Positions 1 to 44,751 of a stretch of 44,751 nt of DNA are shown one piece after another. Within the stretch, counting starts at the first letter, position 1. Each line of letters begins with the position of its first letter. This DNA comes from Octopus sinensis (Eukaryota), in assembly GCF_006345805.1 (NCBI RefSeq), contig NW_021834698.1, positions 1 through 44,751 of the forward strand, read 5' to 3'. Both the position numbers and the translations under genes were made by a program. The notes beneath the pieces are model-generated. The model was not told the origin of the DNA. It did not search any database and saw only the letters and a list, made by a program, of their open reading frames with translations.

Positions 1-171
1 AAAAAACAAACCCTCTTTTTCCTTCTCTCTTTCCATTTCTTACAATGGTCATCGAAAAAATACAAAAGGACCCAAAAAGAAAAAAAGAAAAACAAAAAAA
101 AGAACACATTTTCAAAACACACACATATTCTCTCTCTTTCACCTTCTCCATCCCTCCCTTCATCATTATAC

Positions 172-180
172 ACACACACA

Positions 181-250
<70 letters not shown>
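172..250. repeat. (CT)n microsatellite
   Basis: Uninterrupted CT dinucleotide run. Confidence 0.95.
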
Positions 251-253
<3 letters not shown>

Positions 254-441
254 CTTCATTCACCAATAATATAAAAACAGGCAAAACTCTGCAAACTTAC
301 ATTTCTGATGAAACTACAGCAGTGATTGAAAGCGCTTAAATATCTAATTAAATATGTGATTTGAAGAAATAATATGTGATATGTAAATAAATATATATAT
401 TTTTATATATAAAACCATCCAACATTCTAAACGCCATTTTC

Positions 442-480
<39 letters not shown>

Positions 481-483
<3 letters not shown>

Positions 484-890
484 TACTCTTTTACTTGTTT
501 CAGTCAGTTGACTGCGGCCATGCTGGAGCACCGCCTTTAATCGAGCAACTCGACCCCCGCACTTATTCTTTGTAAGCCCAGTACTTATTCTATGGGTCTC
601 TTTTGACGAACCGCTAAGTAACGGGGACGTAAACACACCAGCATCGGTTGTCAAGCAATGCTAGGGGGACAAACACGGACAGACAAACACACACATACAC
701 ATATATATATCTATATAATATATACATATATACGACGGGCTTCTTTCAGTTTCCGTCTACCAAATCCACTCACAAGGCTTTGGTCGGCCCGAGGCTATAG
801 TAGAAGACATTTGCCCAAGGTGTCACGCAGTGGGACTGAACCCAGAACCATGTGGTTGGTAAGCAAGCTACTTACAACACAGCCACTCCT
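481..890 (-). mobile_element. SINE family A, full length (tRNA-like head, internal CA/TA microsatellite, body, RTE-like tail)
   Basis: Minus strand reads GGAGTGGCTGTGTTGTAAG (A box) ... GGTTCTGGGTTCAGTCCC (B box) ... CCTTGGGCAAAT; tail GGCGGTGCTCCAGCATGGCCGCAGTC..GACTGAAACAAGTAAAAGAGT; about 18 related copies or fragments in the window. Confidence 0.9.
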
Positions 891-1022
891 AGATAGATAG
901 ATGGATCTTTCTGACAGTCTATCTATTTATCTATCTAATCTATATGTCTGTATGTCTGTCTGCCTGTCTGTCTATCTATCTGTCCATCTATCTATCTATC
1001 TATCTACCTATCTATCTACCTG

Positions 1023-1078
<56 letters not shown>

Positions 1079-1098
1079 CCTATCTATCTATCTACCTG

Positions 1099-1168
<70 letters not shown>

Positions 1169-1290
1169 CCTGTCTATCTACCTATCTATCTATTTACCTA
1201 CCTGCCTACTTACCTACCTACCTACCTACCTACCTCCCTACCGGCCTGCCAATCGCCCTACCTATCTCACTGTATCTATCTATATCTCTG
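890..1290. repeat. (ATCT)n grading into (ACCT)n tetranucleotide tract
   Basis: Direct reading; explains the ORFs 901-1335 and 944-1303. Confidence 0.95.
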
Positions 1291-1503
1291 TCTCGCCTCC
1301 TAATTATTATAATTATCCCTTATGTTGTTCCATAGACTAAATACGTCAACCCTCAGCCAAGTCGTGGTTACTTCATTTATTTATAGAAGCCGTAAGAGGA
1401 GATGACACCTGATACGAGGGACCGTCTTCTGTGATTCAGGAAGGTGAAGCTACAGGTCAACGGTATTGGTGACAATCTTGAGACTACTACTACTACAGTT
1501 CAC

Positions 1504-1537
<34 letters not shown>

Positions 1538-2207
1538 CTGGATCTTTTCCTTTTGAACGGCACATGTCAACACAAATTTCTAGTTAACTAAACACTTTAA
1601 AATTTCGTATACTGGTAGAATGTGTCAAAATAAAACATTTTTTTGTCTCTTGCAATGGAAAATAATTTAAACAATTAACAAACAAAATAATTCTATAATT
1701 TTTTTGTTTGTTAATTGTTTAAATTATTTTCCATTTAAGAAACACTTGAAGTGAATCGAACGGCTTTTGTGTGTTTCTTAAATGGCTTACAAACATCTTC
1801 CACGCTGCAATTGTTTTCGTTTCAGCACACGATCTCAGATCAAATCACTTATTATTTTCCATTGCTTTCGTTTTAGACTTTCGTTTTTATTACACGCGTA
1901 ACAATTAAATTAATTTAACAATTAAGAAAAAAAAATTAGGGTTAGGGTTAGGGTGAGGTTTAGGGTTAGTGACAGGATTTTGTCTCAGTTTTAGATGCAG
2001 CAAATGATTTTAGCTCAATTAGAGGCGATTCATTGGTTAAAATTCGAAAAATTAAACTACGTCAAACAAACGAATTACAATTTTCTCAAGAAAGCCAAGA
2101 GAAAAAAATGTTTTATTTTGACACATTCTACCAGTATACGAAGTTTTAAAGTGTTTAGTTAGCCAGAAATTGTGTTGGCATGTGCCGTTCAAAAGGAAAA
2201 GATCCAG
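1538..2207. mobile_element. Non-autonomous DNA transposon with about 106-bp TIRs and internal TTAGGG repeats
   Basis: TA|CTGGATCTTTTCCTTTTGAACGGCACATG...(1538-1644) is mirrored by ...CATGTGCCGTTCAAAAGGAAAAGATCCAG|TA (2102-2207); TA on both sides; TTAGGG-type repeats at 1936-1969. Superfamily not assignable. Confidence 0.85.
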
Positions 2208-2215
2208 TAGTACTT

Positions 2216-2277
<62 letters not shown>

Positions 2278-2402
2278 GGTGGTGGTGGTGGTGGGGTGGT
2301 GGTGGTGGTAGTGTTGGTGGTGGTGGTAGTAGTAGTGGTTGTGGTGGTGGTGGTAGTAGTAGTAGTAGTGGTGGAGGTTGTGGAGGTGGTGGTGGTGGTA
2401 GT
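2208..2402. repeat. (GTA)n/(GGT)n triplet tract; same tract seen at 1504-1537 and 2998-3117
   Basis: Direct reading; the tract is split by the TIR element and the CR1 fragment. Confidence 0.9.
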
Positions 2403-2997
2403 AGTTAGTTAGTTAATTTGGCTCAAAAGCAAATAGCAAGGCCATGTAGGGGGACATGGAGTTATGTACAGGGTGGTGTTCATGTAAAGAGTTCAGGCCA
2501 CTTGAGGTCAAGGGAGACTTTGAACCGAGCGGTCGTCGGCATCTTCACCATCTCATCTGGCAGCTTGTTCCACGGATCCGCAACCCGGACGGAGAAAGCC
2601 CCTCTCCTTCGATTGAGATGAAATCGTCGCAGGTAGAGCTTTTCGGAATGACCCCGCAGCCGACGCTCCGGAGCAGGAGTGAAGAACAGCTCTTTTGAGA
2701 GGTTACACTTCCCGCTTATAATGTTGTGAGCAAGAATGAGATCACCACGGCGGCGGCGTTTTTCTAGAGAATAAAGGTCGAGCGTCCTCAGCCTTTCTTC
2801 GTAGGACAAATTTTTGAGACCATGAACCAGGCGGGTAGCCAGCCTCTGGACTCTTTCGAGGTGCTGTATGTCTTTGAGGAGATAAGGAGAAGAGGCTTGA
2901 ATCCCGTACTCCAATATGGGTCTCACCAGCGTGACATAGAGTGGCAGGAATATGGCTGCTGTGAGCACTCCGAATGACCGTCGAATCAAAAACAGAG
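2403..2997 (-). mobile_element. 5'-truncated CR1-clade LINE: ORF2 C-terminus, short 3' UTR, (TAAC)n tail
   Basis: ORF 2480-2989 reads LYVTLVRPILEY...SPYLLKDIQHLERVQRLATR...LSYEERLRTLDLYSLEKRRRRGDLI...RGHSEKL...FSVRV..PWNKLP, the typical CR1 post-RT region; open frame; ends AACTAACTAACT. Confidence 0.92.
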
Positions 2998-3376
2998 TAG
3001 TAGCAGTGGTGGTGGTAGTGGTAGTGGTGGTGGTGGTGGTTGTGGTAGTGGTAGTAGCAGTAGTGGTGGTGGTGGTGGTGATGGTGGTAGTGGTAGTGGT
3101 AGTAGTAGTAGTAGTATGGCTTTGTGCACTATAACAGAGCGTCGCTGCGTCGACCGTTTGTTGACGATTCCCTACTCCTGGCGGTTAACATTCTTTTGCA
3201 CCACTCAGGTTTACAACCTTCCAGCCCGTGGGTCTGTTTCGGTTCCTACCTCAACCCCTTTTAGTCGCCCCTTTTACGACACGCAGAGGACTCTGTTCGA
3301 GTCTGACTGTTTTAAGTCATAGTGGAAACGCGACGACCTATGTCGCAAATAGGCAGACGAATATTGTATAGATTTT

Positions 3377-3636
3377 ATTCTTTTACTCTTTTACTTGTTT
3401 CAGTCATTTGACTGCGGCCATGCTGGAGTACTGGCATTAGGCGAGCAAATCGACCCCTAGGAATTATTCATTGTAAGCCTAGTACTTATTCTATCGGTCT
3501 CTTTGCCGAACCGCTAAGTTACGGGGACGTAAACACACCAGCATCGGTTGTCAAGCGATATTGGGGGGACAAACATAGACACACAAACACACAAACACAC
3601 ACACACACACTCACTCACACACATACACACACACAT

Positions 3637-3669
<33 letters not shown>

Positions 3670-3828
3670 CATATATGACGGGCTTCTTCCAGTTTCCGTC
3701 TACCAAATCCACTAACAAGGCTTTGGTCGGCCCTAGGCTATAGTAGAAGACATTTGCCCAAGGTTCCATGCAGTGGGACTGAACCCAGAACCATGTGGCT
3801 GGTAAGCAAACTACTTACCACGCAGCCA
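3377..3828 (-). mobile_element. SINE family A, full length
   Basis: Same head, microsatellite, body and tail as 481-890. Confidence 0.9.
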
Positions 3829-3859
3829 AAAATTTACTATATTTTGTACATATGAGTAC

Positions 3860-3933
3860 ATCAGCCTGCGGGCATAATAAAATGGACGTGAGGGTGCAAT
3901 TTCGCCCGCGGGCGGAGGATTTCTCCACCCCTG
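3860..3933 (-). mobile_element. One end of a hAT (Charlie-like) MITE
   Basis: Minus strand CAGGGGTGGAGAAATCCTCCGCCCGCGGGC resembles hAT TIR plus CCCGCGGG subterminal motifs; adjacent 8-mer GTCTATAG resembles Charlie target consensus; no partner end found. Confidence 0.45.
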
Positions 3934-3950
3934 CTATAGACAAATAGGTG

Positions 3951-4606
3951 TGTAGCGCACACGCTAGTGAAATTCCTCTCTTCTTTATTATATAATCGTA
4001 CATTCGAACGTAGTAGATAACAGCTAACCTTTGGACGCCGTTTTAGACCCCATAGTATCTACCACTCTGATTGGTCGGTATTGGTGCTATTTGCTTCTTA
4101 CTCTGACGCATGCCAATATGCAACCTAACTAATCGCAGCCTCCAAATAAATCACGTGAGACAGTCTGTTCACAACTCCAGTTTTGAGCCTACTGTTACTT
4201 ACAAAACCTCGACTTCTTGTCTCGAAGTCTTTTGGTTCCAGATCTTCTAAGGTCTAACCACTGACCACACGACACAGCCAGTTCCAGCGACGGCGCCAGA
4301 CAACACCCGTCCAACAGCATTACAGCGACCTGCATCTTCGCCGCCACCATCATGTCTCTCACCAACGTCGTCAACAACATCTCTACGTACACAGCACCAG
4401 CAACACTGCACAGGTTTTAACATAGCGCTGTTCGTGAGATACCACACCATGGTTAACAGCAAACACACAACCCACACAGATGCATGTAAATATATGAATA
4501 AATGTTCTCCAAGCATTCTACTCGGCTGTGTCTCTCTTTTCTAACTGGCACTTTATACGTATTGTTTCAGCCTTCTTATATAAATCGTTTAGATGATTAC
4601 ACTACA
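3951..4606 (+). mobile_element. Possible solo LTR
   Basis: Bounded by TGTAG...CTACA, contains CCAAT-box-like motifs (CTGATTGG, GCCAAT) and AATAAA at about 4497; flanks do not match, so no TSD. Confidence 0.3.
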
Positions 4607-4611
4607 CGCAA

Positions 4612-4890
4612 TCACCCGGCATGTTTGGGTTCCTACCTCAACCCCTTTTAGTCGCCCCTTTTACGACCATCTATAGGTGTAAATACATTGAATCAGCTCA
4701 CAGCCCCCACTAACCAGACATTAGGATGCAAGCATTTCGGAGTGGTTATCTACTCTTCAGCAGCAGAGAACAGAAAGGCAGGCGCTACGAGCTGACATGA
4801 GAGACAGGTCCCTCTTATGATGTTCCCGTCATCATTCAATGACTGGTTGTGCTATTCAGCGGCTGTCTGCGAATAAAACATGCCGGGTGA
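4612..4890. mobile_element. 279-bp element with perfect 15-bp TIRs
   Basis: TCACCCGGCATGTTT (4612-4626) / AAACATGCCGGGTGA (4876-4890); no TSD seen. Confidence 0.55.
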
Positions 4891-5367
4891 CAGCACTAAG
4901 CTAAACTAAATACCAACTTGTGACCAGTTCAAACATTGCTTGAGGCATTTTCGAACTCGTAAGAATGCCATTCAAGATATTTTGTCACAGAACAAGCAAC
5001 TTGTTTGTAGTTATACTGACATTTTATATTTGAAATTAGGTGTGTGTGTGTGTGTGTGTGGTGAATATAACCAAATTTAAACAGCAGCTGAAATTCACTG
5101 TAAGATGTACACAGTAATGGTAGAATACTTGTTTTATTGAACATAATAAGACTGTGGCTTCGAAGTTTCGCCGACAGCAGCAGTTATATAATCTATGAGC
5201 ACGCATGCGCATAAATTGATATGATAGCTGCTCTCAAATGTCGTTATTGTTCTCGTTGTTGTCGTGATGTCACTTCTAACGAAGCAAACATGTAATCAAC
5301 GGTGTTCCAGCCATGGCCCTCATGCCTTTTTATTTCTAAATAAAATTTGCCCCACACTTCATTATCC

Positions 5368-5758
5368 TATTTCTTTACTAACCACAAGGGGCTAAACACA
5401 GAGGGGACAGACAAACGGATTCAGTCGATTACATCGACCCCAGTGCGTAGCGGGTAGTTAATTTATCGACCCCGAAAGGATAAAAGGCAAAGTCGACCTC
5501 GGTGGAATTTGAACTCAGAACGTAACGGCAGACGAAATACCTATTTCTTTACTACCCACAAGGGGCTAAGCATAGAGAGGACAAACAAGGACAGACAAAC
5601 GGATTAAGTCGATTACATCGACCCCAGTGCGTAACTGGTAGTTAATTAATCGACCCCGAAAGGATGAAAGGCAAAGTCGACCTCGGCGGAATTTGAACTC
5701 AGAACGTAACGGCAGACGAAATACCGCTAAGCATTTCGCCCGGCGTGCTTAACGTTTC
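5368..5758 (-). mobile_element. SINE family B dimer with 9-bp TSD
   Basis: Slightly truncated head plus two units; B box GAGTTCAAATTCC; TCATTATCC at 5359-5367 and 5759-5767. Confidence 0.9.
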
Positions 5759-6078
5759 TCATTATCCAAAGCCTCCGTTTTTTTCTCTTCTCTTTTCAAG
5801 ACAGTAAAATATACTTTTGAAGGAGATTTGGCTATTATTTCTAGCTGATTCAGCGACCATATAGAGGCTTTCTTGTTGACTCTTCTCTTTCCTCCCCCGG
5901 TTTAATTGTTTTTGGTTACTATAGCAACATAGTCAGCTGTCGATGTCGCGTTTTGTCGCATGAGATGACTGGCTGCGTTGGCTGCAGCTGCGACTTGCAC
6001 TTGCCGCTGCAACCGAAGCTGCTGCCTGGCAGTCGGGTATCAAGTTGACAGTCGGGTATCAGTCAGGTTTCGGGGTGT

Positions 6079-6501
6079 GAAGACGCGTGACTAAGTGGTT
6101 AGGGTACTCGGCTCGCGATCGTGGGGTTGTGAGTTCGATTCCCGGCAGCGCGTTGAGTCACTGAACAAGACACTTTTAGTTCACGTTGCTCCAGTCCACT
6201 CGTCTAACAAAAACGAATTATACCAGTAATTGAAGCGGGGTCAGCCTTGTTACATTGAGTCTCCTCCCTGAGGTTCTGTGTCTGTGGCGCACTCAATCAC
6301 TTGCACGTTGCTCCAGTCGACTCGTCTAACAAAAACGAATTATACCAGTAATTGAAGCGGGGTCAGCCTTGTCACATTGAGTCTCCTCCCTGAGGTTCTG
6401 TGTCTGTGGCGTACTCAACCACTTGCACGTTAATTTCACGAGCAAGCTGTTCCGTTAATTGGATCAACGGGTACCCTCATCGTCGCAACCGACGGAGAAC
6501 C
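6079..6501 (+). mobile_element. SINE family C with internal 122-bp tandem duplication
   Basis: GAAGACGCGTGACTAAGTGGTTAGGG (A box) ... GAGTTCGATTCCC (B box); body homologous to 35143-35466; segment starting CACGTTGCTCCAGTC at 6182 and 6304. Confidence 0.85.
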
Positions 6502-6919
6502 AGTTAGGTATTAGGTTGATTAACATCATCGTGTTCACAGGTCTCCCACTCTCATCGTTTTTGTCTCTCTCCCTATTCCTCACACAGAGAGAAAAATAGA
6601 AGCGGAGGGAGAGAGAGAGACAGAGAACTTACATCAGAATTAAACCAAAGAAAGAGTTTCCAAAGGACGTGCTAGAAACAACAGCTAAATCATAATCAAG
6701 ATCTTATCATTTTCTTATCTTTAACTATCTCACTTGTCTCGTAAAAGAGGTGTAATAGTAAAACTTCACCGGCAAAGGGCGCGGAATTAGGGACAGGAGA
6801 GTAAAAATGTAAAAAACACTAATTAAATTTTAGGGTCAAAATAATTCTTTCATTGAAGGAAACATACATCCAATTCCTTGACTTTTTCTTTTACCAATTT
6901 TTAACAAAATTCAGTTATG

Positions 6920-7720
6920 AGGCGCAGGAGTTTCTGTATGGTAAGTAGCTTGCTTACGAACCACATGGTTCCGGGTTCAGTCCCACTACGTGGCACCTTG
7001 GGCAAGTGTCTTCTACTATAGCCTTAGGCCGACCAAAGCCTTGTGAGTGGATTTGGTAGATGGAAACTGAAAGAAGCTCGTCGTATATATATGTATATAC
7101 GCCATAGCGTCGACTGTGGGCCGGTAGCTGTGTACAGTCGCCTCAATGTCGCCTCCACTAAATTTATTCAGTCCAGTTATCTGTATAGTGGTCATTTGCA
7201 AACTCCAGAGGTGACACGTTCATTTCTCCTTGTCGACTGTGGGCTGGTAGCTGTGGACGGTCGACCCAAAGTCGCCCAGAGCGAGCTCTGGCTGGTATAA
7301 TGCTATAGCAGAAGACACATGCCAAGTTACCACACAGTGGGACTGAACTGAGGACCAAGTGTTTTGGAACCAAGTTTGGCAAGTAAGGCATGTGTAAAAT
7401 TTGAATGAAATTGGTTGTGTAGTTCTCAAGTTTTAGGGAAACACACAGACAGACAGACACACACACATTCTCAGTTTTATATATATATAGATGCTTGTGT
7501 GTGTATATGTTTGTGCGTCAGTGTTCGTCCCACCAACACCGCTTGACAACCTATGCTGGTGTGTTTACGTCCCCGTAATTTAGCGGTTCGGCAAAAGAGA
7601 CCGATAGAAAAAGTACTAGACTTACAAAGAATAAGTCCTGGTGTCGATTTGCTCGACTAAAAGGCGGTGCTCCAGGATGGCCGCTGTCAAATGACTGAAA
7701 CAAATAAAAGAGTAAAAGAG
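6920..7720 (+). mobile_element. SINE family A split by a 390-bp insertion in its microsatellite
   Basis: Head 6920-7100, body and tail 7493-7720, both matching family A. Confidence 0.85.
7390..7491 (-). mobile_element. 5' end of a non-autonomous Helitron-like element
   Basis: Minus strand A|TCTATATATATATAAAACTGAGAATGTGTGTG(TCTG)n, similar to the 5' ends at 26371 and 32420; no CTAG 3' end found. Confidence 0.6.
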
Positions 7721-7799
7721 TGTGATTTCGTTTCGGTAAAAGCCATTCCGTGTTTTATGTTTACACAAAAAAAGGTGTGTAACGACACAGCCATATCTT

Positions 7800-8062
7800 T
7801 TATCTTTTCTCTCTTTTACTTGTTTCAGTCATTAGACTGCGGCCACGCTGGAGCACCGCCTTGAAAGATGTTTAGTCGAATGAATCGACGTCAATACTTT
7901 TTTTTTAAAGCCTGCTGCTTACTCTATCGGTGACTTTTGCCGAACCGCTAAGTTACAAAGACGTAAGCACACCAACACCAGTTGCAAAGTGGTGTTGATG
8001 GACACACACACACACACATACACGCATACACACATATACACGCACACACACACATACACATG

Positions 8063-8097
<35 letters not shown>

Positions 8098-8540
8098 ACA
8101 TACACACACACACACTCACACATACACATGCACACACACACACACTCGCACACATTCACACATACACACACACACTCACACACATACGCACGCACACACA
8201 CACACACACACTCACACACGCATACACACATACACTCGCTCACACACATACACACACACAGGCACACACACACACGCACACACACACATACACACACACA
8301 CACGCACGCACACACACGCTCACACAGACATACGCACACGCGCACATTTATAAATATTTAGCAGAAACAACAGAGTGACTCAAGGGCCGAGTGTTTCGTG
8401 TGTTGGCAAATGCCACTCACAAGGCTTTGGTCACCTCGAGGCTATAGTAGAAGATACTGGGTCAGAGTGCCACGCAGTGGGACTGAACCCGAAACCGCAT
8501 GGTTGGGAAGCAAGCTTCTTACCACACAGCCACGCCTGCG
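7800..8540 (-). mobile_element. SINE family A, diverged copy with about 340-bp (CA)n expansion
   Basis: Tail at 7800-7995, CA tract about 8003-8345, head ends CAGCCACGCCTGCG at 8540. Confidence 0.85.
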
Positions 8541-8818
8541 TCATTATATGTGTCTTAGTTTTAGAAAAGAAAAAGATTGTAGAAAGACAATTGAGGGAGA
8601 TTTGGTGGCTATTTCTAGCAGACCGAGTATAATGGCTGTGTATTCCACAGACACGTGTTGCTTTTACTTAATTTCTACGCAGAATCGGTGTGTCACGTGA
8701 CAAGGCTATACTTTTGAATCACCAGTACAGACAATTCGACGGGATTCAATACAGTTTCCATATGTTCAGTTTCGTTTACAAGGCTTGGGTCGGCCCGATT
8801 TATACAGCTTTGTGTGTA

Positions 8819-8905
8819 AAGGCGCGTGGCTTAGTGGTTAGGGCATTCGGCTCCCGATCGAGAGTTCGATTCTCAGCGGTGCGCTTTGTCCCTGGGCAAG
8901 CAATA
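8819..8905 (+). mobile_element. SINE family C head fragment
   Basis: AAGGCGCGTGGCTTAGTGGTTAGGGCATTCGGCTC...GAGTTCGATTC matches 35143 head. Confidence 0.75.
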
Positions 8906-9120
8906 ACCCAGAAACCATTGGTGCACAGATATTGCTTTGAGCTGAGTGGGGACACTAGCTCCCTTGTTTGAAAATATAAGGAGGCAGATAATGCGTCGAT
9001 AGTCAGCTGGAGATGATGTTTTCCTGGGGTTAAATAACAGTAACACTGGTTCTAATCAGGACTGCCACTTCATCTTGGCAAATAAAGTTTTTATTTGTTT
9101 TACTTTACTTCAGTTCACTC

Positions 9121-9334
9121 TCTTACACTTTTACTCTTTTACTTGTTTCAGTCATTTGACTGCGGCCATGCTGGAGCACCGCCTTTAGTCGAGCAAATCG
9201 ACCCCGGGACTTATTCTTTGTAAGCCCAGTACTTATTCTATCGGTCTCTTTTGCCGAACCGCTAAGTGACGGCGACGTAAACACACCAGCATCGGTTGTC
9301 AAGCAATGCTAGGGGGACAAACACAGACACACAA

Positions 9335-9373
<39 letters not shown>

Positions 9374-9576
9374 ACACCCCACACACATATATATATATAT
9401 ATATATAAATATATACGACAGGCTTCTTTCAGTTTCCGTCTACCAAATCCACTCACAAGGCTTTGGTCGGCCCGAGGCTATAGCAGAAGACACTTGCCCA
9501 AGATGCCACGCAGTGGGACTGAACCCGGAACCATGTGGTTGGTAAGCAAGCTACTTACCACACAGCCACTCCTGCG
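9121..9576 (-). mobile_element. SINE family A, full length, near consensus
   Basis: All modules intact. Confidence 0.92.
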
Positions 9577-9584
9577 TATATTGA

Positions 9585-9775
9585 CAAAAAAGAATGAGTT
9601 GTACCAGTAATTCAAACGGCTAGTCTTGATACATTCTGTGTCACACTGAATCTCCCTTAGAACTACTCTAAGTGTTTGTGGAGTACTCAGCCACTTGCAT
9701 GTTAATTTCAAGAGCAGGCTGTTCGGTTGATCGAATCACCTGGAATACTCATCATCGTAACCGACGGAGAACCAG
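9585..9775 (+). mobile_element. SINE family C, 5'-truncated
   Basis: Matches 3' half of 35143-35466, ending CGTAACCGACGGAG. Confidence 0.75.
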
Positions 9776-9805
9776 TCATAGTTATATGTGTGTATATATA
9801 TGAAT

Positions 9806-10111
9806 GGAGGCGCAATGGCCCAGTGGTTAGGGCAGCGGACTCGCGGTCGTAGAATCGTGGTTTCGATTCCCAGACCGGGCGCTGTGAGTGTTTATTGAGC
9901 GAAAACACCTAAAAGCTCCACGAGGCTCCGGCAGGGGGTGGTGATCCCTGTTGTACTCTTTCACCACTCTTTCTCCCACTCTTTCGTCTGTTGGCCTGCT
10001 CGCTTAGCCAGCGGGGTGGCGTCATTCGAAGGCTAAAACAATGCGAAGCGCATTGTGACCAGCGATGTGTAACTACATCTGATGGACTGGTCGGTCACGC
10101 GATCACGTGAT
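9806..10111 (+). mobile_element. SINE family D, full length
   Basis: GGAGGCGCAATGGCCCAGTGGTTAGGGC (A box) ... GGTTTCGATTCCC (B box); highly similar second copy at 30292-30595; ends GGTCACGCGATCACGTGAT. Confidence 0.88.
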
Positions 10112-10686
10112 ATATACGAATAGTTATGTACGCGCACGCGCGTGTGTGTGATGGACAGAAGATTGCTGTGTACGAGTGAGCATGCGTCATGTAATAGGCG
10201 TCCATCGTCTACGCAAAGACATTTGCCCAAAATGCTATGCATTGGAATCGCACTCGGGACTCCGTTTCGAAGCGACCTTCTTAAGACTTCTGCCAGTCGA
10301 ATTCCTTAGAATACAGTAGAACCTCGCAGTACGAGTGCTCCCCTTGTACGAGTAATTTGCTGTACGAGCCGAGACTCGTGCTAATTTTTGTCCTGAAATA
10401 CGAGCGGAGATCCGCAGTATTTGCACACAAGGCGGTGTCTCAGCATCTTAAAGAAAATTCAGTTAATAAAACCAGTTTACATATTTCTTTTGCATTCTCC
10501 TTTTTTTTATAATTGTCATTTTACTTGTAATTATACCCTTTCTGTTTTAAAAACCATAAAAAGATATTTTTTGAGTGTTTTTTAGGGACTGGAACGGATT
10601 AAATATATTTTAGTTAATTTCAATCCTTAAAATCCTTAAAAATATTTTAGCCCGAAGGCCGCGGCCATGCTGGGGCACCACCGCTG

Positions 10687-10691
10687 AAAAA
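10687..10691 (-). terminator. Pol III terminator (T5) just downstream of tRNA-Thr
   Basis: TTTTT on minus strand after an 11-nt trailer TCTGTTCCACA. Confidence 0.75.
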
Positions 10692-10702
10692 TGTGGAACA
10701 GA

Positions 10703-10775
10703 AGCCCCCAGTGAGGATCGAACTCACGACCCCTGGTTTACAAGACCAGTGCTCTAGCCACTGAGCTATGGAGGC
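10703..10775 (-). tRNA. tRNA-Thr(TGT): tRNA-Thr, anticodon TGT, intact 73-nt cloverleaf
   Basis: GCCTCCA TA GCTC AGTGGCTA GAGC A CTGGT CTTGTAA ACCAG GGGTC GTGAG TTCGATC CTCAC TGGGGGC T; all stems pair (one G:U); canonical A and B boxes. Confidence 0.95.
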
Positions 10776-11297
10776 AACTGAAAAAAATTGATTCGTAAAA
10801 CAAGTAAATCGTAAGACGAGCTCGGTCATGGAACGAATTAAACTCGTACATCCAACGTATCGCTGCATTTTTGGAATTTTTTTCATGTTATCTTAAAAAC
10901 TTAACAGAAGATTGCGTTTGTCTGGGTGGCAGACATTAGGTTATATTCTAAATGATAATATTTATTCGTTCGTGTTTCTGTTTGGCGAGAAGCCAGACTG
11001 GAAACTAAGATTTAAATCATCATTTCCAGTTCTTCTTCGTCTGGTGAGCAGCACTCGATTAAAATAGTCTTGCACTGATGCCCATTAAGTGATAAGCCGT
11101 CTTTGATTTTCTGGAAGACTGCACTTTCCTTTCTTTGGGATTGTTACAGTTATAGACTTTTACCATTCTTCTGCTGGATCATCTCTAACGATTATTGAAT
11201 TGATAATTGGTAAAAGAAGCTCAGCACAAGAGAACGGAGAATTTTGCCTGGTCCACTAGCTTTTCCACCAAACAATATTACTTATCTCTCTCTAAGA

Positions 11298-11712
11298 GGC
11301 AAGCTGGCAGAAACGTTAGCACGCCGGGCGAAATACGTAGCCGTATTTCGTCTGCCTTTACGTTCTGAGTTCAAATTCCGCCGAGGTCGACTTTGCCTTT
11401 CATCCATTCGGGGTCGATAAATTAAGTACCAGCTACGCACTGGGGTCGATGTAATCGACTAAATACCTTTATCTGTACTTGTTTGTCCCCTCTATGTTTA
11501 GCCCTTTGTGGGTAATAAAGAAATAGGTATTTCGTCTGCCGCTACGTTCTGATTTCAAATTCTGCCGAGGTCGACTTTGTCTTTCATCCTTTCGGGGTCG
11601 ATTAAATAAGGACCAGAAACGCATTGGGGTCGATACAATCGACTTAATCCGTTTGTCTGTTCTTATTTGTCCTCTCTGTGTTTAGCCCCTTGTGGGAAGT
11701 AAAGAAATAGGT
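11298..11712 (+). mobile_element. SINE family B dimer
   Basis: Head GGCAAGCTGGCAGAAACGTTAGC, two units joined at AAAGAAATAG|GTATTTCGTCTG. Confidence 0.9.
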
Positions 11713-11731
11713 ATCATTTATCTCTCTAAGA

Positions 11732-11945
11732 GGCAAGCTGGCAGAATCGTTAGTACGCAGGCGAAATGCTTAGCAGCACTTCGTCCGTCCTTACGTTCTG
11801 GGTTCAAATTCCGCCGAAATTGACTTATCTTTCATCTTTTCGGGGTCGACAAAGTAGGTATCACTTGATTAATGAGGTTGATTTAATCGATTTAGCCCCT
11901 GCCCCTAAACTCCCTTTGTCGTGTCAAATTTTGAAGCCGTTATCA
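11732..11945 (+). mobile_element. SINE family B monomer, diverged, with alternative tail
   Basis: Same head and central domain; tail CCCCTGCCCCTAAACTCCCTTTGTCGTGTCAAATTTTGAAGCCGTTAT. Confidence 0.8.
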
Positions 11946-12230
11946 CTTATATCTCTCTTCACCTCTTTTCCATTAATTGATTCTGTGGATATTGCAAGTT
12001 ATCTATCCATTTGATCGATCGCTAATCGGTTCCAAGTTGGTGGCAGTTGTTAGAACGTTCAATAACTTCTTAAATCAAAGCCAAATGCTTGTTATACATT
12101 CTTGCAATCAACTACAAAAATCAAGGATTCCTTTGTTTTTCCTGCGAGTGATCTTTTCAATATTTTTCCAAATCGACCATTCTTTCAGCTCAATGATTTC
12201 TCTGTTTAATTCTTCGGCTATTTTACATTT

Positions 12231-12370
12231 CATACTTTTGCTTGTTTCAATCATAAGACTGCGGCCATGCTGGGGCACCTCCTTGAAGAAATTTTAGTCG
12301 AATGAATCGATTCCAGTACTTTTTTTGTTAAAGAAAAAGCCTGGTACTAAGTCTATCGATCTGTTTCGCC
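12231..12370 (-). mobile_element. SINE family A tail fragment, older variant
   Basis: GACTGCGGCCATGCTGGGGCACC and following body. Confidence 0.75.
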
Positions 12371-12371
12371 A

Positions 12372-12735
12372 GAGGCGCAGGATTGGCTGTGTGGTAAGTA
12401 GCTTGCTTACCAGCCACATGGTTCCGGGTTCATTCCCACTGCGTGGTACATTGGGCAAATGTCTTCTACTATAGCCTTGGGCCGACCAAAGCCTTGTGAG
12501 TGGATTTGGTTGACGGAAACTGAAAGAAGCCCGTCGTATATATGTATATATATGTGTGTGTGTGTTTCCCCCTAACATCGCTTGACAACCGATGCTGGTG
12601 TGTTTACGTCCCCGTAAATTAGCGGTTCGGTAAAAGAGACCGATAGAATAAGTACTAGGCTTCCAAAGAATAAGTCCTGGGTCGATTTGTTCGACTAAAT
12701 GCTGTGCTCCAGCATGGCCACAGTCAAAGTAAGAG
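12372..12735 (+). mobile_element. SINE family A, nearly full length
   Basis: Head GAGGCGCAGGATTGGCTGTGTGG through tail CAGCATGGCCACAGTCAAA. Confidence 0.88.
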
Positions 12736-12745
12736 ACTGCTAAGT

Positions 12746-12800
12746 CTCTTACTTGTTTCAGACGTAAACACACCCACACTGATTATCAAACGGGGACAAA

Positions 12801-12831
<31 letters not shown>

Positions 12832-13020
12832 CATGTATGGTTATATATATATATATATATACGATGAGCTTCTTTCAGTTTCCGTCAACCAAATCCACTC
12901 ACAAGGCTTTGAATAGTCCGAAGTTATGGTAGAAGACACTTGCCCAAGGTGCCATGCACTGTAACTGAACCCGGAACCAAGTGGGAGGGAAGAAAACAGC
13001 TAACCACTTAGTCACACCTG
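12746..13020 (-). mobile_element. SINE family A, internally deleted and diverged
   Basis: Tail end TCTTACTTGTTTCA joined to GACGTAAACACACC; microsatellite; degenerate head. Confidence 0.75.
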
Positions 13021-13091
13021 GTTCGTAACTCATACTCTAACACTTTGACCTACAGAGGACATTGTTCTCAATTGTTTTAAAAGTCTTCTGC

Positions 13092-13572
13092 CTTGAATTT
13101 CTCCAGTATTGCTCTCTCTCTCTCTCTCTCTCCCTCTCTCTCATTCCTCTCTCTCCCTCTCTCTTATTCCTCTCTCTCTCCCTCTCTCTTATTCCTCTCT
13201 CTCCCTCTCTCTTATTCCTCTCTCTCCCCTCTCCCACTCTTTCTCTCTCTCCCCTCTCCCACTCTTTCTCTCTCTCCCCTCTCCCACTCTTTCTCTCTCT
13301 CCCCTCTCCCACTCTTTCTCTCTCTCCCCTCTCCCACTCATTCTCTCTCTCATTCTTCCTCTCTCTCTCATTCTTCCTCTCTCTCTCATTCTTCCTCTCT
13401 CTCTCTCATTCTTCTCTCTCTCTCATTCTTCCTCTCTCTCTCTCTCATTCTTCCTCTCTCTCTCTCTCATTCTTCCTCTCTCTCTCTCTCATTCTTCCTC
13501 TCTCTCTCTCTCTCTCTCATTCTTCTCTCTCTCTCTCATTCTTCCTCCCTCTCTCTCATTCTTCCTCTCTCC
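13092..13572. repeat. About 480-bp polypyrimidine (CT-rich) tract with sub-repeats
   Basis: Units such as CTCTCCCACTCTTT and CTCTCATTCTTCCT. Confidence 0.95.
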
Positions 13573-14107
13573 TTAAGCGCTGATTTTTCTTTGGGCGTTG
13601 TTGTAGAAATATTTTATTTGCGCCGTGCTGTATCGATTCCCTAACAAGTTTCAGATTCAGACTGAACGGCGAGTGTTTTGTCTTAAAATCATTTCGCCAA
13701 CTAAGCGACATCTGGTCGCGTTGTTTTGTAATACAACTTAACAAACTTGCTTTAAACAACAATGACTGTCTTCTGTTATTTTAACTACCGTAGCCTTCAA
13801 ATAACGTTCCAGTCGTCATCATTGTACATACATTCTGATCAGATACACTTTAGTCACCGGAGATTATTTTTGTAGTTTCAAACTATTTTCGGTGTTGATC
13901 TGGAAAGACATAATAAATCCTAGCCGAGTTTTTTTGTTTTTTTCCGGGTGGATCATAAAAGGTGACAAGTTGGCCTAGTTTTGGACGAAAAACGCCTGTT
14001 TAATGCAACGGTTCTCACCCCGACAGCCCTTTCGCCATCGACAAACATTTACAGCATTTTGCGAACGACCCTTCACGATTTTTTGCAAATGAATTAATAA
14101 TAAATAA

Positions 14108-14691
14108 GAAGAGTGGTTACAAATTTTGCCACAAAGGCAGCCATTTTACGGAAGGGGTGAGTCGATTATATCGACCCCAGTGCGTAACTGGTACTTAATT
14201 AATCGACCCCGAAAGGATAAAAGGCAAAGTCGACCTCGGCGGAATTTAAAACTCAGAACGTAAAGACAGACGAAATACCTATTTCTTTACTACCCACAAG
14301 GGGCTAAACACAGAGAGGACAAACAACTACAGACAAACGGATTAAGTCAATTATATCGACCCCAGTGCGAAACTGGTATTTATTTAATCGACTCCGAAAG
14401 GATGAAAGGCAAAGTCGACCACGGCGGAATTTGAACTCGGAACGTAGCGGCAGACGAAATACCTATTTCTTTACTACCCACAGGGGTCTAAACACAGAGA
14501 GGATAAACAATAACAGACAAACGGATTAAGTCAAGTATATCGACCCCAGTGCGAAACTGGTACTTACTTAATCGACCACGAAAAAGGATGAAAGCAAATC
14601 GACCTCGGAGGAATTTGAACTCAGAACGTAACGGCAGACGAAATACCGCTAAGCATTTCGCTCGGCGTGCTAACGTTTCTGTCAGCTCGCC
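14108..14691 (-). mobile_element. SINE family B trimer
   Basis: Full head at 14640-14691, three central-domain units, alternative tail at the left end. Confidence 0.88.
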
Positions 14692-14696
14692 AACAA

Positions 14697-14765
14697 TGAC
14701 GATGATGATGATGATGATGACGACGACGAGACGACGATGATAATGATGATAATGACGATGATGAG
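14697..14765. repeat. (GAT)n/(GAC)n triplet tract
   Basis: Direct reading. Confidence 0.9.
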
Positions 14766-14899
14766 GTTGACATAGTGAATAATGATAAGCTTCTATAGGA
14801 TTTCTCCATAAAGTCTGAACATGCTATTAAAGTAAAAGGACATGATATGATTTTAGAGGGAAAAAACTGTAATACCATAAACTTTCCAAGACCATATGG

Positions 14900-15140
14900 T
14901 AATTGAGTGGATGCCAGAAACTGAATAGCAGTTCAGGAACAAGCCATTAGGACGGATTTGATAAAGGCAAAGATTGAGAAAACGCAGAATCAGTGGGAAA
15001 GGGAGACGAAAAATATTAACCATCTCTTGAGTGAATGCAGTAAGCTAGCACGAAAAGAATATAAACACATACATGATTGTGTCGAGTAAAAGAGTTGCTT
15101 TGGATTGTAAGCTGCCTGTGTGAATTGGAAGTGGTAGAAA
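14900..15140 (+). mobile_element. Decayed R4/Dong-type LINE fragment, zinc-knuckle region
   Basis: Translates AVQEQAIRTDLIKAKIEKTQ...ETKNINHLLSECSKLARKEYKHIHD, homologous to AAQDQ...ETVDYLISGCRVLAPVEYKAKHD in the 28765-29382 ORF. Confidence 0.75.
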
Positions 15141-15185
15141 AATTATATGAAGAGCACACACACTACATTTAATAATCTCATTATA

Positions 15186-15877
15186 GGCTCAAGAGTGGCT
15201 GTGTGTTAAGTAGCTTGCTTACCAACCTCATGGTTCCGGGTTCAGTCCCACTGCGTGTTATCTTGGGCAAGTGTCTTCTGCTATAGTCTTGGGCCGACTA
15301 AAGCCTTGTGAGTGGATTTAGTAGACGGAAACTGAAAGAAGACCGTCGTATATAATGATGTGTGTATGTGTGTGTATTTGTGTCTGTTTGTTCCCCCAAC
15401 ATCGCTTGACAACCGATGTTGGTGTGCTTACGTCCCTGTAACTTAGCGGTTACAGGCAAAAGAAACATAGGCTTCATCATCATCATTGTTCGACCGTGGT
15501 CGAGACAATGGAATTTACATGCTACGCCAGACTTCACGTCCATCCATGGCATTGCGGAGGTCCTGTTGCTCGGATGCCTGTATCTGGAGATTACATCAGG
15601 GTAGGAGAGTGTGCGCCCTCTGGTATTGCGAGTAGATGGCTTCCAGAGGAGAAGAGCAGAAATTACTCGTTTTCAGCTCTACAACAATGTCCAGCAAACT
15701 GGACTCTCTTACCTTTCACAAGAGATGACACAGGTGGTAGTTTCCCATATATTTGCATTTTGGTTGGATGGCGCTTCCACGAGAGATTTTGGCTTACAAA
15801 GAATATGGATGCAGTGCTTCAGCATAGCCGCAGTCAAATTGACTGAAACAAGTAAAAGAATAAAAGAATAAAAGAAT
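15186..15877 (+). mobile_element. SINE family A interrupted by an RTE fragment
   Basis: Head and body 15186-15474, tail 15791-15877 ending (AAAAGAAT)n. Confidence 0.85.
15475..15790 (-). mobile_element. 5'-truncated RTE-clade LINE 3' end with (GAT)n tail and 5-bp TSD
   Basis: Translates NLSWKRHPTKMQIYGKLPPVSSLVKGKRVQFAGHCCR, then LLLWKP...GRTLSYPDVISR...DLRNAMDGREVWRS; GGCTT at 15470-15474 and 15791-15795. Confidence 0.85.
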
Positions 15878-16210
15878 ATAAACGCTTATCTCAACACTAG
15901 CAGAAAAACAAAAACAAAAAAACATTGCATTACAGTGGAACGTTGTGAAGCTTAGCAGAAGTCGTGTTTAGTGCAGCCGAGACAACGACTCGTCCGTCGT
16001 CCACAGCCTGAAGAAGGGAAAAAAGTCAACAAGCTAGCCGTCCATTTTTTCTTTAATCATTTCGTGTGTCGTTACCAATTATTCTACAATTATTCTACAA
16101 AGTTCTTGCATACGGACAAATACCAATTCCCCGTTCATGTGCTCGCGGCAATTCTTTAAAGTTCCTAGTCCTGGCATTAAAATTGCTATTTTAAAAATTT
16201 ATTTTTATCA

Positions 16211-16463
16211 ATCTTCTACTTGTTTCAGTCCTTAGACTGTGGCCATGCTGGAGGCACAAGCCTTGAGGAATTTTTAGTTGAGCGAATCGACCTCAGTTAT
16301 TTTTTGTTCTAGCCTGGTACTTATTTTATCTGTCTCTTTTGCCAAACCTCTATGTTACGGGAACGTAAACACCGACACAAAGACACACACACATGTATGT
16401 ATTTATATATACACACAAACATATATATATAAATATATAAATATGTATATATGAATAAAATAC

Positions 16464-16514
<51 letters not shown>

Positions 16515-16556
16515 GTATGTATATGTATATTACATATATAAATATGTATATATGTG

Positions 16557-16598
<42 letters not shown>

Positions 16599-16671
16599 TA
16601 TATATATATGTATGTATGTATATATATGTATATATATATATGTATTACATATATAAATACGTATATATGTG

Positions 16672-16715
<44 letters not shown>

Positions 16716-16945
16716 TATAATGTATGTATATATATGTATATATATATATGTATATTACATATATAAATACGTATATATGTGTATGTATGTATATATATAT
16801 AATATATACATGTATATTACATATATAAATATGTATATATGTTTTATATACATGTATATATATATATATAATATACACACATGCATATGTATGAGTATAC
16901 ACGCACACATACATACATACATACATGCATACATACATACATACA

Positions 16946-16977
<32 letters not shown>

Positions 16978-17204
16978 AAAGTGGAACAAAAACGCAATGT
17001 ATGTATGTATATATATATACGTGTGTGTGTGTGTGTGTGTGCGATGGGCTTCTTTCAGTTTGCGACAGCCAAATCCACTCACAAAGGTTTGGCGGTCTCG
17101 AGGCTATAGCAGAAGACAATTGCCGAAGGTACCACGCAGTGAGACTGAACCCGAAACCATACGGTTGGGAAACAAAACTCTTACCACAGAGCCACGCCTG
17201 CGCC
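16211..17204 (-). mobile_element. SINE family A with about 650-bp internal TA/CA microsatellite expansion
   Basis: Tail 16211-16385, microsatellite about 16390-17040, head 17043-17204. Confidence 0.85.
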
Positions 17205-17574
17205 TGTGTACAATCAGGGATCGATGTTTTGGCCATAACCTGGCAGACGACAGATTTGGAGCAGGTGAGGAAATCTGGGACGCTGGGACTATTTCCATGG
17301 TGATGGTCGTGGTGGATTTGTTCAGAATGCAACGAGCGTCATTATCTTATTTGTTTACTTATTTATTTCTATTTTCCGGGGGAATATTCTCTTTTGAAGT
17401 GGGGAACTTATTTCCATGGTAACTGTTGCTTTACCTTGAGTTATTAGTCACCGTTGCTAAAACACATGACTTACACCTCACCAGGTTCGGCACGTGGACA
17501 GGCGCACGCGCACGCGCACACACGAGATCGTGAGAAAATGTTAACGACTTTGTAAATATACGTGTGTAAGTGCG

Positions 17575-17950
17575 TGTGAGTGTGTGTATGTGTGTGTCAG
17601 GCTATTGTGTGTGTGTGTGTGTGTGTGTGTCTGTGTGTGTGTGTGTGTGTTTATATGTGTATATATGTGTGTATATGTGTGTAGATGTGTATATATGTGT
17701 GTATATGTGTATATATGTGTGTATGTGTGTATATGTATATATGTATATATGTGTGTATATGTGTGTATGTGTGTATATGTGTATATATGTGTGTATGTGT
17801 ATATATGTGTGTATGTGTATATATGTGTGTATATGTATGTATATGTGTATATATGTGTGTATATGTATATATGTATATATTTATGTATATATATATATGT
17901 ATTTATGTATATATTCATGTATTTATGTATATAATTATGTATATAAATAG
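17575..17950. repeat. (TG)/(TA) compound microsatellite
   Basis: Direct reading. Confidence 0.95.
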
Positions 17951-18119
17951 ATGTGTATTTTTCCCTTGTTAACAATTAACACGGAAAAAAATAGATAGAT
18001 AGTTACCAGGGTAGCAAAAAATTACGTGAGATTTTTTGAATAATATATAAATAAATAAATGGAGTAATCCAAATATTTTTACTTCAGTATTTGAATTACA
18101 CCTGCGTTAAACACCATTT

Positions 18120-18545
18120 ATATGTATGTATATATATATATATGTATATATATATATGTATATATATATGTATATATGTATGTATATATGTATGTATAAA
18201 TGTATATATTATATATATATATATATGATATATATATATGTATATATTATGTATATATGTATGTATATATGTATTATAAATGTATATATGTATATATATA
18301 TATATATTATATATATATATATGTATATATATATATGTATATATGTATGTATATATGTATGTATAAATGTATATATGTATATATATATATATGTATATGT
18401 GTAAAGTATGTATGTATCTATATGTGTATGTATGTGTGTATGTATGTGTGTATGTATGTGTGTATATGTTTGTGTATATGTGTGTGTATATGTGTGTGTA
18501 TATGTGTGTGTATATGTGTGTGTATATGTGTGCATATATGTGTGT
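18120..18545. repeat. (TA)/(TATG)/(TG) compound microsatellite
   Basis: Direct reading. Confidence 0.95.
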
Positions 18546-18603
18546 ATAGGTTATGAGAGGTAATGGTGTCACTGAGACCCAAAAGGTGTCAGGTAATGTA
18601 ATG

Positions 18604-18606
<3 letters not shown>

Positions 18607-18648
<42 letters not shown>

Positions 18649-18856
18649 TGTCCCCCACCACCACCACCATCATCGCTTGACAACTGATGCTGGTGTGCTT
18701 GTGCCCCCGTCACTTAGCGGTTCGGCAAGAGAGACCGATAGAATAAGTACTAGGCATACGATGAATAAGTCCTGGGGTCGATTTGCTCGACCAAAGGTGG
18801 TGCTCCAGCATGGCCGCAGTCAAAATGACTGAAGCGAATAGAAGAATAGAAGAATA
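18607..18856 (+). mobile_element. SINE family A body and tail without recognisable head
   Basis: (TG)n then CGCTTGACAACTGATGCTGG...CCAGCATGGCCGCAGTCAAAATGACTGAAG. Confidence 0.85.
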
Positions 18857-18866
18857 TATATATATA

Positions 18867-19272
18867 CTGTTGTGTCTGGGGAGAGTCATTTTCTTTTTGT
18901 GACTTATCAGGTAACTCACTCACCTGTACTCGCACAAACACGGACATGCAAGCACATGAATATGCAGGATACATACGTACAGATGCACACACACACATAT
19001 TATACATACATACACATGCAAACACACACATACATACGTACATGCTTGCATGTATAGGCACTCACACACACACACACATACACTGACCCACACACATGCG
19101 CACAAACAAACAAAAAGGAACGCAGTGTAGATAACGGAAAGATTATTGAAAAGGTTGCAAGACGCAACGAAAAATTTAGGAAAATAAAAATAAGAAATAA
19201 GTGGAAATTTTACCGGTGTGTGTGTTAAATAATAAGGTAGAAAAAGAAAATGACTCTCTCCAGACACAACAG
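18867..19272. mobile_element. MITE with 32-bp TIRs enclosing a (CA)n microsatellite
   Basis: CTGTTGTGTCTGGGGAGAGTCATTTTCTTTTT / AAAAAGAAAATGACTCTCTCCAGACACAACAG, one mismatch; TA at left, AA at right. Confidence 0.7.
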
Positions 19273-19335
19273 AATATGTTTCAACACACGAACTCTTATA
19301 AAGAATCTTGCAAACCAAATCCAAAAACCAAATAT

Positions 19336-19375
19336 CTATATATATTATACATAGATACATACATACATACATACA

Positions 19376-19411
<36 letters not shown>

Positions 19412-19419
19412 TATTATAT

Positions 19420-19453
<34 letters not shown>

Positions 19454-19456
19454 TAT

Positions 19457-19508
<52 letters not shown>

Positions 19509-19516
19509 GTATATAT

Positions 19517-19562
<46 letters not shown>

Positions 19563-19655
19563 GATATATATGTATATATTATATATATTATTATATTTTA
19601 TATGTGTATATATGTGTATATGTATATATATATACGCACACGCACACACACACAC
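19336..19655. repeat. (TA)/(CATA) compound microsatellite
   Basis: Direct reading. Confidence 0.95.
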
Positions 19656-20084
19656 CACTGCATACTATCCGGTTGCTTAATTGTAGTTTTACAGTTTTAC
19701 AGACAATTTAATTTGTTTTGGTCATTAAGGGATTATAGGCATTAAAGTGGTGGTGGTGGTGGTGGTATTAGTGGTGGTGGTGATGTTGTGGTGTTGATCC
19801 TTTTGACCTTTTAGCGAGCCTCTTTGCAGCTCCTCCTAAACAGGTGGGAGGCGGGAGCCGGGGTAGGTACCCTTAAACCTGCGACTCCTGGCCCTTGCAA
19901 AACAGACCCGACCTCCCCACAGACACCCAAACAGGTCACGTGGTGCTCTTAACGGTGACGCGTCTTTTTTTTACGTTCTTTTTGTTGATGGGGAATATGT
20001 TTTTTTGTTATTATTTTCTGTTTTTTTGTTGTTTTTTTTTCGACATCGTATTAAAGTTCTCTCTTCAGAAATTCATCTCTGCTG

Positions 20085-20940
20085 CTGCCGGCGCTGCTGC
20101 TGCTGATGCTGCGATTGTTGCTACCAACGCCGTTGTCATGACTACTACTGTTGAAGTTACGATTATTGATATTCCTGTTGTTGTTCTTGTGCTGGCGGTG
20201 GTAGTGGTGGTGATGGTGGTGGTGGTGATGGTGGTGGTGGTGATGGTGGTGGTGGTGGTGGTGGTGGTGGGATGGTGGTGGTGGTGATGGTGGTGGTGGT
20301 GATGGTGGGGTGGTGGTGTCGAGTGGTGATCATGTAGTTGTAGTGGTGGTGATGTTAGTGGTGGTGGTGGTGGTGGTGGTGGTGGTGGTGGGTGAGGTGG
20401 TGGTGGTGGTGTGGTGGTGTGATGGTAGTGGTGGTGGTGGTGGTGGTGGTGGTGTCGAGTGGTGATCATGTAGTTGTTATTGGTGGTGATGTTAGTGGTG
20501 GTGGTGGTGGTGGTGGTGGTGGTGGTGATGGTGGTGGTGGTGGTGGTGGTGATGGTGGTGGTGGTGGTGATGGTGATGGTGGTGGCGATGTTGGATATAA
20601 TGTTGCTGTTGGCGGTGGTGGTGATGTTAGCGATTGTGGTGGTGGTGGTGGTGAGGCTACTGTTGTTGTGGTTGTTGTTGGTGGTGATGGTGGTGATGAT
20701 GATGGTGGTGGCGATTACAGTGATGTTGCTGTTGTTGTTGGTAGTGCTGGTGGTGTTGTTGATGGTGGCGGCGGTGGCGGCGGCGGCGGTGGTGGTGGTG
20801 GTGGCGGTGGCGGCGGTGGTGGTGTTATTGTTATTGTTGTTGGTGGTGAGGTTGTTGTTGTTATTATTGATGGTGGTGGTGGTGGCGGTGGTGGTGGTGG
20901 TGTTGGTGGTGGTGGTGTTGGTGGTGGTGGTGGTGGTGTT
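20085..20940. repeat. About 850-bp (GGT)n-dominated triplet tract with GAT/GTT/GGC variants
   Basis: Direct reading; block GTGTCGAGTGGTGATCATGTAGTTG occurs twice (about 20316 and 20453). Confidence 0.92.
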
Positions 20941-21309
20941 AAACTGCAGACGAGATTAAGACGATTGCGTAGCTGCGATACGCGGTGGAGTGAAGTGTGA
21001 ATTATAGTACGAGTTGTAGTATAGCGCAGTGTAGTACGACGTGATGCAGACGGTGTATGGCACAGCGTAGTCTGTGGCGTAGTGTCCTATACGGCGCGGC
21101 GTGGTGGTGCTGTCTGGTGCGCTGCAGTGTGGCGTAGCGCAACGTTGTCCGCTGATGAAGCGCGCTGGTGTCTAATGCAGTTTAATCTCGTAATGCGTTT
21201 CACGTCTTTTCTCGTCGGGTAAAAAACAATGAAGTCACGTGTGACTGAATTACATCACGTGAAATGTGATCGCAACGGGAGTACAAGTGCCAGGTTAGGC
21301 AGCGTATTG

Positions 21310-21845
21310 TATGTGTGTGTGTGTGTGTGTCTATATATAAATGTATGCGTATGTATGTATGTATATATGTATATGTGTGCATGTATGTATATATGTATAT
21401 ATGTACGTATGTGTGTGTATGCATGTATGTATGTATGTTTGTATTTATATATGTGTATGTATGTATGTTTGCATGTATGTGTGTATGTAAGTATATGTAT
21501 ATTATGTATGCATGTGTGTGAATGCATCTATGTATGTATGCATATGTATGTATGTATATGTATGTATGTATGTATATGTATGTGTGTATGTATATGTATG
21601 TGTGTATGTATGTATGTATATATGTGTGTATGTATATATGTATGTATGTATGCATACATGTATGTTTGTATGCATGTATTTGCGTGTATGCATGTATTTG
21701 CGTGTATGCATGTATGTATGTATGTATGTCTCTGTATCTATTTATAAATGTATGCGTGTGTTTGAATGTGTGTATCTTTATATAAATGTATGTATGTATG
21801 TGTATGTATGTGTGTGTATATGTGTATGTATGCATGTATGTGCAT
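21310..21845. repeat. (TATG)n/(TG)n compound microsatellite
   Basis: Direct reading. Confidence 0.95.
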
Positions 21846-21864
21846 GTAAGGGCATTATGTACAC

Positions 21865-21992
21865 TCCACTGAGTGGACTGGTACAACCTGAAATAGAAGA
21901 CCTTGCTCAAGAATACAATGCACCGCGGGAATCGAACTCACCACCTTGCGACCGTGATCCGTACACCCTAACCACAAAGCCACGCGCCTTCA
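21865..21992 (-). mobile_element. SINE family C head fragment
   Basis: Minus strand GAAGGCGCGTGGCTTTGTGGTTAGGG...GAGTTCGATTCCC...CTTGAGCAAGG. Confidence 0.8.
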
Positions 21993-22004
21993 CTCGTTTT
22001 TAGT

Positions 22005-22080
22005 ATATATGTATGTAAGTGTATGTGTATGTGTGTGTGTGTGTGTGCGTGTGTGTATGTGTGTGTGTGTGTGTGCGTGT

Positions 22081-22129
<49 letters not shown>

Positions 22130-22320
22130 TGTGTGTGTGTATGCTGGTTTCTTTATGTCACCGTAACTTAGCGGTTCGACAAAACAGACTGGCAGAATAA
22201 GAAACCAGACTTGAAAATAACTACCGAGGTCGATCTGTTCGACTGAAAGCCCTTCAAGACGATGCCCCAGCGTGGCCGCTGTCCAATGATTGAAATAAAT
22301 AAGTAAAACATAAAAGAATT
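22005..22320 (+). mobile_element. (TG)n followed by an old SINE family A body and tail
   Basis: CCGTAACTTAGCGGTTCG...GAGGTCGATCTGTTCGACT...GCCCCAGCGTGGCCGC. Confidence 0.7.
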
Positions 22321-22913
22321 GGAAAAATAAAATTTCTCGATAATTCTATTTACTTTGATCATAAATCAGATAAATAACACGAAAAAAAATTCTTCTGTTT
22401 CCTGATAATTACTTCTTTGAATGAAAAACAGAACAAAAAAGAAATGGCTGCAACTGTGTCGGCTGTTTAATATTTACGATTCTGTTTAAACTAGTTTCAC
22501 TGCCAGGCTTGGTTTCTGATTTCCAACTCTTCGTTTAAAGTGATTTAATGATGTTATCAAAGCCAGGCTTGTTCAAAGAATACATTCCTATAAATCTAAT
22601 GCCAAATGAGTTCATTGGAGATACAAGATGTTTACAGACTCCATGGAAAGCCAATATTTACACTCAATATATAGACAACGTCAATATGGCGTCGTCGTTG
22701 TCGTTTAGTCCAGGTCAACGCTGATTGAGCATACCTGTAATCAAAAGCCTTCCAACTGTGACAGTACCACCGTTTTCAAGGATTTCGAGAACCTATAACT
22801 GCAACTTACCTTATGTCCCTTTCTATAATGATATGGTGGGATTTTGGGAAGGTTTGGCTGCTATTTCTAGGAGACTGAATGAACTCATAGCATCACCCTC
22901 GTTGGTTTGGTTA

Positions 22914-23435
22914 CTGTAAATCCTCGAGTATAGTCTGCCCTTGAGTATAATACGCAGGAGATTTTTAGGGGGAAGTAACTCTGAAAAACCTAAACCTTGT
23001 GTATAATACGCACCCCTTCTCTAACTTGAGTCGTGCGTAATTAAGCCAGCAGCACCTAGTCGAACAAACACTTCCGCGCATGCGTAATACAATAATGGTG
23101 ATGTTCTTAACTGTTATATGGGAATGTAAATATGTTTGCAAATTGTTTTTGTTATATGTTATTCTGTGTTCTGAATACTTTTATTTTAATAAATGTTGCT
23201 TACTGCAAGTTATGGATGATTCTTTTATGACTTCATTGCTTTCAAGCTTAGCTTAAGGTATTTTTGTGCCCGACATCACAAAATACGTCTGAATAAACAT
23301 TGCCGGATTGCAAATAGAGACTCGGACATTGCTTATAAAATATTTTTCATTTTTTACCTCGTGTATAGTACGCACTAGGGATTTTGACCTTAAAATTTTT
23401 TTTTGGCGGGGGGGATTATACTCGAAGAATTACGG
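22914..23435. mobile_element. Tc1/mariner-superfamily (pogo-like) MITE, 522 bp
   Basis: TA|CTGTAAATCCTCGAGTATA ... TATACTCGAAGAATTACGG|TA; internal GTATA(A/G)TACGCA repeats. Confidence 0.85.
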
Positions 23436-23739
23436 TATATATCGACACCTTATACAGCCACAGTGATGACGCGTGATCACGTGGTTTCGATCTTTGGCCC
23501 GGGCGGTACATTGTGGTCTTGAGCAAAACCCTTCATTTCACGCTGCTCCCGTGCACTCAGCTTTAAATGGGTGACTCTGCAACGGACTTGCGTCCCATTC
23601 AAGAGAAATGCTGCGATTTTGGTCGCTTACTCGCCATGGAAACTGGTCAACCGGCCCAGTGAGTTCTTGACCCCGAGACAATAACGCTACCTTTGCTTTT
23701 TTACCTTCTTTTAGCCTTAGGATCATAAACTGTGTAAGG

Positions 23740-23860
23740 GAGAGCATGGTCGATTATATCGAATCCAGTATTTGACTGGGAGTTTATATTATCGATTCCG
23801 AAAGCATGGAAGGTTCAGTTGGTCCCGACAGGATTCGAACGTAAAACAAAAAATACCATT
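23740..23860 (-). mobile_element. Highly diverged SINE family B remnant
   Basis: GTCGATTATATCGAATCCAGT...TATCGATTCCGAAAGCATGGAAGG resembles the family B central domain. Confidence 0.6.
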
Positions 23861-24134
23861 GTGACATTTTGTCTGTCTCTCTACTGAATCGACCAATCAG
23901 GAAACAGTTTATTGTGGCCGTTTGGGAACGAAGAGAGAGAGTGGGAGTTGGACGGACTTGGGATTGGAGAGAAACTGCATTATTTATTATATAATTGTTA
24001 TAATTTTTTTATCACAAACACACTCTCACACACATACACACTGGCACGCGCACAAACATACACACTACTATTGGGAGTCACATCTACAATCGCTGTTCAC
24101 TAGTATTGCCTCCACTTCCAACACCAATGCAATT

Positions 24135-24352
24135 CTACCATCACCATAACCACCACCACCACCACCATCACCACCACAACCACTATGAACACCACCACCA
24201 CCTATACCACCACTACCAGCACCTCCTACACCACTGCCACCAAACTACCACCACCACCACCATCACTACCATTACCATAACTACCACCAAAACCACCACC
24301 ACCACCAAAACCACCACCACTACCACCACCACCACCATCACCACCACTTCTA
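24135..24352. repeat. (ACC)n triplet tract
   Basis: Direct reading. Confidence 0.92.
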
Positions 24353-24666
24353 CGTCTCTGTAGCCAAAGCACTTTTCTTTTGATCTCTTGCGATTACAGT
24401 GAATGTGTAGATTCTTATTTGAAAATTTTGATAACAATTTCCGGAGCTTTGATTCTAATAAGCGAACATTTTTAAAAACCAATTCTCAATAAAATGTTTG
24501 GGATCCATTTTGATAACATTATCCATGATCAAAATAAGTGTATTCCAGTACTTAGCTAAATTTATTCTTCTCAAAACAGATCGATGACCAAAGGCAACCC
24601 AGCCGTGGCACGCCTTCGTATTTTTAGACACTGTATATAAGGGAACATTATTCAATGTTTCGTTCC

Positions 24667-25083
24667 TTTCACTCTTTTCACTCTTTTACTTGTTTCAGTC
24701 ATTCGACTGCGGCCATGCTGGAGCACCGCCTTTAATCGAGCAACTCGACCCCGGACTTATTCTTTGTAAGCCCAGTACTTATTCTATCGGTCTGTTTTGC
24801 CGAACCGCTAAGTAACGGGGACATAAACACACCAGCATCGGTTGTCAAGCAATGCTAGGGGGACAAACACGGACACACAAACACACACATATACATATAT
24901 ATATATATATACATATATACGACGGGCTTCTTTCAGTTTCCGTCTACCAAATCCACTCACAAGGCTTTGGTCGGCCCGAGGCTATTGTAGAAGACACTTG
25001 CCCAAGGTGCCACGCAGTGGGAAATGAACCCGGAACCATGTGGTTGGTAAACAAGCTACTTACCACACAGCCACTCCTGCGCC
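24667..25083 (-). mobile_element. SINE family A, full length, near consensus
   Basis: All modules intact. Confidence 0.92.
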
Positions 25084-25424
25084 TTTGGGGGGGGGGGGTT
25101 GCGGGGGTAGGTCGTTATTTAAGAGAGATTTGGCTGTTATTTCTTGAAGATCCAGCAGTTTGTGTAGGTGTAACCTTCAATTGCTTGTTGTGACTTCTGA
25201 ATGTTAGAATAAACATGAAACAGCGAAGAACTAAGACTGCGCTGCCTCTGCTGAGCAGGTGACTTCTAGTTTATTCTCAGTGAATCTTCCAACGTCTCTA
25301 TGACAATACAGTAGACAAAGATGGAGAAGGAAATCGCATAATTTATTATAATCGTAGTATTTATACGCTCAATGCTGCATGTGTGGCGCTGTTGAAGGGA
25401 GGGGGTGAAAAGAGAGAGGGAAGG

Positions 25425-25800
25425 GAGATAGACTGTTTAGCGTAGGGGTTGTCGTATAGTTGATAGGAGAGGCACAGAGAGAAAGACAGAGAGACAGAGA
25501 GGCAGAGGAGAGAGAGAGAAAGAGAGAGGGGTGAAGAGATAGACTGTGTTTAGCGTAGGGGTTGTGGTATAGTTGATAGGAGAGGCACACAGAGAAAGAC
25601 AGAGACAGAGAGGCAGAGGAGAGAGAGAGAGAGAAGAGTGTCAGCGGTGAAAGCTAGGAGAAAGGGGTTGGTACTATGTTAAGCTGCTAAATAGTTGAGG
25701 GAAGGAGTAAAGAGAAAGAGAGAGGGGGAGAGAGATAGACTGTGTTTAGCGTAGGGGTTGTGGTATAGTTGAAAGGGGAGAGAGAGGGGGGTGAGAACGC
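25425..25800. repeat. Degenerate GA-rich minisatellite, three copies
   Basis: GAGATAGACTG(TG)TTTAGCGTAGGGGTTGT(C/G)GTATAGTTGA at 25425, 25536 and 25732. Confidence 0.8.
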
Positions 25801-25971
25801 GATAAATGAGAGAGAAAGGGAATGTATGTGAGAGAGAGAGTATGAGTGAGGGTGAGAGAGTGTGTTTACTGAAGGGAATGCGGGAGCGACAGACGTTACA
25901 ACAGCCATCACCTTCATAGAACCGAATTAAAATTTGCTAAAACTTTACCAACATGAGTAATATAATAATAA

Positions 25972-26371
25972 CTAGCAGTATCGCCCGGCGTTGCTCGGGT
26001 TTGTAAGGGAAATAACTATATAAGCATTTTTAGAAGAGATGTAAAGTATAATAGCCATCTCAATATGGCTAACCACAAAGTGGGGGGGGGTGTTACTGTA
26101 ACTTTTTACGTTCTGAGATTTAATAATAAATTTTTAGAGAGTTACTTCCCTTATATATGCCAAAAATGCATTAAAAATGGGAAAAATTGATGGTAAATTA
26201 TTTTTAAAATCGTAGACTCATCGTAGACGCGCGCTAATACCCAGAAGGGCTCGATATGAATCACGACTATAAGATACCCGGTTTTGGTTAAACTGCATCG
26301 CAAAATGTGGGAGTAGTTAGGAATCTAAATCGTAGGAGACAGACACACAACTTCACTTTTATATATAAAGA
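25972..26371 (-). mobile_element. Complete non-autonomous Helitron, 400 bp
   Basis: A|TCTTTATATATAAAAGTGAAGTTGTG ... CCCGAGCAACGCCGGG hairpin, GATACTGCTAG|T; inserted between A and T, no TSD. Confidence 0.88.
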
Positions 26372-26539
26372 TGTCTTCGATTTTTGTTCCATGGTTGATA
26401 TTGTCTACTTCAGAGTTAATAAAGAGAAAGCTAATCGATAACAACTCACAAATTAATACTACCTGCGAGGACTTTTACTTCATCTCAGCAATCAAATGCT
26501 TCAGAAAAATATACAATTCCATCTTACGATTTTCAGTAT

Positions 26540-26698
26540 ATGCATCTGCGTGCGGTTGACAAGCTCGCTTTGAAATTGCATTGTTTTGGGTTCAATTCCA
26601 GTGCAGCATTAGGCAAGTGTCTGCCACTACAGCTTCGGGTCGACCAATAACTTGTGAATGAATCTGGTTGACAGGAACTGTGTGGAAGCCAGTCGAAT
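26540..26698 (+). mobile_element. Old SINE family A head
   Basis: GGGTTCAATTCCAGTGCAGCATTAGGCAAGTGTCT...CTTGTGAATGAATCTGG...GAAGCCAGTCG, followed by (TA)n. Confidence 0.65.
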
Positions 26699-26710
26699 AT
26701 ATATATATAT

Positions 26711-26916
26711 AAAGTTAATCCAAACAAGAAAACACAAAAAAAACAGCAACGCGAGGACGTAGAACAAATAAAGTATTATTGGACGCTCAGGAAAGAAGGG
26801 AATAAGGAGGGTTTAACGTTTCGAGCGGAGCTCTTCGTCGGAAACATAGGAGAAGGAAAGATCCTGAGAAGGGAAGACAGAGGGAAAAAATTCGCCAACG
26901 GTACACACGAGGTCAC
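26711..26916 (-). mobile_element. Repeat family E (probable Penelope-like pseudo-LTR) with hammerhead-like motif at 26811-26845
   Basis: Homologous to 27461-27613, 37596-37802 and 40612-40816; both flanks are microsatellite. Confidence 0.75.
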
Positions 26917-26951
26917 ATACACATATATACATATATATATATATATATAAT

Positions 26952-26983
<32 letters not shown>

Positions 26984-27360
26984 GTTCATAGAATGAGATC
27001 CAGATATTCTCCGCATAGAATGCACTTAGTAGTGCTGCTCAAGAGATTTAAACTTGAGCGGGTTTAGAAGTAAAGGTAGGGACAAGCACGTTAGACAGAT
27101 CGATATATAAAGTATATTGAATGCATGAAATGCCAAAAGTGTCTATTTATGTTAGCATACAATAAGGTCCGGCTTACACAGACTACAAATGATATGGAGA
27201 ATTAAAGGGGTGGGGGAAAAGTACAAATCCAACAGCTGTTATGGACACCGAACACCAGAAACAGATGTGGGATTTCGAATATATATGTATGCTTATATAT
27301 ATATATACATACATACATACATACATACATACATACATACATACATACATACATACATAC

Positions 27361-27453
<93 letters not shown>

Positions 27454-27460
27454 ATATATA

Positions 27461-27613
27461 TAATCCAAACATGAAAACACAAAGAGAAAACACAACAACG
27501 CTCAGGAAAGGAAAGAAAGAAGGAGGATTTAATGTTTCGAGCGGAGCTCTTCGTCAGAAACATAGGAAAAGGAAAGATCCAAGGAAGGGAAGGCAGAGGA
27601 AAAAAATCGCCAA
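27461..27613 (-). mobile_element. Repeat family E, internally deleted; hammerhead-like motif at 27527-27561
   Basis: Minus strand GTTT CTGACGA A GAGC TCC GCTC GAAAC ATT AAAT. Confidence 0.75.
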
Positions 27614-27619
27614 TATATA

Positions 27620-27664
<45 letters not shown>

Positions 27665-27665
<1 letters not shown>

Positions 27666-28112
27666 TAAGTAATTAAGGTTTAGCAACGATTTGCCTCACC
27701 ACACATCGAGTTTAGAAATAGCAGTCAAAGAGTTGTAGCTATTCTTTCTACTAAAAGGGAGATCTCAGTAAAACCACAGTACTTAGAAGGCAAACGCAGG
27801 CAAGAGAGAAAGAAATGACGACAATCATACAATATTAAGTCACCTACGGACGTACGTTTCGAAATTAAGTTTTAGGAAAGCATAAGAATTAGATAATTAT
27901 GTCTTACCCAACTTTTTTTCTCATCAGCGTAGGACACTACAATTATGAATAATTGTATATTAAATTTAGAGGTACAAGAAGACATCACCTCAACTCCTAG
28001 TATCAGAGCGAGATCTCCCTTTTAGTAGAAAGAATAGCTACAACTCTTTGACTGCTATTTCTAAACTCGGTGTGTGGTGAGGCAAATCGTTGCTAAACCC
28101 TTAATTACTTAG
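27665..28112. mobile_element. MITE with about 102-bp near-perfect TIRs, TA-flanked
   Basis: TA|CTAAGTAATTAAGG...AAAAGGGAGATCTC (27665-27766) mirrored at 28010-28112 |TA. Confidence 0.9.
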
Positions 28113-28212
28113 TATTACTTAAACTTTTCTCGAATGGGGCTTTTACATGCCGAAATCTACTTGGTGAAATTAATGATTATTCCAAATTAATTAATTTCAC
28201 CCTATATTATTA

Positions 28213-28258
<46 letters not shown>

Positions 28259-28281
28259 TATATATATATATATATATATAT

Positions 28282-28318
<37 letters not shown>

Positions 28319-28332
28319 GAGAGTCATATATA

Positions 28333-28700
28333 CAGGATGCGTAAGATATTTGAGGACAGATTTATGTTTATAAAAAATAAAACATATATAATAACAGATA
28401 ATAACTTTGTTTATCAAAAAATGCTGAGGATAAAAATAGACCTTCTTTACAATAAAGCCACCTTCAGCTTCAACAACGGCTTCTGTTTGAGATCTAAATC
28501 CTCTACATGCTCAAATCAAGTGGCCCTGGTTCATTTTGGACATTACTCTGACTATGGCAGCTTTCAAAGAATCTTTGGTGTTTTGGGCGTGTTCATTGAC
28601 CTCTCTTTCTCAATAACACTCCACATGTAATAGTCCAATGGATTGAGATCTGGGGAATTAGGAGGTCAAATATTAGGGGTTATGTGATCATGAAAATTTT
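28333..28700 (-). mobile_element. Tc1/mariner-superfamily (maT/DD37D-like) transposon 3' end
   Basis: Minus strand ENFHDHITPNI*PPNSPDLNPLDYYMWSVIE...NTKDSLKAAIVRVM...EAVVEAEGGFI; TIR TA|CAGGATGCG at 28331-28341. Confidence 0.85.
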
Positions 28701-29939
28701 CAGGATGGTGTTTATACCATTTGTCAGCGGTTTTGATCTTATAATGCCGACATATTGTCCAATGTTAACACTGGCCGACTCTGTCATGTTTCGCTTTGTA
28801 TTCTACAGGTGCTAAGACTCTACACCCTGAGATTAGGTAGTCTACTGTTTCAATCTCATCGTTACAGAATCGGCATTTTGGGTCAGCTCCATTTTTTATC
28901 ACATTGGCTTGGTAGTTCCGGCTTGATAAGCTTTGGTCTTGAGCAGCTAATATGAAACCTTCACTCTCCACTTTCAGCCCTGAGTTTCGTAACCATTGAT
29001 GCGTGTGTTTCTGGTCGACATCAGCTTGTTTGCTACGGGCCACATACTTGCCATGGAGAGGTTTCTGTTCCCATCTGCTAGTTAATTTTTCATGTTCTTT
29101 TGTCTTTGCAATTAATTTTATATTCTTTGCAGCAGCAGTTGGCGCATTTCCTTCAGCCTGATTAATCTGGTAAGTATCTAAGAGATCAGTAGCGAATTTT
29201 TTGCTCTCTTTCAGAATAGAGTGAAGTTTATTCGGTCTTTCATGTTTTTCAACAAGTTTTAGCATCCAGTCGTTGGTTGCTTCAAGGTATTTGGCCAGTC
29301 CGATTGTGGTGGTTTTGTATGTAAGTTCAAGCTGGATCAAACCTCGACCTCCCTGAGCTCTGGGAAGGTAAAGGCGATCCACGTCTGCCTTTGATGGTGC
29401 ATCTTATTACAAGTCAGTAGCTTGCGGATTTTTCGGTCAATTTTCATTATTTCACTGGTATTCCAGTTAAGCACATTGAAGCTATAAAGAACAACTGGTA
29501 CTGCTAAGGAATTTATGGCTAACACCTTATTATATGCATTCAGCTCAGACTTCAGGACTGCTTGAACTCTTCTATAACATTTCTTCCTAACCTTCTTTTT
29601 CATGCTTGCATGCTGGATACCAGAGCCTTCATTTATTCCTAGGTATTTATAGGTTTGTTCCTGCTCAAGTTCCTTTATTACTATTTCGACATCTAATTCG
29701 ATTGAACTTGACTTTACCAATTTCCCTTTCTTAAAAGTGGCTTTGGCACACTTTTCAAGGCCAAACTCCATCCTTTCACAGTATGTAGTAGTCCTTCAAG
29801 CCCTTCATCAACTTTGCCATATAGTTTTAAATCATCCATATAAAATAGATGGTTTATTTTCCTGTTGTCCATTTTGTAACCATACCTTGTTCTATTCAGT
29901 TCACTTGAGAGTGGTATTAGTGCTACGCAGAAAATTAGT
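28698..29939 (-). mobile_element. Decayed R4/Dong-clade LINE: RT domains and CCHC knuckle, frameshifted
   Basis: HLFYMDDLKLYG; FGLEKCA; YKYLGI; DRLYLPRAQGGRGL; EGFILAAQDQ; CRFC..EIETVDYLISGC; three ORF pieces in the track. Confidence 0.9.

Positions 29940-29940
<1 letters not shown>

Positions 29941-29997
<57 letters not shown>
29941..29997. repeat. (TAT)n/(AAT)n microsatellite at the 5' junction of the R4/Dong fragment
   Basis: Direct reading. Confidence 0.95.
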
Positions 29998-29998
<1 letters not shown>

Positions 29999-30134
29999 TT
30001 TAATTGACTGGGATTGCGAAAAATATGGCAGATTCACAATATCAACATATTAAATGTATTAATTAATTAGATAGTTATGAAAACAGACACTAATGACATA
30101 AACGGCGTAAATATCATTAATTTACCACTACAGT

Positions 30135-30148
30135 GTTTCCATGGTAAC
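30135..30148. promoter_or_regulatory. RFX X-box-like palindrome GTTTCCATGGTAAC
   Basis: Matches the X-box consensus GTNRCC(N0-3)RGYAAC in its GTTNCCATGGNAAC form; no linked gene identified. Confidence 0.3.
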
Positions 30149-30240
30149 AGGCTGGTGGCTTTCACTTTGTGAAAAACTGAAGAACTGTCGGCAATCGACG
30201 TGGGCTGTCACTACTCTCAGAAAGTGGGGGAAGAACGATG

Positions 30241-30291
<51 letters not shown>

Positions 30292-30293
<2 letters not shown>

Positions 30294-30595
30294 AGGCGCA
30301 ATGGCCAAGTGGTTAGGGCAGCGGACTCGCGGTCGTAGGATCGCGGTTTCGATTCCCAGACCGGGCGTTGTGAGTGTTTATTGAGCAAAAACACCTAAAA
30401 GCTCTACAACGCTCCGGCAGGGTGTGGTGATCCCTGCTGTACTCTTTCACCACTCTTTCTCTCACTCTTTCTTCTGTTGGCCTGCTCGCTGAGCCAGCGG
30501 GGTGGCGTCATTCGAAGGCTAAAACAATGCGAACGCATTGTGACCAGCGATGTGTAACGACATGTGATGGTCTGGTCGGTCACGTGATCACATGA
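30292..30595 (+). mobile_element. SINE family D, full length
   Basis: Highly similar to 9806-10111; directly follows (TG)n. Confidence 0.88.
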
Positions 30596-30751
30596 TAATT
30601 TGAAACTGACTTATTGGAAGTCCACCTGAAGATTGTCGATCAAGACAAGAAACAATTGTAGTGACGGTTTTTTTGACTATTTATTAAAATTTTATGTATT
30701 GATTAAGTCTTTCCTTGTTTGTTTTGCAAAATAGTGGTTTTGTCTCTAATA

Positions 30752-30792
<41 letters not shown>

Positions 30793-30989
30793 GTATATAT
30801 ATGTATATGTAAGTACATACATATGTACATGCATACATACGTACATACATATTGCATACACATACACATACATGCATACACACACTGACACAAACACACA
30901 CACACACAATCCAAATAGTTTAATAAAGAAATACTTTAACACATTTTTAATGACCGGTTACAATTGTTTCTGGACCAACTCCGCTTTCA

Positions 30990-32419
30990 ACACCGGTTTA
31001 CGTAAACCTGACATTGTTGTGGTGAATAAAAAAGAAAAAGAAAAGAAAGCATCCATGATAATCGAGATAGCACGTTTCGGTGACAACAGGGTCAAAGAGA
31101 AAGTGAACAACGATAAATTCGGGGTTTTTTTTCCTACTCTAGGCCCGAAATTTTTGGGGAGGTGGGGCCAGTCGATTAGATCGACCCGGTACGCAACTGG
31201 TACTTAATTTATCGACACAGAAAGGATGAAAGGCAAAGTCGACCTCGGCGGAATTTGAAGTCAGAACGTAAAGACAGACGAAATACCTATTTCTTTACTA
31301 CCCACAAGGGGCTAAACACAGAGAGGACAAACAAGAACAGACAAACAGATTAAGTCGATTATATCGATCCCAGTGCGTAACTGGTACTTATTTAATCAAC
31401 CCCGAAAGGATGAAAGGCAAAGTTGACATCGGCAGAATTTGAACTCAGAACGTAACGGCAGATGAAATACCCCGAAGCATTTCGCCCGGCGTGCTAACGT
31501 TCTTATTTCTTTATTGCCCACAGGGGGCTAAACACAGAGAGAACAAACAAGGATAGACAAACAGATTAAGTCGATTACATCGACCCCAGTGCGTAACTGG
31601 TACTTATTTAATCGACCCCGAAAGGATGAAAGGCAAAGTCGACCTCGGTGGAATTTGAACTCAGAACTTAACGGCAGACGAAATACTTATTTCTTTACTA
31701 CCCACAAGGGGCTAATCACAGAGGGGACAAACAAGGACAGACACATGGATCAAGTCGATTGCATCGACCCCAGTACGCAACTGGTACTTAATTTATCGAC
31801 CCCGAAAGGATGAAAGGCAAAGTCGACCTCGGCGGAATTTTAACTCAGAGCGTAAAGACGGACGAAATACTGTTAAGTATTTCGCCCGGCATGCCAGCTC
31901 GCCGCCTTAAACAACAACGATATTTTTTTTTCTACTCTAAGCATAAGGCTCGAAATTTTTTTTGTGGTGTGGGCGCCAGTCGATTAGAACAAAACCAGTA
32001 CGCAACTGGTATTTAATTTATCGACTCCGAAAGGATGAAAGGCAAAGTCGACCTCGGCGGAATTTGAACTCAGAACGTAGCGGCAGACGAATTTCGCCCG
32101 GCGTTCTAACGTTTCTGCCAGCTCAGCGCCTGAACAACAACGATAAATTGAAGTGGGCAATGAAGGAGTGGATGTGAGGGCGATAGTAATTCGCTCGCTT
32201 GGAAGTATCAGCACTCAACGACCGACATGGCTCGAAAAGATTGGAACAAATGCAAAGACAGAACACCTACAAAAATCATCATTGCTTGGAACGGCAAGAA
32301 TTCTTTTGCAGGGTTCTTAAAGTACGATCAGTAAACAAGTGTCACCTTAGTCTGCTGGCCGTGAACGGCTGACGCTTTTCATCATACCCAGTAAAAGAAG
32401 CTGAGAGTTTTCATCCAAA
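30990..32419 (+). mobile_element. Decayed R4/Dong-type LINE 3' end (restriction-like endonuclease), split by SINE B cluster
   Basis: RKPDIVVVNKKEK..SMIIEIARFGDNRVKEK before the SINEs; AIVIRSLGSIS...WLEKIG...LQKSSLLGTARIL after them; PD-(D/E)xK-type RLE C-terminus. Confidence 0.8.
31125..32131 (-). mobile_element. Cluster of three stacked SINE family B elements (dimer, dimer, monomer)
   Basis: Heads end at about 31500, 31908 and 32131; target AACAACGATA at 31106, 31913 and 32136. Confidence 0.88.
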
Positions 32420-32808
32420 TCTCTATATATAAAGCTGAAGTTGTCTGTGTGTGGCAGGTTTGGTAGCCTTCAACTAACTCTATCTCCTCCGAGACCTTGT
32501 GGCGCAAGTTGACCAAAATTGAGAGTATAACAGAAGAAGGCTTGCTCTTCATTCCGTAGAAGAAAAAATTCAAATCGGACCATGTTAACACCAAAAATTA
32601 TTTACATAAAAAAGGTGCTTTTTTTCTATGAAAATCCCTATTTTTTACGATTTTTTACTGCTGTGTCGCCATTTTTCGGTGTATTTCAACCAGAAAAATG
32701 TTCACTTAGAGAGAATAACAAGCTACACAATGCAAAATTTTTACTTTGCAAAAATTCCAATTCTAAAGGGTCGAAACAAACCCGAGCAACGCCGGGCGAT
32801 ACTGCTAG
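32420..32808 (+). mobile_element. Complete non-autonomous Helitron, 389 bp
   Basis: A|TCTCTATATATAAAGCTGAAGTTGTCTG ... CCCGAGCAACGCCGGG hairpin, GATACTGCTAG|T. Confidence 0.9.
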
Positions 32809-33462
32809 TTATAATAATAGATAAAATAACAACGCCGAGTGTAGTAAAATGAGGGAAATAGCTGCGTTCTGGTTTAATAAGAGATTTTATTCATTTTTGT
32901 TGACTGGGTTTTGTATATTTAGCTGTAGATAATGTAATATGACGGCTGCTGGTGTTTTGAGTCTATTGCCAAACGCTATTTTAGTCTATAATAGTCTATT
33001 AAATGACCAGATGGTCGATGGAGCTGGCAATAAATCTCTACTGTTATAATAATAACAATGCTGATGGCTGATGTAATATTAATTGACTTTGCCCAGGTTA
33101 AATAGCATCAAATAATACGGACAAATGAGCTTTATACAATGCGCTGCCGTGTGTGTATGAGAGAGACAAAGGGAGAGTGTGTGCGTGCATGTGTGTGTGT
33201 GTATACATATAGTTATGTGTGTCTGTGTTTAATTTCTATGTAGTTGTGCGTGTCTGCCTCTGTGTGTGTGTGTGTTTGTTTGTGTGTGTGTGTGCTGTGT
33301 GTGTGATTGTGTTTGTTTGTGTGTGTGTGTGTGTTTGTGTGTTGTTAAACAAGTGAAAGATCGCTCTGCATTTTATTTGTACGAGGAAAAGGCTGACAGT
33401 AACTTCGAAGTTTCAGATTAACCGTGCTCATAAGACTGTGAATATACATCTTTTAACTTTGA

Positions 33463-33550
33463 TTTTTTTTACTTGCTTCAGTCAAGCAAAAGATTGCGGC
33501 CATGCTGGGGCACCATCTTGAAGAATTTTTAGTTGCATGAATCGTTATCG
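33463..33550 (-). mobile_element. SINE family A tail fragment
   Basis: TTTTACTTGCTTCAGTC...GCGGCCATGCTGGGGCACC. Confidence 0.7.
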
Positions 33551-33557
33551 GGCTATC

Positions 33558-33700
33558 GGAAAAAATACTATCACAAGGTTAGTACAATGGTCCAATAGTA
33601 TAGAAGTCGTTGACTGGTTTAAAGCCATTAAGAATAAGAATAAAGCGAGATTCACGCAATTCGGATAGCATTTTTTTCGATGGCCCGATAACTGAAGAGA
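33558..33700 (+). mobile_element. Decayed Penelope-like element RT fragment
   Basis: VQWSNSIEVVDWFKAIKNKNKARFTQF then FDGPITEE, resembling the PLE RT motif QWxNTxxVIxWF...FIQFDIxxFYPSITE (recalled). Confidence 0.65.
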
Positions 33701-33985
33701 TGCCGGCGTGGGTTTCCGCCCCGACATCTGAAACTCGGAGTTTTATCATGGCTACCGAATAATTGTCACATATTATATTTACAGATAAATTCCTTATTTA
33801 CATAATATCGAGGTCTCTTTCGTTCTTTTGTTGTCTTGCCATTTCTATCAATATATATATAGTACTTCGTTGTGCCATTTATTTACTTTTATGTATAATA
33901 TTACCCTCACGGGCTATCCTTTACTGGAAAGCAATACTCTCGTATTGCATTACTATTTTCATTATATAATATATATATATATATA

Positions 33986-34390
33986 TAGGGTGTTCTAAAA
34001 GTCACTGATAGGTTTCAGTTTTTAATAACTTCCTTAACTTTACAAATAAATGCATGAAATTTTGATACAATATAAAGGATATAATGGAAATTTTTATGCG
34101 CATGTCAAATTGTGCAACACCGCTACATAACATATGAAAAATGTCATCCCTTAAATGGTAGACATTTTCGGTTTCTCACGCCCGTGCTCTTTCCAGGGTG
34201 TTATGGTGCACCATAACACCCTCAAGAGTTTCAGACCCCACTTCTCTGATTTTTCTATTGATGTTCTCCTTCAGTTGCACCAGGGTGTCCGATCTGTTAA
34301 CGTAAACCTTCTCTTTCAGGTATCTCAACTAGAAAAAAAATCCGGGCTAATCAAGTCTGGGGAACGTAAAGGCCATTCAGAGAAGGCCTA
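33986..34390 (-). mobile_element. Tc1/mariner-superfamily transposon 3' end with TIR
   Basis: Minus strand WPLRSPDLISPDFF..(GY)LKEKVYVNRSDTLVQLKENI; TA|TAGGGTGTTC terminus. Confidence 0.8.
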
Positions 34391-34394
34391 ACAC

Positions 34395-34535
34395 ATGGTT
34401 CCAGCAAGATGGGGCAATTGCTCATACTGCAAGAGACACAATGCAGTTGCTGCGGCAGTGCTTTGGAGAGAGAATAATCTCCCGCTGCGACAATGTCAAC
34501 TGGGGACACCTGAAAGAGAGGGTTTACCCCAACAA
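34395..34535 (+). mobile_element. Tc1/mariner-superfamily transposase catalytic fragment with internal deletion
   Basis: WFQQDGAIAHTARDTMQLLRQCFGERIISR..NVNW|GHLKERVYPNN; the PPRSPDL..DFFLW segment is missing. Confidence 0.8.
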
Positions 34536-34577
34536 TGGCGCGCGCGAGTGTGTGTGTATGCGTGTGCATGTATGCGC

Positions 34578-34638
<61 letters not shown>

Positions 34639-34730
34639 CACAAACACACACAACGTGTATGTATATATGTGTATGGTGAGATATCTTAATGTATGTCTAT
34701 GTGTGCGTGTGTGTGTGTGTGTGTGCTCTT

Positions 34731-35103
34731 TATTCTTTTACTTTTTTCAGCCCTTTGACTTTTGCCATGCTCTTAACCAAGGACTTATTCTTCGTAAGCC
34801 TAGTACTTATTCTATCGGTCACTTTTGCCGAACTGCTAAGTTACGGGGACGTAAACACACCAGCATCGGTTGTCAAGCGATGGTGTGGGAGGGACAAACA
34901 CAGACACACAAAAATACACACACACACACACACATATATACGACGGGCTTCTTTCAGTTTCCGTCTACCAAATCCACTCACAAGACTTTGGTCGGCCCGA
35001 GGCTATAGTAGAAGACACTTGCCCAAGGTGCCACGCAGTAGGACTGAACCCGGAACCATGTGGTTGGTAAGCAAGGTACTTACCACACAGCCACTCCTAC
35101 GCC
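34731..35103 (-). mobile_element. SINE family A with deleted tail segment
   Basis: Head, microsatellite and body intact; tail lacks GGAGCACCGCC block. Confidence 0.88.
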
Positions 35104-35142
35104 TGTATGTACAAAGATAGGTAGGTAGGTAGGTAGGTAGGT

Positions 35143-35466
35143 GAAGGCGCGTGGCTTAGTGGTTAGGGCATACGGCTCACCATTATAAGGTCGTGAGTTC
35201 GATTCCCGGCAACGTGTTGTGTCTTTGAGCAAGACACTTTATTTCACGTTGCTCCAATCCACTCAGCTGGCAAAAATGAGTTGTACCTGTATTTCAAAGG
35301 GCCGGCCTTGTCACACTCTGTGTCACGCTGAATCTCCCTGAGAACTACGTTAAGGGTACACGTGTCTGTGGATTGCTCAGCCACTTGCACGTTAACTTCA
35401 CGAGCAAGCTGTTCCGTTGATCGTATCAGCTGGGACCCTCGTCGTCGTAACCGACGGAGTGCTCCT
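35143..35466 (+). mobile_element. SINE family C, full length, inserted in (TAGG)n
   Basis: A and B boxes, CTTTGAGCAAGACAC motif; (TAGG)n on both sides. Confidence 0.9.
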
Positions 35467-35611
35467 ATAGGTAGGTAGGTAGGTAGGTAGGTAGGTAGGT
35501 AGGTAGGTATGGAGGGAGGGAGGCAGACAGGCAGGTAGGTAGGTAGCTGATCCTTCGAACTGATAGACATAGCTAAAAAATCTGCCTCGTCATATCCTAC
35601 AGTCCAAAATA

Positions 35612-36030
35612 TATTTCTTTACTGCCCACAAGGGGCTAAACACAGAGGGGACAAACAAGGACAGACGAAGGGATTGAGTCGATTACATCGCCCCCAGTGC
35701 GAAACTGGTACTTTATTTATCGACCCCGAAAGGATGAAAGGCAAAGTTGACCTCGGCGGAATTTGAACTCAGAACGTAACGACAGACGAAATACCTATTT
35801 CTATTTCTTTATTACCCACAAGGGGCTAAACATAGAGGTGACAAACATGGACAGACATAGGTATTAAGTCGATTATATCGACCCCAGTGCGTAACTGGTA
35901 CTTAATTTATCGACCCCGAAAGGATGAAAGGCAAAGTCGATCTCGGCGGAATTTGAACTCGGAACGTAAAGACGGACGAAATACCGCTAAGCATTTCACC
36001 CGGCGCGCTAACGACTCTGCCAGCTCGCTG
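35612..36030 (-). mobile_element. SINE family B dimer with 14-16-bp TSD
   Basis: CCTACAGTCCAAAATA at 35596-35611 and 36031-36046. Confidence 0.92.
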
Positions 36031-36871
36031 CCTACAGTCCAAAATAAGGAAACGACACATCAAGATAATACAGTATTTCATTTATTCGCTGCCCATAAAA
36101 GGAATCCTTGCTGTTTACAGCTCGGCTTTTTATTACAGGTTTCTTCGGTCACAGTTGACCTACAACCAAACAGCAACAACAGACAAAGCAACATGTCCCT
36201 TCCTGCTTGCGCTCCTAACCTCAAAAATAAGAAATAATTATAAACCAGCCCAGTAGAACTCGGTTATTTTCTGTTGATCCCCACCGCGGGAGGTCAATAG
36301 ACTCTGCCTTTCCATCTGTGACTAACACATAAAATAAATCCTAAAGAGGTGATTATTTTTTCACGACAGCATTATCTAAACAATGCGAAAAACTACGTAG
36401 AAATATTTCTCTTTAAAAATAAAAATTGTTCTAGTTTCACTTAGGTTTTATTATCATCGCCTATTCTACTCTCCAATACACATTTTTATGTGGCAGAGGG
36501 GCGGGACAAAGGCGGTGCATCTGTGCTCAACTGATCAGTCAGTTTGTATATTTGTATCCTGGTTTTTCATTACTCTTTTTGTTAACGTGACTTTACGTAG
36601 CTTTTATACTGTTAGAGCATGCGCAGTATGGCCGAATGGTTAAGTTATTTTCGAAAAACGTAATTATAAATATTGAAGCAAAATATTTTTCTGATGACAT
36701 CTTAATGAGTTTTAGAGCAAAAATACATATAATATGTAATCAAGATGCACGCTTGGGTTTATGTGAAATCCAGGTTTTCCCGGAAGACCACATTTAAGTG
36801 CCTCCAAGAAGTATGCAGTTTTAAGGCCATAGATCCCCGCCCCTTGGTTTACATTCTCTCTTTCGAACCTT

Positions 36872-36926
<55 letters not shown>

Positions 36927-36989
36927 CTCTCTCTCTCTCTCTCTTAAACACACATACACATATCTTTCCGCTTATGTATATATTATTGT

Positions 36990-37215
36990 ATTCTTTTATT
37001 TGTTTCAGACATCTGACTGCGGCCATGCTGGAGCACCGCCTTTAGTCGAACAAATCGACCTCAGGACTTATTCTTTGTAAGAAGCCTAGCACTTATTCTA
37101 TCGGTCTCTTTTGCTGAACCGCTATATTACGGGGACGTAAATACACCAACATCGGTGTGAAGCAATGGTGGAGGAACAGACACAGACACACAAATACATA
37201 CACATATACATACAT
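36990..37215 (-). mobile_element. SINE family A tail and body
   Basis: Matches family A 3' half; followed by TA/TG microsatellite. Confidence 0.85.
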
Positions 37216-37283
37216 ATATATTCTTTTATTCTTTTTTATATTAATATATATATGTATGTATATATGTGTGTATATATGTATGT

Positions 37284-37558
37284 GAAGGCGCATGGCTCAG
37301 TGGTTAATGTGTGACAGTCACGACTACGAGATCGTGGGTTCGATTCCCAGACTGGGCACTTCATTTCGCGTTGCTCTGCAATCATTTCGTTATCTGACAT
37401 GTGTCACCTGTTGCACCTGTACAGGTAATGTCAATTTGATGGAGGGAGTGAGCTTATGCCAACACAAACATTTGATCACTATAAACAAATAATCTGTGTA
37501 ATTGTTCAGTAAGAAATTGTCAAACCCTCATATATTGTCTAACGACGGGAGAATCCAC
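37284..37558 (+). mobile_element. SINE family F: C-like tRNA head with a different body
   Basis: GAAGGCGCATGGCTCAGTGGTTAA...GGGTTCGATTCCC; end CTAACGACGGGAGAATCC resembles the family C end. Confidence 0.65.
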
Positions 37559-37595
37559 CAGAGTACATCATATGTGTGTGTGTGTTGTGTGTGTA

Positions 37596-37802
37596 GTAAA
37601 TCCAAAAAAGAAGAACAAACACAAAAAAACAACAACAACGCGAGGACGTGGTAATGTAAAGTATTAGCAGACGCTCAGGGAAGGAAAGAAAGATGGTTTA
37701 ACGTTTCGAGTAAACGCTCTTCTTCGGAAACAGAGGAACGTTCAATAAAAAGGAAGACGGAGGAAGAAAATCGCCAACGATTCACATGTGGTTACATTTT
37801 GA
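37596..37802 (-). mobile_element. Repeat family E, diverged; hammerhead-like motif at 37696-37731
   Basis: Minus strand GTTT CCGAAGA A GAG CGTTTA CTC GAAAC GTT AAAC. Confidence 0.7.
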
Positions 37803-37827
37803 AATATATATATGTGTGTGTGTGTGT

Positions 37828-37890
<63 letters not shown>

Positions 37891-37919
37891 ATGTATGTAT
37901 GTATGTATGTATGTATGTA

Positions 37920-39264
37920 TTAGGTTGTTCGGAAAGTTCAGAGCCGTTTTTACTATGTAAATAGGGATATAAATAATAGAGCTTTCAATAAATTTTATTT
38001 AATGAAATAATTTCTGTTATTATTAACGAGCTTTGCCCATCTGTCAGGCAATTTAAATATTCAACCAGCATAAAATTTGACTGATTTTGAAGAAAAAAGT
38101 TCTCTAGATGCATTTTGACTCCATCTAAATCGTTAAATGTTTTCCCTTGCAATGAGTTCTGTAGAGAGAAAAGCAAGTGGTGGTGGGATGGCGCAATATC
38201 AGGAGAATATGGTGGATGGGGTAACAGATCCCAGCCAAGTTCATGTAACTTTATTCGGGTAACCAAAAACATGTGGTTGAGCGTTGTCTTGTTGGAACAC
38301 TATCCTTTTCCTGTTGGCAATCCCGGGTCACAATTCTTTGATTATTTTTTTTTTTTTTGTTCAAATTAACCAGCTGACGACAGCACACATCAGAATTAAT
38401 GGTCTGATTCTATGGGAGAAGCTCATAATAAATAATGCCTTTATGATCCTACAAAGCATTACTTTTTTGGCATGGATATTCGTCTTTAGCAGCTGTTTGG
38501 GGGGACCCTTACGCAAATTCCAAGGTCTTTTTCGCACTATGCTTTCGTACAATTTTGGGGTACCCTTACGCAAACTCCATTTCACACTACGTTTTCGTAC
38601 AAAATCCATTTTTCATCTCCAGTCACAAGTTGTTTCAAAAAAGGTATGCTTTCATTCCATTTCAAAAGTACATCACAAACGGAATACCATTCCAAGCATT
38701 TCTTTTCTGTGAGCTTGTAAGGGACCCATGCATTATAACGAGAAATGTATCCTAGCTTCACTAGGCGTTCCTGAGCCGTACTTTTAGAAACTTCCAACTC
38801 CTCTGCAAGTTCTCTCATTGTGATATTTGAGTTTTCCTAGATTTTTGCCTTCAGAACATCTTCATCCAATGTCGAAGGTTTTCCACTGCGACTGTCATCT
38901 TCCAAGCTAAACTCCTCAGCTTTAAATCTTGCAAACCACCTTCGAACAGTTGATTCACCAACAGCATCATCATCACCATAAATTTCACAAATGTTTTTGC
39001 AAGTTTTTGCAGCATTTTCTACTTTTCTCTTTTAAGAAAAGAAAAGCATTACAACGCGAATATGAAATTTTGGGTGATCCATTTTAAATGTCAATCAAGG
39101 GTAACCAGAATGAAAGATAAATCCATTTTTAGTCAGGAACAAAGAAGAGATGCCCTACCACTTCAAGCAACGCCAAAGTTTTAACCGTGTTACGTTTCAG
39201 GTGTGTTCAAAGAAACGTTAAAAGATTTGGCTTCAAAGCACTCAGAACTTGACGGACAACCTAA
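37920..39264 (-). mobile_element. Full-length decayed mariner transposon, 1345 bp
   Basis: TA|TTAGGTTGTTCGGAAAGTTC ... GAACTTGACGGACAACCTAA|TA; transposase pseudogene from ATG at about 39082 with WVPYKL, TGDEKW and YSPDIAPS motifs, stops and frameshifts. Confidence 0.95.
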
Positions 39265-39269
39265 TATAT

Positions 39270-39433
39270 ACGACGGGTTTCTTTCAGTTTCCGTCTACCA
39301 AATCCACCCCGAAGGCTTTGGTCAACCTGGGGCAACAGTAGAAGATTTTTAACCTAAACTGTCACGCAGTGTGACTGTACCCGGAACAATGTGGTTGAGA
39401 AGCAAACTTCTCACCACAAAGCCACGCCTGTGC
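39270..39433 (-). mobile_element. SINE family A head, diverged
   Basis: TATACGACGGGTTTCTTTCAGTTTCCG...CACAAAGCCACGCCTGTGCC. Confidence 0.8.
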
Positions 39434-39864
39434 CAACGAACGGACAGTGAGTCAGAGACAGATAAATATAAAATTATGGCGCATTATTAATATATGACGT
39501 CATCTACTGATATAATAACTTTTGTTATCACGTGACTGGAAATAGATTTAATATAACAGCACCGATACGCTGTTGTAAACTGCGTATATATACCTGAACC
39601 TACACACTGCAGTAGACTACATGTTCCCCAGTATATAAATACATCTATAGACTATCGATGTTATGTGAATAAGTGCATGCTACAAGCAAAACTTTGAAGT
39701 CCCAAATAACCCATTATGCATAATATACTTAACTCCTGTAAAAGTATTGAATCCTCGCTTTAATAAAAATATATATAACTTTATAATTTAACCCCCAAAA
39801 CATGAACACTTATATACAGATATTCATGCATAATACATACATACATAACATATATGATAGATCA

Positions 39865-40034
39865 CCAGCCACTACACATTCTTTATTTTCTCTCCTTGTT
39901 TCTTTCTGTGTTCCTTTCTGTGGAAGAGCTTTGGCTCGAAACATTAAAGACTTTTTCACTTCCCAAGCGTTATACTAAAACATCTGTTTGTTGTCTACAC
40001 ACCCGTCTTCGACTTTTTTTGTCAATTCTCCCTA

Positions 40035-40035
<1 letters not shown>
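39865..40035 (+). mobile_element. Second family-E-related element with a variant hammerhead-like motif at 39914-39949
   Basis: CTTT CTGTGGA A GAGC TTTG GCTC GAAAC ATT AAAG; flanks differ from family E; followed by (TA)n. Confidence 0.55.
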
Positions 40036-40071
<36 letters not shown>

Positions 40072-40132
40072 TCTTATTTTCCCCTTACATTTCCACATGT
40101 ATTTTATATTTTTTTTTTGTAACATATTTCTA

Positions 40133-40211
<79 letters not shown>

Positions 40212-40339
40212 ACTATACTCAACAGTGAACATTGGATATGTATTATATGTGACCGTGTTCTGTTGTCAAAATTAGGATACGTGAACCATATGATGTCACA
40301 TGAAAATCGTAGGTAATGATATTGGACACCAACCACCTC

Positions 40340-40612
40340 TTACGATTTGTGTCATATATCGCAAAACCTGTAAGACAATATCTGGACTTAAAAGACATAT
40401 GCTAGTTCACAAAGACATTCCTTCAGAATCAGATTCCAAAGAGCAAAAATATAGAAGAAACTTGAATAATATCTGTCACTTGTGTTTTTAACCCTATCAG
40501 TCAGCAGCTGGTCTTAAAAGTCGTCTATGAGCTCATCGACGGAGTGATTGTATTGTGTGATGGGATGTGGTGTGTGTTGATGGGACGGCTATCATCTCTC
40601 AAGATGAAGGAC
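40340..40612 (+). mobile_element. Decayed pair of C2H2 fingers and UTR, probably an RTE LINE 3' end
   Basis: ICVIYRKTCKTISGLKRHMLVH and ICHLCF*PYQSAAGLKSRL*AHR; the GLxSHxRxH-type terminal finger is typical of RTE ORFs. Confidence 0.55.
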
Positions 40613-40811
40613 CGCGTGTGTACCGTTGGCGATTTTATTCCTCCGTCTTCCCTTCTCTGGATCTTTCCTTTTCCTGTGTTTCTGACGAAGAGCTCCGCTC
40701 GAAACGTTAAACCCTCCTTCTTCCCTTCCTTCCTGAGCGTCCAATAATACTATATTTGTTCCACGTCCTCACGTTGTTGTGTTTTCTCTTTGTGTTTTCA
40801 TGTTTGGATTA

Positions 40812-40816
<5 letters not shown>
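40612..40816 (+). mobile_element. Repeat family E, best-preserved copy; hammerhead-like motif at 40678-40712
   Basis: GTTT CTGACGA A GAGC TCC GCTC GAAAC GTT AAAC; 3' end GGATTAACTTT abuts (TA)n. Confidence 0.8.
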
Positions 40817-40880
<64 letters not shown>

Positions 40881-40883
<3 letters not shown>

Positions 40884-41155
40884 GCAAAGTCGACTTCGGC
40901 GGAATTTGAACCCAGAATGTAACGGCAGACGAAATACGGCCACGCATTTCGCCCGGCGTGCTAACGTTTCTGCCAACTCGCCACCTTAATTAATTACATA
41001 TTCTTTTCTACTCTAGAACCAAGGCCCGAAAATTTGGGGGAGAGGGCCAGCGATTAGATCGACCCCAGTAAGCAACTGGTACTTAATTTATCGACCCTGA
41101 AAAGATGAAAGGCAAAGTCGACCTCGGTGGAATTTGAACTCAGCACGTACAGACG
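40881..41155 (-). mobile_element. Two partial SINE family B elements
   Basis: 40881-40986 is a head plus B box, cut by (TA)n; 41001-41155 is a tail plus central domain without head. Confidence 0.85.
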
Positions 41156-41167
41156 ACGTCCTAAAGA

Positions 41168-44100
41168 TTCTTTTCTACTCAAGAAACAAGGCCCGAAAAT
41201 TTTGGGGAGGGGGGCCAGTCGATTAGATTGATCCCAGTGCATAACTGGTACTTAATTTATCGACCCTGAAAGGATAAAAAGCAAAGTGGACCTCGGCGAA
41301 ATTTGAACTCAGAACGTAACAGCAGACGAAATACCTATTTCTTTATTACCCACAAGGGGCTAAACACAGAGAGGACAAACAAGGACAGACACACGGATTA
41401 AGTCGATTATATCGATCCCAGTACATAACTGGTACTTATTTAATCGACCCTGAAAGGATAAAAAGCAAAGTGGACCTCGGCGAAATTTGAACTCAGAACG
41501 TAACAGCAGACGAAATACCTATTTCTTTATTACCCACAGGGCTAAACACAGAGAGGACAAACAAGGACAGACACACGATTAAGTCGATTATATCGATCCC
41601 AGTACATAACTGGTACTTATTTAATCGACCCTGAAGGATAAAAGCAAGTGGACCTCGGCGAAATTTGAACTCAGAACGTAACAGCAGACGAAATACCTAT
41701 TTCTTTATTACCCACAAGGGGCTAAACACAGAGAGGACAAACAAGGACAGACACACGGATTAAGTCGATTATATCGATCCCAGTACATAACTGGTACTTA
41801 TTTAATCGACCCTGAAAGGATAAAAAGCAAAGTGGACCTCGGCGAAATTTGAACTCAGAACGTAACAGCAGACGAAATACCTATTTCTTTATTACCCACA
41901 AGGGGCTAAACACAGAGAGGACAAACAAGGACAGACACACGGATTAAGTCGATTATATCGATCCCAGTACATAACTGGTACTTATTTAATCGACCCTGAA
42001 AGGATAAAAAGCAAAGTGGACCTCGGCGAAATTTGAACTCAGAACGTAACAGCAGACGAAATACCTATTTCTTTATTACCCACAAGGGGCTAAACACAGA
42101 GAGGACAAACAAGGACAGACACACGGATTAAGTCGATTATATCGATCCCAGTACATAAATGGTACTTATTAATCGACCCTGAAAGGATTTAAAAGCAAAG
42201 TGGACCTCGGCGAAATTTGAACTCAGAACGTAACAGCAGACGAAATACCTATTTCTTTATTACCCACAAGGGGCTAAACACAGAGAGGACAAACAAGGAC
42301 AGACACACGGATTAAGTCGATTATATCGATCCCAGTACATAACTGGTACTTATTTAATCGACCCTGAAAGGATAAAAAGCAAAGTGGACCTCGGCGAAAT
42401 TTGAACTCAGAACGTAACAGAGCGAACGAAATACCTATTTCTTTATTACCCACAAGGGGCTTAAACACAGAGAGGACAAACAAGGACAGACACACGGATT
42501 AAGTCGATATATCGATCCCAGTACATTAACGGGTACTATTTAATCGACCCTGAAAGGATATAAAAAGCAAAGTGGACCTCGGCGAAATTTGAACTCAGAA
42601 CGTAACAGCAGACGAAATACCTATTTCTTTATTACCCACAAGGGGCTAAACACAGAGAGGACAAACAAGGACAGAACACGGATTAAGTCGATTATATCGA
42701 TCCCAGTACATAACGGTACTTATTAATCGACCCTGAAAGGATTAAAAAGCAAAGTGGACCTCGGCGAAATTTGAACTCAGAACGTAACAGCAGACGAAAT
42801 ACCTATTTCTTTATTACCCACAAGGGGCTAAACACAGAGAGGACAAACAAGGACAGACACACGGATTAAGTCGATTATATCGATCCCAGTACATAACTGG
42901 TACTTATTTAATCGACCCTGAAAGGATAAAAAGCAAAGTGGACCTCGGCGAAATTTGGAACTCAGAACGTAACAGCAGACGAAATACCTATTTCTTTATT
43001 ACCCACAAGGGGTTAAACACAGAGAGGACAAACAAGGACAGACAAACGGATTAAGTCGATTATATCGACCCCCAGTAACATAACTGGTCTTATTTAATCG
43101 ACCCTGAAGGATAAAAAGCAAAGTGGACTCGGCGAAATTTGAATCAGAACGTAACAGCAGACGAAATACCTATTTCTTATTACCCACAAGGGGTTAAACA
43201 CAGAGAGGACAAACAAGGACAGACAAACGGATTAAGTCGATTATATCGACCCCAGTACATAACTGGTACTTATTTAATCGACCCTGAAAGGATAAAAAGC
43301 AAAGTGGACCTCGGCGAAATTTGAACTCAGAACGTAACAGCAGACGAAATACCTATTTCTTTTACCCACAAGGGGTTAAACACAGAGAGGACAAACAAGG
43401 ACAGACAAACGGATTAAGTCGATTATATCGATCCCAGTACATAACTGGTACTTATTTAATCGACCCTGAAAGGATAAAAAGCAAAGTGGACCTCGGCGAA
43501 ATTTGAACTCAGAACGTAACAGCAGACGAAATACCTATTTCTTTATTAACCAAGGGGTTAAACACAGAGAGGACAAACAAGGACAGACAAACGGATGAAA
43601 TTCGTCGATTATATCGACCCCAGTACATAACTGGTACTTATTAATCGACCCTGAAAGGATAAAAAGCAAAGTGGACCTCGGCGAAATTTGGAACTCAGAA
43701 CCGTAACAGCAGACGAAATACCTATTCTTTATTACCCAGGGGTTAAACACAGAGAGGACAAACAAGGACAGAAAAACGGATTAAGTCGATTATATCGATC
43801 CCAGTACATAACTGGTACTATTTAATCGACCCTGAAAGGATAAAAAGCAAAGTGGACCTCGGCGAAATTTGAACTCAGAACGTAACAGCAGACGAAATAC
43901 CTATTCTTTATTACCCACAAGGGGTTAAACACAGAGAGGACAAACAAGGACAGACACACGGATTAAGTCGATTATATCGATCCCAGTACATAATGGTAAT
44001 TATTTAATCGACCATGAAAGGATAAAAAGCCAAGTGGACCTCGGCGAAATTGAACTCAGAACGTAACAGCAGACGAAATACCTATTTCTTTATTACCCAC

Positions 44101-44315
44101 AAGGGGTTTTAACACAGGAGAGGACAAACAAGGACAGACAAACGGATTAAGTCGATTATATCGATCCCAGTGCGTAACTGGTACTTATTTAATCGACTCC
44201 GAAAGGATAAAAAGCAAAGTGGACCTCGGCGAAATTTGAACTCAGAATGTACAGACAGACGAAATCGTGCTAAGCATCTCGCCCAGCATGCTAACGTTTC
44301 TGCCAGCTCACCGCC
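41168..44315 (-). repeat. SINE-B-derived tandem array, about 17 units of 184 bp, bounded by one SINE head and one SINE tail
   Basis: Marker GC(A)AAGTGGAC recurs 17 times from 41281 to 44214 at 179-188-bp spacing (mode 184); head ...GCCAGCTCACCGCC at 44315; tail TTCTTTTCTACTC at 41168. Confidence 0.95.
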
Positions 44316-44689
44316 TTAATATGAATGTTTACTGCCATTACATTGAACGTGGGTCGGTTTAGTTCGGCTGTGGACGTATTTCAGTTTGAGAGGAAACGGC
44401 ATTTCACTGGACTACACAGGAATACGGTGTCCGGTCGTCTGTTGTCTTTCGAGAATTTATCGATATCTTTGTTTGTTTTGTGAATCAGCGTTTCATAGAT
44501 ACGGAGATTATCGGTGTTTGAATAGAAGTGATTGGTAATTGGTAACCGGTGTTCAATAATCGTAAAATGATTAATTGGGAAGGAAAGGAAAGAGGAAAGC
44601 AGGGGGGGGAAGAAGTGAAGTGAGTGAGAATGAAAGAGTGTGAAGGAAAATGAAGGAATCAGAGACAAAAGAAAAGGAGGCAAAAGGAA

Positions 44690-44751
44690 AAGAAGAAGAA
44701 GAAGAAGAAGAAGAAGAAGAAGAAGAAGAAGGGGGAGGAGGAGGAGGAGGA
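44690..44751. repeat. (GAA)n/(GGA)n tract
   Basis: Direct reading. Confidence 0.95.

What the first reader, a model, noticed from the sequence alone, without database searches (positions are those of the whole stretch)
10623..10780. An intact tRNA-Thr gene fused to a retroposon tail and inserted inside a MITE: a candidate mobile tRNA cassette
Seen, minus strand: about 5-nt leader, perfect tRNA-Thr(TGT), 11-nt trailer, TTTTT, then CAGCGGTGGTGCCCCAGCATGGCCGC-GGCC-TTCG-GGCT-AAAATATTTTTAAGG-ATTTTAAGG. The 19-mer GGTGCCCCAGCATGGCCGC is identical to older SINE A tails in this window (about 12260 and 33497). The next hairpin keeps its position but changes sequence (AGTC-AAAT-GACT becomes GGCC-TTCG-GGCT, a cUUCGg tetraloop). 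The cassette ends in short tandem repeats, as RTE-mobilised elements do, and it interrupts a Tigger-like MITE, so it arrived after the MITE. Inference: a whole pre-tRNA transcript was retroposed with an RTE-recognised tail, by read-through or by template switching as in U6-L1 chimeras. Unlike a SINE it keeps its terminator and could still yield mature tRNA, which would be a route for tRNA gene amplification. No clear TSD was seen.
Basis: partly seen in the sequence, partly recalled or inferred. Interest (0 to 1): 0.82.

Follow-up and report, generated by a model that had tools for sequence, protein, structure and literature searches.

The report
tRNA-Thr gene abutting a LINE tail
An intact threonine tRNA gene in an octopod genome is followed directly by a short piece of a retrotransposon 3' tail; this is most likely a one-off chimeric retrocopy (a failed "proto-SINE"), and no second copy could be sought because the host genome was out of reach.

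Summary
The sequence facts are right. A canonical tRNA-Thr(UGU) lies at 10703-10775 (minus), followed by an 11-nt trailer, T5, and then a retroposon tail module: two adjacent hairpins and a 9-nt tandem repeat. The same module ends 15 other elements in the window and a reverse-transcriptase-encoding LINE in Argonauta hians, so it is LINE-type; RTE affiliation was not shown. The cassette's tail variant, with a cUUCGg second hairpin, is unique in the window. The cassette sits between two diverged inverted-repeat arms (p about 0.007) whose left end reads TA|CAGTAGAACC, consistent with an old MITE. No convincing target-site duplication exists; three weak candidates point to three different histories.

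Best reading (about 0.45): one retroposition event in which the LINE reverse transcriptase switched from a tail-bearing RNA to a 3'-unprocessed pre-tRNA. This is the known U6/L1-type chimera and SINE-birth route. The retained terminator blocks SINE-like spread.

Main rival (about 0.22): a resident tRNA gene with a 5'-truncated tail inserted beside it; two comparably short tail pieces occur in this window.

The idea of a recurrent mobile tRNA cassette is untested, because no octopod genome could be searched. If real, this is a new member of a known kind, of moderate interest.

The parts
10703..10775 (-). tRNA-Thr(UGU) gene with a canonical cloverleaf; A box TAGCTCAGTGG and B box GTTCGATCC are intact
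   Evidence: ARAGORN; Rfam 68.9 bits; one base different from tRNA-Thr genes of two other eukaryote assemblies; cloverleaf minimum-free-energy fold
10776..10789 (-). 14 nt between the right inverted-repeat arm and the tRNA: AATTTTTTTCAGTT. This is a T-run followed by a CA initiator-like dinucleotide at -5/-4. If the unit is a retrocopy, the leader would be about AGTT.
   Evidence: read directly; a similar TTT.CA.GT lies upstream of the tRNA-Thr gene in L122
10692..10702 (-). 3' trailer TCTGTTCCACA with no CCA, so the sequence is gene-type or pre-tRNA-type, not mature tRNA
   Evidence: read directly
10687..10691 (-). T5 run. It would act as a Pol III terminator and is the junction with the tail. 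It also aligns with the ATTCTTCA segment of one SINE-tail subfamily (7 of 8), so its origin, tRNA unit or tail, is ambiguous.
10661..10684 (-). Tail hairpin A: GCGGU.GUGC-CCCA-GCAU.GCCGC. It contains the 19-mer GGTGCCCCAGCATGGCCGC.
   Evidence: exact 19-mer shared with 12261 and 33496; fold; pair counts; model R1 scores 52 bits over 10644-10688
10649..10660 (-). Tail hairpin B: GGCC-UUCG-GGCU, a variant unique in the window. It occupies the position of AGUC-AAAU-GACU in the SINE tails.
10599..10648 (-). A/T-rich 3' end of the tail, with ATTTTTAAGG ATTTTAAGG (9-nt period, 2.2 copies at 10622-10641) and a second CTAAAATAT.TTTAA copy. The true 3' terminus lies somewhere in 10599-10623.
   Evidence: TRF; direct repeat D6
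10314..10407 (+). Left arm of the MITE-like inverted repeat. Its terminus is TA|CAGTAGAACCTCGCAGTACGAG, and it holds four TACGAG motifs.
10790..10866 (-). Right arm of the inverted repeat, about 75% identical to the left arm over the aligned core. The outer 15-30 nt are degenerate.
10408..10598 (.). A/T-rich stretch between the left arm and the tail, presumed MITE interior. It has no other copy in the window.
   Evidence: self-BLAST

Best explanation
I read this as a single chimeric retrocopy made by a tail-specific (stringent-type) octopod LINE reverse transcriptase.

Inferred sequence of events:
1. Reverse transcription started on the 3' tail of a LINE or SINE RNA, at the two hairpins and short terminal repeats.
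2. It copied about 85-95 nt.
3. It then switched template to the oligo-U 3' end of a 3'-unprocessed pre-tRNA-Thr and copied that RNA to or near its 5' end.
4. The product integrated inside an old pogo/Tc1-type MITE.

The result is a tRNA-Thr(UGU) gene that keeps its internal A and B boxes and its own trailer and T5 terminator. It can probably still be transcribed and yield tRNA. The terminator keeps the tail out of the Pol III transcript, so the unit cannot spread as a SINE. It is a dead-end proto-SINE, most likely a one-off.

Shown directly: the anatomy of the cassette, the homology and structure of the tail, the LINE association of the tail, and the inverted-repeat context.

Inferred only: the template switch, the single-event origin, and expression.
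For: - The tRNA is canonical and undecayed.
- The trailer and T-run are retained and there is no CCA, so the template was a primary transcript or a gene, not mature tRNA.
- The tail begins within 0-3 nt of the T-run, exactly where a Pol III transcript ends, and it is in the same orientation as the tRNA.
- From the window's own density of tails (16 in 44.7 kb, 3 of them short), the chance of a same-orientation tail 5' end falling within 15 bp of the terminator is about 0.0005-0.003 per tRNA gene.
- The tail is a bona fide reverse-transcriptase recognition-type module. Both hairpins are kept, one with a compensatory change. The module also ends a reverse-transcriptase-encoding LINE in Argonauta hians. 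The cassette shares its CGGTGGT 5' strand, and hence a longer outer stem, with that LINE rather than with the window's SINEs.
- The cassette lies between diverged inverted-repeat arms (about 75% identity, p about 0.007). A resident tRNA gene cannot lie inside a single MITE unless it arrived later or was cargo.
- Both the tRNA and the tail look younger than the arms.
- The same mechanism is documented for U6/L1 and tRNA/L1 chimeras (10.1101/2025.02.02.635956) and is proposed for SINE birth (PittSINE, PMC5729268).
Against: - No convincing target-site duplication brackets the whole unit. The best candidate is TTTCAGTT against TTCCAGTC, 6 of 8.
- A slightly better repeat brackets the tail alone (TCTGTTCCA against TCCGTTCCA, 8 of 9). 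An exact 8-mer, TTTTTCAG, brackets the tRNA alone (p about 0.02).
- The T5 run may belong to the tail, since it matches ATTCTTCA of a SINE-tail subfamily at 7 of 8. That would remove the argument that the junction sits at the RNA 3' end.
- The MITE rests on one diverged pair of arms with no second copy for comparison.
- Short truncated tail-only insertions exist nearby.
- No second copy, empty site or orthologous locus could be examined.
Confidence: 0.45

Rival explanations
1. A resident tRNA-Thr gene with an ordinary 5'-truncated LINE or SINE tail of about 95 nt (10599-10693) inserted independently into its 3' flank, 9 nt after the tRNA. The insertion duplicated TCYGTTCCA and, by accident, supplied a nearby T5 terminator. 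The two 'MITE arms' would then be separate fragments or a chance similarity.
For: - The best-matching direct repeat (TCTGTTCCA at 10702-10694 against TCCGTTCCA at 10598-10590, 8 of 9) brackets exactly the segment where tail homology begins.
- The segment ATTTTTCA aligns 7 of 8 with ATTCTTCA of the e12261-type tails.
- Tail-bearing elements are very dense, 16 in 44.7 kb, and two others are short tail-only pieces at 15806-15880 and 33467-33560.
- The upstream TTT.CA.GT and the ACATTTT trailer resemble the flanks of a native tRNA-Thr gene in another assembly, L122.
Against: - The 8-of-9 repeat is not significant on its own (p about 0.2-0.25).
- It would leave the original gene with no T-run for about 40 nt, which is unusual.
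- Chance adjacency in the same orientation is about 0.0005-0.003 per gene.
- It does not explain how a resident tRNA gene comes to lie between the two inverted-repeat arms.
Confidence: 0.22
2. A retrocopy of the pre-tRNA alone (TT + tRNA + trailer + U-run, about 90 nt) inserted into a T-rich site at the 5' edge of a truncated LINE tail that was already sitting in the MITE. The target duplication would be TTTTTCAG.
For: - The exact 8-mer TTTTTCAG occurs at 10785-10778 and at 10691-10684, bracketing the tRNA and trailer. The longest shared word has p about 0.02.
- Once the tRNA is removed, the upstream CGAATCAATTTTTTTCA aligns 13 of 17 with CGACTAAAATTTCTTCA, which precedes the 19-mer in e12261.
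Against: - That alignment is not significant in an unconstrained test (p 0.48).
- Two independent retro-insertions would be needed within 10 bp of each other.
- A bare pre-tRNA lacks the tail that a stringent-type reverse transcriptase needs, and an oligo-U 3' end cannot prime on the usual T-rich nick (established TPRT model).
- A leader of UU would not begin at a purine start site.
Confidence: 0.1
3. The tRNA-plus-tail is cargo of the MITE family itself. It would be present in many or all copies and spread by DNA transposition using a pogo/Tc1-type transposase.
For: The cassette lies wholly between the arms. Cargo cannot be told from a later insertion with one copy.
Against: - The tRNA and tail look far less decayed than the arms.
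- There is no second copy of the element in 44.7 kb.
- I know of no precedent for tRNA-carrying pogo-type MITEs (my own knowledge).
Confidence: 0.08

Closest known systems
U6/L1 and tRNA/L1 chimeric retrocopies formed by LINE reverse-transcriptase template switching
   Same: A small Pol III RNA sits at the 5' side, in sense orientation, joined to a 5'-truncated LINE 3' end. The junction is at the U-run of the small RNA, as in U6/L1 chimeras.
   Different: - The primate tRNA/L1 chimeras are mostly half-tRNAs in antisense orientation and have 9-19-bp target-site duplications (10.1101/2025.02.02.635956).
- Here the tRNA is full length, in sense, and carries its trailer.
- The partner is a hairpin-tailed (stringent-type) mollusc LINE, not the poly(A) L1.
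- No target-site duplication is seen.
De novo SINE birth by fusion of a tRNA with a LINE tail (PittSINE/TguSINE1 with a CR1 tail, PMC5729268; Okada-Ohshima model)
   Same: A tRNA head with A and B boxes is joined to a LINE-derived tail bearing a hairpin and a short terminal repeat. Template switching is the proposed origin.
   Different: - A real SINE has no terminator between head and tail and is multicopy.
- Here a T5 run separates them, and only one copy is known.
- The head is still a perfect tRNA rather than a diverged tRNA-like promoter.
The window's own roughly 450-nt octopod SINE and its relatives (the e12261 type)
   Same: They share the tail module: the 19-mer is exact or one base off, and the two hairpins are in the same places.
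   Different: - The cassette lacks the whole SINE body.
- It has a different second hairpin (cUUCGg), a longer outer stem, and a different terminal repeat (ATTTTAAGG rather than AGTAAAAG).
Argonauta hians non-LTR retrotransposon at L124:600-4070
   Same: Its 3' end carries the same module, CGGTGGTCCACCAGCATGACCGC-AGCCGGCTGGGT-TGAAAC. This includes the CGGTGGT strand that the cassette has and the SINEs lack.
   Different: - Identity to the cassette over the 45-nt core is about 69%.
- It comes from a different species.
- It is not shown to be the partner LINE of the window's genome.

Membership tests
LINE-mediated chimeric retrocopy (U6/L1 type) | The 5' part is a complete small Pol III RNA, in sense orientation, ending at its transcript 3' end (U-run) | tested here: met
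   Full tRNA-Thr, then an 11-nt trailer and T5, then the tail, all on the minus strand. Caveat: the T-run may belong to the tail.
LINE-mediated chimeric retrocopy (U6/L1 type) | The 3' part is a 5'-truncated 3' end of a LINE or SINE, including its terminus | tested here: met
   Model R1 scores the cassette tail at 52 bits. The same module ends SINEs in the window and a LINE in A. hians.
LINE-mediated chimeric retrocopy (U6/L1 type) | One pair of target-site duplications brackets the whole chimera | tested here: inconclusive
   Only a 6-of-8 candidate exists. Rival repeats bracket the tail alone or the tRNA alone.
LINE-mediated chimeric retrocopy (U6/L1 type) | An empty site exists, in a paralogous MITE copy or at the orthologous locus | not testable with these tools
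   There is no second MITE copy in the window, and no octopod genome is searchable by DNA.
tRNA-derived SINE | A tRNA-related head with A and B boxes joined to a LINE-related tail | tested here: met
tRNA-derived SINE | Head and tail are co-transcribed by Pol III, with no terminator between them | tested here: not met
   TTTTT lies at 10687-10691, between the trailer and the tail.
tRNA-derived SINE | A dispersed multicopy family | tested here: inconclusive
   The cassette is unique in the window. No junction was found in protein-ORF proxies. The host genome was not available.
Functional nuclear tRNA-Thr gene | Cloverleaf, anticodon, A and B boxes, and a downstream T-run | tested here: met
   Expression is not testable here.
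Tc1/mariner-pogo type MITE ('Tigger-like') | Terminal inverted repeats flanked by a TA duplication | tested here: inconclusive
   The arms are significant (p about 0.007) and the left end reads TA|CAGTAG. The right terminus is degenerate, so the second TA cannot be located.
Tc1/mariner-pogo type MITE ('Tigger-like') | A multicopy family related to a pogo/Tigger transposon | tested here: inconclusive
   No other copy was found in 44.7 kb. The genome was not available.
RTE-mobilised retroposon | The 3' tail is shared with an RTE-clade LINE | tested here: inconclusive
   The only LINE seen with this tail has RVT_1 and a zf-RVT-like C-terminal region. Its clade was not resolved, and no RTE reference was available.
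RTE-mobilised retroposon | Insertion signature: the target-site duplication starts with T about 10 nt downstream of a T-stretch (PMC6007223) | tested here: inconclusive
   A T7 stretch lies 6-12 nt upstream of the tRNA, but no target-site duplication can be fixed.

The most novel reading that the evidence does not exclude
The junction is not unique. An octopod hairpin-tailed LINE repeatedly captures 3'-unprocessed pre-tRNAs by template switching. Because the captured unit keeps its internal promoter and its own terminator, each event would plant a working tRNA gene at a new place. That would be a retroposition route for dispersing and amplifying tRNA genes, visible as many tRNA isotypes sharing this cUUCGg tail variant.
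Probability: 0.08. Interest if true: 0.75.

Novelty: new member of a known kind. Interest (0 to 1): 0.38.

Why it matters
If this is a single-event chimera, it is a clean invertebrate example of the step that creates SINEs: a tRNA transcript joined to a LINE tail by reverse-transcriptase template switching. It would be caught with the tRNA still perfect, and it would show why most such events go nowhere, because the retained terminator stops the tail from being transcribed. It would also show that retroposition can seed a potentially functional tRNA gene copy at a new site. If it is only a truncated tail that landed beside a resident tRNA gene, it is an ordinary feature of a repeat-dense genome.

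Tried and rejected
- ORF proxy for other copies. A 79-aa ORF runs through the upstream flank, the tRNA and the tail. It found only plain tRNA-Thr ORFs from other eukaryotes, none with the tail. A 36-aa junction peptide searched against 1.84 billion representative proteins matched only in its tRNA part. None of the window's ORFs is in the protein collection.\n- DNA pattern scans. The cUUCGg tail variant gave 0 hits in metagenome contigs and in viral contigs. The tRNA-gap-tail junction gave 0 hits in genome contigs. The bare 19-mer gave 120 metagenome hits and 1 viral hit, all GC-rich bacterial coding sequence, which are chance matches.\n- Literature search for the tail sequence found nothing. 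The octopus genome papers I checked gave nothing useful on tRNA genes or on this SINE.\n- Test of whether the flank upstream of the tRNA is continuous with SINE or LINE body sequence: not significant.\n- Attempt to read typical target-site duplications from four full-length SINE copies, to calibrate expectations. The copies are too old and nothing was clear.\n- The idea that the SINE heads are tRNA-Thr relatives is rejected. No tRNA-like Rfam match appears at E<=1 outside the cassette.\n- Identifying the organism through the reverse-transcriptase ORF failed: the best hit had 58% identity, and the named hits were cnidarian. A SINE-derived ORF did identify an octopod relative, Argonauta hians.

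Full report
**What is there**

The window is repeat-dense eukaryotic DNA with microsatellites, a 184-bp satellite and many SINEs.

- ARAGORN finds a single tRNA, tRNA-Thr(tgt), at 10703-10775 on the minus strand.
- Rfam's tRNA model scores it 68.9 bits against a gathering score of 29. No other tRNA-like match appears even at E<=1.
- The gene differs at one D-loop base from tRNA-Thr(TGT) genes fetched from two unrelated eukaryote assemblies. It folds as a cloverleaf. It is therefore a canonical gene sequence, not a decayed SINE head.

Reading the minus strand, the order is:

| Feature | Sequence | Coordinates |
|---|---|---|
| T-rich upstream with CA at -5/-4 | AATTTTTTTCAGTT | 10789-10776 |
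| tRNA-Thr | | 10775-10703 |
| Trailer, no CCA | TCTGTTCCACA | 10702-10692 |
| T5 run | TTTTT | 10691-10687 |
| Spacer | CAG | 10686-10684 (its G is also the first base of hairpin A) |
| Hairpin A | GCGGTGGTGCCCCAGCATGGCCGC | 10684-10661 |
| Hairpin B | GGCC-TTCG-GGCT | 10660-10649 |
| A/T-rich end, 2.2 copies of a 9-nt unit | | repeat at 10622-10641 |

**What the tail is**

- The 19-mer has 13 matches with up to 3 mismatches in the window, against 0 expected.
- Most matches terminate a roughly 450-nt SINE with an internal TA/TG microsatellite. This SINE is present as more than 20 copies or fragments.
- Aligning the tails shows two adjacent hairpins at fixed positions. Hairpin B is paired in 92% of cells, and its one compensatory change (U-A to C-G) comes from the cassette.
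- A covariance model of the module finds 16 copies in the window. The cassette scores 52 bits.
- The cassette's hairpin-B variant and its terminal repeat occur nowhere else in the window.

A SINE-derived ORF found just two relatives, one Logan contig and a hypothetical protein of the octopod Argonauta hians. The A. hians locus carries the SINE head at 88% identity. The window is therefore from an octopod.

In the same A. hians locus, a non-LTR retrotransposon with RVT_1 and zf-RVT-like ORFs ends in the same module: CGGTGGTCCACCAGCATGACCGC-AGCCGGCTGGGT-TGAAAC, scoring 47.6 bits. The module is therefore LINE-type. The cassette shares the CGGTGGT strand, which lengthens the outer stem, with this LINE rather than with the SINEs. 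A homologous LINE fragment lies at 28771-29938 in the window. Nothing I could run assigns this LINE to the RTE clade.

**Context**

- The cassette lies between inverted-repeat arms, with a core at 10345-10391 against 10800-10850. The score exceeds about 99% of shuffles and of random window pieces.
- By eye the arms extend to 10314-10407 and 10790-10866, with repeated TACGA(G) motifs.
- The left terminus reads TA|CAGTAGAACCTCG. The right terminus is degenerate.
- There is no second copy in the window.
- The arms are only about 75% alike, whereas the tRNA and the tail module look undecayed.

**Target-site duplications**

None is convincing. There are three candidates:

| Candidate | Sequences and coordinates | Brackets | Strength |
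|---|---|---|---|
| (i) | TTTTTCAG at 10785-10778 and 10691-10684 | the tRNA and trailer only | exact 8-mer, p about 0.02 |
| (ii) | TCTGTTCCA at 10702-10694 against TCCGTTCCA at 10598-10590 | the tail only | 8 of 9, p about 0.2-0.25 |
| (iii) | TTTCAGTT at 10783-10776 against TTCCAGTC at 10594-10587 | the whole unit | 6 of 8 |

The T5 run also aligns 7 of 8 with ATTCTTCA of one SINE-tail subfamily. It is therefore unclear whether the terminator came with the tRNA or with the tail.

**Weighing the hypotheses**

- *Chimera (favoured, about 0.45).* The arrangement is a full small Pol III RNA, its U-run, then a truncated LINE tail in the same orientation. This is what reverse-transcriptase template switching predicts. 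That mechanism is documented for U6/L1 and, rarely, tRNA/L1 chimeras, and it is the proposed origin of new SINEs such as PittSINE.
  - From the window's own density of tails, a same-orientation tail 5' end within 15 bp of a given terminator has a chance of about 0.0005-0.003.
  - A resident tRNA gene also cannot sit inside a single MITE unless it arrived later.
- *Resident tRNA gene with a truncated tail inserted beside it (about 0.22).* Two other short tail-only pieces lie in this window. This rival also owns the best-matching repeat and a plausible homology for the T-run.
- *Retrocopy of the pre-tRNA alone (about 0.1).* This needs two insertions within 10 bp and an unusual priming step.
- *MITE cargo (about 0.08).* This cannot be excluded with a single copy.

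**Limits**

I could not search an octopod genome.

- Pattern scans of the metagenome, viral and prokaryote-genome collections found nothing relevant.
- ORF-proxy searches found only plain tRNA-Thr loci.
- The window's ORFs are absent from the protein collection.

These negatives say nothing about copy number in the host genome.

**Verdict**

If it is a chimera, it is a new member of a known kind: a LINE-mediated small-RNA chimera, or proto-SINE, blocked by its own terminator. It is of moderate interest until a genome-wide count is made.

Noticed in passing
window 5306-5789, 11287-11890, 14153-14711, 31162-32091, 35560-36049, 41041-44332: A 184-bp satellite occurs in several arrays on both strands; the longest is about 3.3 kb at the window's end. 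The unit contains GGGGTCGA...TCGAC hairpin-like pieces that recall the SINE body, so it may be SINE-derived.
   Followed up: no
window, e.g. 480-890, 3380-3828, 9110-9580, 24671-25081 (all minus): A very abundant SINE of about 450 nt with an internal (TA)n(TG)n microsatellite, present as more than 20 copies or fragments in 44.7 kb. Its head gives no Rfam tRNA match at E<=1. The antisense frame of the head is often open and was annotated as a 'hypothetical protein' in Argonauta hians.
   Followed up: partly
L124:600-4070 (Argonauta hians BAAFZT010000006.1): A non-LTR retrotransposon with frameshifted RVT_1 and zf-RVT-like ORFs. Its 3' UTR ends in the same two-hairpin tail module as the window's SINEs, making it a candidate partner-LINE family for octopod SINEs.
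   Followed up: partly
window 28771-29938 (minus) and 28440-28745: A LINE reverse-transcriptase and C-terminal fragment homologous to the A. hians element. It appears to be cut off at about 28765. By eye, the sequence that follows looks like the C-terminal remnant of a mariner-type transposase; no family search was run on it.
   Followed up: no
window 2480-2989 (minus), then 2213-2430: A 169-aa ORF that, by eye, resembles the C-terminal region of CR1/L2-type LINE ORF2; it has no Pfam hit. It is followed by a long (GTA/GGT)n trinucleotide array rather than the hairpin tail, so this is a second LINE family with a different 3' end.
   Followed up: no
L122:1579-1700 (ENA ERZ25074796, unidentified eukaryote): A tRNA-Thr(TGT) gene whose flanks resemble those in the window: TTTGCAAGT upstream, and a trailer starting TCT and ending ACATTTT. 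This could reflect shared promoter and terminator context of this tRNA family, or a related host.
   Followed up: partly
window 10000-10112 and 30486-30597: A 113-nt repeat at 94% identity, unrelated to the SINE. It was not identified.
   Followed up: no
window 20160-21000: A long GGT/GAT/GGA-type trinucleotide array with strong GC skew (+0.56 in the 20-22 kb bin). It produces spurious Gly/Val-rich ORFs of about 200 aa.
   Followed up: no
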